DNA from: an uncultured Desulfobacter sp.
Lineage (GTDB): Bacteria; Desulfobacterota; Desulfobacteria; Desulfobacterales; Desulfobacteraceae
NCBI GenBank assembly: GCA_963665095.1
Contig: OY762069.1
Location: forward strand, 4,544,001-4,608,000
Reading direction: 5' to 3'
Length of the DNA stretch: 64,000 nucleotides
Shown here: piece after piece, positions 1-64,000 of the stretch
Position numbering within the stretch: the first letter of the stretch is position 1
Layout of the letters: every line of letters starts with the position of its first letter
Program-made: the position numbers and the translations under genes
Notes under the pieces: model-generated
Told to the model about the DNA's origin: nothing
Databases searched by the model: none
What the model saw: the letters and a program-made list of their open reading frames with translations, nothing else

Positions 1-420
1 CATGGGAATCAGGGTGCCCATGAGGCCGAGGCTCGGGCCAATGCGCACCACCAGGCGGATTCTGTCCACCCCTTTTAAAAGGGCGTTCTGTTTTTTCTGG
101 TTCAGGTCTTCCACTTTTTCCGTTTTTAAAATTCCCGGCTGTTTCAGGATGCTTTCCAGTTCCCCGGCGTAGGTCACGATATGATTCGGCAGCATGGCCC
201 TGACCGGTTCGGGCAGGGTGCCGGCCTGACTGATATCATCCAGAAATCCCGACAGGGGCGTGTTTGAGCGTTTTTGTCTGCGTTTAATCCATTCACCTAA
301 AAAACCGCCGGTATAGACGAACAGCCACAGGCAAAGAAGGATTAACAACGCCACAACCGGGACCAGCAGTGCGGTTGAAATCGTGTACAAAATGGTTTGG
401 AAAACAGAGAAAATATTCAT
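1..420 (-). CDS. MotA/TolQ/ExbB proton channel family protein (3' end runs off the window)
   Basis: Hand translation from the ATG at 420 (overlapping the TAA of the upstream gene): MNIFSVFQTILYTISTALLVPVVALLILL...KGVDRIRLVVRIGPSLGLMGTLIPM. It has the family motif GPxLGLMGT. Not in the ORF track because it is truncated. Confidence 0.85.
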   Translation of the reverse strand, partial: MNIFSVFQTILYTISTALLVPVVALLILLCLWLFVYTGGFLGEWIKRRQKRSNTPLSGFLDDISQAGTLPEPVRAMLPNHIVTYAGELESILKQPGILKTEKVEDLNQKKQNALLKGVDRIRLVVRIGPSLGLMGTLIPM

Positions 421-1166
421 TATTGTTCTGCCTTGTAAAAATAGGACCAGAAGAATCCGGCTGCACCGAGTACCAGAATTGAGGCAGCCAGTGCCCAGAA
501 GGGTGCTGCGTCAAATTGCCCCACCGGGTTATTGGACAGAGCCATGTGATAGGCTGCCTTGATTTCAGGGTAAATCGGTGCAATGAGAATGGTCAGTACA
601 AAATATAGTGAAATCAACACCATGGATATGCCCAGAAAGCTGTCCATGGATGTGATATAGCGTCTGAACAGGATGATCACGGCCAGGGTTAACAGAATGC
701 ACGCCATAAAACAGGCAAACAGAACCAGGGTGGTAACGGCCGGGGACATGGGGAAAAAGGAAAACGCCAAAGACAGATTAAGCAGAATCACTGAAGCGCA
801 TACCGGGCAGGGAAACACCAGCAAAATGCCGGGTGCAAGGGTTGCATGCGCCTGATCCTGCCTTGATCCCAGCAGAATCACGCCCCAGACAAAAAGTCCC
901 AACGCCAGGGCAAAATGAAGCAGCATGCCGTATTGAACGGCTTTGGCCAGGCGGTCCAGGTAATTAAACAGGTTCAGGCCTGTGACCAGGGCATACATCC
1001 CCCAGAACAGCACCATATAGGCAAGCAGGCTCCCGCCTGCAAACAGCCCTTTTTTTACCCCGGGGATGGACGGATGGTTTATCCGGGCGCCCAGTCCCAC
1101 TCCGATTTTAATGCCAAAAACCAAAAATGCCGCAAGGATGCCACTCATCCATAATTGCCTGAGCAT
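420..1166 (-). CDS. DUF2162-like integral membrane protein (putative transporter)
   Basis: 248 aa, multiple hydrophobic helices, FGIKIGVGLG N-terminus and PCPVC motif; sits between a TonB receptor and a MotA/TolQ gene, the usual DUF2162 context. Confidence 0.7.
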   Translation of the reverse strand: MLRQLWMSGILAAFLVFGIKIGVGLGARINHPSIPGVKKGLFAGGSLLAYMVLFWGMYALVTGLNLFNYLDRLAKAVQYGMLLHFALALGLFVWGVILLGSRQDQAHATLAPGILLVFPCPVCASVILLNLSLAFSFFPMSPAVTTLVLFACFMACILLTLAVIILFRRYITSMDSFLGISMVLISLYFVLTILIAPIYPEIKAAYHMALSNNPVGQFDAAPFWALAASILVLGAAGFFWSYFYKAEQ

Positions 1167-1301
1167 GACGCGCTCCAGTTTGATAAACTAAGGTTGAAAC
1201 GTGTATTTGTTTTTTACAGGCAGACCCGTTTTGGTCGCTGCCTGGCTGCAGAAGAACCGCCCCGGGCCGATATGCTCCCGGGGCGGACAATGCCCGGCCG
1301 A

Positions 1302-3395
1302 TCAGAAATGATAACTGATTCCGGCCTCTACGTATCTGCCGTTTTGAATGTAGTACGCGTTGTTGGGCTCGCCATCCGAGTTCAGCTTGCCGGATGAGTT
1401 GGATGCATATTCAAGATCTTCATCAAAAATGTTTTTACCTAACACCCAGAACTTCCATTGTTTCCAGGTATAGGAAGCCCTTGCGTCAAAGGTGGTCTTG
1501 GAAGGGTATTCAATCTGGTTCAGGTAATCCACATACCGTTTCCCAATGTAGTTCATGTCAAAGCTGATTTTAAGGTTGTCCATGGGATAGAAATCAAGGC
1601 CGGCAAGGGCACTGATCTTGGGAACCCAGTATATCTGCTTTCCTGAAATGTCTGCATTGTAGTCATGGGTGTTATCCGGATGAATGTAAGCAGAGGCCGT
1701 ACCCGAGGTCCACTCAATTTTCTGGTAGGCACCGGATAACCGGTATCCGAAATACTGGCACAGCCTGCCGTCCGCCTCAAGTTCCAGGCCCTTGGCCTCG
1801 GCATCTCCGATATTTCCCTGGCCGCAGGAGTCATCGTTTTCGTCGTAAACCGATCCGAATTTATCTTTATACTCTGAATAATAAACCGTGGCGTTGACAT
1901 TGAGCATTTTGCTGAAGAGATGCTTGTACCCCAGTTCATATGTCATCACCTCTTCGGGTTCAAGATCTTCAACCGGGTTCAGTGTACCGCCTTTTTCCAC
2001 GGCCCAGGCATAATACCGCGGCGTGGGAAACCAGTAATTTTTCCCCACGGACGCATAGACCATGGCCTTGCCATTGAAGTGATAGGACGGGGCAATGGAA
2101 TAACTGAACATATCCTTTTCTTCATCAACAATGGTGGGAACCTTGTCCTCAAAATTGACTTCGGTTCTGTCCAGGCGGATGCCGGCATCCAGCCCCCATT
2201 TTTCGTTGAAGCGCAGTTCATTGTCCCAGAAAATACCATAGGTTTTTTCCTGGAGGTCAAAATTATATGCATCTGTATTTTTAGTGGCATAGTACGGATA
2301 GGTTCGACCTACCGTATTATCGATGTCTTCGTAGTTTATACCAAACGTGGGGGTATAACTGACCGAACCAAACATAAAATTGTACCCGCCTGACATGGTC
2401 AAGGCATAGGTATCCTGCTCAGAATTTTCATAGTAAACACTTCTGGGGCTGTCATAAATGGCATACAGGCGTCTGAAGTCTTTTTCATAGGTAGTCCAGG
2501 ACAAAGAGGCATCAAAAAATTTTTTCGAATCTTTATGGGAGAACTCCAGAGCAACAGTGGTGTTCTCTTCATCTTTTTCGTTGTGCCAGAGCAGGTCTGA
2601 ATCGGTTTCACTTTTGGGGAAATGGAGACTGCGGCGGTAATTGTCCAGTTGCCACTGGTATTTTTTCAACCCCTCTGCCGTCTTATTATCGTAATCCACA
2701 TGGCTTAACCGCAGGCCGATGCGGGACTGGTCAGACAGGTTGTACCCAAGCCGTCCCAAAACGGACTTACGGTTTTCTTCCTCTTCCTCATACCCGTCTG
2801 TATGGTAATTTTCGGCATTTATCAGATAATCAAACTTATTTTTCATGCCGTTGAGTGACACATTTTCGTCATGGGTGCCCCAGGAACCATAAGAGACGGA
2901 AACATCACCGTGCACACCCTGGTCTTTGCTTTTCTTGGTGATCACGTTGATCACACCCCTGGCTGAGCCGGGGCCATAGGCAATTCCGGCGGACCGCAAC
3001 ACCTCAATCCGTTCAATCTGGCTCACCGGAATAAAATCAAACTCACTGTACCGGTAGTCCCCCATTTTCAAAGGAACCCCGTCAATCAAGATCACCGGGC
3101 CGCCGGCCATGGCACTTTTGTTTCCACGGATAACAACAGACTGGCTTTTTGAACTGCTGTCAGTCACCCCGGGAATTTTAGACAGTGCTTCAACAATGTT
3201 TTTAGCGCCCATCTCCTCAAGCTCTTTACCGGTAATGATGGAAAGGCTGGCGGGTGTGTCAACTGCCTTGGTTTTCTGGGTTGAAGTAATAACGATTTCG
3301 TCTAGTTTGTGGATTTCTTCCTGGTCATTTTCGGCAAAAACAAGTGCCGGAAAAATACATAGAAGCGATACAAAAGCTACTAAACCGGATTTCAT
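1302..3395 (-). CDS. TonB-dependent outer-membrane receptor, probably for cobalamin or cobalt complexes (BtuB-like)
   Basis: Signal peptide, TonB box-like DEIVITS, plug motifs (LSKIPGV, ILIDGVP, IERIEVLR, GVINVITKK), beta-barrel ending in GRYVEAGISYHF; cobalamin riboswitch upstream. Confidence 0.9.
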   Translation of the reverse strand: MKSGLVAFVSLLCIFPALVFAENDQEEIHKLDEIVITSTQKTKAVDTPASLSIITGKELEEMGAKNIVEALSKIPGVTDSSSKSQSVVIRGNKSAMAGGPVILIDGVPLKMGDYRYSEFDFIPVSQIERIEVLRSAGIAYGPGSARGVINVITKKSKDQGVHGDVSVSYGSWGTHDENVSLNGMKNKFDYLINAENYHTDGYEEEEENRKSVLGRLGYNLSDQSRIGLRLSHVDYDNKTAEGLKKYQWQLDNYRRSLHFPKSETDSDLLWHNEKDEENTTVALEFSHKDSKKFFDASLSWTTYEKDFRRLYAIYDSPRSVYYENSEQDTYALTMSGGYNFMFGSVSYTPTFGINYEDIDNTVGRTYPYYATKNTDAYNFDLQEKTYGIFWDNELRFNEKWGLDAGIRLDRTEVNFEDKVPTIVDEEKDMFSYSIAPSYHFNGKAMVYASVGKNYWFPTPRYYAWAVEKGGTLNPVEDLEPEEVMTYELGYKHLFSKMLNVNATVYYSEYKDKFGSVYDENDDSCGQGNIGDAEAKGLELEADGRLCQYFGYRLSGAYQKIEWTSGTASAYIHPDNTHDYNADISGKQIYWVPKISALAGLDFYPMDNLKISFDMNYIGKRYVDYLNQIEYPSKTTFDARASYTWKQWKFWVLGKNIFDEDLEYASNSSGKLNSDGEPNNAYYIQNGRYVEAGISYHF

Positions 3396-3513
3396 TTAAT
3401 CCCTCCTTTGCAGGCCCATGAATAACACCCCGTGTATCAGGATTTTATTCAAAGATGAACCTGAGCTGCGCCGGGTCCGGAATCAGTAGATGTCTAAACA
3501 GCACTTTCAAAAT

Positions 3514-3552
3514 AAAAAACCCCAGACCCTTGGTTTGAATTGATCTGGGATT
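3514..3552 (-). terminator. Intrinsic terminator, probable expression platform of the riboswitch
   Basis: Minus strand reads CCCAGATC...GGTCTGGG followed by GTTTTTT, between the aptamer and the receptor RBS. Confidence 0.65.
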
Positions 3553-3609
3553 CCCTGATTTTTCCTCAGTCATGGTATACTTTCCTTTTCCACGGGAAAT
3601 ATACGCCAC

Positions 3610-3770
3610 ATTCCCAGGCAGGTGTTCTGACTATCGGATCATCCTAGTGGCTGCGCCTTCCCAACATCACGTCAGTGGCTAAGAGCAGCGGTCGTCCCCG
3701 AATACAGCGGCGGGCCCGTCCCTGACTTTCACAGGGTTCCCTTTTAAGCATGTGAGCACCTGAAAACTGG
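3610..3770 (-). ncRNA. Cobalamin (B12) riboswitch
   Basis: Minus strand: CAGGTGC...TTAAAAGGGAACCCTGTGAAAGTCAGGGACGGGCCCGCCGCTGTA...GCCACTG...GGGAAGGC...AGTCAGAACACCTGCC. Canonical conserved elements including the B12 box, upstream of a TonB receptor. Confidence 0.93.
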
Positions 3771-3995
3771 TTAGGTTATTTTCCATAATTCGGCAAATGT
3801 CAAGATTTATCGACGGCAGCGCTGAGCAGGATAAATATATTTCTACCATCAGTCTAATAATTTTAACCTCTTCCCCCTAAATCATTTCACCACGAAGCAT
3901 CGGGTGGCAATTTGACTCCCTGCCACACAGGATTTGCTATAATATAACAATCAATAAGCAGCCAAACTTTTAATGGGCATTACTTTGAATTCATC

Positions 3996-4024
3996 TTGAC
4001 ATTCTTTTTTTGCTCTTGTACCAC
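3996..4024 (+). promoter_or_regulatory. Putative sigma70 promoter for the TonB operon
   Basis: TTGACA-17 bp-TACCAC; an additional extended -10 (TGCTATAAT) lies at 3935-3943. Confidence 0.45.
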
Positions 4025-4266
4025 AGGGATGATTCAGTGGCCTGCCCTGTGATCATGGCAGAAAATCATCAGTAGGATTTTTTTGCGATATCGCAAAGTC
4101 TGCTGAATTAAATTACCTGAAATCATTCAGAACCGTGTATGAAAAACACCGATACTAGGCTGCAATGAAGGCAGCAAATTCGAAAAAGATTACTGGTTCA
4201 GATTTTCACCGGATTTTCACCGGACGTAACCCCGATCACCAATAAAATCTCAGGTTCGGGCGTCCA

Positions 4267-5118
4267 ATGCTGATGAAAGGGAAGATAATGGAAACGGAAA
4301 CAAACAAGATCGTCCGGCGCTTGAAGCGTGCCGGAACCGGTCTTGCTGCAGCTTTGCTGATCTGCGTGCAGATATTGATATGGGATGCCTCCCTGGGCCA
4401 TGCCCGGACATCGGTGACAAAGGATATTGAAGCGCCTGTAGACAAGGCGGTTGATACCCGCCAGGCCACCCAGGAAGCCAGAGAAAAATGGGATACCGAA
4501 CGTCAGAAACTGGCAGAGGAATATGACCGGCTCAAGGATGAAAATGGGCAGCTTGTCTTTACCAACAAAAATCTAACCGGAAAGGCCGTATCCCTTGAAA
4601 AGGAAAATGCCGGCCTGACAGCTGAAAAAGAAGAGGCCTTGAGGATCAGAACCGAACTCTCTCCGTTTCTAAAAGAGACGGTGGCCCGTCTGTCCACTCT
4701 GGTTGCCTCTGACGCCCCGTTTCTGAGAGAAGAACGTAACGCCAGACTCTTGCGTCTTGATGCCATTCTGAACGATGATGATATCACCGTGGCTGAAAAA
4801 TACAGGAAAGTAATGGAAGCTCTGCTTGTGGAAGCAGAGTACGGCAACACGGTTGAGGTATATCGGGAAAAAATCAATATGGACGGATCTGAGGTGCTTG
4901 GCGATATCTTTCGCATGGGCCGGGTCTCACTGTTTTTTCTGACCCTGGACCGGGAAAGCGCCGGGATCTTTGATGTTGCCAAAAACCAGTGGCGTCCCCT
5001 GGACAAAATTCAGGTGCCGGCCATTGAGGCGGTTGTGGAGATGGCCGCAAAACACAGACCCATGGAAGTGGTTCCCCTGCCCATTGGCGGCCTGGCCCGG
5101 GAAGGGGGGCAGCAATGA
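4267..5118 (+). CDS. DUF3450 family protein (TonB-system accessory, coiled coil)
   Basis: Signal/TM segment, coiled coil, motifs PFLREER and EKYRKVMEALLVEAEYG, and FRMGRVSL; first gene of an exbB-exbD-tonB operon. Confidence 0.85.
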   Translation: MLMKGKIMETETNKIVRRLKRAGTGLAAALLICVQILIWDASLGHARTSVTKDIEAPVDKAVDTRQATQEAREKWDTERQKLAEEYDRLKDENGQLVFTNKNLTGKAVSLEKENAGLTAEKEEALRIRTELSPFLKETVARLSTLVASDAPFLREERNARLLRLDAILNDDDITVAEKYRKVMEALLVEAEYGNTVEVYREKINMDGSEVLGDIFRMGRVSLFFLTLDRESAGIFDVAKNQWRPLDKIQVPAIEAVVEMAAKHRPMEVVPLPIGGLAREGGQQ

Positions 5119-6635
5119 TACCGGTAAAATTTTTCATAAAACCCCTTCTGAGCGGCCTGATCCTGACCCTTGCCGTGTGCCTTGTTCCGGTTGGAACGGT
5201 TCATGCCGGGGATATGCGCAAAGCCTATGCCGATCTTGAAAAAAAACGGGAAGAGATCGCAGCCCAAGCTGCTGCTGAGCTATCCAAAGCACAGGCCGAA
5301 GCCCGTGAGAATGCCAAGGCCATTAAGCAGGACAAAGAAGCACTGAAGGCGGCCATTACTGAGCTGAAAACAAAAAATGCCAACCTGGACAAAGAGAATT
5401 CAGCACTGCAAAGCAAAATAGAAACACTGGCAGAAGAACAGGTCAAATTAAGGGAAAGCCTGGAAGAGTCCCGCATGGTGAACAAGGAGCTGGCAGGATT
5501 TGTCCGAACCTGTGCCAAGGATTTGAACAGTCTTCTGGTCCAGAGCCCTCAAAGCGCGTTTGACAAGGACCGGAGCGTATTTTTAAGCCCGGTAATGAAC
5601 CAGGAGCGGTTCTGGTCCATGGATGATATCCGGCAGATGACCGATGCCCTGTTTAATGAGATCCTGGCCTCGGGCCAGGTAACCCTGCAGCAGGGAGAGG
5701 TGGTGGACCGTCAGGGCAAGGACCGCACGGCGCAAATTTTGAGCATCGGCAATTTCACAGCGGTTTATGTGCTGGATGATGACGGCGACAGCCCGTCGGA
5801 AACCGGTTTCCTGCTCTATTCCGACCAGAGTTGCCGTTTTTTTGCCCTGTCCAGACTGCCTTCTGCCAAACTTACAGAACAGCTTTGTGCCTATATTTCC
5901 GGTAACAGCGATACCGTACCCGTGGACATCTCAAAGGGCGGGGCACTTCGGCGGTTTACCCATGAGCTGAATCTTGTGGACCAGGTGCCCAAGGGCGGCC
6001 CCCTTGTCTGGCCCATTGTTGCGCTGTTGGGCCTGGCACTTTTGATCCTTCTTGAGCGTGTGATCTTTTTCCTGCGGCATGGGTTGAGGGTTTCTCCCTT
6101 CATAGCAAAATTAACCACCCTGGTGGAAAAGGAAAACTGGCAGGGGTGTGAAGCGCTGATGCAGAAACACAAAAATGGATTTATCCCCAAGGTCCTGCTC
6201 AAAGCCCTGCCGTTCAGGGAGCATACCCGTACAGACATGGAAAACGCACTTCAGGAAGCCATTCTGGCTGAAATTCCTTCCATTGAAAGATTTCTGTCCA
6301 CCCTGGGAATGCTTGCAGCCATCGCTCCGCTCATGGGGCTTTTGGGCACTGTAACCGGCATGATTAACACCTTCCATGTGATCACCTATTACGGCACAGG
6401 CGATCCCAGAATGATGTCCGGCGGTATCTCCGAAGCCCTGGTCACCACCATGCTCGGATTGACAGTGGCCATTCCCATCATGCTGTTCCATACCTTTTTG
6501 TCCCGGAAGGTGGAGACCCAGATCAGCAGCATGGAGGAGAAGGCCGTGGCCTTTGTAAATTTGATATTCAAGGCCAGAAACGAATGCCGGCCAGGTGCGC
6601 TGCCTAGCGACAGCGGCACCACGGACCAGTCATAG
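5115..6635 (+). CDS. Large MotA/TolQ/ExbB protein with N-terminal coiled coil (TtpC-like)
   Basis: N-terminal coiled coil; C-terminal GGPLVWPI...APLMGLLGTVTGMI...GGISEALVTT. Confidence 0.9.
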   Translation: MIPVKFFIKPLLSGLILTLAVCLVPVGTVHAGDMRKAYADLEKKREEIAAQAAAELSKAQAEARENAKAIKQDKEALKAAITELKTKNANLDKENSALQSKIETLAEEQVKLRESLEESRMVNKELAGFVRTCAKDLNSLLVQSPQSAFDKDRSVFLSPVMNQERFWSMDDIRQMTDALFNEILASGQVTLQQGEVVDRQGKDRTAQILSIGNFTAVYVLDDDGDSPSETGFLLYSDQSCRFFALSRLPSAKLTEQLCAYISGNSDTVPVDISKGGALRRFTHELNLVDQVPKGGPLVWPIVALLGLALLILLERVIFFLRHGLRVSPFIAKLTTLVEKENWQGCEALMQKHKNGFIPKVLLKALPFREHTRTDMENALQEAILAEIPSIERFLSTLGMLAAIAPLMGLLGTVTGMINTFHVITYYGTGDPRMMSGGISEALVTTMLGLTVAIPIMLFHTFLSRKVETQISSMEEKAVAFVNLIFKARNECRPGALPSDSGTTDQS

Positions 6636-6648
6636 GAAGGATGCTTCC

Positions 6649-7272
6649 ATGAACGACTTGCTATACCAGATGGCGGCCTATCTCAGGTCCGGAGGGGTGG
6701 TCATGGTGCCCATCCTGTGTGTCTCCTTTGTGATGTGGGTGCTGATCTTCAACCGTCTGCTTTTTTTACGCCGCCTGTACATCAAAAACATGCCACGGGC
6801 CATGGCCGGAGAGCTGGTCCGGGAAAATCAGTGGCCCGCCTCGAAATATCAGGGCGCCAATGCCTCTCTGGTCCGGGAGTTTTTATCCCGGCGCAGCCGC
6901 AATCCGGACCCTGACCTGGACGAGAATATCCTGGATGAAACGGTCATGGCCATGAATGCCTCTTTGGACCGGTACCTGGCCTTTATTGCGGTGCTGTCCG
7001 CGGTGGCCCCGCTCATGGGGCTGCTCGGCACGGTGGTGGGGATGATGCAGACCTTTGATGTCATCACCGTATTTGGTACGGGAAACGTCCGGGCCATGGC
7101 CTCGGGCATCTCCGTAGCCCTGGTGACCACCCAGACAGGGCTCATGATCTCCATTCCCGGGCTTTACATGAGCGGGTGGCTGAGACGGCGGGCCTCCAAT
7201 CTCAAACACCGCATTGCATCCACAGCCATGTATCTGAAACCATTTATCCGGCAAAGGAGTATTCCATGCTGA
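6649..7272 (+). CDS. exbB: Biopolymer transport protein ExbB
   Basis: GGVVMVPI, APLMGLLGTVVGM, GISVALVTTQ; start moved to the ATG at 6649, downstream of a purine-rich GGAAGGA tract. Confidence 0.88.
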   Translation: MNDLLYQMAAYLRSGGVVMVPILCVSFVMWVLIFNRLLFLRRLYIKNMPRAMAGELVRENQWPASKYQGANASLVREFLSRRSRNPDPDLDENILDETVMAMNASLDRYLAFIAVLSAVAPLMGLLGTVVGMMQTFDVITVFGTGNVRAMASGISVALVTTQTGLMISIPGLYMSGWLRRRASNLKHRIASTAMYLKPFIRQRSIPC

Positions 7273-7685
7273 ACATATCCGCAGCCAGACGGGCGGGGAA
7301 AAAAGACCTTGAACTCAACATCGCCCCGCTGATTGACATGGTGTTTATCCTGTTGATCTTTTTTCTGGTCACCACTTCCTTTGTCAAGGAAACCGGAGTG
7401 GACATTTCACGCCCCACAGCCAGTACGGCTGTGGCAAAAACCAAATCCACCATCCTCATCGGCATTACCCGGGACAACACCATTCACCTGGACCGGCGGG
7501 AAATTGATGTCAGGGCCGTGCGTTCCGGTGTTGAACGGGCCATGGCGGAAAACCCCGAAGCCAGCGTGGTTATTGTGGCGGATAAAGACAGCAGAACCGG
7601 CCTTGTCATATCCGTGATGGATTCGTGCAAACTGGCCGGCGCAGAGAACGTGGCTTTGGCGGCCAGCCTGCCTGAAGGTGGATGA
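7266..7685 (+). CDS. exbD: Biopolymer transport protein ExbD
   Basis: NIAPLIDMVFILLIFFLVTTSF motif; AAGGAG RBS before the ATG at 7266. Confidence 0.92.
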   Translation: MLNISAARRAGKKDLELNIAPLIDMVFILLIFFLVTTSFVKETGVDISRPTASTAVAKTKSTILIGITRDNTIHLDRREIDVRAVRSGVERAMAENPEASVVIVADKDSRTGLVISVMDSCKLAGAENVALAASLPEGG

Positions 7686-8407
7686 TGACCACGACTGCTG
7701 ATCCCTCATATCCGGGCAAAAAGCCTGGAAGCTTTCGCCCCGGAACCATCCTGGGCTGGAGTGCGGCCATTGTTCTGTCTTTGGGGCTGAACCTGTTTAT
7801 TTTCGGCATTATGCCCGGATTTATCCAGAGTGTTCCTGAAGGCCCTGAAGATTTAGAGGCTGTCAAGGCCATCCAGGTGGTCCGGGTCAAGCGGCCGGAA
7901 ACCCCGCCCCGCAAAAAAGAGCCCAAAAAGCCACCGGAACCACCCAAAGAGGTGAAAACCGCCGCACGCATGGTGCAGCAGCAGATGAAACAACCATCTG
8001 TTGTCAAACCCCGGTTGCCCATGGAGCTTAACCCCCGGCTGCCCAGCCTGCCCAACAGCATTAACCTGGGGCCGCTAAGCGATTTTTCCATGAAAGCTGA
8101 AATGCCCCAGGGGATTTTTTCAACCTCGGACCTGGACCAGCCTTTGCAGGTAATGGTCCGGCTGCCGGCGGCCTATCCCATGCGGGCCAGACGCTTAGGC
8201 ATTGAAGGCTGGGTAAAGGTGCAGTTTGTTGTCTCCAAGGAAGGCCGGGTAAAGGAGTTGGAAATTGTGGAGGCAGAGCCCAAAGGCATGTTTGAATCCA
8301 GTGTCACCCAGTCCGTTTCCCAGTACCGGTTCAAGCCGGGAACCGTGGACGGCCAGGCCGTGGAGGTGCGTGTAATCACCACCATCCGGTTCCAAATGGA
8401 GGAGTGA
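7682..8407 (+). CDS. tonB: Energy transducer TonB
   Basis: N-terminal TM, Pro/Lys-rich linker, C-terminal YPMRARRLGIEGWVKVQFVV...FKPG. Confidence 0.92.
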   Translation: MMTTTADPSYPGKKPGSFRPGTILGWSAAIVLSLGLNLFIFGIMPGFIQSVPEGPEDLEAVKAIQVVRVKRPETPPRKKEPKKPPEPPKEVKTAARMVQQQMKQPSVVKPRLPMELNPRLPSLPNSINLGPLSDFSMKAEMPQGIFSTSDLDQPLQVMVRLPAAYPMRARRLGIEGWVKVQFVVSKEGRVKELEIVEAEPKGMFESSVTQSVSQYRFKPGTVDGQAVEVRVITTIRFQMEE

Positions 8408-9888
8408 TGATCAGATTTATGTCCATCCCAGGCGGCTCTAAAACTACTTTTGATAATTATTGGGTCCTGAATTTTATGATTTCTGTTTTTCGAATCGCCC
8501 CTTTTCTGATCTTAACTTTTATGGCCCTGGCCTTTTCCACCCTGCCTGTGTCTGCCAAAAACAGCAATCAGACCGGCAACCAGGAGGGAGACGCCCTGCC
8601 GTTAGCCGCCGGCATGTGCGCCAACAGGGCGTCTGCATTCATAGAGAAAAAGGATTATGCCGCTGCCGTCAAAGAGCTTGAACTATTCCAGGCCAAGGCC
8701 GCCACGGTTGACGCTGAAACAGCGGATAAAAAAGGGTATACCCATTACTATCTTGACTTCATGCTGGGCAACTGCTGCATGATGATGGAAAACCAGGGCC
8801 AAAGTGTTTTTAAAAAAGCGGCCGCCGCCTATGAACGGGCTGTTAAAAAATTTGACGGGCTGTACCAGGGCTGGCTCAATTTAGGCATGTGCCGGTATAA
8901 TCTAAAGCAGATGGACAAAGCGGCTCATGCCTTTATTAAAGGCTATGACACAGCGCCTGAAAAAAAAGCCGTCTATCTCTACCAGGCAGCGGCCTGCTAT
9001 TATTATAATTCAGACTACCAAAACTCCCTGACAACCTTTAACCGCCTGATGAAAAGCCACCCGACCGACGTCACCCTGGAGTGGAAAGAGGTGCTGGTCA
9101 ATATTCTGTTCGCCCTGAAAAAAAACAGGGAGGCCCTGCCATGGCTTGAGGAGCTGGCGGCCAAATCCAAAGGGGATAAAAAGAAGACCTGGCAGGAGAT
9201 GCTGTTGTACCAGTACATGGAGCTGGGCATGGATAAAAAGGCACTGGCCTATGCCAGGCAACTGACCCGGGAAACCCCGGAAGAGCCCAAATGGTGGAAG
9301 GCCCTGGCCCATATTCACCTGGAAAAAAACCGGATGGAAAAAGGGTTGGAAGCGTTTATGATCTACAGCTTTACCACGCCGCTGTCAGTGTCTGAAACAA
9401 AACTTCTGGCAGATCTTTATGCCGGGTGTAACATCCCCCTGGAAGCAGCCAGGGTGTATGAGGCATGGATTGAAAAGCTTCAAAAAGATCCCAAAAGTCA
9501 GGCAAAAGCGGGAAAGAAAAAAATGACCGACCGCTTTCTTGCCATTGCCAGGGCTTATCAGCAGGGAAAGGACGATGCCGCTGCGGTGGGATGGGCGGAC
9601 AAGGGACTGGCTCAGGGCGGAGATGCCAGGCTCCTGGAGTTTAAAGCAGATATTCTCTTCGGACAGAAAAAATACAAGGCCGCTTATACCGCATACAAAG
9701 ATCTTGCGGCCCAGGGCCATTCAACCGGCCGTTCCTGGCTCATGGCGGGCTACTCGGCATTGAGCTGCGAAAACCTGGACGGGGCAAAGAACGCCTTTAC
9801 CTTTGCCTGCAAACACCCCAAAGAAAAAAAAGCCGCCGCCAGTGCCCTTAAACAGGTAAAGGCCATGCAGGCGGCAACACAGATGTAA
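8404..9888 (+). CDS. Exported tetratricopeptide-repeat protein of the TonB operon
   Basis: Signal peptide (true start may be near 8477) and repeated TPR-like helices (e.g. WLNLGMCRY, WWKALAHIH). Confidence 0.8.
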   Translation: MMIRFMSIPGGSKTTFDNYWVLNFMISVFRIAPFLILTFMALAFSTLPVSAKNSNQTGNQEGDALPLAAGMCANRASAFIEKKDYAAAVKELELFQAKAATVDAETADKKGYTHYYLDFMLGNCCMMMENQGQSVFKKAAAAYERAVKKFDGLYQGWLNLGMCRYNLKQMDKAAHAFIKGYDTAPEKKAVYLYQAAACYYYNSDYQNSLTTFNRLMKSHPTDVTLEWKEVLVNILFALKKNREALPWLEELAAKSKGDKKKTWQEMLLYQYMELGMDKKALAYARQLTRETPEEPKWWKALAHIHLEKNRMEKGLEAFMIYSFTTPLSVSETKLLADLYAGCNIPLEAARVYEAWIEKLQKDPKSQAKAGKKKMTDRFLAIARAYQQGKDDAAAVGWADKGLAQGGDARLLEFKADILFGQKKYKAAYTAYKDLAAQGHSTGRSWLMAGYSALSCENLDGAKNAFTFACKHPKEKKAAASALKQVKAMQAATQM

Positions 9889-9898
9889 CCGGACGTTT

Positions 9899-10402
9899 AT
9901 GAAAAGCAAAAAAAACATTGCCTTAATCGGCATGCCTGCCGTTGGCAAAAGCACCGTAGGTGTCCTTCTGGCAAAACAACTGGGATATGCATTTCTCGAT
10001 ACGGATATCCTGATCCAGACAAAAGAAAATTTGACCCTTGCCCAGATTATTAAACAAAAGGGGCTGGCGCACTTTCTGGATATTGAAAAACATCACCTGC
10101 TTTCCCTTGAAGGGGAATGTCAGATTATTGCCACAGGCGGATCCGTGATTTACCGGGAACAGGCCATGGCCCATCTTGCCTCAATGGCCACCATCATCTA
10201 TCTCTACGTTGAGCTGGGCATCCTTTTAACCCGGCTGTCGGATCTTGAGTCCCGGGGGGTGGCCATTGATCCTGGCCACAGCATTGACGAGCTTTACACA
10301 GAAAGAACCCCGCTTTATGATAAATATTGTGACATCAAAATTGACTGCGGACGGATGATTCCAGCCCAGGTGGCAGCCCAGGTGGCAAATGCAATCATTT
10401 AG
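9899..10402 (+). CDS. aroK: Shikimate kinase
   Basis: NIALIGMPAVGKSTVG P-loop, FLDTD, IATGGS, ERTPLY. Confidence 0.9.
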   Translation: MKSKKNIALIGMPAVGKSTVGVLLAKQLGYAFLDTDILIQTKENLTLAQIIKQKGLAHFLDIEKHHLLSLEGECQIIATGGSVIYREQAMAHLASMATIIYLYVELGILLTRLSDLESRGVAIDPGHSIDELYTERTPLYDKYCDIKIDCGRMIPAQVAAQVANAII

Positions 10403-10418
10403 CCGAACAGTGATTTTT

Positions 10419-11279
10419 TTAAATGGCCCGGGCCATGACAGGCAGGCTTTCTGCTGAATATAGCTTAAAAACATTTTCCACCAGGTCAGGCGCCTGGCCT
10501 TCGGACTTTTTGCGTGTCTCTTCATAGGAGAGATCAATGACATCTGAGTCTGCCACAAAAAAGAAATGGTGAAGGTTTTTTTCCATGGGAGCCCGGCTAT
10601 AGGCCTTTTCATACGCCTCTACCATGGTATTCAGGTCCAGGCGCAACGCCACGGCAGGATTCCCGTTTACATAGGAATAGGAGGACATCCAGCCAATTTT
10701 TTCAAACAACAGGATATCTTCATAAATGTTAAGATACTTGGGATGAACCGTGATCAGCAGATCATCTGCCTTCAGATGCCAGGCAGCATAATGCAGGATC
10801 AACCGGTTGCCCAGCATGGGAAGATTTTTATTTCCTTTTCTGAATGCCGGATTTGAAGCCAGACAGCCGGCCTCCACAACGCGACGCCCCTGATTTCTTA
10901 AAGTATCCACTTCCTTTTGAAAAGCTTCGTCCATGGGAAGCCCCAGTTCGTTGTCAGAAAACAGACTGATCGTATATAGAGGCATCTGCATGGCCTGATC
11001 ATCCCGGAGGCATCCCATAAACACTCTGGATTCCGGGTCTTTGTGGTGGGGAACAACTCTGATGGGGACGCTGGACGGGTTTGAAAAACCGGCTTCCACA
11101 TAGACGTCGTGGAGGAGTCTGAAGCACCGGATATAATCCTCAACCGTTACAGCCGGACGCAAAACAATCTCTTTAAGGTCTGTATGAAGTGCCGGCAACC
11201 CGGCGCGAACGGTTTTTTTTCTGAAGTCTGCCGGAAGGCAGTGCATTAATTTTCTTTTCAATCGTTCCGGTATCTGCAT
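10419..11279 (-). CDS. FeeM-like N-acyl amino acid synthase / GNAT-fold acyltransferase
   Basis: FRLLHDVYVEAGF, GLPMDEAF, VVEAGCLAS, LLITVHPK, PAVALRLDL resemble the FeeM-type family. Confidence 0.65.
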   Translation of the reverse strand: MQIPERLKRKLMHCLPADFRKKTVRAGLPALHTDLKEIVLRPAVTVEDYIRCFRLLHDVYVEAGFSNPSSVPIRVVPHHKDPESRVFMGCLRDDQAMQMPLYTISLFSDNELGLPMDEAFQKEVDTLRNQGRRVVEAGCLASNPAFRKGNKNLPMLGNRLILHYAAWHLKADDLLITVHPKYLNIYEDILLFEKIGWMSSYSYVNGNPAVALRLDLNTMVEAYEKAYSRAPMEKNLHHFFFVADSDVIDLSYEETRKKSEGQAPDLVENVFKLYSAESLPVMARAI

Positions 11280-11900
11280 AATCTCCTTTTTTATAACCGC
11301 TGTGCAATAAATCTCATTTTGTCAGGCCGGCCTTTGTCCCCGTTTCAGCCCGGGAACAGGCACCCCGTCTTCCAACAATTCAGATGAAAATACCAGATTT
11401 ATATCACCATTCTGTTATCAGACTATTTGGAAATAATCAAAGAATACTCTTGTTGATCCAAACCTTTTTTATAACTTCTGTGCCACGGTTATAATTTTAT
11501 TTGTTTCATAGTGAAATCTATCAACTTGTGTGCCAGGCCAAAAACTTTTTAACAGGGACTAAGGGCTCACCCTAAGAATCCTGTTGTTGAAGCATTTTTC
11601 CGAAATCCATGCAAATGGATTAACTTCCAAAGTTACAAAAATTGCATCCGGTTACATAAATTGCACTAAAAACCCCTTTGACATTGATAGAGATTCCGAT
11701 GCATCTGTCTGTGCCGGATATTTTTGACGACCCGGTTCTTTTAATGTATACTTTGTGTTAATTCATATTCAAACTGACTTCTCCTGAACCGTTTTTTTAA
11801 TCGCTGGAAATTCCTTGTGCACCTGTACAGATGCGACATCTTTACCCGTCTAAAACCTTTGCATCTTAATTAGTCCGTCATTGACACGAAAGGAGCAGAT

Positions 11901-12872
11901 ATGAACGATCAGGCGTCCCGGGTACTTCTTCAACGTGCCAGATTTTTCACCATTCTCAGGCGGTTCATGCGCGTGATGATTGTCCTGGTGATATGTTATT
12001 CCCTGGCGGCCATTGTCTATTCCACCCATGTGATTTACAAGGTCAAGCTCAATTACGCCGTTATTTTAGAGCAGTTTGGCGGAAAACGCAGTGTGGTGAC
12101 CGATGTGGGCTGGCATTACCGGCTGCCGTTTTTCACCCGCCTGGAAAAAGAGGTGCCTTTGATGAACCAGAACCTCAACCTCGGCGGATCACCCGACCCC
12201 ATAAAAATTATCTCCAAAGAGAACGTGGCCCTGTGGACCTCCGCGGTGATGACGTTTAAGATCAGGGACCTTAGGAGATGGGGGATTGAAAATCTTTTCC
12301 CTGAAATTCTGCTACAGGGCGATTTTGACGGTATTGCCAAAGATATCCTTCAGGGCAAGGAGGTCAACCGGCTTATCTCGGAGAGAGAAATCATCAAAGA
12401 AGAGATTTTTCAGGCCATGAAACACCGCCCCATCAATACCGATGGCCCTACTCTGGAGAAAAAGTACGGTATTGAAGTCGTTTCGTTTGTTCTCAATGAA
12501 ACCCGGTTTGGCGATAAACTGGTGGAGGCCACGGAGGAGAAGAAACGCCGCCAGCTCATTGCCGAGGCGGACAATTATGCTGCGGATCAGGAAGCGGACC
12601 GGATTCTGAAGCTTTACAGGGCATATCTTAACGGCATCCAATCCCTTCATCTGGCACTGGGGGGCCAAAAAGATCAGCCGGTGAGCCCCGATCTCCTGGA
12701 GTTTTTATCCCAGCAGAAATGGGCGACTGCCTATGAAAAAAGCCAGAATGACCAGAAGACATTCGTACTCCATGCCTCAGGGCAGATGCCTGGGTTGACC
12801 CTGCCGACTTCCCGGCCCCGGGTCATCACTGCTGGAGACCAAAAGCAGGATAAAAAAGCCGGACAGGAATAA
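11901..12872 (+). CDS. SPFH/band-7 (stomatin/prohibitin/HflK-C) domain membrane protein
   Basis: N-terminal TM, AVILEQFGG...GWHYRLPF, KYGIEVVSFVL and a coiled-coil tail (EEKKRRQLIAEAD); AAGGAG RBS. Confidence 0.8.
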   Translation: MNDQASRVLLQRARFFTILRRFMRVMIVLVICYSLAAIVYSTHVIYKVKLNYAVILEQFGGKRSVVTDVGWHYRLPFFTRLEKEVPLMNQNLNLGGSPDPIKIISKENVALWTSAVMTFKIRDLRRWGIENLFPEILLQGDFDGIAKDILQGKEVNRLISEREIIKEEIFQAMKHRPINTDGPTLEKKYGIEVVSFVLNETRFGDKLVEATEEKKRRQLIAEADNYAADQEADRILKLYRAYLNGIQSLHLALGGQKDQPVSPDLLEFLSQQKWATAYEKSQNDQKTFVLHASGQMPGLTLPTSRPRVITAGDQKQDKKAGQE

Positions 12873-12877
12873 TACCC

Positions 12878-15800
12878 ATGGCCAAACGCACTACAAAGCA
12901 GAAAACCTATATTACCCTGCCCGAGGGAACCATCAAAAAGATTGACTCCATGGTCTCCTTGTGGACTTACGACACCAAGGCCTTTGTCCGGTCCCGTCTC
13001 AATCAGTTCAGGCCTCCCAACCGGTTTTTCTCCTCTTTCAGATCATTCTTATATCTGATGGTCTTCATGCGTCGGGAAAAAAAGCGGATGAAAGTGCTCA
13101 ATGATCCGGCCATTCTGCGGGACTGGAAAAAGCGGTTCCTCTATTCAGGCGAGACCAACCCGGGTGCCTCCTGGAACAAGGTGATTGAAAAAGAGCTGAC
13201 CAAAGCGGAACTACACTACCTGATTGCCGTGCTGGACCGGGAACTGACCGATCTTCATGTGCCGGTGGAACTTGAAAAGATTTTTGATAAAATCTTTAAG
13301 GTCCATTTGCGAAAAGATCATATTGAAGATCCGGATGTCCCCAAGGCGCCGATCATGCTGGTGGAAGGAGCTTCGGGTTCCGGAAAAAGCGCCACTGTCA
13401 GGGAGGCCCTGGAAAAAGTGGTCTTTAAAAATGAAGTGGTTCCGGCTGTGGACTGGCGGCAGAAAAAGGAAAAGCTTCTGGCCAGATACAGCATTTTTAC
13501 CCCCCTTGAAGAGGTGGACCCGGAGTTTGCCCTGGAAGTTGCCAGGAAAAAACGGCTGGTATTCTACCGGCGGCTGGCAGGAATCCCGGTCCTGCGCCGA
13601 ATTTTTAGAAAAAGGATTATGGCCAGTCTTACCAGTTTTGAGGAGCAGGGTATTACTGTGGATTTTTCCGTAATCACCCCCAATGATTACCAGACGGCCC
13701 TGTCCGGAGAGCCGGGCAATTACTTTAAGCGGGCCATGGGTAACCCCAAAATGACATCCATCCGCCACGTTGAAGAGGCCCACTCCGCCTTTGGGAAATC
13801 CGACAACAGTCCCAGCGGCGGAATCGAAAAGCAGCAGCGCACCCTGATCGACACCACCAATATTGTGCTGGATGAAATCATTGACGGGCGGCGGGACTGC
13901 TTTCTCATTGCCACCACAGACCAGGCCCACCGGTTTGACTCGGCCATATACCGGCGCTTTGTGGAAAAAGGCTGCATCATTGACATTTCAAAATACTGGT
14001 CAAACAAAGAAAACCTTAAGCGCATCATTTTCCTTGAAATCCGGCGTCACCAGATCCCCACCGCCTATAGCCCTGATGCCGAGGCGCTTGACAGGGCTGC
14101 GGAAAAAATATTTGACGTTTTCAAAGAGAGAAGTCTGAAAATCAGCCCGGCCTATGTCAGAAAGCTGGTTGATTCCATCATCAACATACGAAGTGATTTT
14201 ACCCCTGAGCTCCTGGACAACACCATCCTGGTCCGCTCTGCCTTTGAGCTGGTGGCAAAAAACGTCTATGGAGAACTCTACTCCAAAGTGGTGGACCGCA
14301 TGGAACGAAACGTGGCCTGGGACGAATATGTGGGCGCCATTAAGGATAAATTTTCAGAAATGGCCAACAACTGCTTTAACTATGGGGTCAGCGAGGACAA
14401 GGGTGTGGTACTCACAGGGCCCCCGGGCTCGGGGAAAACATTTCTTGTGAGAACCTGGCTGGCTGCAAACACCAAGGTCCATGACATTGCCACAAGCCCG
14501 TCAGCCCTGCAGGACCCCTCCTCTCCGGTCCACGGGGCTGTGGCCAACCTGGAAAAGGTGTACGACATTGCCAAGATGATCGCACCCACGGTGATTTTCT
14601 TTGATGAGGGAGATGCCCTGGCTCCCCGGCGTTCTGCCACCGGTGGCCAGCCTTCGGATGCCCTGACCAATAAATTCCTGAACATCATTGACGGCGAAAT
14701 TCCGCTGAACAAGGTTTTCACCGTGCTCACCACCAACCGGCTGGATATCCTGGACCCGGCACTCATCCGGTCAAGGCGTCTGAAAACCCTTGAAATAACC
14801 GGTCACATGCGACAGAAGGATATTTTTGACATCATTAACAAGCTGCTGGATGCCCAGCCCCACCCAAGAAATTTTGAGGTGGAAAGGATCATTGAAACCG
14901 CCCAGCCCATCTGCAATACCCCGGCCGATTATACCTCCTTCACCCAGAAGGCCATTGCCCTTTGTTCCACAGAATTCAAGGTGGTGCAGAAACTGCGGGA
15001 TCTTGAAAAATCCACCCATACGGAAAAATTTGATTTTGTAAAACTCAACTTTAAAACCATCCTGGGTATTCTGGATGCAGTAAAAGCACCGCCCCTTCTT
15101 AAGTCCAATATTAAAAATGATCTGAAAAATTTTGTCTCCCACTATGACCGGATTCTTACCTGTGTGGCCCACGTCTTTGCTGAAAAAGAGTATCCCCTGA
15201 CCCTGACCCACCTGGAATCCGCCCGGCGGGAAATCTCCCAGAGCCCCATTCGGAAAGGGTCTGTCCAGGTTAATGAATTCCTGGAAACCGAACTGAGCCA
15301 GGAACCCCAGGTGGGATTTATCATTGGTGTGGGTGCCAATGATACGGCCGGCATGCTTCTGCCCATTGCCACCAGCCTCACCACCCGGATAGAAGGCCAG
15401 ACCATTATTGTCACCGGTGCCGTATCTTCATCCGCACCAGATGCGGCCCAACTGGACATGGCCGTCCAGATGACCCTGCAGTCGGCCCAGGAGGCCCTGA
15501 CCATGGTGAAAAACTATATCCAGGGACTGACTCCGGATATCAGTATTCCCTGGCTGCTTGGGGATTTTCTGCGCCGCCGCACCATACATCACCAGCTATT
15601 ATCCACCTCCTACAACGTAGGCGGTCCCTCTGCCGGTTATGCCCTGGCCCTGAACACCCTGTCGGCCCTTTTGCGCCTTCCTTTATGCATTGATTTCGGC
15701 ATCACGGGCGCCCCCTGGACCAAAGGTGTCACAAAAAGTGAAGTGGGGGGATCCGTGATCATTGGCGGCCACAGAAAAAAAACGGAAAAGGTGCTGCTCC

Positions 15801-16195
15801 ATCTGCGGCGCATGTTCATGCCCCTTCAGAATTACAAAGACCTGGAACCGGAATTCCTCATTGGCTACTGGCAGCGGCAAAAGGATATCATCGCTGTCAC
15901 CCATTTTGCAGATCTCATGCCTGAAATCCTCTACCTGGGCGATGAACACGAGAAGGACCTTGAGACCCTTGTGGAGATGCGGATAAAATCTAACGTTGCA
16001 GACTATTTTGCCGAAGAACAAAACCCGGATATCCAGAATGAAATATCCGTACTCAAGACAAAGATGCGGCAAAGAGCGGAAAATGAAATCCTTGGCCGGG
16101 TGCAGGCCATCTGCAGATACCTGCAGGACCCGGACCGGGAAAAATACATTTCCCATGAAAAAATTTTCAGAACCTATATGAGGCTCACGCTTTAA
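12878..16195 (+). CDS. Tandem AAA+ ATPase fused to a C-terminal Lon-type (S16) protease domain
   Basis: AAA1: GASGSGKS, HVEEAH, IATTD..FDSAIYRRF. AAA2: GPPGSGKT, IFFDEGD, TTNRLDILDPALIRSRR. Protease: IIVTG..QSAQEALT..IHHQ..GGPSAG..GITG..IGGHRKK. Confidence 0.85.
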   Translation: MAKRTTKQKTYITLPEGTIKKIDSMVSLWTYDTKAFVRSRLNQFRPPNRFFSSFRSFLYLMVFMRREKKRMKVLNDPAILRDWKKRFLYSGETNPGASWNKVIEKELTKAELHYLIAVLDRELTDLHVPVELEKIFDKIFKVHLRKDHIEDPDVPKAPIMLVEGASGSGKSATVREALEKVVFKNEVVPAVDWRQKKEKLLARYSIFTPLEEVDPEFALEVARKKRLVFYRRLAGIPVLRRIFRKRIMASLTSFEEQGITVDFSVITPNDYQTALSGEPGNYFKRAMGNPKMTSIRHVEEAHSAFGKSDNSPSGGIEKQQRTLIDTTNIVLDEIIDGRRDCFLIATTDQAHRFDSAIYRRFVEKGCIIDISKYWSNKENLKRIIFLEIRRHQIPTAYSPDAEALDRAAEKIFDVFKERSLKISPAYVRKLVDSIINIRSDFTPELLDNTILVRSAFELVAKNVYGELYSKVVDRMERNVAWDEYVGAIKDKFSEMANNCFNYGVSEDKGVVLTGPPGSGKTFLVRTWLAANTKVHDIATSPSALQDPSSPVHGAVANLEKVYDIAKMIAPTVIFFDEGDALAPRRSATGGQPSDALTNKFLNIIDGEIPLNKVFTVLTTNRLDILDPALIRSRRLKTLEITGHMRQKDIFDIINKLLDAQPHPRNFEVERIIETAQPICNTPADYTSFTQKAIALCSTEFKVVQKLRDLEKSTHTEKFDFVKLNFKTILGILDAVKAPPLLKSNIKNDLKNFVSHYDRILTCVAHVFAEKEYPLTLTHLESARREISQSPIRKGSVQVNEFLETELSQEPQVGFIIGVGANDTAGMLLPIATSLTTRIEGQTIIVTGAVSSSAPDAAQLDMAVQMTLQSAQEALTMVKNYIQGLTPDISIPWLLGDFLRRRTIHHQLLSTSYNVGGPSAGYALALNTLSALLRLPLCIDFGITGAPWTKGVTKSEVGGSVIIGGHRKKTEKVLLHLRRMFMPLQNYKDLEPEFLIGYWQRQKDIIAVTHFADLMPEILYLGDEHEKDLETLVEMRIKSNVADYFAEEQNPDIQNEISVLKTKMRQRAENEILGRVQAICRYLQDPDREKYISHEKIFRTYMRLTL

Positions 16196-17523
16196 CGATC
16201 CAGCACCACCTGGCTGCCGTTCAGGAACAATCTTTCCTGTCTGAGCTGCATATCAAGGGAAAACCGGTCCTGGCCGGCAATAAAGAGTCCAGTAGCCATT
16301 CCCGGGATCAGGGGTTCCGTCAGCCAGGTGTTTCCGGTGACAAGTTCAGCCGGGACCTTAAGCACAACATCCAGGGAAAAAGAGGAAAATATCTTTTCCG
16401 GGCGTAGGACAAACAGATAAATCAGGGAGGTGTTGATATCTTTTTCCAGGTTTACATCCAGACTTCCTGTGACCTTTCCCTGGGGCAGTTCAATGTCCAG
16501 CTGGGAAATCTCAAGCCCTGCACCTTTTTTAAGAAGCCCGTTGAGGGCAGATATCGCCCGGGACCTGTTCCGGGTCATCTCATCTTTTAAAACGGGCTGA
16601 AAGTCTGACAGGCTCCCCCCCTGGCGGTCGAGTCGCTGCCCGGCCCTGGCTAACATATCTGAATATAGGGCCAATATCCGTTCAACGCCCTGAATATCCA
16701 CCTGCTTCAGCTTCAGGCCTGCGGACCATGCCGACAATGGCCTGCGGTTCAGCGTCACCCCGTCTGCATGCAGGTCCAGGCGAAGGTTCATCTGTTTCTT
16801 GTTTTCCAGAGCAGTTGTGTCACATGCCCAGGAGACGTTCTGTAGGTCCAGGGAGGCCTGGCTGCTCTTGTCCATTTTGAGCCGTTCAAGAATAAAGGTG
16901 CTTTGCCCCTCCCAGACCAGACTGGTGAGCCTGTGCAGATCCAGTAAAAAGGAGACAGGACCCAGTTTAAATTCAGGGCTGTCAGAAGCCCCCTGCCAGT
17001 TTCCGTCCGCCTTGAGTGTAGCACCCCCTTTGTCTGATGAGATATCTGCATCCATGGCTCCCACCTGAAAATTTTTCCCCTGGTCTTGAAAGGAAAATCC
17101 ATCCAGGTGAATGTTGGATGCAATGGTGCCTGTGACGGAAACCCGTGTCCGGATGGCCAGAGGGTCTTTTCCGTTCAGACGGGTGTTCACCCAGTCTGTG
17201 TACCAGGGATTTTTTTCAAGACTTGTCCTGGATGTTATACTGAAAAGTCCGTGTGTGGCGCGGTCAACCAGGATAAGACGGGGCATATCTTTCCCTGGGA
17301 AACGGGTTTGGGCTTCAATCTGCCAGGTGACACAGGAGGAATAGAGCTGCCGGTCATAATCAACTATTTTGATCCTGTAATATAATCCGGGATGTCGTTT
17401 CCTCTGGCTCTGCTTTTCAACCGCGTTTTTTACCATGCGTTCCATGATAATACCGTTGGCAACAGGCAGGCCGGCGCCAATGACGCCAACTAGGCAGATA
17501 AGGACAATCATCCATCTTTTCAC
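16192..17523 (-). CDS. YdgA/DUF945 family protein
   Basis: N-terminal TM, YDRQLYSS, THGLFS, and C-terminal LFLNGS typical of DUF945. Confidence 0.7.
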   Translation of the reverse strand: MKRWMIVLICLVGVIGAGLPVANGIIMERMVKNAVEKQSQRKRHPGLYYRIKIVDYDRQLYSSCVTWQIEAQTRFPGKDMPRLILVDRATHGLFSITSRTSLEKNPWYTDWVNTRLNGKDPLAIRTRVSVTGTIASNIHLDGFSFQDQGKNFQVGAMDADISSDKGGATLKADGNWQGASDSPEFKLGPVSFLLDLHRLTSLVWEGQSTFILERLKMDKSSQASLDLQNVSWACDTTALENKKQMNLRLDLHADGVTLNRRPLSAWSAGLKLKQVDIQGVERILALYSDMLARAGQRLDRQGGSLSDFQPVLKDEMTRNRSRAISALNGLLKKGAGLEISQLDIELPQGKVTGSLDVNLEKDINTSLIYLFVLRPEKIFSSFSLDVVLKVPAELVTGNTWLTEPLIPGMATGLFIAGQDRFSLDMQLRQERLFLNGSQVVLDR

Positions 17524-19673
17524 AGACTTTCCTCCAGACAGTCCGTCAGCCGATCCTTGAGTCCGGACCGCCGCAGCGCAGTCCTGTTATTTTCAAAAGC
17601 AGTTTCAAACGCCCGGGTGGCGCCCACAATAATGACCAGATGGCGTCCCCGGGTCATGGCCGTGTACAGCAGGTTTCGCTGCAGCAATGGGAAATGGGCC
17701 GTGGTCAGGGCGATGATCACGGCATCATATTCCGACCCCTGAGATTTGTGAACCGATACCGCATAGGCCAGGGTCAGCTCATCCAGTTCAGGCAGGTCAT
17801 AGGGAACCGTGCGGCCCTCGTAGTCCACCAGTACAACCCCCTTGGCTTTGTCCGCTTCAACCACCCGGCCGATGTCCCCGTTAAACACCTCTTTTTCATA
17901 GTTGTTTTTCAGGTGCATCACTTTGTCGCCGGCTTTAAAGGTGTGGCCGTGGGTGTCAATACCTGAGGGTTCGTCGTTGAGGACAGCCTGCAGTCGCTGG
18001 TTCAGGTTGATGGTACCGGCCTCCCCCCGGTGCATGGGGGTGAGGACCTGGATCTCCTGCACATGGGGAAAGGCTTTGGGAATTCTTTTGGCGCACAGCT
18101 CACAGATGGTATCAGCCACTCTGGACGGCGCACCGGTCTCTATAAAATAGAACTGGGACAGTTTTTCCGGCAACGCGGTTTTTATATCCGGCATCTCTCC
18201 GTTACGGATACTGTGGGCATGCATGATAATGGGGCTTTTCCGGGCCTGGCGAAAAATCCGGGTTAAAGAGAAGACCGCCACCCGGCCGGACTCAATAATA
18301 TCCGAGAGAACATTGCCCGGCCCCACTGAGGGCAGCTGGAAGGTGTCACCGACCAGAATCAGACCGGCCCCTGCCGGCAGGGCCTCGGCCAGCCGGTACA
18401 TGAGCATGGTATCCACCATGGAGGCCTCATCCACCACCAGCAGATCCAGGTCCAGCGGGTTGGTAAAATCATGTTCAAAGGTCTCTGTCTCCTGGTTATA
18501 CCCCAGCAGCTTATGAAGGGTTTTGGCCTTTCGCCCGGTTACCTCAGCCAGGCGCCGTGCGGCCCGGCCTGTAGGCGCTGCCAGCATCACCTTGAGGCGC
18601 AGGATTCTGAATATGACACAAAGTGCCCGCACCAAAGTTGTTTTACCGGTACCGGGACCGCCTGTGATGATGGCCATTTTCTGTCCCAGTATCCGGGTCA
18701 CCACATCCAGCTGCTCTTCCGACAGGGTTACCGCCATGGCAGAGAGCACCTGCTCCTGGATCTGATCTGTATCCATCTGATAGTCGGGACAGGGCATGGA
18801 CAGCAGTGCGTTGACCCGATGGGCAATGCGGGATTCAGCCCGGTACATGGTCGCCAGATAGACCCGGTCCTTTTCCACCACCATCTCATTGTCTGCTTCA
18901 AGGCTGTCAAGCACACCTTCAAGCAGCGCCTGATCCACGCCGGCCTGCCGGGCACAGACCCGGATCAGATCACTTTTAAGTTCAAACACGTGGCCGTCCT
19001 GCTCCAGGTCTATCAGCCTGCAGATCATACAGGCGGCCAGGCGTGCAGTTTCGTCCTTCTCATAGCCCAGTCTTTGGGCCAGGTCATCCACGTCTGAAAA
19101 TCCAAGGCCGGGAATATCCCTGGGCATGCGAAAGGGGTCGGACTGAAGCACATCCAGGGCCCTGTCCCCATAGGTTTTAAGAATCACGGCCGCCTTTGAG
19201 GCGTCAATGCGGGTGTCCTGAAGCACCTCCATGACCCGACGCACCGAATGGTGGGCATTCCAGGCCTCCTCAATCATTTTCTGCTTATTTTTTCCAATGC
19301 CGTATACATCGGTGAGCCGGTCCGGCTCATTTTCTATGATCTCAAACGTCTCTTCCCCGAATGTATCCACAATCCTGTCCGCCAGCTCCTGGCTGATACC
19401 GGCAATCAGACCCGAGCTCAAGTACTTTCTGATGCCTGACAGGGTGGAGGGCAGGGTCACCTCAAAGGAAGAGGCCTTGAACTGATCCCCGTATTTAGGA
19501 TGGCTGGTCCAGGTACCTTTAAGTTTAAGCTGTTCGCCCTGGACCACACCGGGCAGGTGCCCCACCACAGTAATGGACTCAGCCACTCTGGGAATTTGGA
19601 GTCTGCCTACGGTATAATGGTTTTCAGGATTCTGGAATGTGATGCGTGACAGGGTGCCGCTGATGGTAATCAT
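17520..19673 (-). CDS. recD2: ATP-dependent RecD2-like SF1B DNA helicase
   Basis: HPKYGDQF, HhH region, TGGPGTGKTT, APTGRAA, VDEASM, GDTFQLPSVGPG, SVHKSQGSEY, YTAMTR. Confidence 0.95.
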   Translation of the reverse strand: MITISGTLSRITFQNPENHYTVGRLQIPRVAESITVVGHLPGVVQGEQLKLKGTWTSHPKYGDQFKASSFEVTLPSTLSGIRKYLSSGLIAGISQELADRIVDTFGEETFEIIENEPDRLTDVYGIGKNKQKMIEEAWNAHHSVRRVMEVLQDTRIDASKAAVILKTYGDRALDVLQSDPFRMPRDIPGLGFSDVDDLAQRLGYEKDETARLAACMICRLIDLEQDGHVFELKSDLIRVCARQAGVDQALLEGVLDSLEADNEMVVEKDRVYLATMYRAESRIAHRVNALLSMPCPDYQMDTDQIQEQVLSAMAVTLSEEQLDVVTRILGQKMAIITGGPGTGKTTLVRALCVIFRILRLKVMLAAPTGRAARRLAEVTGRKAKTLHKLLGYNQETETFEHDFTNPLDLDLLVVDEASMVDTMLMYRLAEALPAGAGLILVGDTFQLPSVGPGNVLSDIIESGRVAVFSLTRIFRQARKSPIIMHAHSIRNGEMPDIKTALPEKLSQFYFIETGAPSRVADTICELCAKRIPKAFPHVQEIQVLTPMHRGEAGTINLNQRLQAVLNDEPSGIDTHGHTFKAGDKVMHLKNNYEKEVFNGDIGRVVEADKAKGVVLVDYEGRTVPYDLPELDELTLAYAVSVHKSQGSEYDAVIIALTTAHFPLLQRNLLYTAMTRGRHLVIIVGATRAFETAFENNRTALRRSGLKDRLTDCLEESL

Positions 19674-19686
19674 AGTTACGGAGGTA

Positions 19687-20244
19687 TCAGGTCTTGATGT
19701 GTGCGGTTATCCAGAGTGCGGCCTCGTAGAGATCCGGGACGCACAGATCCGGAGCTATTCCCTTGTTTTTCAACTCAGCAAGGGCCTTCACCCCTTTTCC
19801 AGTCTGAACCAGGATGGTTCCGGCACAGCCGGCAGCCAAGCCGCAGGCAATGTCTTTTGCCGAATCTCCCACCATCAGGGATCTGGCCGGATCAATCCCA
19901 TGACGCGCCATGGCCTGATGAATGAGCCCGGGCTTTGGCTTGCGGCAGTCACAGCCGGCATCCGGCGCATGGGGGCAGAAAAAGATATCCCGGATCCGGC
20001 CGCCGGCCTTTTCCACCCCTTTTGTCATTTTGACAAAAATATCATCCAGGGTCTGCCGGGTGATCATTTTTCTGCCCACGGCGGACTGATTGGTAATCAG
20101 AATGACATTAAATCCATGGCGGGTTAACAGGGCTATGGCGTCAGGGCTTTTAGGGATAAAATGAAACTCGTCCGGGTGTTTGATATAGGCGTCGGAATCC
20201 TGGTTGATCACCCCGTCCCGGTCCAGAAAAACGGTAAACCCCAT
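19687..20244 (-). CDS. gmhB: D-glycero-D-manno-heptose-1,7-bisphosphate phosphatase
   Basis: FLDRDGVIN, ITNQS, CPH..CDCRKPKPG, MVGD; start placed at the ATG at 20244 after GGAG. Confidence 0.9.
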   Translation of the reverse strand: MGFTVFLDRDGVINQDSDAYIKHPDEFHFIPKSPDAIALLTRHGFNVILITNQSAVGRKMITRQTLDDIFVKMTKGVEKAGGRIRDIFFCPHAPDAGCDCRKPKPGLIHQAMARHGIDPARSLMVGDSAKDIACGLAAGCAGTILVQTGKGVKALAELKNKGIAPDLCVPDLYEAALWITAHIKT

Positions 20245-20266
20245 GGCTCCCGTGCGGGGAATACCT

Positions 20267-21076
20267 TTACTCTTCGGCAACGGCAAAGACATGGCCAAAC
20301 CCCTCTTCTGCCATGAGGCGGTCGCAGAAGGCCACGGCCTCATTCAGGTTGCTGAACCGGCCGATCCTTACCCGGTAAAACTGTCCCCGGTCATCCTCAT
20401 AGGGGACAATATGGGCATTGAGATACTGTTTTGACAGTTTGGTCCTGTACTGCTCGGCATTGGACCGGACCTTAAAGGCCCCCACCTGGACCGTAAAATT
20501 CCCCTGCCAGTAATCCACCGGCTTAAAAGTAACAGGGGTGTGGTCTTTCTTGGAATAGGCCGTGGCCTTTCCCAGGGCCGTCACCCGGACCCGGGCCGTT
20601 CCCGGCCCCACAAGATCGATGCGTTTGGCCCCGGTATAGGACAGATCAATAATCCGGCCGGAGACAAAGGGTCCCCGGTCATTGATGCGCACCGTAATCT
20701 GCCTGCCGTTATCCAGGTTTTCAACCCGCACCCAGGTATTCATGGGCAGGGTTTTGTGGGCAGCTGTCATGGCGTACATATCGTAGGTTTCACCGTTGGA
20801 GGTTTTGCGTCCGTGAAATTTTTTACCGTACCAGGAGGCCCGGCCTTTTTCCACATAACCGTGGGCAGAGGCCATGGGGTAATAGCGCTTTCCTTCAATG
20901 GTATAAGGCTTCTGGGTGGGTGCGGAAGCTGTATCATCTGTCTGAACTTTCTTTTTCGGATAGGTGGGGCGGCCATCATAAGAATTATGGGATTTTCCGG
21001 CACACCCGGCCATGGCCAGGCTGAGAATCACAACAAACATTAAGGCGCGGTTCAAAAAACTCATACAGGGTATCAT
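20267..21076 (-). CDS. rlpA: Septal ring lytic transglycosylase RlpA (lipoprotein, DPBB + SPOR)
   Basis: Lipobox MAGC, ASWYG, TAAHKTLP, VRINDRGPF..RIIDLS, SPOR motif VQVGAF. Confidence 0.93.
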   Translation of the reverse strand: MIPCMSFLNRALMFVVILSLAMAGCAGKSHNSYDGRPTYPKKKVQTDDTASAPTQKPYTIEGKRYYPMASAHGYVEKGRASWYGKKFHGRKTSNGETYDMYAMTAAHKTLPMNTWVRVENLDNGRQITVRINDRGPFVSGRIIDLSYTGAKRIDLVGPGTARVRVTALGKATAYSKKDHTPVTFKPVDYWQGNFTVQVGAFKVRSNAEQYRTKLSKQYLNAHIVPYEDDRGQFYRVRIGRFSNLNEAVAFCDRLMAEEGFGHVFAVAEE

Positions 21077-21079
21077 CTT

Positions 21080-23431
21080 TTATTGTTGTAAGGCAAAGTT
21101 GAGGAGGTCTTCCATTTTATCGGTAAAATAGAACTCCATTGTGGACTGGATATGGTCGGGCACATCCTCCATATCCTTCTCATTCCACTGGGGCAAAATC
21201 AGGGAACGGATACCGGCCCTGTGGGCGGCAATCACCTTGTCTTTGATGCCTCCCACCGGAAGCACCTCTCCCCGGAGGGTAATCTCGCCGGTCATGGCCA
21301 GGCGGGGGCGGACCTTTTTACCGGTGATCAGAGAGGCCAGTGCCGTAAGCATGGTGACGCCGGCAGAGGGCCCGTCCTTCGGGATGGCACCTTCAGGCAC
21401 ATGGATATGGATATCATGGGTATCAAAAAAGGTATCATCAACACTGAGCTGGTCAGCATGGGAGCGGATAAAGCTTAAGGCCGTGGATGCGGACTCTTTC
21501 ATCACACTGCCCAGCTGGCCGGTCAGGGTCAGTCCTTTGTTTCCCTTCATGGCCACAGCTTCCACAAAAAGGACTTCACCCCCCACAGGGGTCCAGGCCA
21601 GACCCACCACGACCCCGGGAACCTTGATCCGGGTGGCCATATCCGGCATGTTCTGGATGGGACCCAGGTACCCGGCAACATCTTTCTGGCCGATGGTGAG
21701 GTTATCGACTTCGTGTTCGGCAATTTTAGCGGCAACGCCGCGGCACACGGCCCCAATCCGGCGTTCCAGGTTGCGCAGGCCTGACTCCCGGGTATATCCG
21801 GAAATTATCTGTTTGACCGCGCCTGTGGTGATCTTGATCTGACCGGAATTGATGCCGTTGGCCTCCCGCTGTTTGGGAATGATATAACGGGTGGCGATTT
21901 TGAGTTTTTCTTCTTCAGTATATCCGTTGAGTTCCAGCACCTCCATCCTGTCCCTCAAAGGCGCCGGAATGGTGTGCAGTACATTGGCAGTGGTCAGGAA
22001 AATAACATCAGACAGGTCAAAGGGCACATCCAGGTAATGGTCAACAAAATTCTGGTTCTGTTCCGGGTCCAGCACCTCCAGCAGCGCAGATGATGGATCT
22101 CCGTGGTAGGAAGAGCTGACCTTGTCGATCTCATCCAGCATGAATACGGGATTTTTTCTGCCTGCGGACCTCAAGTGCTGGATAATCCGGCCGGGCATGG
22201 CCCCCACATAGGTTCTCCGGTGGCCTCTTATCTCTGCCTCATCTCTGACGCCGCCCAGGGCGATACGGACAAATTCCCGGCCCAGGGCTTTGGCAATGGA
22301 ACGGCCCAAAGAGGTCTTTCCGGTGCCCGGCGGACCGAAAAAGCACAGAATCGGCCCCTTGGAATCATTTTTGAGCTTTCGTACCGCCAGATACTCAAGG
22401 ATCCGTTTTTTTGGTTTTTCAAGGCCGTAATGATCCTGGTCCAGAATTTTTCTGGCTTCGGCAATGTCCAGGCGGTCTTCGGAAAAGTCATGCCAGGGCA
22501 GGGAGGTCAGCCAGTCAAGATAGGTGGAGGCCACCACATATTCGCTGGATGAAGGATGCATCCTTGCCAGGCGGTCCACCTCCCGGTCCGCCTCCTTGCG
22601 GGCCTCCTCAGGCAAATCGTTCTCCCGGATCAGGGCCCTGTACTCACGGATCTCCACAGATTCGTCATTTTCTCCAAGCTCCTCTTTAATGGCTTTAAGC
22701 TGCTGGCGCAGATAGTACTCCCGCTGGCGCTTGTCCATATCTTCACGCACCTGATTCTGGATCTTGGAACCCATCTCAAGGATTTCGAGCTGGTCATTGG
22801 CCAGCCGGGTGACTTTTTTCAGCCGCCTTGTCACATCCAGCAGCTCAATGACTTTCTGTTTTTCATGCACGGGAGCATTAATGGTGGAGGCGACCATATC
22901 GGCAAGAGCGCTGGGTTCCTGAATGGTTTTCACCATCTGGCCCATCTCCGGGGGCAGACCGGGCGAGAGCTCCACGATTTTGCCGTACTGATCCACAATA
23001 TTGGACATCAGGGCCAGATTTTCCTTGTTCCTGTCTGTATTCCGGCTCTTCAGAACGGAAATACTGGCATGCATATACTCCCGGTTTTTAAGAAATTCAA
23101 CCACCCTGAAACGGTTCATTCCCTGGATGAGCAACTGGGCCTTTTCATCTTCCATTTTGGACAGCTTAAGAATCATGGCCACGGTGCCGATGCGGTAGAG
23201 GTCGTCTGCCGTATGTCTGGAATCAATGTCCGAACGCCTGGATAAAAGAAGCCCCAGCATCCGGTTACCGGCCATGGCATCGTCAATCAGGTCAATGGCC
23301 TCTTTCTGGATCAGCACCAGGGGCAGCACCATTTTAGGAAACAAATTGGTATCCACGATGGGAAGGATAGGAAGATTGTCCGGAATATCGTCTGTGGTGA
23401 TGGGGACGGAGGAATGTTTTAATTCATCCAT
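21080..23431 (-). CDS. lon: ATP-dependent protease La (LonA)
   Basis: LON N-domain, GPPGTGKTS, RGHRRTYVGAMPG, LDEIDK, PKDGPSAG, GGIKDK. Confidence 0.97.
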   Translation of the reverse strand: MDELKHSSVPITTDDIPDNLPILPIVDTNLFPKMVLPLVLIQKEAIDLIDDAMAGNRMLGLLLSRRSDIDSRHTADDLYRIGTVAMILKLSKMEDEKAQLLIQGMNRFRVVEFLKNREYMHASISVLKSRNTDRNKENLALMSNIVDQYGKIVELSPGLPPEMGQMVKTIQEPSALADMVASTINAPVHEKQKVIELLDVTRRLKKVTRLANDQLEILEMGSKIQNQVREDMDKRQREYYLRQQLKAIKEELGENDESVEIREYRALIRENDLPEEARKEADREVDRLARMHPSSSEYVVASTYLDWLTSLPWHDFSEDRLDIAEARKILDQDHYGLEKPKKRILEYLAVRKLKNDSKGPILCFFGPPGTGKTSLGRSIAKALGREFVRIALGGVRDEAEIRGHRRTYVGAMPGRIIQHLRSAGRKNPVFMLDEIDKVSSSYHGDPSSALLEVLDPEQNQNFVDHYLDVPFDLSDVIFLTTANVLHTIPAPLRDRMEVLELNGYTEEEKLKIATRYIIPKQREANGINSGQIKITTGAVKQIISGYTRESGLRNLERRIGAVCRGVAAKIAEHEVDNLTIGQKDVAGYLGPIQNMPDMATRIKVPGVVVGLAWTPVGGEVLFVEAVAMKGNKGLTLTGQLGSVMKESASTALSFIRSHADQLSVDDTFFDTHDIHIHVPEGAIPKDGPSAGVTMLTALASLITGKKVRPRLAMTGEITLRGEVLPVGGIKDKVIAAHRAGIRSLILPQWNEKDMEDVPDHIQSTMEFYFTDKMEDLLNFALQQ

Positions 23432-23515
23432 TCTCTTTCCTTTTTAATAACAATAATCTTTTTCATAGGTTGCTATGGGGTACCTTACGCGAAAAGTCCG
23501 AATTGCTTATGGCTG

Positions 23516-23968
23516 TTACAGGGCATCAGCCGGCAATTCCCGTTTTGGGGGCGGATTTTTTCTTGCCTGTTTTCCCAGCCTGAGCTCAAGAAATCCATTG
23601 GCATAGGATGCAGATACCTTTTCCATGTCAATGACACTGGGCAGGTAGAGTACCCGCTCAAACTGTCCAAACTGAATTTCTGCCAGCCGGTAGGTGGCAG
23701 TGGGATCCGGCTGACTGCTTTTCCTCAAGCCCGAAATTTTAACGGCCTTGTCAGACAGTTCCACAACCATATTTTCCTTGCGGACTCCGGCCATTTCAGC
23801 CTGGATAATGATCTCATCCCTTGTCTCAAAAATGTCCATCTGGGGTCGCCAGACGCGTTTTGAAAAGCAGAACATGGGATTGACGGACTGAAACATCTCG
23901 TCAAAAGATTTTTCTTCAGTCTCAGGTGTTTCAATATGGTCCCCGAACCGAATCTCTATCTGTTCCAT
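23516..23968 (-). CDS. Hsp20/alpha-crystallin small heat shock protein
   Basis: PQMDIFET, AEMAGV, GQFERVLYLP, ASYANGFLELRL. Confidence 0.92.
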   Translation of the reverse strand: MEQIEIRFGDHIETPETEEKSFDEMFQSVNPMFCFSKRVWRPQMDIFETRDEIIIQAEMAGVRKENMVVELSDKAVKISGLRKSSQPDPTATYRLAEIQFGQFERVLYLPSVIDMEKVSASYANGFLELRLGKQARKNPPPKRELPADAL

Positions 23969-24091
23969 AAAACACTCCTGATAATGGGTCCATGCGGCTC
24001 TAAAGACGGCCGGTTCCGGCCCCTGATCATTTTTTCAGACTACCATCTGGCCGGAATCTTGTAAAGTGCAATAAAAAAAGGGCGTTATAGC

Positions 24092-25699
24092 TTATGATAC
24101 CGGGCGGTCCAACAGCGCCCGTATGGCCTTTGAAAATCTGTCCATGGAAAAAGGTTTTTGTAAAAATCCATGGCATCCCTCACTGACAAGGGCTTTCACC
24201 TCTTCATCCATAGTGAACCCTGTGAAAATCAGCACTTTTACTTCAGGATACTGTGCACGAATCCGTTTAAATGCTTCTTTACCGTCCATGACCGGCATGA
24301 TCAAATCCAGAATCACCAGTGGAATCCGGGGGGCCTTGAGTTCCAGCAAATCCAGGCACTCTTTGCCGTTTCTGGCCTGGATCACCTGATAACCCAGGGC
24401 CTCAAGGAACCTGGAACCCACCTCAATCACCTCTTCCTCATCATCCACAAGCAGAACGGTCTCCATCCCCTTTGGCATCAGATCAAATTCGTCACTTGCT
24501 TTCAAGGGGTACTCCGCATCCATGGGAAGCTCACAGGGAAGCGCCACCCTGAATACTGAGCCGACATTCTTTTCACTTTCCACCGTGATAAACCCGCCAT
24601 GATTTTTCACAATACCGAAAACCGTTGACAGCCCCAATCCACGGCCACGCCTGTCTCCAGGATCTTTGGTGGAAAAAAAGGGATCAAACACTTTTTTCTG
24701 GATGACCTCATCCATGCCGATGCCCGTATCCTTGACCAGAATCTCAACATAGGGGCCGGGTATGACTTGAAAATGAAAGCCATGGGTGTCCAGGATTTCC
24801 ATATTCCGGGTTTCAAGGGTCAGGGTACCGCCGTCCACCATGGCCTGGGCCCCGTTGACCATCAGATTGAGCAGCACCTGCTCCAGCTGGGAATGATCAC
24901 CGACGACCTTGTGAAGATCGGATGCCAGTTTTTTCTGAATAACCAGGTTTTTCCGCTCCGGCTGAAAAATATTCAGAGCCATGTTCACCACCTGGTTAAT
25001 ATCCAGTGTGTCCACCTGATACTTGCCGCCCCTGGCAAACCCCAGCAGACGGCCGGTGAGTTCGGCGGCTGTTTCCACCAGCCGGGCCATCTGCTGGATA
25101 TGGTGACCGATTTTTTCCGGCCGGTTCAAATTGATCCGCATCAGGGAGAGATGCCCCTGAAGTCCCATAAGCAGATTGTTAAAATCGTGAGAAACGCCAC
25201 CTGCCAGCACACTGACGGCCTCCATTTTCTGAATCTGATTTTCCCTTATCTGCGCAGATTTGATTTCTGTAATATCAGATACCGTCACCAGAAGGCCCTG
25301 GGAATAATCTGCGGGATCCAGCCAGCAGGCCCGGACACGGCAGTCAAACGCGGTGCCGTCAATCCTGAGCAGGCGGGTTTCAGTAATGGCTGTCCCGGCC
25401 TTTTGAATGCCGTCTGTAAAAACCTGGTCCACGCGTTTTGCCTCTTTTTCCGTAGGATACAGGGTCTGTACAGGCTTTCCTTCCAGGTGGCCGTACTCAT
25501 GTCCTGTCATGGCATAGCAGGCGGGGTTGGCCCAGTCTATAATACGGTTCTGGGAAATAATACAGATGCCCACAGGGGAGTATATCAGTACATTTTTTAT
25601 ATTTTCCCGTGAAAAAAAAGCCGTTCCGGGAATTGGGGATTCAGCTTGATCATGCCTGTGACCGGATACCCCTTTTGTACTGTAATACTGTTGCGACAT
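24092..25699 (-). CDS. Hybrid sensor histidine kinase (PAS-HisKA-HATPase-REC)
   Basis: PAS; H-box AGGVSHDFNNLL; QVLLNL, DTGIGM, PFFSTK, GRGLGL; receiver LLVDDE..LDLIMP..KPF. Confidence 0.93.
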   Translation of the reverse strand: MSQQYYSTKGVSGHRHDQAESPIPGTAFFSRENIKNVLIYSPVGICIISQNRIIDWANPACYAMTGHEYGHLEGKPVQTLYPTEKEAKRVDQVFTDGIQKAGTAITETRLLRIDGTAFDCRVRACWLDPADYSQGLLVTVSDITEIKSAQIRENQIQKMEAVSVLAGGVSHDFNNLLMGLQGHLSLMRINLNRPEKIGHHIQQMARLVETAAELTGRLLGFARGGKYQVDTLDINQVVNMALNIFQPERKNLVIQKKLASDLHKVVGDHSQLEQVLLNLMVNGAQAMVDGGTLTLETRNMEILDTHGFHFQVIPGPYVEILVKDTGIGMDEVIQKKVFDPFFSTKDPGDRRGRGLGLSTVFGIVKNHGGFITVESEKNVGSVFRVALPCELPMDAEYPLKASDEFDLMPKGMETVLLVDDEEEVIEVGSRFLEALGYQVIQARNGKECLDLLELKAPRIPLVILDLIMPVMDGKEAFKRIRAQYPEVKVLIFTGFTMDEEVKALVSEGCHGFLQKPFSMDRFSKAIRALLDRPVS

Positions 25700-25777
25700 A
25701 AAAACTGTCCCCGTGCGCTTTGTCGAAAATTGACGAATACATTAATTATCTGATAAGTATACCAGAATTTTTTTTTA

Positions 25778-27352
25778 ATGGCCCGTAAAAATTTACCAAT
25801 GAAATTTAAATTTTCCTTTTCATACTTTTGTTTTCCGGCACTGGTAAGCGGCTTTCTGCTTTCCCTGGCCTTCCCTGATTCAGGTCTGTATCCACTGGCC
25901 TTTATGGCCCTGGTTCCCTTGTGGATCAGCCTTGACAATCTGACTATAAAGCAGTCCTTTTATGCCGGACTTGCTGCGGGACTGGCCTTTTATCTTCCCC
26001 TGATCTACTGGATCAGTCCAGCGATTGTCTTATATGGTGGCCTCAATCTGGCCGCCGGGTTATCCTGCCTTGCGATTTTGTGCATATATCTGGCTATTTA
26101 TACAGGAATTTTTGCTCTGGTGATGAAATGGATACCTGGGCCTTCATGGCTGAATCCCTTCTGGGGCGCAGTTGTCTGGGTGAGCCTGGCATATATCAGA
26201 ACCTATGCGTTCACCGGTTTTCCATGGGGTGTCCTTGGGTACAGCCAGTACCCCAACCTTGCGTTTATCCAGGCCGCCGACATTTTCGGGGTTCTGGGAA
26301 TCTCTTTCGTGCTGGTGCTGACAAACGGAGGCCTGACCCTTGCCTGGAAAACCTTTTTCCGGCAAAAACGGCTGGAAAAAAAACGTTTACTATCTCTGGG
26401 CCTGATTGCCCTGATTGTCAGCTCGGTCTTTCTTTACGGCCATTTCAGACTGAGAGAGGTGAGACAATGGATGGCAGATGCGCCACATCTTAAGCTCTCT
26501 GTTGCCCAGGCCAATATCCGGCAGGACCAGAAGTGGGATTCAGGATTTATCACTGCCACCATTGACCGGTATGCGGAGTTATCCCAACAGGGGCTCCCCT
26601 GCGACCTGGTGGTATGGCCGGAAACGGCCCTGCCCTTTTTTTACGGCAAGGAACCTGTTTTTTCCAGCCGGGTGGATGCGGCGGTGCGCAATACCAGAAC
26701 CTATTTTCTTATCGGTATTCCTGCGGCTGAGCCTTCAGGCAAGGGGTATCTCTATTATAACCGGGCCTGTATGCTCAACCCCCTGGCCCTGGTCTCTGCC
26801 CACTATGACAAACACCATCTGGTGCCCTTCGGGGAATATGTTCCGCTGAAGGACCTTTTGTGGTTCATGGAAAAAATAGCTGCCGGTGCCGGTAACTTTT
26901 CAAAGGGAAAAACCGGCATGACGCCCCTGGACTTTGCCAAAGGTAAAACAGGGGTGCTGATCTGCTTTGAAATTCTTTTTCCGGACATTGCAAGGCAGTT
27001 TGTACTCAACGGGGCTGATATTCTGACCACCATGACCAATGATGCCTGGTACGGACGGACATCTGCTGCCCAACAACACTTCTCCATTGCCGTATTCAGG
27101 GCCGTGGAAAACCGGCGCAGCCTTGCCAGGTCGGCCAACACCGGAATCTCAGCCTTTATTGACCCAACCGGAAAGATCCTGGGGCGTACAGAAATTTTTA
27201 CCACCTGTTCCCTGACCCGGGATGTGCCTGTACTGGCCGAAACTTCCTTTTTTACCCGCCATGGCGACCTTGGAGCCCAAGTCTGTACAGTTGCATTTCT
27301 TTTGATTCTTGTGGTAAAACCCATAAAAAAAAGATTTAGGAGAACCCTATAA
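25778..27352 (+). CDS. lnt: Apolipoprotein N-acyltransferase
   Basis: TGFPWGVLGYSQ, VVWPETA, KHHLVPFGEY, ICFEI, TNDAWYG, RAVENRR..RSANTGIS. Confidence 0.96.
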   Translation: MARKNLPMKFKFSFSYFCFPALVSGFLLSLAFPDSGLYPLAFMALVPLWISLDNLTIKQSFYAGLAAGLAFYLPLIYWISPAIVLYGGLNLAAGLSCLAILCIYLAIYTGIFALVMKWIPGPSWLNPFWGAVVWVSLAYIRTYAFTGFPWGVLGYSQYPNLAFIQAADIFGVLGISFVLVLTNGGLTLAWKTFFRQKRLEKKRLLSLGLIALIVSSVFLYGHFRLREVRQWMADAPHLKLSVAQANIRQDQKWDSGFITATIDRYAELSQQGLPCDLVVWPETALPFFYGKEPVFSSRVDAAVRNTRTYFLIGIPAAEPSGKGYLYYNRACMLNPLALVSAHYDKHHLVPFGEYVPLKDLLWFMEKIAAGAGNFSKGKTGMTPLDFAKGKTGVLICFEILFPDIARQFVLNGADILTTMTNDAWYGRTSAAQQHFSIAVFRAVENRRSLARSANTGISAFIDPTGKILGRTEIFTTCSLTRDVPVLAETSFFTRHGDLGAQVCTVAFLLILVVKPIKKRFRRTL

Positions 27353-28447
27353 TGAGTGTAGAATTCAGACAGATCATCTCTTCCATCACTGCTAAAGCCA
27401 ACCGGCTTAAGGAGTATCTTTGACCTCCCTGTAAAGGAAAAACGGCTGCGGGAGCTGGAACTGCTCATTGCCAGACAGGATTTCTGGGATGATGCGGACA
27501 AGGCCACGGAACTGTTAAAAGAACGCACCACCATCTCCAGTCTCATTGACACCTGTAATGCCATATTCTCAGAAATTGAGGATGTGGAGGTGCTGTTGGA
27601 GCTGGCCAGGGAAGAAGAAGACAAGGAGAGCGAGCAGGAAGCCTGCGACATGCTGACCGAACTGGAGAAAAAAGTAAAATCCTTTTCTCTGGAAGTGACC
27701 CTGGACGGAGAAGATGATGCCAGAGATGCGATTATGTCCATCAATGCCGGAGCCGGGGGCACGGATTCCCAGGACTGGGCCGAGATGCTGTTCAGGATGT
27801 ATACCCGGTGGATTGAAAAAAAAGGGTATAAATGCCAGATCGTTGATTATCAGGTCGGTGACGAGGCCGGGATCAAAGGGGCGACCCTGCATGTATCCGG
27901 CCAGAACTGTTACGGATTCATGAAATCGGAATCAGGCGTACACCGGCTGGTCAGAATCTCCCCGTTTAACGCCGGCGGCAAGCGTCAGACCTCTTTTGCC
28001 GCCGTGTTTGTCTATCCTGAAATTAAAGATGAGATCAATATCGACGTGGATGAGGGAGACCTGCGCATTGATGTCTACCGGGCCAGCGGTGCCGGCGGCC
28101 AGCATGTCAACAAGACCAGTTCTGCTGTGCGCATCACCCACAACCCCACAGGCGTCGTGGTCCAGTGCCAGCAGGAATCCTCCCAGCACCGGAACCGGGA
28201 AATTGCCATGAAGCTGCTGAAATCCCGGCTCTACCAGCTGGAAAAGCAGAAACAGGACCAGAAATGGCAGAACCTGCACGACGGCAAGGATGACAATGCC
28301 TGGGGCAGCCAGATCCGATCCTATGTGCTGCATCCCTACCGGATGGTGAAAGACCACCGCATTGACCTGGAGATCGGGGATGTGGACCGGGTGCTTAACG
28401 GGGATATTGATCCGTTTATTGAAGGGGTTCTTTTGTCCAACTCTTAA
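27352..28447 (+). CDS. prfB: Peptide chain release factor 2, with programmed +1 frameshift
   Basis: ATG at 27352 gives MSVEFRQIISSITAKANRLKEYL ending at CTT TGA C (27418-27424). The +1 frame continues DLPVKEKRLRELE...DFWDD into the ORF carrying SPF and GGQ motifs. Confidence 0.96.
27409..27424 (+). promoter_or_regulatory. RF2 autoregulatory frameshift cassette
   Basis: Internal SD AAGGAG, 3-nt spacer TAT, then CTT TGA C. Confidence 0.93.
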
Positions 28448-28469
28448 ATAAAAAAAATTCGGAGAATTT

Positions 28470-29024
28470 ATGGCGTTGGATCCAGTGGAAATCATCCGGC
28501 AGTTTTATGATCCGGATTCTGAGCTGTTTGCCATCCTGGTAGACCACAGCAGACAGGTGGCTGATAAAAGTCTTGAGATTGCACAAGGCGTTGCCCATCT
28601 GAATCCGGACATGGCATTTATTGAAAAAGCAGCCATGCTCCACGACATCGGCATATTTAAGACAAGCTCCCCTGCCATCGGCTGTATCGGCAGCTATCCT
28701 TACGTCTGCCACGGCTACCTGGGCCGGGAACTTCTGGACGGCTTAGGCCTGCCGGAAAGCGTTGGCCTTGTGGCCGAACGGCACACCGGTGCCGGGATTA
28801 CCCTTGAAAATATCATTGAAGCAAACCTGCCCCTGCCCCACAGAGAGATGGTGCCGGTCACCCTGGAAGAAAAAATCATCTGCTGCGCGGACAAATTTTT
28901 TTCTAAAAATCCAAAGAAAAAAGACAAGGTCATGACCCCGAAAAAAATCATCAAATCCCTTGGCAAACTCAATCCAGGTCATGCAAAGCGCTTTGCCTTG
29001 TGGGCCGAAACGTTCAGACTTTAA
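28470..29024 (+). CDS. HD-domain (HDIG) phosphohydrolase
   Basis: HSRQVA, AAMLHDIG, HGYLG, ERHTG, EEKIICCADK. Confidence 0.88.
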   Translation: MALDPVEIIRQFYDPDSELFAILVDHSRQVADKSLEIAQGVAHLNPDMAFIEKAAMLHDIGIFKTSSPAIGCIGSYPYVCHGYLGRELLDGLGLPESVGLVAERHTGAGITLENIIEANLPLPHREMVPVTLEEKIICCADKFFSKNPKKKDKVMTPKKIIKSLGKLNPGHAKRFALWAETFRL

Positions 29025-29073
29025 CAGGCATTGATCCGGATTCAATTGTTCTCATGCTTAACATGGTGGTGTA

Positions 29074-29994
29074 ATGATTGATATTGCGCATCAAAACAGA
29101 ATCGACCGGGTGGTGGATCATATCCAGGCCAACCTGGAATCCGGATTGACCGTTAAGGGGCTGTCTGAGATTGCCTGCCTTTCCGAATTTCATTTCAGCC
29201 GTATCTTTAAAGTCCGGATGGGGGAAACCGTATACCGGTTTATCCGCAGGCTGAGACTGGAAAAAGCCGCTGAGATGCTGATTTCAAGGCCTGGCTTGAC
29301 AATAACTGACGTGGCTATGGTATGCGGATTTGCCACCCCGTCCGCCTTTGCCAAAAGCTTTAAGGATCATTTCGGGGTTACTGCCTCCCAATGGCGGCAC
29401 CAGTACCGGGAAGATATAAAAAGGAGCAGTGCACAGCACTCTTCTGATCTTGTGCGGCTCTTTTTTTCCGGCAATCTTCCGGTGTGGACCTTTGAATGTG
29501 CCGGGGAAAAACGAAAAATTACCCTGGAACATATGCCGCGCCTGAAGGTGGGATATGTCAGGTATGTGGGACCTTTTCAGGAGAACGATCTCCTGTTTGA
29601 CAATCTGTATCACCGTCTGTTCCAATGGGCCATTCCCAGAGGTTTTTTAACCGGAGATCCGGTCCGGTTCAACATCTTTCACGACAATCCGGACATTACA
29701 CACGGCAAACAACTGCGGGTTATGGCGGCCATACCTGTTCCGGTATCTGTCGGGGATACGGACATGGTTGGGCTTTTCACCCTGTCCGGAGGGCCTTATG
29801 CTGTCTGCCGCAGGCAGCTTCAAAAAGGAGAGTTTATTGGGGCGTGGCAATGGATGTACACGGCCTGGCTTGCTGACAGCGGCTATGTTCAGGACAGTGC
29901 CCGGGAGATGCTGGAAAGGTACTTTGGAGAAAAAATCGTAAACGGACAGCGGGTGTATGATGTTGATATCTGCATTCCTGTCCGGGCAAAATAG
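29074..29994 (+). CDS. AraC family regulator with C-terminal GyrI-like effector domain
   Basis: SEFHFSRIFK, RLRLEKAA, VAMVCGF..FAKSFK; C-terminal YVRYVGP, HDNPDIT, GGPYAV, DICIPV. Confidence 0.9.
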   Translation: MIDIAHQNRIDRVVDHIQANLESGLTVKGLSEIACLSEFHFSRIFKVRMGETVYRFIRRLRLEKAAEMLISRPGLTITDVAMVCGFATPSAFAKSFKDHFGVTASQWRHQYREDIKRSSAQHSSDLVRLFFSGNLPVWTFECAGEKRKITLEHMPRLKVGYVRYVGPFQENDLLFDNLYHRLFQWAIPRGFLTGDPVRFNIFHDNPDITHGKQLRVMAAIPVPVSVGDTDMVGLFTLSGGPYAVCRRQLQKGEFIGAWQWMYTAWLADSGYVQDSAREMLERYFGEKIVNGQRVYDVDICIPVRAK

Positions 29995-30123
29995 CAGGAA
30001 TGGACAATCCTTTGGCAGGATTTGAAAAGACACGGAGTAATAATTTCCTTACTATCAGGCTCCATGGCCGGCCTATCCGTTCAGACCGGGCTGGAAAATT
30101 TTCAACAGAAAGGGGAAATACTC

Positions 30124-30933
30124 ATGCGCCAGGGATTGAAAAATATCATGATGCCGTTAATCTGCTACCTGTCCTACGGGAAGTGGCGGTTCCGGACCGC
30201 ATATGACACCATATACCAGGGCCAGAAAAAAAGCAGTGTGCTCCAGAACATTTTCGCTCAGGTTTTTGGGGATGAGTCTCCCCAGGATGCAGCCCCTTTC
30301 AGCTTTGTCACCCTAAGTGACCTGCACCGCATGGCAGGACTTTTACAACTGTCCCCCGGTGACTGGTTTGCTGATATCGCATGCGGCCGCGGCGGACCCG
30401 GTATGTGGATTGCCCGTAAAACCGGGGCTGGCGTTAAAGGGGTGGACATATCTGCTGAGGCTGTGGCAGCTGCAACCGCAAGGATATCTGAATTCGGCCT
30501 GGGGACCGGGGCTGTGTTCAATTTGGGCAGCTTCTACCGGACAGGGCTTGCATCTACAAGCTGCGACGGCGCCGTGTCTGTGGATGCCCTGTGGGTGGCT
30601 CCGGACAGGCGCCGGGCACTTTTGGAAGTGGCCCGGATCCTTAAACCCGGGGCAAGATTCGTTTTCACCACCTGGGACGGAAATATTCCCTTTATGCCGG
30701 CAGATCACAGAAAAAATCTTGAAAAAGCAGGGTTTGGCATTGAGGTGTATGAACAGACCCCGGGCTGGAAAGAGCGGCAACTGGCCGTCTATGCAAAAGT
30801 CCTTGAATCCAGGGAGTTGCTGATCCGGGAAATGGGAAAGGCCTGCGCCATGCCCATCATTAAAGAGGCCCGGTCAACCCCGCCGGTACTGGAAAAAAGC
30901 GCCCGGATACTGGTGTCGGCTAAAAAGCGGTAA
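30124..30933 (+). CDS. Class I SAM-dependent methyltransferase
   Basis: ADIACGRGG motif I, GVDIS, RILKPGARF; start placed after AAGGGG at the ATG at 30124. Confidence 0.88.
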   Translation: MRQGLKNIMMPLICYLSYGKWRFRTAYDTIYQGQKKSSVLQNIFAQVFGDESPQDAAPFSFVTLSDLHRMAGLLQLSPGDWFADIACGRGGPGMWIARKTGAGVKGVDISAEAVAAATARISEFGLGTGAVFNLGSFYRTGLASTSCDGAVSVDALWVAPDRRRALLEVARILKPGARFVFTTWDGNIPFMPADHRKNLEKAGFGIEVYEQTPGWKERQLAVYAKVLESRELLIREMGKACAMPIIKEARSTPPVLEKSARILVSAKKR

Positions 30934-30975
30934 GACTGGGGATCAGATGAGCATGCTGTCTGACGGCGTTCGTTT

Positions 30976-32565
30976 TTAATACCCGGCTTTCCGGCCAAAT
31001 GGAATATCCAGCTTTTTCATGCGCTTGCGTAAAGTGGACGGGTGGATATCCAGCAGGGTTGCCGCCCCTTTTTCTCCTTCGATGCGGCCCTTGCACAGGG
31101 ACAACGCCTTTCGGATATGGCCTGACACCATGGTATCAAGGGGCAGGATTTCCTGTCTCTCTTCATGGGGTCTGGGATCCGGAAACATGGGTCGCATAGT
31201 GATTTCTTTAAAAAGCAGAACCCCGTCCCGGTCCAGGATCATGGATCGCTCCACGGCATTTTCAAGCTCTCTGACATTGCCTGGCCACTGATACCTCATT
31301 AACCGGTCCATAACATGATCGGGCACAGCCGGAATGCCGGGCAGCTTCATCTCCCTTGTCTTTTTTATGATAAAATGGGCCACCAGATCCGGAATATCAC
31401 CGGTTCGCTCCCTTAACGGTGGAATGGGAATGGGAAAGACCCGCAACCGGAAAAAAAGATCCGGCCGGAACCGGTTCTCTTCCATCATTTTTTCAAGGTC
31501 CCGGTGGGTGGCGGCAATGATACGAATGTTCACCTTGATGGTTTCCGTACCCCCCACCCGGTCCACCTCCTTTTCCTGGAGTACCCGTAAAAGCCGGACC
31601 TGGGCTTCCATGCTCAACTCACCGATTTCATCCAGAAACAGGGTGCCCCCCCTGGCCCGTTCAATGCGTCCGCGCTTTCTGGCCACAGCCCCGGTAAATG
31701 CCCCCTTTTCATAACCGAAAAGCTCCGAATCAAGCAAAGACGCCGGAATAGCCCCGCAGTTGACCCGGATAAAAGGCCCCTGATTTCGAAGGGAGAGGTT
31801 GTGAATGGCATTGGCCACCACCTCCTTGCCGGTGCCGGTCTCCCCTAGCAGCAACACCGGGCTTTCCAGAGGCGATACCTGGCGAACCATCTCCATGACC
31901 GGACGCAATCCCTTTTCTGCCCCCACAACGGTTTCACCGGCCATACGGTTGAGTTCCTGCTGGAAATACCGGGAATCATCAGCCAGCATCTCTTTTAAAT
32001 CGTTGAGCTCCCTGAATCGCAGAAAATTGGTCAGGGCAATGGCGCAGGGTTTGTCTAAAAGACCCAGCAGTTCCATATGATCCGGGGTGAATTTCTGCCG
32101 GCTGTCGCTGAATATCGAAAAAATCCCCAGCATGGTGCGTTCCAGCACCAGATCAATAATTACAGCGGAGACATCTATGGCATTCAGCCGTCTGGCCACA
32201 GGGCCTGTTATGGGATCCCGGCCCAGGTGATCTACGAATCTGACCCTTTCAAAGCTCCTGTCCTCAATGCGTTTACGGCCCTCCCTGGAAAGCTGGGTTT
32301 TAATGGAAACGGCCCGACCCTGGTCTGGTTCAGCCAGGGCCACGGTCTCCACAACCCCGGAATCACTGTTGTACACATGGAACCCCATTTCCCGGGCCGG
32401 CATGAACTGCCGGACATATACCAGGCACTGGTGCAGTGCCCTTTCCACATCAAGGGTGGAGCAGAGCGTGAGGGTGGCCTGGGTAAAAAAATCGTATTTA
32501 TCAATGGGTTTGGGAGGGGGGATTGCCTGGGACCTGGTTAGCTGACTGTTAAAAATCATGGTCAT
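30976..32565 (-). CDS. Sigma54-dependent enhancer-binding activator (GAF-AAA-HTH, FhlA-like)
   Basis: GETGTGKE, ELFGYEKGAFTGA, FLDEIGE, WPGNVRELEN, C-terminal HTH. Confidence 0.95.
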   Translation of the reverse strand: MTMIFNSQLTRSQAIPPPKPIDKYDFFTQATLTLCSTLDVERALHQCLVYVRQFMPAREMGFHVYNSDSGVVETVALAEPDQGRAVSIKTQLSREGRKRIEDRSFERVRFVDHLGRDPITGPVARRLNAIDVSAVIIDLVLERTMLGIFSIFSDSRQKFTPDHMELLGLLDKPCAIALTNFLRFRELNDLKEMLADDSRYFQQELNRMAGETVVGAEKGLRPVMEMVRQVSPLESPVLLLGETGTGKEVVANAIHNLSLRNQGPFIRVNCGAIPASLLDSELFGYEKGAFTGAVARKRGRIERARGGTLFLDEIGELSMEAQVRLLRVLQEKEVDRVGGTETIKVNIRIIAATHRDLEKMMEENRFRPDLFFRLRVFPIPIPPLRERTGDIPDLVAHFIIKKTREMKLPGIPAVPDHVMDRLMRYQWPGNVRELENAVERSMILDRDGVLLFKEITMRPMFPDPRPHEERQEILPLDTMVSGHIRKALSLCKGRIEGEKGAATLLDIHPSTLRKRMKKLDIPFGRKAGY

Positions 32566-32602
32566 CTCCGTGCGGTAAACTCAATGACATAAAGCCGATA
32601 GA

Positions 32603-32668
32603 CTGTACTATGAGACAGAATACACCAGATCTGTAATATAGAACAGGAAAAACTGCTCTATGGGACAA
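32603..32668. promoter_or_regulatory. Three putative enhancer (UAS) sites, TG(T/C)-N8-ACA
   Basis: CTGTACTATGAGACAG (32603-18), CTGTAATATAGAACAG (32631-46) and CTGCTCTATGGGACAA (32653-68), upstream of a sigma54 promoter. Confidence 0.6.
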
Positions 32669-32719
32669 TAATCTGATGGTCCTACACATACAATACCGTT
32701 AAACAGCGCTCTCTTTTTC

Positions 32720-32735
32720 TGGCATGACTTTTGCT
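32720..32735 (+). promoter_or_regulatory. Sigma54 -24/-12 promoter
   Basis: TGGCATGACTTTTGCT, GG-N10-GC, divergent from a sigma54 activator. Confidence 0.85.
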
Positions 32736-32798
32736 CATAATTCCCTGGTTGCGATCGTATTTAAAATTCATTTACTCACCATTAAAGGAGACAGCCCA

Positions 32799-33656
32799 AT
32801 GGAAATTAAACAGATCTGCGTTTTAGGAGCCGGGATCATGGGTGCGGGTATTGCCCAGTGTGCGGCCCAGGCCGGTTTTGACGTCAGTTTAAGGGATATG
32901 GAGGACCGGTTTGTGGAAAACGGCCTGACCACCATTAAATCCAACCTTGCAAAAGCCGTGTCCAAGGGAAAAATGACGGCAGATGATGCCGATGCCATCA
33001 TGGACAGAGTGACCGGCACCACCGACCTGACCATGGCGGCCCGGGATGCTGACCTGGTCATTGAAGCTATCATTGAGGTGATGGATGTAAAAAAACAGGT
33101 GTTCCGGGAACTGGATGCCATTTGCAAAAAAGAGGCGGTGTTTGCGTCCAATACATCCGGACTCTCCATCACAGAAATGGCGGCAGCCACAAGCCGGCCG
33201 GACAAATTCATCGGCATGCATTATTTCAATCCCGTCCCGGTGATGCGCCTTGTGGAGCTGATCAAGGGATTTGGCACATCCGATGAAACCCTGGCCATGT
33301 GTACTGAGTATGTGGATAAAATCAACAAGACCGCCATTGAAGTCAAGGAGGCCCCGGGCTTTGCCGTCAACCGGATTCTGTGCCCCATGATCAACGAAGC
33401 CATCTTTGTCCTGGCCGAAGACATTGCCAGCGCCAAGGACATTGACAATGCCATGACCTTAGGGGCCAACATGCCCATCGGCCCTCTGGCCCTGGCAGAC
33501 ATGGTGGGTCTGGACACCCTGCTCCTGGTGCTGCAGGGCTTTCATGACGAGCTTGGCGAAGACAAATACCGGCCCGCCCCCCTGCTTAAAAAGATGGTGC
33601 GCGCCGGGTACCTGGGCCGCAAATCGGGAAAAGGATTTTACGATTACACAAGATAA
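32799..33656 (+). CDS. hbd: 3-hydroxybutyryl-CoA / 3-hydroxyacyl-CoA dehydrogenase
   Basis: [49 protein letters not shown] before the ATG at 32799. Confidence 0.92.
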
Positions 33657-33738
33657 GGCGCTTGAAGCGTTACGCCCGACAGGAAAGCATAGCGCTTGAA
33701 GATCAAGGGAATAGTATATTTTTTAAGGAGGAGAACCC

Positions 33739-35550
33739 ATGGCACAACAGGTTGCAGACCGCAGGGATGTGGATTTTGTTCTGCATGAGCAGTTCAATGT
33801 GGAGGCGTTGAGCGAGCATGAACTTTTCGCGGATTTTAACAAAAAAACTGTGGATATGGTGGTGTCCGAAGCCAGAAACCTGGCAATCAAAGAGCTGTTG
33901 CCCCACCTGAAGGAAGCTGACGAGCAGGGCTGTATTTTTGACAACGGAAAAGTCACGGTGCCTGAGGTGTTCCACCGGGCCTATGAACTGTTCTCCGAGG
34001 GCGAATGGATCGCCATGTGTGATGATCCGGAGTGGGGTGGCCAGGGAATGCCCGCCACCGTGGCCCTGGCAGCCAACAATTATTTTAACGGGGCCAACTA
34101 CCCGTTCATGCTTCACAACATCCTGGCCCATGGTGCGGGCAAGCTGGTGGAAAAGTTCGGCACGGACGAACAGAAGAACCTGTTTCTGAAAAAGATGTAC
34201 ACCGGCGTCTGGGGCGGCTCCATGCTGCTCACCGAGCCTGAAGCAGGTTCTGATGTCGGTGCCTTGACCACCAAAGCCGTTCCCAACGGTGACGGCACCT
34301 ACAGCATCACCGGCAACAAGATTTTTATCTCTTCAGGTGAAAACGACCTGGTGGAAAACATCATCCATCCGGTGCTGGCCCGTATTGAAGGTGCCCCTGC
34401 AGGGACCGCCGGTATCTCGCTCTTCCTGGTGCCCAAGATCTGGGTGAACGAAGACGGATCCCTGGGTGAACCCAATGATATTGTCTGCACCGGCATTGAA
34501 GAAAAAATGGGCATTCACGGCAGCCCCACCTGTTCCATGGCGTTGGGCTCCAAAGGCAAATGTATCGGCACCCTGCTGGGTCAGGCCAACAAGGGCATGA
34601 GCGCAATGTTTGTCATGATGAATGAGGCACGGCTCCACGTGGGCATGCAGGGCTTTGCCTGTGCATCCGCCTCCTATCTCAACGCTCTGAACTATGCCAA
34701 AGAGCGGATCCAGAGCCCGGCCCTCACCGCACCCAAGGGTTCCCCCGGGGTTGCCATTATCCAGCACCCTGATGTCCGGCGGATGCTTCTGAACATGAAA
34801 GCCTACACCGAAGGCATGCGCTCCACCCTCTTTTATGTGGGGTATCTGGAAGACCAGATCCGGATCGCCAAAACCGACGAAGACAAAGCCACTTACCAGG
34901 GCCTTATTGACGTACTCATCCCCGTGGCCAAGGGTTATATTACGGACCGGGCCTTTGAGCTGTGCTCCGACGGGGTTCAGATCTTTGGCGGATACGGATT
35001 CACCAAGGAATATCCCCAGGAGCAGCTGCTGCGCGACTGCAAAATTACCCAGATCTACGAAGGCACCAACGGCATCCAGGCCATGGACCTTCTGGGCAGG
35101 AAGCTGGGGCTGAACAAGGGTAAGGCCTTTACCGATCTTCTGGCCCTTGTCACCAAAGCCATCAATCAGGCCAGAGAGATGGAGGCAATCGCCCCCCAGG
35201 CCCAGGCCCTTGAAGCGGCGTTGAACAAACTGATGGAAACCGCCAAAGCCCTGGGCGGCATCATGGGTAAGGGAGGCGTGGAGCAGGCGTTTGCCCAGGC
35301 CCATCCCTTCCTGACAGTTACAGGAGACGTGCTTATGGCCTGGATGCTCTTATGGCGGGCCGCCATTGCCGTTGAAAAACTGGCTGACAAACCTAAGAAA
35401 AAAGATGTGGCCTTTTATAACGGTGTTCTGGCCTCTGCCCGATTTTTCTGCGCAAGCGTTCTGCCGGCCACCATGGGCAAAATGGATGCCATCGCCGAGG
35501 CCGACACCAGCGCTCTGGATATTGAAGAAGATGCTTTTGCCTCAAAATAA
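33739..35550 (+). CDS. Long-form acyl-CoA dehydrogenase
   Basis: MLLTEPEAGSDVG, GNKIFIS, EEKMGIHGSPTC, QIFGGYG, IYEGTNGIQ. Confidence 0.95.
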   Translation: MAQQVADRRDVDFVLHEQFNVEALSEHELFADFNKKTVDMVVSEARNLAIKELLPHLKEADEQGCIFDNGKVTVPEVFHRAYELFSEGEWIAMCDDPEWGGQGMPATVALAANNYFNGANYPFMLHNILAHGAGKLVEKFGTDEQKNLFLKKMYTGVWGGSMLLTEPEAGSDVGALTTKAVPNGDGTYSITGNKIFISSGENDLVENIIHPVLARIEGAPAGTAGISLFLVPKIWVNEDGSLGEPNDIVCTGIEEKMGIHGSPTCSMALGSKGKCIGTLLGQANKGMSAMFVMMNEARLHVGMQGFACASASYLNALNYAKERIQSPALTAPKGSPGVAIIQHPDVRRMLLNMKAYTEGMRSTLFYVGYLEDQIRIAKTDEDKATYQGLIDVLIPVAKGYITDRAFELCSDGVQIFGGYGFTKEYPQEQLLRDCKITQIYEGTNGIQAMDLLGRKLGLNKGKAFTDLLALVTKAINQAREMEAIAPQAQALEAALNKLMETAKALGGIMGKGGVEQAFAQAHPFLTVTGDVLMAWMLLWRAAIAVEKLADKPKKKDVAFYNGVLASARFFCASVLPATMGKMDAIAEADTSALDIEEDAFASK

Positions 35551-35570
35551 ATTAATTAAAGGATATTCTT

Positions 35571-36821
35571 ATGAAAGATGTTGTTATTGTTTCAGCCTGC
35601 CGCACAGCCATAGGGGCTTTTGGCGGCACGTTAAAAGACTTGAATGGCGCCTATCTTGCCAGCATCACCATGAAAGAGGCCATTAAACGGGCCGGTATTG
35701 ATCCTGCTATTATTGATGATGTGCGCTACGGCACTTGTGTAGAACACCACGACACCCTGAACACTACCCGTGTAGGGGCGCTGATGGCCGGTATTCCGGA
35801 TACGGTTCCCGCGGTCACCATCAACCGGGTATGCATCTCCGGCATGGAGGCGGTACTGTCCGGCATGGCCATGATCCAGGCCGGTATGGCTGATGTGGTC
35901 CTGGCGGGCGGCACCGAGCACATGTCCGGCGTTCCCTATGCCGTACCCAAAGCCCGCTGGGGATGCCGCCTCCAGGATGCCACTTTTGTGGACGCCCTGA
36001 TCCACGCTTTGCACTGCGGTTCTTATGTCATGCCCTTTGATGAAACCTCACCTGTGGACACCACCCAGGCACCGGCATGCCATTTCCTGGGCAAACCATA
36101 CATCATGGGCCATACTGCGGAGTTCATTGCCCAGCTACTGGATATCAGCAGGGAGGAGATGGATGAAGTGGCACTGCGTTCCCATAACAACGCGGAACGG
36201 GCCACCAACGATGGCAGTTTCGCCGAAGAGATTGTGCCCGTTGAAGTTCCCCAGCGCAAAAAAGATCCCCTCATCTTTGACAAGGACGAACATTTCCGGC
36301 CCGGCATGACCCTGGAAAAACTGGCAGCATTACCGCCTGCTTTTATTCCCAAAACCGGCAAGGTCACTGCCGGCAACGCCTCAGGCATCAACGACGGATC
36401 CACCGGCATGGTGATCATGTCCGCAGACAAGGCAAAAGAGCTGGGGCTGACCCCCATCGCAAAAATTAAAGCCACGGGCATGGGCGCATGTCATCCTTCG
36501 GTCATGGGGCTCTCTCCGGTTCCGGCTGTCAAGGACCTGGTGGCAAAATCCGGTATTGCCATCAGTGATTTTGACCTCATTGAAGTGAACGAAGCCTTTG
36601 CCGCCCAGTACCTGGGATGCGAAAAGGAACTGAACCTGAACCGGGAGATCACCAATGTGAACGGGTCAGGCATCGGACTGGGCCATCCGGTTGGCTCCAC
36701 CGGCGCCCGGGTCATGACCACGTTGATGTATGCCATGAAAAACAAAGGCAAAAATTTAGGTCTTGCCACCCTTTGCGGCGGCGGCGGGGTTTCCATGGCC
36801 TGCGCCATTGAAATGCTTTAA
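35571..36821 (+). CDS. Acetyl-CoA C-acetyltransferase (thiolase)
   Basis: INRVCISG, NASGINDG, NEAFA, GHPVGSTG, LCGGGG. Confidence 0.95.
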   Translation: MKDVVIVSACRTAIGAFGGTLKDLNGAYLASITMKEAIKRAGIDPAIIDDVRYGTCVEHHDTLNTTRVGALMAGIPDTVPAVTINRVCISGMEAVLSGMAMIQAGMADVVLAGGTEHMSGVPYAVPKARWGCRLQDATFVDALIHALHCGSYVMPFDETSPVDTTQAPACHFLGKPYIMGHTAEFIAQLLDISREEMDEVALRSHNNAERATNDGSFAEEIVPVEVPQRKKDPLIFDKDEHFRPGMTLEKLAALPPAFIPKTGKVTAGNASGINDGSTGMVIMSADKAKELGLTPIAKIKATGMGACHPSVMGLSPVPAVKDLVAKSGIAISDFDLIEVNEAFAAQYLGCEKELNLNREITNVNGSGIGLGHPVGSTGARVMTTLMYAMKNKGKNLGLATLCGGGGVSMACAIEML

Positions 36822-36854
36822 TACAGCCTTTGATTGATAATCATATTTAATGCG

Positions 36855-36888
36855 AAAGTCACCAGGCTCAAAACCCCTGGTGACTTTT
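36855..36888. terminator. Hairpin downstream of thiolase, probable terminator
   Basis: AAAGTCACCAGG-9 nt-CCTGGTGACTTT 12-bp inverted repeat between convergent genes. Confidence 0.65.
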
Positions 36889-36985
36889 GATTTTCATGAA
36901 TAATAACCCAAAAATAAACAGGCTTAGGTGCAGATTTGCTGCAACCACCGGTAAGGATATTTGCGCAAAAATGGCTTTTCATATT

Positions 36986-37066
36986 AAAAGCCCGGGCGAT
37001 TTGTGCCACAGCCCTGTCAATATCCGGCTTTGTAATAATGACCAGGGGCGGGGCAAACCGGAGGGT
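36986..37066 (-). pseudogene. C-terminal remnant of a class-III aminotransferase (ornithine/acetylornithine type)
   Basis: TLRFAPPLVIITKPDIDRAVAQIARAF matches the family's C-terminal motif; the rest of the gene is absent. Confidence 0.6.
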
Positions 37067-37089
37067 AACTGAAAAACGCCTGAAGCGGA

Positions 37090-39186
37090 TCACCTCTCCT
37101 CTTTCAGCCGTTCCTTCCGGTCAGGGGAGGCTATCTCCCCTGTATTGAAATAGGATATGGTCTTCTGGAGCTTCTCTGCCTGGGCAGACAGCTCTTCTGC
37201 TGTTGATGATATCTCCTGTGAAGACCCTGCGTTCTGCTGAATGATCTTGTCAAGCTTGTTCAACGCGGTGTTGATCTGGTCCGCCCCAGTACTCTGTTCA
37301 GCAGATGCCGCATTAATTTCCTGCACCAGTTCGGCAGTTTTGCGGATATCAGGTACAATTTTATTCAGCATAATCCCTGCAGCTTCGGCAATTTCAACAC
37401 TGGAGGTAGACAGGTTGCTGATTTCACTTGCAGCAGCCTGACTTCTTTCAGCAAGCTTTCTTACGGCGTCTGCAACCACGGCAAAGCCCTTGCCGTGTTC
37501 CCCTGCCCGGGCCGCTTCTATGGCTGCATTCAACGCCAGCATATTGGTCTGCCTTGCAATCTCTTCTATAATGAGAATTTTTTCGGCAATTTTTTTCATT
37601 GCATCCACTGTTTTTGCCACAGCATCGCCACCTTGTTCTGCCTCCTGGGCCACATGGACAGCAAGCTGTTCTGTCTGCCGGGCATTATCCGCATTTTGCT
37701 TGATATTGCCTGACATCTCACCCATGGATGACGATGCCTGCCCCGCGGAAGCGGACTGCTCAATAGCACCATGGGACAACTGTTCTGATGTGGAACTGAG
37801 CTCCTGACTGCCTGACGCCACACTGCCGACAGCTGCCTGGACCTCTCTTACAATGGATGTCAGTGATGCGACCATCTTTTTCATTGCTGCCTGCAGCCTG
37901 CCGATTTCATCATTTGAATTAACATCAATGTTTATGTTCAGGTTTCCATGGGCCAGTGTGCCGGCCATGGAAACAACTTCTGAAAGGGGGCTTTCAATGT
38001 ACTTTCTGGACATAAAGGCCACCCAGAGAAACGCAGCAATAACCAGCACACTGATGGTGACGACCATAAAGATAATATGGTTTCTGATTTTCCTTTTTAT
38101 CTGTTCCTCTTTTTGTGCAATTTTATCATACAGCTCTCCCATATAAACACCAGTTGCCAATATCCAGTCCCATTGTTTAACATACTTAAAATAGACGATT
38201 TTAAGTTCAGGCTGATCAGATCCGAGTTTCGGCCACAAATATTCTAAATCCCCCTGGCCATTGGATTTTGCCTTGGAAACCAGCTCCCTGATAAAATATT
38301 TGCCGGTGACATCTTTCTGGTCTGTGAGTATCCGCCCTCTCATTTCCGGGTCAAGATGCGCCATCACTTCACCGTTTCCGTCCAGAATATAAAAATAATC
38401 ATCATCTCCATACCGGGTGTTGTTAATAAGGGCAATGGCTTCTTTCCGGGCCCTTTCTTTTGCTTCTTCCACACTGATGCCGGTTCCTATAACCCAGTCC
38501 CAGGGTTCAAAATGACGGACATAAGAAACTTTTTTCATCAGCTTTGAATTATCCTCAGCCGAAGGCCATAAATATTGGATAAAACCACCACCCGACTTAT
38601 TACTCACGTTTGCGGCTTCAACAAATAAGGGGGTATTGGTCCCTTCAGCCATAATTATATTGCCGTTTTTAGTGAACTTTGAAATATCCTTGCCATTCAA
38701 TTGCGGAACTGTGGGATGATTGATCATCTTAGGCTCCATATTCTGAATCCAGAAATAATTCTGATTGGCATAGCGAATTTCGCCGATGGATTCCGCCGCA
38801 TGAGTCTTGGCTACAGACATCAGATCGTCGGCCGATTCCGGGGCAAATAGTGTCGACTGTTTGGCATCACGGTAGTTTTTATTAATTATGGAATAGGGGA
38901 TATCCACAAGGTTTTTTAATCCCTCTCCATACTGTTTTTCAAGCCCTTCTGTGGTCACGGCCTGGTTGTAAATATGCATTAGCATGGTATAGGCGACTTC
39001 CATCAGACTTTTCGCCTGTTGCCTGGAGCCCGCCATTATTTGCGATTTATAAAGTACAATGTCCTCATTGCCTGATCTAATGGTGCTGTACAGAGAATAA
39101 CCGCCAATAACGGATACGGAAACAATGATTGTCAAAATGACGATAATAATAATTTTGGTTTTAATTTGAAAATCTTTGAAACGCAT
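37090..39186 (-). CDS. Methyl-accepting chemotaxis protein with two Cache-type sensor segments and HAMP
   Basis: TM, two YFW/YFYI...YLWP...[16 protein letters not shown] units, TM-HAMP (NDEIGRL), [30 protein letters not shown]. Confidence 0.95.
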
Positions 39187-39822
39187 TCTGCACCCCTTTA
39201 AAGATATTTTTGATTGGACACTGCCTCAAAACACTTTCTGGCCATAATTTTAGAGCGTTAATACCAAGAGTTCAAAAGAGGCCTGTGCTTGCGATATCGT
39301 CTAATATACCGGCAAAACTCTTTTTGTCATGTCTACGACGGTATGAACTGGTTATGGTAGATCAGCTGCAGCTTTTCGCCTGTGCATATGGGCAGCCTTG
39401 TAGACATGCGCCCCTTTTGAAAGCTGTCCAAACACGGATTTTCGCTCAGGCATCATATAAGATCCCAGCGACATCTCCGGACTGAATCAGAATTTTTTAA
39501 TGTATTATTTATATATCAGGTATATACGCATACAAGCGGGTTTGTCAATCCCGTTCCGCCATCAAGGCCTTATAAGCCGGCTGATTTAGCAGCCCCCCAT
39601 ACGCTGTGTCAGGCGATGCAGCGTATATCGTCAAATTAAAAATACCGAACGATTTATCTGCCATATCCGGCTCAAATATATGCTTGAGCCGGAGGCATGG
39701 TCACCCTTGCCATTGCAGTGCCCCTTATCTGATCGTCTGTGATTGCATTAGTACCATGGCAACCCGGCAGCCGCAAGATGATATCTGCCCGCCCTGTTGG
39801 AGAAGGCCGGCCGTTATAAATA

Positions 39823-39841
39823 GGTGACCCCATGACCATGA
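39823..39841 (+). repeat. Left copy of direct repeat GGTGACCCCATGA-CCATGA
   Basis: Matches 43768-43787 (GGTGACCCCATGAACCATGA) with one indel. Confidence 0.6.
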
Positions 39842-39965
39842 CCCTGATGCTGGCAAGCTTTAATAATTAATTATGTATCGTGTCCCCAGAATTAATATTA
39901 TATTGTCAATTATTCGTATTTTTTTATATTTACTGATATGATATTATCATTAATAACAATAATGA

Positions 39966-40292
39966 TTGCCTGGGAACACATTGAAAACATCCTTCAATAT
40001 AAAAATGCCTGTTGAAACCAGCCGGGAACTGGCCTTAAAAACCAGGCGCCTCCGGCTTGAAAAGAGATGGACCCGGCGCACTCTGTCTAAAAGATCCGGG
40101 GTACCGGAATCAACCTTACGGCGCTTTGAGGACACAGGTAAAATTTCCCTGGAAAGCTTTTTAAAATTGATGAACGCACTGGGCCGACTCCACGAAACAA
40201 ATGATTTATTAACACCGGAACCGGCTGTCTCAATGGAGGATTTAAAAAGACAGGCCCAAAAGAATCATCTGCCCCAAAGGGGATCTGTATGA
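39966..40292 (+). CDS. XRE-type HTH antitoxin (HipB-like)
   Basis: RRLRLEKRWTRRTLSKRSGV..TLRRFEDTGKISL; overlaps the hipA start (ATGA). Start uncertain. Confidence 0.85.
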   Translation: MPGNTLKTSFNIKMPVETSRELALKTRRLRLEKRWTRRTLSKRSGVPESTLRRFEDTGKISLESFLKLMNALGRLHETNDLLTPEPAVSMEDLKRQAQKNHLPQRGSV

Positions 40293-41521
40293 AATTTTTA
40301 AATGTTTTCCTCAAACTGTCTCCTTCTCAAAAGATCCTCGTGGGAACCCTGGCCGAAGACAGGCAAAAAATTCGATTCCAATATGACTCGCAGTTTTTAA
40401 AAAATCCTGTGTGGCTCTCTCCGTACAAACTGCCGCCTCAACCTGGGATGTTTGAACATAAAGACAGGGAATTCGGGCCGATTTTCGGTCTGTTTGACAA
40501 TTCTTTGCCTGACGGCTGGGGCCTGTTATTAATGGATAGGTATTTGAGGAAAAAAGGTATTGATGTCGATACCCTCACCGTACTTGACAGATTATCGTTT
40601 TTGGGGGCATCAACTATGGGCGCACTGATTTATGAGCCATCCTCCGGGGAGGATTGTTTTAACCGCCTGATCGATCTTCAGGAGATGTACAGGCACTCAG
40701 TCAAAATCATAGAAAGTGACAGTACTGACATCATCCCCGTACTCATGAAAATGGGTGGCAGCCCCCAGGGTGCAAGGCCCAAAATCCAGGTGGGAGTTAA
40801 AGATGGCAAGCTGATGACCGGTGCTGATGATTTACCGGAAGGCTATGAACACTGGCTGATCAAATTTCCATCTCCAAAGGATTTCAAGGATGCAGGGAAA
40901 GTTGAAAAAGCCTATGCATTAATGGCGGAAGACGCCGGGATCATGATGCCGACAACCCGTTTATTTGAGGTTGAATCCGGTGATTCTTTTTTCGGCATAA
41001 AGCGTTTTGACCGCAATGGCAACCAGCGGTTCCATGTTCACTCGTTGGGGGGATTAATCCACTCCAACTTCAGAATACCTGGATGCGATTACCAGATATT
41101 TTTAAGGGTCATCTCCGATCTAACCCAAAAACAGGAAGATGTGGAAAGGGGATTCCGGCAGATGGTCTTCAACATAATGGGCAATAACCGCGACGACCAT
41201 GTGAAAAATTTTTCCTTTTTAATTGATGCCGATGGAGAGTGGACCCTGTCGCCGGCCTACGACCTGATCTACTCCCCAGGTCCGGGCGGCGAACACTCCA
41301 TGAGCGTTTCAGGAGAAGGCCGGTCACCAGGATTGGACCAGGTCAAAGCACTGGGACTTGAAATTGGCCTTAAGCCCCAAAAAATTCAGGATATTATCGA
41401 TCAATCCGCCGAAGCGGTACGTTACTGGGAGAGTTATGCTGATGAGTTAAATATCTCACAGGAAAGCATGAATAGCATTCGGATAAAGATTAATGAAAAC
41501 TTAAAACGGTTTCAGCTCTGA
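40289..41521 (+). CDS. hipA: HipA family kinase toxin
   Basis: N-terminal SLPDGWG, GGSPQGARPKI, WLIKF, KRFDR, NRDDHVKNFSF, LSPAYDL. Confidence 0.93.
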   Translation: MKFLNVFLKLSPSQKILVGTLAEDRQKIRFQYDSQFLKNPVWLSPYKLPPQPGMFEHKDREFGPIFGLFDNSLPDGWGLLLMDRYLRKKGIDVDTLTVLDRLSFLGASTMGALIYEPSSGEDCFNRLIDLQEMYRHSVKIIESDSTDIIPVLMKMGGSPQGARPKIQVGVKDGKLMTGADDLPEGYEHWLIKFPSPKDFKDAGKVEKAYALMAEDAGIMMPTTRLFEVESGDSFFGIKRFDRNGNQRFHVHSLGGLIHSNFRIPGCDYQIFLRVISDLTQKQEDVERGFRQMVFNIMGNNRDDHVKNFSFLIDADGEWTLSPAYDLIYSPGPGGEHSMSVSGEGRSPGLDQVKALGLEIGLKPQKIQDIIDQSAEAVRYWESYADELNISQESMNSIRIKINENLKRFQL

Positions 41522-41541
41522 TGGATTTAACATAACAACCT

Positions 41542-41937
41542 TTAATAAAATGCCAAGTTAATCACTCTGGCCATACTTAAAAAATCCCTGTCATTGTGCA
41601 GCAGCAACAAGTCCTGTTCCATGGCGATCTGGGCGATCAGGCAGTCAATGGTACTTCTGATTGTGATACCGCTTTTTCTGCAGGCAAAATAGATCCCGGC
41701 AGCCTGGGCATAAGAAGAGACTGCATCCAGAGGCTGATAAAATCTTTGGCATCCCAGATACGTCTCCAGAAGCTCATATTCTTTCTTGTTCCTGGCTCCT
41801 TGCAGGATTTCCTGGTAAATAACGGATGTAATGCCAAACGGGATATCCCGTTCAATGATTTCTTTCAAACGATCCGCAGGCGAATTTGACATCCCTTTAA
41901 AGAAATCAACCAGGACAGAGGTGTCAACAAGTATCAT
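41542..41937 (-). CDS. vapC: VapC PIN-domain toxin
   Basis: MILVDTSV, QEILQG, RSTIDCLIA, LLHNDRDF; ATG overlaps the vapB stop. Confidence 0.93.
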   Translation of the reverse strand: MILVDTSVLVDFFKGMSNSPADRLKEIIERDIPFGITSVIYQEILQGARNKKEYELLETYLGCQRFYQPLDAVSSYAQAAGIYFACRKSGITIRSTIDCLIAQIAMEQDLLLLHNDRDFLSMARVINLAFY

Positions 41938-42134
41938 TGTCCCTGCCGACACGCCTTGTAATCATAATCATCCTGGAATTTTATTTTCCCGGAAAGCTCA
42001 AGAAGATTCCGTCTTTTCCTGGTCTGAACGAACTCCTGCAGCGCCATGGAAATTATCTCCTTTTTAGTCCTCAAGCCGCTTAAGGCCATAGCCTCCTGCA
42101 TAAGCATATCGTCAAGTATAACGTTTGTTCTCAT
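41934..42134 (-). CDS. vapB: VapB antitoxin
   Basis: MRTNVILDDMLMQEAMALSGLRTKKEIISMALQEFV; AAGGAGG RBS. Confidence 0.92.
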   Translation of the reverse strand: MRTNVILDDMLMQEAMALSGLRTKKEIISMALQEFVQTRKRRNLLELSGKIKFQDDYDYKACRQGQ

Positions 42135-42136
42135 TT

Positions 42137-42186
42137 ATACACCTCCTTATACACACAACCATACACATTCGTGTTGATCTTGTCAA
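42137..42186 (-). promoter_or_regulatory. vapBC sigma70 promoter with repeated operator-like hexamers
   Basis: Minus strand TTGACA-17-TATGGT; ATACAC at 42137, 42149 and 42161. Confidence 0.6.
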
Positions 42187-42219
42187 TTCGAGAATGGGAC
42201 TTTTAGCGACCACAAACAA

Positions 42220-42376
42220 ATCATCATCAAGCCGTTGTGACTTGGACAAGGGGAGGACAATTCCAACGGTTCGGCGGGCCGCCAGGGTCGCCAGGCTATT
42301 AGGACAATCAGAAAAAATATGGGTTCCATTGGCTGGTGAGGATTCTTTCGTTGATGCGGGCTTTTCCGCAGCATAA
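42220..42376 (+). pseudogene. Truncated XRE/HigA-like HTH antitoxin remnant
   Basis: CDLDKGRTIPTVRRAARVARLLGQSEKIWV..DSFVDAG resembles the C-terminal half of an XRE HTH; no credible start or N-terminal helices. Confidence 0.5.
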
Positions 42377-42796
42377 CGCCCTTTTAAAACCAAAGTCACC
42401 AGCAACAGCTGGATTCCATCGGCAAAAGCGGTAAGGTTTCTCAGCCCTATTTTAAAATAAGGTTTAATTCTGACAGTGGCGGCCGCCTTTGTAGGAAGAA
42501 CGATATTATTGGCGCTTGAACCTTTATTTGAATTTGTTCGGGTTTAAAATGGATGGGTGCTACAAGAAAGGTGGGTGGTTGAATTTTCAGCATATATTGG
42601 GGATAAGGCAAAGAGGGCTTAAACTCAGTATTTTTACCCTCAAAACAGGCGGCTAAGACAATATACAGACGTGAAATAAAAACAATTATTTATAATTACA
42701 GATAGATAGCTTGGTCTGACCCTACCCAGACACATTGATTCGCCTGGGAGAACAGATAATTGGGTTGGCCGAATATTTACGCTCCACCTGAAAGTA

Positions 42797-42833
42797 AAAC
42801 GGGTTCTGCATACTTTCGTGTGCAGAACCCGTA
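42797..42833. terminator. Strong hairpin
   Basis: ACGGGTTCTGCATAC-TTTC-GTGTGCAGAACCCGT inverted repeat. Confidence 0.5.
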
Positions 42834-42874
42834 CTTTTATAAGGGTAAAAAAGATGTGTTTAATTATAATTACA

Positions 42875-43346
42875 GCAAACATTCTGCCGGAAGGCTGCAT
42901 TTATCCTCGGGAAGAAAGAGCTGTCCGGGATATTTTACGCCGAAGACTTTTGTTTGTGCAGCAAAGAACAACTCAAATTTTGAGTTTACAAAGCATGATA
43001 ACAAGGCAACTTGGCATAAAAATGTCAGGCAATGCGATCAAAAAATTGAAGGAACCTGAGGTTCATCAAATGTTCGATTCAAATCAGGGGTTCATGGCAG
43101 CACTTCAGATCAGGACCATCAAGGACCTGAGTAATTCCATCAAAGAGATTGAACGACAGGCGCTTTCCCAGGTGAAAATGAAAAAAGCCTTTGAAATACT
43201 TAAAACAATACCGGGTGTCGGCAATATTCTGGCACTGACTATCATGCTTGAGGTTGGCGAGATCAAACGGTTTGCCAAGGTAGGATGCTATTCTTCCTAT
43301 TGCCGTTGTGATCCCCTTTGATGAGGTAGGGCTTTTTTGCCGGTAA
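42875..43346 (+). pseudogene. IS110-family transposase, N-terminally truncated and internally deleted
   Basis: ILPEGCIYPREERAVRDILRRR..LKTIPGVGNILALTIMLEVGEIKRF..YSSYCRC, then a jump to PFDEVGLFCR* in another frame. The RuvC/DEDD N-terminus is missing. Confidence 0.85.
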
Positions 43347-43776
43347 ATTAAGGCTGCAGCAGCGAACCATTTCAGGGGTTGGTATGAACCATTAGGTTTG
43401 ATTGGCAACTGCTGCAGCCACACAGTTTTTATATCCTGATTCGCCTGTGCCGTGAGCCTGTACGGGATTGGTTAACAACCATAAGATTTGAAAACAAACA
43501 ATTAGCCACGGTACGGCACTGAAGATTTTCTGGGGTCTGAACGGACCAGGGGCCGTGTACCACGCATTTTGCCTGGTACACATCTGGCTTGAACCTGATG
43601 GGTGACTGGTGCGGATCATTTCCGTGAACCACACGACGAAATAACAGGCGCGGACAGGGAAAAAAGCTGTTGGTTTAAAACCAATTTACAAAATAGTGTG
43701 TGGGTCAAGAAAAAAAGGAGATTTTTTCTTAGGGGAGGTGTTTTTTCTCTTGACCCGGCCTTTAATGGGTGACCCC
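43347..43776 (+). mobile_element. Right non-coding end of an IS110/IS1111-type element (structured RNA region, -35 box, terminus)
   Basis: Follows the transposase stop; multiple stem-loops; TTGACC at 43750 next to the presumed terminus ATGGGTGACCCC. Confidence 0.65.
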
Positions 43777-43814
43777 ATGAACCATGAAAGATGTTGGAAC
43801 TCCGATAATATGAT

Positions 43815-43830
43815 TGTGAAAATTTTTACA
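43815..43830. promoter_or_regulatory. Near-palindromic enhancer candidate upstream of the PEP-CTERM gene (PrsR-type box)
   Basis: TGTGAAAATTTTTACA, ~170 bp upstream of a sigma54 promoter. Confidence 0.5.
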
Positions 43831-44001
43831 CAACTAATAAAAAATTTCCCAATAATTGGAGACTTGTTGTAATGTTTTGTAAAGGTACAGCAAACTGCAA
43901 AATATGATGGCCAAGGACATTGCATCTATAACACACTTAAAATACAAAATATTTTTCATATATTGTATTTTTAACTATTTACGCTGCAGCTTTTATTTCT
44001 T

Positions 44002-44017
44002 TGGCCTCCTTTTTGCA
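44002..44017 (+). promoter_or_regulatory. Sigma54 -24/-12 promoter
   Basis: TGGCCTCCTTTTTGCA, GG-N10-GC, ~60 bp before the PEP-CTERM gene. Confidence 0.7.
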
Positions 44018-44077
44018 TATGTATACATGCAGGCAAAGGGCCTATTTTAAAAGATCTAAATTATCTAAAGAAGGAGA

Positions 44078-44974
44078 ATGATTATGAAATTCTTAAAATT
44101 GTTATTAGTATTAGCGTTTTTATTATTTTCAACAAGTTCAGCTTATGCCGAAAGCTTCGGTGTCAATTTAGACAATGATGCCGATTTGGAAATCTGGACA
44201 AATGGGGATGACAAGTTAATGGAGGGAGGAACCGGTGCCGTTATTTTAACCTCTTCTGATACTTTTTATGAAGTGGCTGTTGGAACTATTAGTGCTTTTT
44301 TGGATAATAATGTTTTTCCTAACAATCAGAGTTCCGATGCATATGCTAACAATGTACTTACGTATGTTCTTGAAGGAACAGGAAACGTAGACATAACGGC
44401 TAGTGAGCATTCTTTTGATTTTACCGATGCAACCATTTCTTTTTATCTTACCCCCACCAGCACCGCCACAGATTCCTACCTCTTGGCAGAGTCGTTAGCT
44501 ACTGGCGACGCAATTGCTACCTTCAGCCTGACGAGCGGTTCCGGGACGCTTCAAACAACACCGGGAGAGACCGATGGCCTTGATATCTTTGCCTTGGACA
44601 ATGCAGATATAGACAATGATGTTTTTTTCTTCATCAATTCAGATGGTACTCTGTCAGATTGGGCTGATCTGAATATCGTCACTAGTCTTTTTATAGAAAT
44701 CTGGATCGATACAAAAAATATGCTTATCACTAATGAAGACGATCAAGATTCATTAGATGAGACTCAAGCTGTTTTTACGGAGTTGTTCACAGCTGTTGCT
44801 ACCGGAGCCCTTGACGGTGCGACTCCCGATTCTACTGTAGACGACAACATGTTTATCGTACGTACTCAAGGTGGAGGAGTGAGTGCCTCAATAGTCCCTG
44901 AGCCGGGAACAATGTTCCTCCTCGGTTTGGGTCTTATCGGTTTTGCGGGCATAGGAAGAAGAAGGGTTAACTAA
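44078..44974 (+). CDS. PEP-CTERM sorting-domain surface protein
   Basis: Signal peptide ending AYA, Asp/Thr/Ser-rich body, C-terminal VPEPGTMFLLGLGLIGFAGIGRRRVN. Confidence 0.95.
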   Translation: MIMKFLKLLLVLAFLLFSTSSAYAESFGVNLDNDADLEIWTNGDDKLMEGGTGAVILTSSDTFYEVAVGTISAFLDNNVFPNNQSSDAYANNVLTYVLEGTGNVDITASEHSFDFTDATISFYLTPTSTATDSYLLAESLATGDAIATFSLTSGSGTLQTTPGETDGLDIFALDNADIDNDVFFFINSDGTLSDWADLNIVTSLFIEIWIDTKNMLITNEDDQDSLDETQAVFTELFTAVATGALDGATPDSTVDDNMFIVRTQGGGVSASIVPEPGTMFLLGLGLIGFAGIGRRRVN

Positions 44975-45013
44975 AAACGACTTCTTAATTACTATCCTCC
45001 CATAAAAATTAAC

Positions 45014-45048
45014 AAAAGCCGGCGGGTTAAAAACCCGCCGGCTTTTTT
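45014..45048 (+). terminator. Rho-independent terminator (probably bidirectional)
   Basis: AAAAGCCGGCGGGTT-AAA-AACCCGCCGGCTTTTTT. Confidence 0.9.
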
Positions 45049-45159
45049 GTTTTAGATTAAAATCTTAGAGTCCATACCGGCCAATGGCTTTTAGATAGAC
45101 GGGCTTTGTCCCGTAACCGGGAGGCCTCATGATCATGAAGCCCCATAGTTATAAGGAAA

Positions 45160-45505
45160 GCCCCGTTAGTTCTAACTGGTTTCTGTCCTGTCTTCTCCTC
45201 ATATCGGTTGCAAGTTACGACCATTACGCTACCTCATTAAGCCTAACTTTACTGATACAATATCCTCGATTGAGCCCAACAAAAATTCAGACCAGTTGAC
45301 TTTTCATTATCCAGTATCCACCTATGAACCCTCACGGCACTATCCCCTTCAGGAAACCGATTGTCTTTGCGACACTGTATTGCAGGAGGGCTTTTAAGAA
45401 CAAAGACATTTCTGTCTGCATAGTTCTCGGAACATCTCGCCAACCTCTCTTGGGAATTTTACATATAGTTTCTTTTGTCTGCATTTTGGTACAAACTACC
45501 ACAGA
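45160..45505 (-). pseudogene. Heavily degraded IS200/IS605 TnpA (Y1 transposase)
   Basis: Frameshifted pieces read by hand: FVPKCRQKKLY / REVGEMFRELCRQK / YSVAKTIGFLKG / SAVRVHR / TGLNF / YCISKV / LNE. The HUH segment appears deleted. Confidence 0.75.
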
Positions 45506-45543
45506 ATCTTTTCAATCCGATCTTAAGAGAGTTTAAGGCCAGA

Positions 45544-47538
45544 CTAAAACCGCCATATAATATCAAAATAAACAAAATCATAGTTCCCAAACCGCCCCAA
45601 CCAGGTATCGGTGTCTCCGAAAAAAAAACCTGCCCCGGCCCGGCATTCCAGATTAGTGACATATGTATATTTCAGATACGGATTATAATAGGCTCCGTTG
45701 TTGTTCAGGTTTCTGGTAAACTCGAAGCAGGCTTTCAGCCAGTCTGAAATTATATCTACACTTAATTTTCCCATTATGGAATAGGTATCCTGCTCAAAGA
45801 ACAGCACGGAAGAGTCGTGGTCGGAGATATGCTTGTGGCCGAACTGAAGGTTCAGGTAGGTGTTACCGGCTGTGGTGTAATCTGCGCCAATGATATAAAA
45901 CAGAGATGGCAACCGTTTGGAGGTCAGGCTGTCTGTCAGAAAAGACTCTTTTTCCCGCCATGCCGCCTCACCACGTACCCCCAGTCCGGAAAGGGTGGTT
46001 TCAAATTCAAAGCCGAAAATATTGGTTCGCTTGTATTCAATCTCGATATCTTCGTTTGTGAAATCCGCCGGGGAAACGCTGCTCAGGGCGACAGACAGCG
46101 AATCAACGGAGAATCCGTCTGTCAGCTTAAGATTTTTAATGGGAAAACTGGATATATACGGCAGGTCTTCATTGGCCCGGTGATAGGTCAGCCCCAAATC
46201 CACAGACGCTATGGTGGCAGCGATCCTTGCGCCCCATTCCTTTTCGTTGGAAGGCTGAGTCTCATGGATGGCCATATTGTTAAAATAGCTTTTCAGGTAA
46301 TCCGGTACACTGGCGTTGGAAATCTCTTTTTTGATATGGCCGAACATGGACCAGTTGGTCTTGTAATAGTCCATGTTCGCTTTTTCAAAAAACGGAATAA
46401 AAACACCTTCCACGCTGAAGTTATCTGTACGAAGGGTGAGGTCTGCCATCCACACCGGCATTTTACGCTCCTCGTAATCAGGGATGACAAATTCTCTTAA
46501 ATCCTCCGGGTTCAGGGTGTCCACAGGGCTCATCTGGTCTGTCTTTCCCCAGCGGATGATCTGTTTACCCAGGGAAAGATCGGCATGGTCCCCGTGGACC
46601 ATCCATTTGGCTTCATAGATCTCCGCATCATAATCATCTGTCCGGTCTTCCTGGCCAAAATAAATATAGTCCGATCTTACTGATAAAAGAATGACATCTT
46701 TATAGGCACCTTCTACTGTTACCTTGTTCCTGAAAGAGGTTCTGTTTTCCACCCCGTCCCGATCCCTGATGGTTAATATGGGCCGGATCTGAATCTTTCC
46801 GCCAACAGAAAAATTTGAGGGTTCTTCATCCTGCTGCGTATCTGCAAAAATATCGTCCGGCATCCCTGTATCCAGCAGCGCTCCCTGGGGCATTGTATCC
46901 TGACTGGCTGAATCCTTATCTTCTGTGTTCTGAAGATCGTTGTCCAGCACCTCAGCTACTTGTACATTCTCACTCTGATCATCAACAGTTCCGGGTTGCG
47001 GGATTTCCTCAGCGGGCGGTGTTGACTGCGATACCCCCCCTTGTTGTTCAGGTGCGTTCGCTTCTAATTCCTTTTTAGAGAGGTTTTCTTGATTTTCCGG
47101 AATAACAGTCTTGGGAGAGCCGGATACAGAGATTTCAATTCCAAAGGCAGGAGAGCCGGACCGGGCAATGGAATAGGAGTAGTTGGAGCCTTCTTGAATT
47201 ACCAGAACCACACGGACTTTTTGTGTTGTATTTTGCCCGGCCCTTATCAAATTGATCAAAGCCCCGTTCGTCTGCCGTTCAAAACGCACTTCCGGAATCA
47301 CGCAATCGTCAATGTCCACGACGATTCTCTCGGGCTGATGGAGGACAAAATGAGAATAGTGAAAGGCTCTGCTAAGCTCAATATTAATCGTTTCGCCGGA
47401 GGCGGTTTCCTGACTTTCAACTTGAACAATCCGGCTCGCAGCCTGAGCTTTTCCAGCAGAGCAGAAAAACAGGCAAACAAAAACGCAAAAGAACAAATTT
47501 AAAGCTGTCCATACGAAATTTACAATAATTGATCGCAT
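45544..47538 (-). CDS. Exported protein: AMIN domain, acidic linker and DUF1302-like outer-membrane barrel
   Basis: PERIVVDI..IRAGQ..VRVVL (AMIN); GKQIIRWGKTD..DTLNP; C-terminal aromatic WRF. Confidence 0.7.
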   Translation of the reverse strand: MRSIIVNFVWTALNLFFCVFVCLFFCSAGKAQAASRIVQVESQETASGETINIELSRAFHYSHFVLHQPERIVVDIDDCVIPEVRFERQTNGALINLIRAGQNTTQKVRVVLVIQEGSNYSYSIARSGSPAFGIEISVSGSPKTVIPENQENLSKKELEANAPEQQGGVSQSTPPAEEIPQPGTVDDQSENVQVAEVLDNDLQNTEDKDSASQDTMPQGALLDTGMPDDIFADTQQDEEPSNFSVGGKIQIRPILTIRDRDGVENRTSFRNKVTVEGAYKDVILLSVRSDYIYFGQEDRTDDYDAEIYEAKWMVHGDHADLSLGKQIIRWGKTDQMSPVDTLNPEDLREFVIPDYEERKMPVWMADLTLRTDNFSVEGVFIPFFEKANMDYYKTNWSMFGHIKKEISNASVPDYLKSYFNNMAIHETQPSNEKEWGARIAATIASVDLGLTYHRANEDLPYISSFPIKNLKLTDGFSVDSLSVALSSVSPADFTNEDIEIEYKRTNIFGFEFETTLSGLGVRGEAAWREKESFLTDSLTSKRLPSLFYIIGADYTTAGNTYLNLQFGHKHISDHDSSVLFFEQDTYSIMGKLSVDIISDWLKACFEFTRNLNNNGAYYNPYLKYTYVTNLECRAGAGFFFGDTDTWLGRFGNYDFVYFDIIWRF

Positions 47539-47602
47539 TGCTTAAATCCCCGGTTAAGATATGTTTGGTTATTATCGGTATGACAGGGGATAAAATTTAG
47601 AA

Positions 47603-48385
47603 CTACAGCGGCGTTTCCAGTTTATTTCTGGAAACATCATCTTTGGTTATACCTTTATTATAGTCTACACTTTCAAGCTTGATATAGGTGGTATGCTTTT
47701 TTTTAAGATCTGACATACTGATCACCATTTCCGTAAAAATACCCTGGACATTTTCAAGCTTCATTACCTTATAGGTCTTAATGTGCGTGCCTTTATCATC
47801 AAAATACTCCGCAACCAGCGGGACATAGGACTCTTTGGTAACATGGGAGATGGTTTTCGAATACTGGGACTCAACACCTGGTTTTGGGGATGATTCCAGG
47901 ATGTAGCACTCTATATCGCCCACCTTTGCAGAGCCTGTGATTTTATATGTGTAATTATCCACAGGGTGCCGCTCCATGTCCTCATAGGTGAAATCCGTAT
48001 TCACAAACCGGCTGGATTTCTGGGAGGCGACGATTCGCCGGGTTCGCCGCAGGGCCGGCAGATATAAGAACTGCTCTGTTTCCCAGCCCGGCTGCTCAAT
48101 GGTTAAAAAACCGGTCCCTTTAATATCTGCCGGGTCTGTGAACTGAAGCAGCTGCTGTTCAAGCCCATTTTCCGTCACACGCAGGGTGACAAGTTTTCTG
48201 GCCTTTTTTTTCCCGGAAGAATTGACCAGAACCATCTGGGCGGAGGATGTCACATCCTGGCCTCTGTCCCGGTCAAAAACCTTCTGGGCCAGCTGCTGCC
48301 CTGTCAGATCAGATGCAGCTGCCGTACATGTAAAAAAAACCGTGAAAGCCGGAATGATTAACCAACGTGCCGTCAATTTCATCAT
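47603..48385 (-). CDS. Outer-membrane lipoprotein-sorting (LolA-like) protein
   Basis: FTDPADIKGTGFL, QFLYLPALRRTRRI, FVNTDFTYEDM. Confidence 0.88.
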   Translation of the reverse strand: MMKLTARWLIIPAFTVFFTCTAAASDLTGQQLAQKVFDRDRGQDVTSSAQMVLVNSSGKKKARKLVTLRVTENGLEQQLLQFTDPADIKGTGFLTIEQPGWETEQFLYLPALRRTRRIVASQKSSRFVNTDFTYEDMERHPVDNYTYKITGSAKVGDIECYILESSPKPGVESQYSKTISHVTKESYVPLVAEYFDDKGTHIKTYKVMKLENVQGIFTEMVISMSDLKKKHTTYIKLESVDYNKGITKDDVSRNKLETPL

Positions 48386-50688
48386 TTTTTAATTTCCTCC
48401 ATCAGTTTTTCTGCGTCTTCGGCCCCGGCAAAATCCTTGCTGATTTTAAGGGCCTCATTAAGATTATCTAACGCCTGTTTATCGTCGCCTCTTTTATGGA
48501 GAGCAAGGGCGAGATGATACAGGATCACTGGATTATCCGGAACTTTTTTAAGGCTGTCAGTGTATTCGGCAATGGCATTGCCATATAATCCTTTTTTATA
48601 ATAGGCATATCCCATGGTGTCCATGATATTGGGATCTTCAGGAAACCGGGCCTTGGCTTTCTGCGCATAAAGCAGGGCTTCTTCCTCTTTCTGGGTGTGC
48701 ATTGACAAAAGGTAAGACAGGTTATTGGCGGCTGCCGCATTATCCGGATTACTCTCAAGGGCGTTGCGGTAATAATCTTCTGCTGCCTGGAAATCTTTTT
48801 CCGACTCTGCCAGGATGCCGAGCATCATATAGGCCCCGGACTGCTTGGGGTTGTGCTCAATAACAGTCTTGTACTGGGCCTTGGCCTGTGCCACATCTTT
48901 TTCCGCAATATAGATGGCAGCCAGAGCATTATAGGCTTTTATATAATCCGGATCTGTGGAGATCGCCTCATTTAAAACCTGCTTTGCCTCCTCCGGCTTC
49001 TTCTCGGCAAGGAAGACACTTGCTTGAGTGCCAAGGATCATGGCTGAAACCCGCTTATTCTCCTCTGCAATGTTTAGCTGGTCCTGGCAGATATCATGGG
49101 CCCGGTCAAACTGCTTCCGGGCCACGGCGGTTCTGACTCTCAAGTTAAAGACATCCAGCAGTTTATTGTTTAAAGCATAGGCCTTGTCAAGAAGCGTATC
49201 CGATGCCTCCCAGTCTTTCATGGCTGCCTTCAGAGCGCCCAGGCGATAAAACCCGGTGGGGTTTTCCGGATCAATTTCCGTTAATTTCAGGAGATCCTGC
49301 TCTGCTTCTTTGACTTCCCGGGTAACCAATAAGGCTTCCGACCGCATTAGCCGGGCCCTGTAATTGTCAGGGGCAAGCTTGAGAAGCTCACTTGTCTGGT
49401 TGATGCACAAGTCAAAGGATTTCTGGCGAAGATACAGTTCTGACAGCAGCAGTCGTGCCGAGCTGCTATTGGGATTTAATTCAACGGCTTTATACACATT
49501 AGCCGCTGCCTGGTTCAAATCCCCCATCCCCATATAACAAAGCCCTTTTAGATATTTTACACGGGAGTCACTGGGCGCTTCTTTTTCAAGATCTGTCAAG
49601 ATATTGATGGTAGACTGAAATTCTTTATTACGCATGCGGATCTCAGCATCAAGCATTCTGGCGGAAGGGAAACGGGGACGTTTTGCCAGGATATCTTTTA
49701 CCATCTTACCGGCCTTATCCACCTCTTTTGTTTCATAGAGCAAGCGGGCCACGGTCATCTGGATATTTATGTTGTCCGGATCCAGGGACTGGGCTTTTTC
49801 AAGCTGCTCATAGGCTTTGTCATCCTCTCCGGTTGCCTTGTAGAAGGCTGCCAGTTTTATCAGGGGCTCGGGTTTATCCGGATCACACGCTACAGCATCT
49901 TGAAAAGCCGCTTCAGCAGCGTCATTTTTCTTTATTCTTTGATAGAAATTTGCCAGGACGATTCTGTGAGAACCACTGTCAGGGTGCTCTTCTGCTGAGG
50001 CCAGTAATTGTTCCTCAGCTTTATCCAGCTTCTTTTGTGCGATATAGAATCTGGCCAGGTTCATTCTGGGCTTGGTTTTGTCTTCAGCCGCAGCCACCGC
50101 TTTTGCCAGAAATGATTCTGCCTGTTCAAACTCCCTGTGTTGTATTTTGATCCCGGCCATTGCCTGAAGGGCTGCCACATGCCCGTCATCAATGCCCAGT
50201 ATTTTCTCAAAAACCCCCTGGGCATTGTCCCATTGTTTTTCCAGAACAAGAACCTGCCCCCGGATCAAAAGGGCCTCCAGGTTCTCCGGGTCCTTTTCCA
50301 GCACCTTGTCAATTCGCTGCCGGGTTTCACCAAATTTTTTACCCAGAAGAAAAAACCTGGCCAGTTTAATCAGGCATTCTGTATTGCTGTTGTCCGCTTT
50401 TTCCACCTGGAGATACAGGGCAAACGCCTGTTTGACCTGACCCAGCTTCATGTAGGTATCCCCAAGTTTCATCAGGGTATCGGGCCCGGCTTTGCCCGTC
50501 TGAAGGGCGTTTTTATATTCTATTTCCGCCTTTTTATAGTCGTTTTGAGCAAAATATTTATCTGCCTTTTCAATAAACTTCTCCTTTTTATGCTCCGGTG
50601 ATGAACATCCTAAAGAACAAACCAGAATCATTAGAAGAGCCCGGACGAACACAGGACGGAATTTCATGAAGAACGCCTCCAAAGCCAT
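48382..50688 (-). CDS. Long TPR lipoprotein, PrsT-like (PEP-CTERM system)
   Basis: Lipobox SLGC, KAEIEYKNALQ, many TPRs, C-terminal ANNLSY..MDTMGYAYY..YHLALA. Confidence 0.8.
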   Translation of the reverse strand: MALEAFFMKFRPVFVRALLMILVCSLGCSSPEHKKEKFIEKADKYFAQNDYKKAEIEYKNALQTGKAGPDTLMKLGDTYMKLGQVKQAFALYLQVEKADNSNTECLIKLARFFLLGKKFGETRQRIDKVLEKDPENLEALLIRGQVLVLEKQWDNAQGVFEKILGIDDGHVAALQAMAGIKIQHREFEQAESFLAKAVAAAEDKTKPRMNLARFYIAQKKLDKAEEQLLASAEEHPDSGSHRIVLANFYQRIKKNDAAEAAFQDAVACDPDKPEPLIKLAAFYKATGEDDKAYEQLEKAQSLDPDNINIQMTVARLLYETKEVDKAGKMVKDILAKRPRFPSARMLDAEIRMRNKEFQSTINILTDLEKEAPSDSRVKYLKGLCYMGMGDLNQAAANVYKAVELNPNSSSARLLLSELYLRQKSFDLCINQTSELLKLAPDNYRARLMRSEALLVTREVKEAEQDLLKLTEIDPENPTGFYRLGALKAAMKDWEASDTLLDKAYALNNKLLDVFNLRVRTAVARKQFDRAHDICQDQLNIAEENKRVSAMILGTQASVFLAEKKPEEAKQVLNEAISTDPDYIKAYNALAAIYIAEKDVAQAKAQYKTVIEHNPKQSGAYMMLGILAESEKDFQAAEDYYRNALESNPDNAAAANNLSYLLSMHTQKEEEALLYAQKAKARFPEDPNIMDTMGYAYYKKGLYGNAIAEYTDSLKKVPDNPVILYHLALALHKRGDDKQALDNLNEALKISKDFAGAEDAEKLMEEIKK

Positions 50689-50730
50689 GATTCTTTACTT
50701 GAATGATGAAGTAAATTATGGCTTTTTTAG

Positions 50731-51672
50731 TTGCATTATGGTATCGCAAGTTTTTTAGATGTCTCAAAGAACTTAAATATTATGCGGGAAGCTGCTTTGT
50801 CAATTAAAAACTCGTTTCCAATAATGTCCGCTAAAGCTTGTATATTAAATCTCACGTTCCTGACACTCTTTAATGTGGCCCCTGTAACAGTTCATGGATT
50901 TTATCATTTTCAACAGCAGGCTGAGCAAATATGGCTACCTGATTTTAACAGCCCCGATCAGGTGCCGGCCCCATCTAAATCATATGTTATTCAACAAAAC
51001 AGGGATGGGAACGCAGAAACCAGTTATTTACAACTGAAATCATCTGTATCAGATGCTGTTGCAGCAATGGAACTAAACGTTGATATCCCTTTTAATCTGC
51101 TGGCCCAAACCACGGCAGGACCTCAATTCTCCCTTGACCGGCAGATTGCTTCAAGCATGAGACTGAAAAATATTATGGATGAATATCTGGCACTAACAAG
51201 AAGAAGTGCTGAGTTGATGAAGTCGCTTGATATACCATACCTGAACAGATCATTTTCTGATAAAACCCAGAGCCAAGAGACTTCCCAGCCGGCACGGGAA
51301 GATTTTAAAAACGCCCTTCTGCTGAAAAAAGAACTTACCGGCATTGTACGGTATCAGGGCAGTAGACAGAACACTTCAGCTGCCGATTTTCCGCATCCTG
51401 CAATGGACCTGGTTCAGGGGCAAGGAGAAAAGGTAAGGCAGCCTCCCGGGGGCCTTCGTCCGTACAGGACCGGACAGAACTATGATGTTGCGACAAAACC
51501 AGCATCATACTATGTCAATTCCGTGCCGGGGAATCAGGACCAGCTGCCCTGGATATTTACCCTGGCCCTTAGTATTATCCGCTACATCACTGAGAATAAA
51601 GTTGAAATTCTTTTGTGCGTCCTGCTATCGGCAATGGTGTTAAGTTTTGGTATCGCAGTGATTAAAAAATGA
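50731..51672 (+). CDS. Hypothetical exported protein with C-terminal membrane anchor
   Basis: Long ORF overlapping the downstream TPR gene (ATGA); hydrophobic N-segment and C-terminal TM ending KK. Start uncertain. Confidence 0.6.
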   Translation: MHYGIASFLDVSKNLNIMREAALSIKNSFPIMSAKACILNLTFLTLFNVAPVTVHGFYHFQQQAEQIWLPDFNSPDQVPAPSKSYVIQQNRDGNAETSYLQLKSSVSDAVAAMELNVDIPFNLLAQTTAGPQFSLDRQIASSMRLKNIMDEYLALTRRSAELMKSLDIPYLNRSFSDKTQSQETSQPAREDFKNALLLKKELTGIVRYQGSRQNTSAADFPHPAMDLVQGQGEKVRQPPGGLRPYRTGQNYDVATKPASYYVNSVPGNQDQLPWIFTLALSIIRYITENKVEILLCVLLSAMVLSFGIAVIKK

Positions 51673-54023
51673 AAAAAAGAACCGGACAGACCCATTTTAA
51701 AAGGCGTATGGGCATAACCATGGTTTTGGCCACGGTGGTTGCCGTGGGTATCATCCTCCTGATGTTTTCTACCCTTCCCCGGTTTGCAGACTGGTCAGCA
51801 GACTGTGAGGAAAAAGGAGAGCAGGCATTCCAATCCGGGGAATATGCTGCCGCTCTTGGATATTGGCTGAAATCTGAGAAAGGAACCGGAAACAGGCTGC
51901 AATTATATGAGAAAATAGCCTCAGCCAGCCTCAAACTCTCTAATCTTGATCTGGCAGAGACCTATTTAAAAAAAATTCTGGAGATAACATCCAACAATCT
52001 GGTCAGTCAAAAACAACTGATCCGGATCTACCTGCTTAAAGGTGATCTGATAAATGCGGAGAAAAATCTTTCCCAGCTCAAAACCAGTGGCAAAGCCGAT
52101 GATTATGAGATGATGATCCTCCGGGGTGATCTTTACCTGTTACAGGCAGACATGCCAAAAGCAGAATCTGCCTACAGGATCGCAGTTGATATGGCTCCGG
52201 ATATCTTGAGGCCTCAAATTAAGCTTGCCATCTGTTTGAATAAGCAGGGGAACCTTCCTTCAGATGGAACCGCGTCCCTTTCAGGCGTTGACGTCAATGC
52301 CATTACCTCAGCTGAAGACCTGATGCTGATGTCAGATTATTTTGCCCTTAAAAAAAGACTTCTCCTGGCAGAAGCGTGTATCCGAAAGGCCGTTGCCTTT
52401 GACCCGGGCAATCTTGAGATTAAAACACAGCTGTGCCGGTTCTATCTTTCATACGGCATGCTTCACAAGGCTGAGCAATATCTGGAACTGCTTTCCGGAC
52501 AGAACCCTGAACATCGCGGATTTCAACTCATGCTTACAGATGCCCGGTTGTCCTTGCTGCATATGGATCTGGCAGAAGAGATGCTTATCAGCCCAGACAT
52601 TAAAAGATTTGATGATGCAGGATATAATCTGCTCATGGGTAAATTCTGGTTATTCAAAGGCAGACATTCCCATGCTGTCTCTTATTTAAAATCAGCGCTG
52701 GAAAAAAATTTCGGAATGGCATCTGTTCATTATCTGCTGGGGGTCGCCTATTTTGCAGGCGGCCAGTTTAAACTGGCGGAAAAGGCACTGAACAACTCCC
52801 TTGCTGTCAGCCCAAACCACCCAGATCCCCTGCTGGCCATGGCGGCACTTCATTACAAGCAAAAAGAGTATGCACTTTCAGAGCAGTATCTGAATGATAT
52901 ATTTGCCATGGACCCGGCCAGCGCCCAGGCATGGCTGGTAAGGGGGCTGTGTCTCTTTGAACAGAAAGATTATGAAAAAGCCACCCAGGCCTTTTCCAAT
53001 GCATGGCACATGGGGGCGGGGCTCCAGGCCCTGTTCTTTCTGGGTCAGTCTTTTGAACACAGGCAAATGCCCAAGGAAGCCCTGAAGAGTTATGAATCCA
53101 TTCTTGAAAAATCTCCGGATCACTTTGAAGCACTGAACCGTTATTGCATGCTGCTGGCCGGAAACGGAGATCCGGACCGGGCAATCAGCGTAATTGAGGA
53201 GTGGCTTGATACAAAAAAGGGGGGAAGCCCAGGCCCTGAGATCCTTTACACAGGGGCAAAAATCTGTCTGCAGGCCAAAAAGCGGCACGCTTGCTGCCGG
53301 TTTCTTGATCTTGCCCGGCAAAAAAATTTATTCAGCGGGGACTTTTATATCCTCCAGGCTGATCTCTGGAAGGCAAGGGGAGAGGCAAAAAAACGCCTGG
53401 AAACCCTGACTGCCTGCACTGAAAACGAACCGCTGTTTTTAAAGGGATGGCAGATGCTGACAGACGATTATATTTCACAGAAAAACTTTACCCTGGCGGA
53501 GCAGACTCTGGAAAAGGCAGTGACCCATTTCCCGGATGACCCCGTACTGTCAGGAAATCTCGCGTGGCTTTTGCTTGAAAAAGAGCTGCCTGATACTGAC
53601 CGGGCCTTCAGGATGGCGCGTAAAGCCTATGACCATATGCAGCAGCCGTGGCTGATGGACACCCTGGGCTGGGCCTATTATCATAAAGGCAGATTTTCCC
53701 AGGCAGAATGGATGCTGACCCAGGCCCGGGAAAAACTTCCCGACAACGCAGCGGTCACCTGCCATCTCGGGATGGCGCTTTACAAACAGGGCCGGCTGTC
53801 AGAAGCCAAAAAAATACTGGAGAATGCAATGGAAATGAAAGGATTGTCTTCTGCCCAGCAAGACGACATTGAGCAGGTTTTTGAAATGTTCAAAAAGGTG
53901 GCTGATACAGACGATTCCACGGATCCTTTCAGTATTGCTCCGGACAATAGCGGACAGAACAAGGATACTTCAATGGGGGAAGATAGCCTGGATATGGATA
54001 TCGACAAACTATTTATTGAATAA
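51669..54023 (+). CDS. Membrane-anchored TPR protein (second PrsT-like)
   Basis: N-terminal TM, TPRs, GNLAWLL..MDTLGWAYY..HLGMALY. Confidence 0.8.
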   Translation: MKKRTGQTHFKRRMGITMVLATVVAVGIILLMFSTLPRFADWSADCEEKGEQAFQSGEYAAALGYWLKSEKGTGNRLQLYEKIASASLKLSNLDLAETYLKKILEITSNNLVSQKQLIRIYLLKGDLINAEKNLSQLKTSGKADDYEMMILRGDLYLLQADMPKAESAYRIAVDMAPDILRPQIKLAICLNKQGNLPSDGTASLSGVDVNAITSAEDLMLMSDYFALKKRLLLAEACIRKAVAFDPGNLEIKTQLCRFYLSYGMLHKAEQYLELLSGQNPEHRGFQLMLTDARLSLLHMDLAEEMLISPDIKRFDDAGYNLLMGKFWLFKGRHSHAVSYLKSALEKNFGMASVHYLLGVAYFAGGQFKLAEKALNNSLAVSPNHPDPLLAMAALHYKQKEYALSEQYLNDIFAMDPASAQAWLVRGLCLFEQKDYEKATQAFSNAWHMGAGLQALFFLGQSFEHRQMPKEALKSYESILEKSPDHFEALNRYCMLLAGNGDPDRAISVIEEWLDTKKGGSPGPEILYTGAKICLQAKKRHACCRFLDLARQKNLFSGDFYILQADLWKARGEAKKRLETLTACTENEPLFLKGWQMLTDDYISQKNFTLAEQTLEKAVTHFPDDPVLSGNLAWLLLEKELPDTDRAFRMARKAYDHMQQPWLMDTLGWAYYHKGRFSQAEWMLTQAREKLPDNAAVTCHLGMALYKQGRLSEAKKILENAMEMKGLSSAQQDDIEQVFEMFKKVADTDDSTDPFSIAPDNSGQNKDTSMGEDSLDMDIDKLFIE

Positions 54024-55887
54024 CCACAATTTCCACACGACGGTTCATGGTACGTCCCCAGGCAGTTTTGTTTGACTGGATGGGTTTTTTGCCTCCCATC
54101 CCTACGACTTCCATCTGGTCGTTTTTAACGCCTACTCCGAGAAAATAGCTTTTAACTATGTTTGCCCTGAATTCAGACAGCCTTACATTATACGATTCAG
54201 ATCCAAGGTCGTCTGTATGGCCGGTGATCTTAATCCTGGCTTCCGGGTGGGCGGCCAGAATTTTTGAAAACCGGTTAAGGGCTTCCAGGCCTTCATCGGT
54301 AAAATCATTGGCATTATATTTAAAACGAATGAGAACAGGATCCTTGGGCAGCACCGGAAATATGTGAACCCCAGAATTTTCAACAGCTACTGATTCTGCC
54401 GAATCTGAAATGCCTTCCTTTGATCTGCTGTCCACCGCTTCAGGCGGGTTGGCCTCATCTGTTTCCCCCAAAGCGTCTGGCGATTTCAAAGATCTATTAT
54501 TTCCCGGGGGGGCATTTTGGATTGATGAGGTTTCAGGCAGAATCCTGGACTCAGGCCGGACAGGAACCACAACAACAGGGCTGTCCTGACCGTCTGCCTT
54601 CAGAGACCCATCTAAAGTTTCTTTCAGCCTTTTGGATTGTTCATCCTGTTGCCCCCCCTCATTAGAACTTTGATTATCTATCTGAGAAGGACTTTTAAGC
54701 CCTGAGTTTTCCGGTTTTGTTTCCGATGATCTCTCCGCCTCTTTTGAAAACCCCGGGATACCGCCATCTTTAACACCCTGCACGGTTGTTTCAATGCGAT
54801 ACCTTAAGTCAGCCGTGGTCTGGGCAAAATGCTCAGGAAACATAAAATACCAGGCAAAAATCGCAAATGCCATAAGCAGAAGGCCTTCAATCCATGGTAC
54901 GCCTCTTTTCCCTTCAGGAGGTACCGGTACCGGCGGTGGGGGTGACACCTGGGTATAGGCCCGGGGATGGGACGGGGCTGACGGGCTTCCAGCTGCTGTC
55001 TGGTTTTTTAAAGCAGGCCGGCTCTCCTTTGAAGGATCAGGCTCGTCATCGTAAAAGTCATTGACAGTCCTGTTTTTGACATATGCCGGTATTTTCAAAT
55101 CCCTGGCACATTCCCTGACTATTTTTGCATCAATGATCCGCTGATCTTTGACAAATCCTGACACAAGGGAGTGGTCGCACAGGATATTGATTCTTCGGGG
55201 AAACCCACCTGAATACAGATATATTTCCTGAACCGCATCCTGCCCAAAAATTATTTCGGTGGTGCCGGCAACCTTCAGACGGTGACAGATATAAGCTTCC
55301 ACCTCCTCTGATACCAAGGGCTCTATATTATAATTCAGGGTCATTCGCTGGCGCAGAGCACGGTTCTGGGTCCGATTCAGGACTTCATTGAATTCATTCT
55401 GCCCGATGAAAAAAATATTAATCAGCTTGGCATCTGCTTTTTCAATATTTGACAGCAGTCGTATCTCTTCAAGCATATCCTGGGACAGCAGCTGGGCTTC
55501 ATCAATAATCAGCAGCACCTTTTTATTGTTCTGGCTGGCCTGCATTAAGAAATTCCTGAAAACGCCCAGAAAGCCGCCCTTCGTCTGAAATTCCTGATTT
55601 ATACCGAATGCCGAGGCAATATAATTAAAAAAATCCATCCGTTCAAGATTCGGATCCGGTACTGAGGCACAAAGGATATCCTCCTTAAGCCCCTGAACCA
55701 GTGCATTTATCAACGAGGTTTTACCGGTACCCACATCGCCTGTGAGCAAAAGAAAGCCTTTATTGTCAAGAATCCCGTATCTAAGGATGGCTAACGCTTC
55801 TTTATGCTTCTCTCCAAACCATAAAAACCTGGGGTCGGAACTGATCTGAAACGGCTTGAACTTGAGATTGTAATATTCATTATACAT
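54013..55887 (-). CDS. ExeA-like AAA ATPase with TM and C-terminal OmpA-type peptidoglycan-binding domain
   Basis: MYNEYYNL..PF, TGDVGTGKT, IIDEAQ, GFPRRINILCD; TM; ITGHTD..YNVRLSEFRA..NRRVEI. Confidence 0.9.
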   Translation of the reverse strand: MYNEYYNLKFKPFQISSDPRFLWFGEKHKEALAILRYGILDNKGFLLLTGDVGTGKTSLINALVQGLKEDILCASVPDPNLERMDFFNYIASAFGINQEFQTKGGFLGVFRNFLMQASQNNKKVLLIIDEAQLLSQDMLEEIRLLSNIEKADAKLINIFFIGQNEFNEVLNRTQNRALRQRMTLNYNIEPLVSEEVEAYICHRLKVAGTTEIIFGQDAVQEIYLYSGGFPRRINILCDHSLVSGFVKDQRIIDAKIVRECARDLKIPAYVKNRTVNDFYDDEPDPSKESRPALKNQTAAGSPSAPSHPRAYTQVSPPPPVPVPPEGKRGVPWIEGLLLMAFAIFAWYFMFPEHFAQTTADLRYRIETTVQGVKDGGIPGFSKEAERSSETKPENSGLKSPSQIDNQSSNEGGQQDEQSKRLKETLDGSLKADGQDSPVVVVPVRPESRILPETSSIQNAPPGNNRSLKSPDALGETDEANPPEAVDSRSKEGISDSAESVAVENSGVHIFPVLPKDPVLIRFKYNANDFTDEGLEALNRFSKILAAHPEARIKITGHTDDLGSESYNVRLSEFRANIVKSYFLGVGVKNDQMEVVGMGGKKPIQSNKTAWGRTMNRRVEIVVIQ

Positions 55888-57068
55888 TATAAGCTCTGAA
55901 GGTACTCCATGTCTCTGGGCTGGGTGTTTTTGGTGCCAATAAGAACCACTTCAGTCCGGTTGGGGTGTTTTGAAAAATAGAGGCGGCCGTTATAAGCAAA
56001 CAAAACTTCAAAACAGGTGGTTTTATGTTTTTTCCCGGAAAAGACTTTTCGTTTGATGGTTACCGAGTCAGGGTCGGTGTCCAGCTGAAAAACAATCTCC
56101 TCCGCTTTGATCTGCAGATCTTCTGTCAGATTCATAAAACCATCCATGGCCTTTTTGCTCATTTCAACATTTTTATACAACGCGCTGAACCTTTTGGAAA
56201 AAAAATCAAAATCACTGCGCTTTGACTTTATTCCCTTTTTACGCTCATATTTTTCAATGGCCGATTTAAGTTCAGTAATTTCATTTTCCTGGCTGTTTTT
56301 CAACTCAATAAATGAATTGATCTGTTCTTCAAGGGTGACAATCTCGTTGAACATCTCATCTTCATTGACCTTGGCTTTATCCTTGTCTTTCTGGTACTTC
56401 TCATTGAGAATCCGAATATTTTCAAACAAATGCTTTCTTTCAGAACTTAAATGACGGACCATCTCTTCATGGCGGCGTTCATCCTGTTTTAAATTCTCAA
56501 TCAGTTTTTTCTGCTTCTGCCTGTCTTTTTCCGCCTTCCGGCTCCCCCTTTTATAAAACAGAAACAAAATGCAGAAAGAGACAGCGGAGTACAGTGCCAG
56601 AACAGCATTGGAAAGGGCTGCACCATGATTTAAGTACAGATGGACTTTTGGCTTAAGATCTGAGTTCAAAATCTCAAAGTTTTCCTGGGCAACTTTTTGT
56701 GAATTCAGATATGATTCCGGCTCATTGGACTTCCCCTCTTCAGAATTAATAACCGTCGGGTAGATGATCCGTCCCTGTTCAGTGACAATCTGGACGTCAA
56801 GGACAATCCCTCCTTTGCGGAGCAATAAATCCTGGTCCAGCAGGCTCTGAATATTCTTCGCAATCTGATCCTCAATACGGACAGACCCGTTTAGAAGCGG
56901 AGTGGCGTTAGCAATAAATACATTCTGGATTTTCTGAAGATAAAAGGCCTCCAGCCGGTTCTGGCACCCTGTTATCGTGGCAATATACAACACCGGGGTC
57001 AGAACAAGACAGAGTATGGCAGTTTTAAACGGAAAAAAATTCATGGGTTTGGTTCCGGAGGTCAACAA
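55887..57068 (-). CDS. Two-TM protein with cytoplasmic coiled coil and possible RelE-like C-terminal domain
   Basis: TM, ~120-aa loop, TM, E/K-rich coiled coil, tail GRLYF..VVLIGTKNTQPRD; its stop overlaps the ATPase start. Confidence 0.7.
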   Translation of the reverse strand: MLTSGTKPMNFFPFKTAILCLVLTPVLYIATITGCQNRLEAFYLQKIQNVFIANATPLLNGSVRIEDQIAKNIQSLLDQDLLLRKGGIVLDVQIVTEQGRIIYPTVINSEEGKSNEPESYLNSQKVAQENFEILNSDLKPKVHLYLNHGAALSNAVLALYSAVSFCILFLFYKRGSRKAEKDRQKQKKLIENLKQDERRHEEMVRHLSSERKHLFENIRILNEKYQKDKDKAKVNEDEMFNEIVTLEEQINSFIELKNSQENEITELKSAIEKYERKKGIKSKRSDFDFFSKRFSALYKNVEMSKKAMDGFMNLTEDLQIKAEEIVFQLDTDPDSVTIKRKVFSGKKHKTTCFEVLFAYNGRLYFSKHPNRTEVVLIGTKNTQPRDMEYLQSL

Positions 57069-57139
57069 CGGCGCGGATCAGCCTGTCTTGGCTGGCATCA
57101 CGTTACGCATACCAAAAAACAACATGTGAACATATATCT

Positions 57140-57727
57140 TTATGCCTGCTTATAGCGGTCCTTTGAAGGAATTATGATATCATAATAAGCGTCCCTGCTT
57201 CCTTCCTTTTTTTTAAACTGCACGGTACCATTGAGCTTATTTTTTGCAAGATAAAAATCGGGTGCCAGTTTTGACGGGTCTGAAACAGACAACGTGTCCT
57301 GGTAAACAATACATAAATGGCCCTCAACAATGGATGCCTTAATGTGGATTAAAGGCGCACCGGTACCGGAGACCGAACTTTCAACCAGCTTTTCCAGCAT
57401 CGTAAAGACCGGATTAAACCCACACCTGAACGGTCCGCCGTCAGAATCTTTAAAGCTTATTTCAAACGTTACATCACCATATTTGGCACCAAGCTTTTTA
57501 AACAACAATGCCATGTCCAGAATTTCCGGCTGAAACATCTCCCGGCTTTCACCGTAAATGGCCTCAATCATCTCCGTTTCAACCGCCTGGATTTTCTCAC
57601 ACAACGCGTCAGGGATCACCATGACCTCCTTATTACGTTTATCCAGAGAGCCCATGGTTAATACGCCGTGCTGTTCCTTTATCCAGATCCCTTTTTCAAA
57701 TAAGGGTTTCTTTTGTTTCGGATCCAT
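57140..57727 (-). CDS. Hypothetical protein with degenerate HATPase-like C-terminus
   Basis: LEKLVESSV..IHIKAS..LCIVYQD..KLNGTVQF; GGAG before the ATG at 57727. Confidence 0.55.
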   Translation of the reverse strand: MDPKQKKPLFEKGIWIKEQHGVLTMGSLDKRNKEVMVIPDALCEKIQAVETEMIEAIYGESREMFQPEILDMALLFKKLGAKYGDVTFEISFKDSDGGPFRCGFNPVFTMLEKLVESSVSGTGAPLIHIKASIVEGHLCIVYQDTLSVSDPSKLAPDFYLAKNKLNGTVQFKKKEGSRDAYYDIIIPSKDRYKQA

Positions 57728-57907
57728 ATATCTTCTCCATCCATGGTTGATGTAGAATAAGAATTTAAACATGGAAACAGTAGGTTACAAGGGTACCTGC
57801 ATCTATTAAAAAGCGCAAGAATTTTATCCGTGGAGACCTCCTGGCAAACCAGAGCCCAATGCTGCAATACAAGGAGTCGGCATACCTGATACACCCTGCC
57901 ATTTCTC

Positions 57908-57936
57908 TTGATAAATCAAATATTTTATTATAGACT
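57908..57936 (+). promoter_or_regulatory. Putative sigma70 promoter of dnaN
   Basis: TTGATA-17 bp-TAGACT. Confidence 0.5.
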
Positions 57937-57972
57937 TACTCGGATCAACAGATGATAAGAAAAGGATTTTAA

Positions 57973-61517
<3,545 letters not shown>

Positions 61518-61573
61518 TTTCAAAAAGCTGGAAACGTAATTAAGAATATAGATCCCCAAAAGGAGTATTAAAT

Positions 61574-62098
61574 ATGGCAGGTTTAAATAAGGTTATTCTC
61601 ATCGGCAACCTTGGACGAGATCCTGAAATTCGTTATTCTCAGCAGGGCTTGGCTGTGGTGAATTTTCCCATAGCCACCACAGAAGCCTGGACGGATCGAA
61701 ATACAGGGGAGCGCCAGGAAAAAACTGAATGGCACAAGATCGTGGTTTTTGGTAAACAGGCTGAAACCTGTGAAAAATACCTATCAAAGGGCCGGCAGGT
61801 TTATGTGGAAGGCCGGCTGCAGACACGCTCCTGGGAGAAAGACGGGCAGACCCACTATACAACAGAAATCGTGGTTTCTAACTTTATGTTCCTTGGCGGA
61901 CGCGGAGACAACAACCAGGGTGGCGGCGGGTACCAGGGCGGAGGCGGGTACCAGGGGAAACCGGTCAGATCAGAGCCAGGAAACGGCTATCCCCAGAACC
62001 GACCGGCCCCCAATTCAGATAATTTTCAGGGCCATACACAGCCCGGCATGCCTGATGGATATGACAACACCATCCCGGACGATGACATCCCCTTCTGA
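61574..62098 (+). CDS. ssb: Single-stranded DNA-binding protein
   Basis: [31 protein letters not shown]-terminal DDDIPF. Confidence 0.97.
61915..61956 (+). repeat. 18-bp tandem repeat in the ssb linker (QGGGGY x2)
   Basis: CCAGGGTGGCGGCGGGTA CCAGGGCGGAGGCGGGTA CCAGGG. Confidence 0.7.
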
Positions 62099-62127
62099 CA
62101 TTACCCTGGCCGTCGCAAACACATTCT

Positions 62128-62154
62128 AAAGAGCCCTGTTACAGGGCTCTTTTT
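62128..62154 (+). terminator. Rho-independent terminator after ssb
   Basis: AAAGAGCCCTG-TTA-CAGGGCTCTTTTT. Confidence 0.85.
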
Positions 62155-62476
62155 GTTTTCCGTCCTATCCTGGAAAGACCGACCATGCAGTGCAGCAGAT
62201 GATATTCTATTGGCCTGTCAGGAAAGTTCATCACCCTTGACATTCCAATCATTAATCACTTATGATAGGAACACTTTTTTAAGGCGCACCGACACTGATG
62301 AAAATGCAGGAGATGGGAGCCTGCCGGGTTTTCAAACAAGCTTTTCAAAAAATTTCATCGCTTATCATGAACGCGATGAAATGATATGTATCCAGTTGTA
62401 GCTTTTTCAGGCTTTCATCAACAAGCCTGCCACATAAGGGCATACCCCAGAACGTATTCAAAGCAATAGAGGTGAC

Positions 62477-62956
62477 ATGGAACATATTGTAGGTGTAGCA
62501 GACATGAAAGTCAGCAATCAGGCAGGAGACACCATTGTAACATACTCACTTGGTTCCTGTATCGGGCTTGCGATATATGATCCCAAAGCCAGGGTAGGGG
62601 GAGTGCTTCATTATATGCTGCCAGACTCTACCATTGATGAGAACAAGGCCCAAAATAATCCCTTCATGTTCGCTAATACCGGGATTCCCACACTGTTTAA
62701 ACAGGTATATATGCTGGGTGCTGATAAATCCAGGATCAGAGTTTTTGTGGCCGGAGGCGCTGAAATCATGGATCAGGAGGGCGTGTTTAATATTGGACGG
62801 CGCAATTATACGGCCCTGATGCAGATATTGACCCGGAACAATATTTCCATCTGGAAACAGGCTGTGGGGGGCAATTCAAACCGCACCATCAGAATGGACA
62901 TCACCACCGGTAACATCCATTTGAAAACATCCGGACAGGGTGAGGTGCAATTATGA
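62477..62956 (+). CDS. cheD: Chemoreceptor glutamine deamidase CheD
   Basis: TYSLGSCIG, GGVLHYMLP, AGGA, IGRRN, VGG..RT. Confidence 0.93.
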   Translation: MEHIVGVADMKVSNQAGDTIVTYSLGSCIGLAIYDPKARVGGVLHYMLPDSTIDENKAQNNPFMFANTGIPTLFKQVYMLGADKSRIRVFVAGGAEIMDQEGVFNIGRRNYTALMQILTRNNISIWKQAVGGNSNRTIRMDITTGNIHLKTSGQGEVQL

Positions 62957-63801
62957 TAAACCTCCAGGATCTGGTCAGGGAAATAAAAAATTTAACACCC
63001 ATCCCTGCTGTGGTCATGACCTTGCTGGACGTGGTGGAAGACCCCAACAAGACCATGGACGATGTCACCAATATTATTCAGTATGATCCGGCCATCACCG
63101 CTGATGTGCTTCGAACAGCCAACTCTGCATACTTTGGCTTAAAATACCCGGCTGAAACCATCACAGAAGCGGCCAGAATGCTGGGTACGGACCGACTTGT
63201 TGAGCTTGTTTTACTGAAAGTGGCTTCCAAGGTAACAAAAGGACCGCTTGGGGGATACGATCTTCACGAAGGGGCTTTGTGGAAGTATTCTGTATCATCA
63301 GCCATTATCGCCAAACAGGTGGCAGCGAAGATGGACCTGCCCCATAAATGCAGCATCTTCACCGCATCCCTTCTCAAAGATATCGGCAAAACTGTTATGG
63401 ATAAATATGTCCAGGACGCCTATGAAACAATTTCCAGCCTGGTCATGAATGAAAACTTCAGCTTCATGGAAGCAGAAAAAAAGGTACTTGGTGTAGACCA
63501 CGCAGAACTGGGCGGGATGATTGCCAAAATGTGGAAATTCTCTCCCAAAATGGTAAAAATCATCCGCAATCACCACCTCACCAGTGAAACCATGGTCAGA
63601 GATAAAGATATTGCCGTAGTCTACCTTGCCGACTGCATCTGTATGATGATGGGCATGGGGGTTGGTGCCGACGGCCTGGCATACAGGTTCCACCACCAGG
63701 CCATGGAGCATATTGGTATTTCAGCAGACGATACCGTAAAAATCATTGCTGATTTCGCCCTTCAAATGCAGGAATTAGAAAAGCTGTTACAGATTTCCTG
63801 A
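62953..63801 (+). CDS. HDOD domain protein
   Basis: DPAITADVLRTANSAYFG, LWKYS, LLKDIGK, DHAELGG..W..IRNHH. Confidence 0.92.
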   Translation: MINLQDLVREIKNLTPIPAVVMTLLDVVEDPNKTMDDVTNIIQYDPAITADVLRTANSAYFGLKYPAETITEAARMLGTDRLVELVLLKVASKVTKGPLGGYDLHEGALWKYSVSSAIIAKQVAAKMDLPHKCSIFTASLLKDIGKTVMDKYVQDAYETISSLVMNENFSFMEAEKKVLGVDHAELGGMIAKMWKFSPKMVKIIRNHHLTSETMVRDKDIAVVYLADCICMMMGMGVGADGLAYRFHHQAMEHIGISADDTVKIIADFALQMQELEKLLQIS

Positions 63802-63809
63802 GCTGTCGG

Positions 63810-63832
63810 GCACCAGGCAGACTGCCTGGTGC
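63810..63832. terminator. Inverted repeat between convergent genes
   Basis: GCACCAGGCAG-A-CTGCCTGGTGC. Confidence 0.5.
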
Positions 63833-64000
63833 TATCTGCGCACCTCAATCCCCTCCTGAGCCAGATGCGCCTTAACCGACTGAATGGGGACCTCTTCCCT
63901 GTGGAAAATACCAGCAGCCAGGGCGGCTTCCGCTTTGGTCTTTTTAAACACTTCTGAAAAGTGCGCCTCGCACCCGGCCCCGGAAGAGGCGATCACGGGT
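63832..64000 (-). CDS. hisF: Imidazole glycerol phosphate synthase cyclase domain, C-terminal part (partial)
   Basis: Hand translation: [55 protein letters not shown]. Confidence 0.88.

Follow-up and report, generated by a model that had tools for sequence, protein, structure and literature searches.

An SPFH protein gene paired with a gene for a predicted AAA-AAA-Lon protease in Desulfobacter

In the known ATP-dependent proteases, each kind of motor goes with a particular kind of peptidase. Cdc48/p97/VAT works with the separate 20S particle as its peptidase, p97 has a role in ERAD, and the m-AAA protease is paired with prohibitins. In the Lon proteases (MEROPS S16: LonA, LonB, LonC and LonBA) a single HCLR module is joined in one chain to a C-terminal Ser-Lys peptidase, and in FtsH one AAA ring of the classical clade is joined to an M41 zinc peptidase, with transmembrane helices. 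The Ser-to-Lys spacing is 42 in LonA and LonB, and the membrane anchor of LonB sits between Walker A and Walker B (PMC9569914). HflK/C are described as the partners of FtsH, the periplasmic domain of which contacts HflK (PMC12048511). Erlins are described as SPFH cages on the opposite side of the membrane that collect cargo for degradation, acting in ER-associated degradation with the SPFH domain facing the lumen; p97 is never mentioned in the main text of that preprint (10.1101/2025.06.14.659634). SPFH proteins are also linked to membrane proteolysis by the SPFH-NfeD operons (SPFH1, SPFH2, SPFH5/FloA), in which NfeD, a membrane protein lacking an ATPase, carries a ClpP-like domain (PMC2636767).

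An SPFH gene followed directly by a gene for a 1105-aa protein had been predicted in the window analysed here (the whole stretch of 64,000 nucleotides of contig OY762069.1 from an uncultured Desulfobacter sp.), and both open reading frames, the gap between them and the two P-loops of the second gene (starting at 13367 and 14417, respectively) were verified (Table 1). The second gene encodes, in order, an N-domain, the AAA modules D1 and D2, a Lon-type peptidase and a helical tail. The combination of two classical AAA rings and a Lon peptidase in one chain was found in no paper and in no family library, and the literature search for a description of the AAA-AAA-Lon/SPFH system returned none, in agreement with the original prediction, in which no characterised system with this architecture was known. 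The fusion shows that motor and peptidase modules are exchangeable.

Table 1. Features of the gene pair; positions are those of the window.
Feature	Positions	Strand	Basis or remark
Shine-Dalgarno-like site	11889..11895	+	5 nt ahead of the SPFH start codon; read from sequence
Gene 1, SPFH/Band_7 protein, 323 aa (P0002)	11901..12872	+	Pfam PF01145, E 1.6e-15
Predicted single transmembrane helix of gene 1, residues 22-40	11964..12020	+	Kyte-Doolittle 2.25
Gene 2, AAA-AAA-Lon fusion, 1105 aa (P0001)	12878..16195	+	starts 5 nt past gene 1
Possible ribbon-helix-helix (RHH)-like element, residues 9-44	12902..13009	+	lead, not established
AAA module D1, residues ~128-445	13259..14212	+	hhalign 98% against modules of Cdc48 and FtsH
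D1 insertion, ~73 residues, between Walker A and Walker B	13430..13651	+	Walker spacing; predicted docking element
AAA module D2, residues ~476-700	14303..14977	+	complete Walker A, Walker B, sensor 1, two-Arg second region of homology
Lon-type (S16) peptidase domain, residues 799-990	15272..15847	+	Pfam Lon_C; PDB profile matches; dyad invariance

The reading preferred here, to which a probability of about 0.55 was given, is that of a soluble, hexameric protease that depends on ATP, docks under an SPFH ring at the inner membrane and degrades membrane or membrane-associated proteins. The fusion would assemble into a hexameric ATP-dependent protease, as its families suggest, and the SPFH protein would form a ring or microdomain in the inner membrane. 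The protease would then dock on the cytoplasmic face beneath this ring by means of the N-tails of the SPFH protein and the basic stretch inserted in D1, and would degrade the membrane or membrane-associated proteins collected by the ring. The domain order, the conserved ATPase and Ser-Lys residues, the strict pairing of the genes and the helix-free protease are observed, whereas the periplasmic location of the SPFH domain, the docking via D1 insertion and N-tails, the membrane-protein substrates and the choice of the ring that pulls are predictions.

Judged by its sequence profiles, the protease falls outside LonA, LonB, Cdc48 and FtsH. The Lon-type C-terminal domain with its Ser-Lys dyad kept, as first predicted, was confirmed by the Pfam match, by the register with LonB and by the invariance of the dyad. 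The Lon_C match scored 21.4 bits against a cut-off of 21.1 in the window's protein and was stronger in homologues (E 3e-8), and the best PDB matches of the C-terminal profile were archaeal LonB protease domains (1xhk, E 1.3e-5; 1z0b; 3k1j), with which Ser and Lys are in register in the profile alignment. Ser918 (codon 15629-15631) and Lys968 (codon 15779-15781) are invariant in all 253 full-length homologues, down to 31-37% identity, and peptidase activity would be expected from family knowledge. In 253/253 homologues the Lys lies 49 residues past the Ser, not 42 as in LonA and LonB, a difference ascribed to a 7-residue insertion by the alignments to LonB structures. The residue before the catalytic Ser is Pro (253/253), which is the A-type centre of LonA (criterion from PMC9569914), whereas LonB has Asp at this position and a transmembrane anchor in its single AAA+ module. 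No transmembrane helix was found in the protease, no 19-residue window exceeding a hydropathy of 1.8 over residues 1-800 of 253 sequences. The overall profile is nearest to archaeal LonB, with which the protease also shares an insertion in the Walker A-to-B interval, transmembrane in LonB and basic here. Neither PF02190 nor PF22667 was found, the scores were 33 of 608 bits for TIGR00763 (LonA) and 33 of 517 bits for TIGR00764 (LonB), and the protease has two classical-clade modules but neither the LON substrate-binding domain nor the Lon lid.

For D2, the Pfam AAA match had an E value of 1.5e-25, the profile probability was 99.9% against Cdc48 and 96% against LonA (hhalign), the closest PDB matches were p97/Cdc48/VAT, and Lys520, Glu577, Asn620, Arg631 and Arg634 are each invariant (253/253). 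D1 is divergent, with a non-standard Walker B (Glu299-Glu300) and sensor 1 (Asp) next to Walker A Lys170 and the finger Arg359-Arg360; Lys170, Glu300, Arg360 and Asp348 are conserved in 253, 252, 250 and 238 of the 253 homologues, respectively. In the HMM scan that also matched Band_7, AAA (D2) and Lon_C, D1 stood out as its own Pfam stretch in 3 of the 5 homologues examined and not in the window's protein; its profile with the insertion omitted reached 98% against Cdc48 and FtsH modules and 46% against LonA (hhalign). ATP hydrolysis may be expected from family knowledge, firmly for D2 and less so for D1. The protease had been called Cdc48-like, which holds for its tandem classical-clade modules and not for the rest: D1 matches FtsH equally well, CDC48_N (PF02359) and CDC48_2 (PF02933) are missing, TIGR01243 gave 83 of 803 bits, the peptidase is built in, and no ubiquitin step is involved. 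In a tree with only three Cdc48 references, D1 and D2 fall into separate clades outside the Cdc48, FtsH and Vps4-like rows, each on a long stem. With FtsH and HflK/HflC the system shares a classical-clade AAA motor and a peptidase in one chain and an SPFH partner predicted to be periplasmic; it differs in having two rings and a Ser-Lys peptidase, in lacking transmembrane helices and an M41 domain (PF01434, Pfam), and in having one SPFH gene, which scored 15 of 134 bits with TIGR01932, instead of the paired hflK and hflC.

Of the proposed double-ring unfoldase, the two AAA modules stand, and the unfolding is put in question by the divergent D1 with its 73-residue insertion and by D2, in which pore loop 1 has no aromatic residue in 240/253 homologues, the window's protein included. 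The D1 pore loop has Trp, Phe or Tyr in 135/253 and Leu in 118/253, among them the window's lineage (Leu275 here). Processive pulling by the window's protein is weakened as a proposal because both of its rings are without an aromatic pore loop 1. The rings might instead bind or hydrolyse ATP for assembly and chamber opening, so that only unfolded chains or peptides would be cut; the missing aromatic loops and the divergent D1 are consistent with this, and LonC needs no ATP hydrolysis to degrade unfolded substrates (PMC9569914). However, LonC has lost essential ATPase residues, whereas the five tallied catalytic residues of D2 are invariant here, and the D1 pore loop is aromatic in the 135 homologues, which makes such an ATP-gated peptidase improbable. 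The natural pore-loop variation, with an aromatic residue or Leu in D1 and no aromatic residue in D2, is a ready test of substrate grip in double-ring motors.

The docking under the SPFH ring in the preferred reading depends on the D1 insertion, which is seen in the Walker A-to-B spacing of 130 in D1 (241/253 homologues) against 57 in D2. No stretch of the protein is more basic than residues 221-248 within it, which carry a net charge of +0.32 per residue; the charge of this stretch is above +0.15 in all rows, and the median of 270 windows is -0.01. An amphipathic helix was considered for the insertion and is unsupported, the hydrophobic moment of the stretch (0.32-0.36 against a median of 0.31) being average. 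The ligand of the polybasic stretch could therefore be an acidic protein or nucleic acid instead of lipid. If the SPFH ring sensed envelope stress, and the N-terminus and the basic insertion bound DNA or RNA, the pair could act as a membrane-tethered protease that removes specific regulators; the strongly basic, not amphipathic insertion and the RHH-like N-terminal pattern, the best of 106 windows, point in this direction. The RHH probability is only 46%, however, against a small profile of 16 sequences (17% for the next non-overlapping window), the N-domain has no significant Pfam or PDB match (its profile has no PDB hit below E 0.7, and Pfam gave a single HicB-like match, at E 0.21, among 15 sequences), and the pair has no conserved regulator gene beside it. 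Such a regulatory role is accordingly given very little weight.

Gene 1 encodes a member of the SPFH superfamily, with Band_7 (residues 48-232, 58 bits against a cut-off of 23.6, Pfam) behind an N-terminal membrane helix. The layout is an Arg-rich N-tail, the helix, the SPFH domain and a helical C-terminal part that is strongly conserved to about residue 302 (46 rows), and ring formation would be in keeping with the family. Lys/Arg are in excess before the helix in 60/64 related sequences, equal in 4 and fewer in none (means of 4.4 before and 2.7 after, respectively), and on this modest charge bias the N-terminus is predicted to be inside and the SPFH domain periplasmic. The N-tail is then the sole part predicted to be cytoplasmic, and its conservation is below that of the C-terminal helical part.

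A cytoplasmic SPFH oligomer might alternatively enclose or cap the protease hexamer and gate the access of substrates, which would suit the strong conservation of the C-terminal helical region, the modest size of the charge bias with its four ties, and the closest PDB matches of the SPFH protein, which are weak and are stomatins (E 0.03-0.3). Stomatins face the cytoplasm, but their membrane hairpin contains Pro, unlike the hydrophobic stretch of gene 1 (about 19 residues without Pro). The charge bias is reversed in no sequence, and the sole NCBIfam match, to HflC, is weak (E 0.008); a periplasmic cage is described for HflC (PMC12048511). Because no transmembrane helix was found in the protease and a periplasmic SPFH domain is predicted, the caging that had been suggested is doubtful, and we regard it as unlikely.

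Whether the SPFH gene is the constant upstream neighbour of the protease gene had been put forward as a check, and the linkage was found across homologues. An SPFH orthologue lies directly upstream in 61/62 genome loci and in 7/7 metagenome loci with upstream DNA, with a median gap of 23 nt (63 pairs); the sole exception is a protease remnant adjoining a transposase. Among 46 chosen genomes, the orthologue is adjacent in 12 of the 13 with the protease domain and was found in none of the 33 without it. Since 11 further Band_7 genes are present in the genome of the window, gene 1 is taken as the dedicated partner of the protease. The two genes are one unit of sediment bacteria, retained or lost together among the genomes checked. 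The pair resembles the SPFH-NfeD operons in consisting of an SPFH gene and a protease gene, and differs in that the partner is a soluble AAA-AAA-Lon fusion. With its fixed partner it offers a two-component system for asking what an SPFH cage contributes to proteolysis by an enzyme that lacks a membrane anchor, a question shared with HflK/C, prohibitins and erlins.

The pair was found in 74/121 genomes of the bacterial family, in most of them as a single copy. The other 47, two complete genomes of the same genus among them, gave no match, decayed copies exist (L057, L193, L194), and the pair is dispensable. An anti-phage or stress-suicide module, in which the protease would be switched on by a phage signal at the membrane as in ATPase-protease defence pairs, would be compatible with the patchy spread (11 strong matches in 401 genomes of the phylum), the presence in distant archaea and the neighbours, which vary even within one genus. 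Against it, PADLOC 2.0.0 gave partial ATPase-domain matches only (IetA, TRIP13, mad8), none for the SPFH protein and no full-length match of both genes to one system; no defence-type domain was found among 66 neighbouring proteins (Pfam); plasmids gave no match at 1e-20, phages only AAA matches of 16-28% coverage and viral contigs AAA-domain matches only; and the pair is highly conserved, mostly in single copy, over whole genera. The defence role raised by the original prediction thus found little support and is considered very unlikely.

A few protease homologues at 31-37% identity are labelled DPANN archaea. Archaeal and bacterial members form an open polytomy in the tree (one-clade test, p-AU 0.458), which favours neither direction of transfer between them, and the 13 family loci obtained from metagenomes with the archaeal alignment are all nearest to bacterial members. 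A locus titled Archangium was treated as a probable binning error because it is the sole match in 151 genomes of its phylum, and P0343 (1145 aa) and ordinary LonA matches were rejected as members of the family. As a wider and more tentative proposal, less probable than the docked protease itself, the double classical-AAA and Lon fusion may be a new self-contained class of ATP-dependent protease, common to Desulfobacterota and DPANN archaea, with an RHH-like dimerising N-domain. It might, although not itself a membrane protein, extract membrane proteins from the cytoplasmic side at an SPFH-fenced microdomain, and might so be a two-gene, ubiquitin-free, prokaryotic counterpart of erlin/Cdc48/proteasome degradation.

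The distances of SPFH protein and protease are correlated (r = 0.96, 46 pairs), which was not counted as evidence of binding since shared descent predicts such a correlation. A promoter scan of 11250-11910 gave 3 sites against 2.0 expected and thus no promoter evidence. The GC3 of the pair (0.62) is similar to that of the adjoining genes, and recent acquisition was ruled out by GC and GC3.

The SPFH/Band_7 protein P0002 and the AAA-AAA-Lon fusion protease P0001 are a real, conserved pair outside every family tested and, judged from their sequences, most likely work as an SPFH-associated ATP-dependent protease. The ORFs are separated by 5 nt, a Shine-Dalgarno-like site precedes that of P0002, and the flanking genes in the window (a FeeM-like gene upstream; DUF945, recD2, lonA and hsp20 downstream) are on the opposite strand.

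Coordinates of the gene pair, its decayed copies and the accompanying genes (L, loci with family members; G000, the window's genome)
Feature	Location	Strand	Length or remark
P0002 ORF	window 11901-12872	same as P0001 ORF	323 aa
P0001 ORF	window 12878-16195	same as P0002 ORF	1105 aa
Decayed copy	L057:5846-8040		apparent deletion joins SPFH start to mid-protease gene; possible assembly error
Decayed copy	L193:6945-8346		second copy, fragmented
Decayed copy	L194:7304-7915		fragment beside DDE transposase
FeeM-like N-acyl amino acid synthase gene	window 10419-11279	-	stand-alone (PF21926, E 6e-36); divergent from pair
lonA	window 21080-23968		within ~6 kb of pair
hsp20	L199:5608-6060; L107:1644-2090	same as pair	directly downstream of pair
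nfeD1b-floA operon	L190:12114-13094; L194:5522-6505		by pair
Band_7 gene pair, then AAA gene	G000:C1:5638096-5642176		outside window
Further Band_7 gene	L197:10824-11849	opposite to pair	~320 nt upstream of pair

An SPFH orthologue was found directly upstream of the protease gene in 61/68 genome loci; six others had no upstream DNA and one (L057) carried a 54-residue SPFH remnant fused to a truncated protease gene. The orthologue was likewise upstream in 7 of the 13 metagenome family loci, and the other 6 were without upstream DNA. Among 46 genomes hand-chosen from the phylum and family genome profile searches, it was adjacent in 12/13 with the protease domain and was found in 0/33 without it, and the single non-adjacent genome held a protease fragment only, beside a DDE transposase. 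Both genes were present in 16/18 regions from the genomes with G-handles, the remaining two being remnants. The upstream position of the SPFH gene, set as a check in the original prediction, was borne out in nearly all of these loci with upstream DNA. Since the window's genome contains 11 Band_7 genes besides P0002, the P0002-type gene is a dedicated partner of the protease. A standard hflK-hflC-ftsH system is likely also carried by this genome, because a Band_7 gene pair is followed elsewhere by an AAA gene in that order.

Neighbours other than the SPFH gene vary, even inside one genus. Most frequent among them is an nfeD-floA operon in convergent orientation, with floA in 25/68 loci; in L005, L006, L007 and others this further SPFH-protease operon (nfeD1b-floA-unknown gene) runs toward the pair from downstream on the opposite strand, perhaps through common ancestry of the region or through clustering by function. 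The FeeM-like gene was not kept beside the pair in other genomes. Quality-control genes (lonA, hsp20) recur near the pair, lonA also within ~6 kb in three same-genus regions (L183, L184, L185).

P0001 matched Lon_C at 799-990, barely over the Pfam cut-off, and a profile of 18 C-terminal domains ranked the protease domains of archaeal LonB (1xhk, 1z0b, 3k1j) ahead of LonA. In the profile alignment, Ser918 and Lys968 fall on the LonB/LonA catalytic motifs, across a 7-residue insertion. The homologue alignment took in the full set of 253 collected proteins with lengths of 1000-1250 aa, the non-member P0343 being left out; in its rows, which contain close relatives and so are not independent of one another, Ser918 (253/253) and Lys968 (253/253) are kept at a constant spacing of 49 residues, with Pro preceding Ser. 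A Lon-like C-terminal domain with an intact dyad was thereby confirmed. According to PMC9569914, the spacing is 42 residues in LonA and LonB, and the residue before the catalytic Ser is Pro in LonA and Asp in LonB. By these sequence features the catalytic centre of the family is classed as A-type, with an overall profile nearer LonB and a spacing of its own.

Two further proteins carry related domains. In P0257 (595 aa), a Peptidase_C14 domain of caspase-like type (E 5.5e-18) is fused to a copy of the family's Lon-like domain with both Ser and Lys replaced, apparently reused as a non-catalytic module. P0343 (1145 aa) has a clear Lon_C domain with the dyad intact, yet no Pfam AAA match at E 1e-4, and is a different unusual Lon architecture outside the family.

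In the scan for two AAA domains, Lon_C and Band_7, the last two were recovered and Pfam AAA matched at 510-636 only. In profile comparisons with reference modules from loci labelled by NCBIfam, the second AAA module (D2) gave 99.9% against Cdc48, 99.8% against FtsH and 96% against LonA, and the first (D1), without its insertion, 98% against Cdc48 and FtsH modules and 46% against LonA, so both are assigned by profile to the classical clade, as are those of Cdc48. D2 is complete (Lys520, Glu577, Asn620, Arg631 and Arg634, each 253/253); D1 keeps Lys170 (253/253), Glu300 (252/253) and Arg360 (250/253), with Glu replacing the Walker B Asp in 245/253 and Asp at sensor 1 in 238/253. The closest solved structures by sequence are p97/Cdc48/VAT. 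The proposed tandem Cdc48-like modules therefore stand as to clade; however, D1 and D2 each form a separate clade on a long stem in the trees, and the Cdc48 N-domain is absent from P0001. The pore loops count against a simple form of the proposed double-ring unfoldase: D2 pore loop 1 has no aromatic residue in 240/253, and that of D1 is aromatic (Trp, Phe or Tyr) in 135/253 but carries Leu in 118/253, the window's protein included. A rival reading on which these residues bear, an ATP-gated peptidase, appears quite improbable.

The Walker A-to-B spacing is 130 in D1 (241/253) vs 57 in D2, giving ~73 extra D1 residues; such an insertion is shared with LonB, whose membrane anchor sits between Walker A and B as well (PMC9569914). 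With a charge of +0.32 per residue, against a median of -0.01 for 270 windows, residues 221-248 form the most basic segment of the protein in every row; their amphipathicity is not above average. No membrane helix was found in residues 1-800, where no window exceeded hydropathy 1.8 in any of the 253; beyond residue 800 this value was exceeded in 42/253, at the Lon-domain hydrophobic helix. Residues 9-44 scored highest of 106 windows compared with a 16-sequence RHH profile (46%; next non-overlapping 17%), a possible ribbon-helix-helix resemblance that serves as a lead only, and the region gave nothing significant in Pfam or PDB. A regulatory protease binding nucleic acid, to which this resemblance would be relevant, is very unlikely.

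P0002 contains a Band_7 domain (Pfam, E 1.6e-15) and a single hydrophobic helix (residues 22-40). Helix orientation can be read from Lys/Arg by the positive-inside rule, and the SPFH domain of the family is predicted to be periplasmic because these residues are richer before the helix than after it in 60/64 SPFH sequences (tied in 4/64). Lacking a membrane helix and depending on ATP, the protease, in the favoured reading a soluble hexamer, should be cytoplasmic. With these locations, an SPFH cage could not enclose it, nor grip it as HflK, whose SPFH domain is periplasmic, grips the FtsH periplasmic domain (PMC12048511). The direct caging originally proposed as an alternative to recruitment is doubtful on these grounds, and a cytoplasmic SPFH cage around the protease is unlikely. 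p97 has a role in erlin-assisted degradation. Erlin SPFH domains face the ER lumen and collect cargo for degradation (10.1101/2025.06.14.659634), on the non-cytoplasmic side of the membrane, much as predicted for P0002. This erlin-like arrangement favours docking under an SPFH-fenced membrane patch (probability roughly 0.55): the hexamer would dock via the basic D1 insertion and the SPFH N-tails (the segments before the helix, predicted cytoplasmic) and degrade membrane proteins there, where we infer the docking, the substrates and the pulling. The anti-phage module first suggested was not upheld, and a defence role is highly improbable: PADLOC matches were confined to the ATPase domains, and Pfam named no defence-type domain in 66 neighbouring proteins (11 without any match).

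No NCBIfam family reached its cut-off for P0001 (best, CDC48, 83 of 803 bits), and no description of the AAA-AAA-Lon_C architecture or the SPFH pair was found in searches of the open literature, consistent with the view that no characterised system has this architecture. The Lon_C architecture table of PMC2605481 has no AAA-AAA-Lon_C entry, and the SPFH operon partners treated in PMC2636767 are NfeD proteins, though the supplements of both surveys could list a member without comment.

The domain profile matched 74/121 genomes in the window's family and 6/6 in another. Phylum-wide, strong matches were found in 11/401 genomes; the other 223 matches were weak (E 5e-10 or higher) and, among those listed, mostly in ~800-aa frames, as expected of ordinary Lon. 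The named genera with relatives are Desulfobacter, Desulfobacula, Desulfotignum, Desulfospira, Desulfatitalea, Desulfuromonas, Geoalkalibacter and Geothermobacter. Plasmids, phages and viral contigs yielded no full-length family match. Among 1.84 billion representatives searched, 115 matched, including seven full-length and one partial distant members (31-37% identity) with the architecture and dyad of P0001; P0247 is labelled Woesearchaeota, P0254 and P0359 Nanoarchaeota, and the others have no taxon. The family trees yield no direction of transfer between archaea and bacteria. Three unnamed Desulfobacterota clusters in the ESM Atlas resemble P0001, and two archaeal AAA + Lon_C clusters (118 and 110 members, 909-919 aa, mostly Thermoproteota/Bathyarchaeota; score 0.97 to P0001) may be a sister family.
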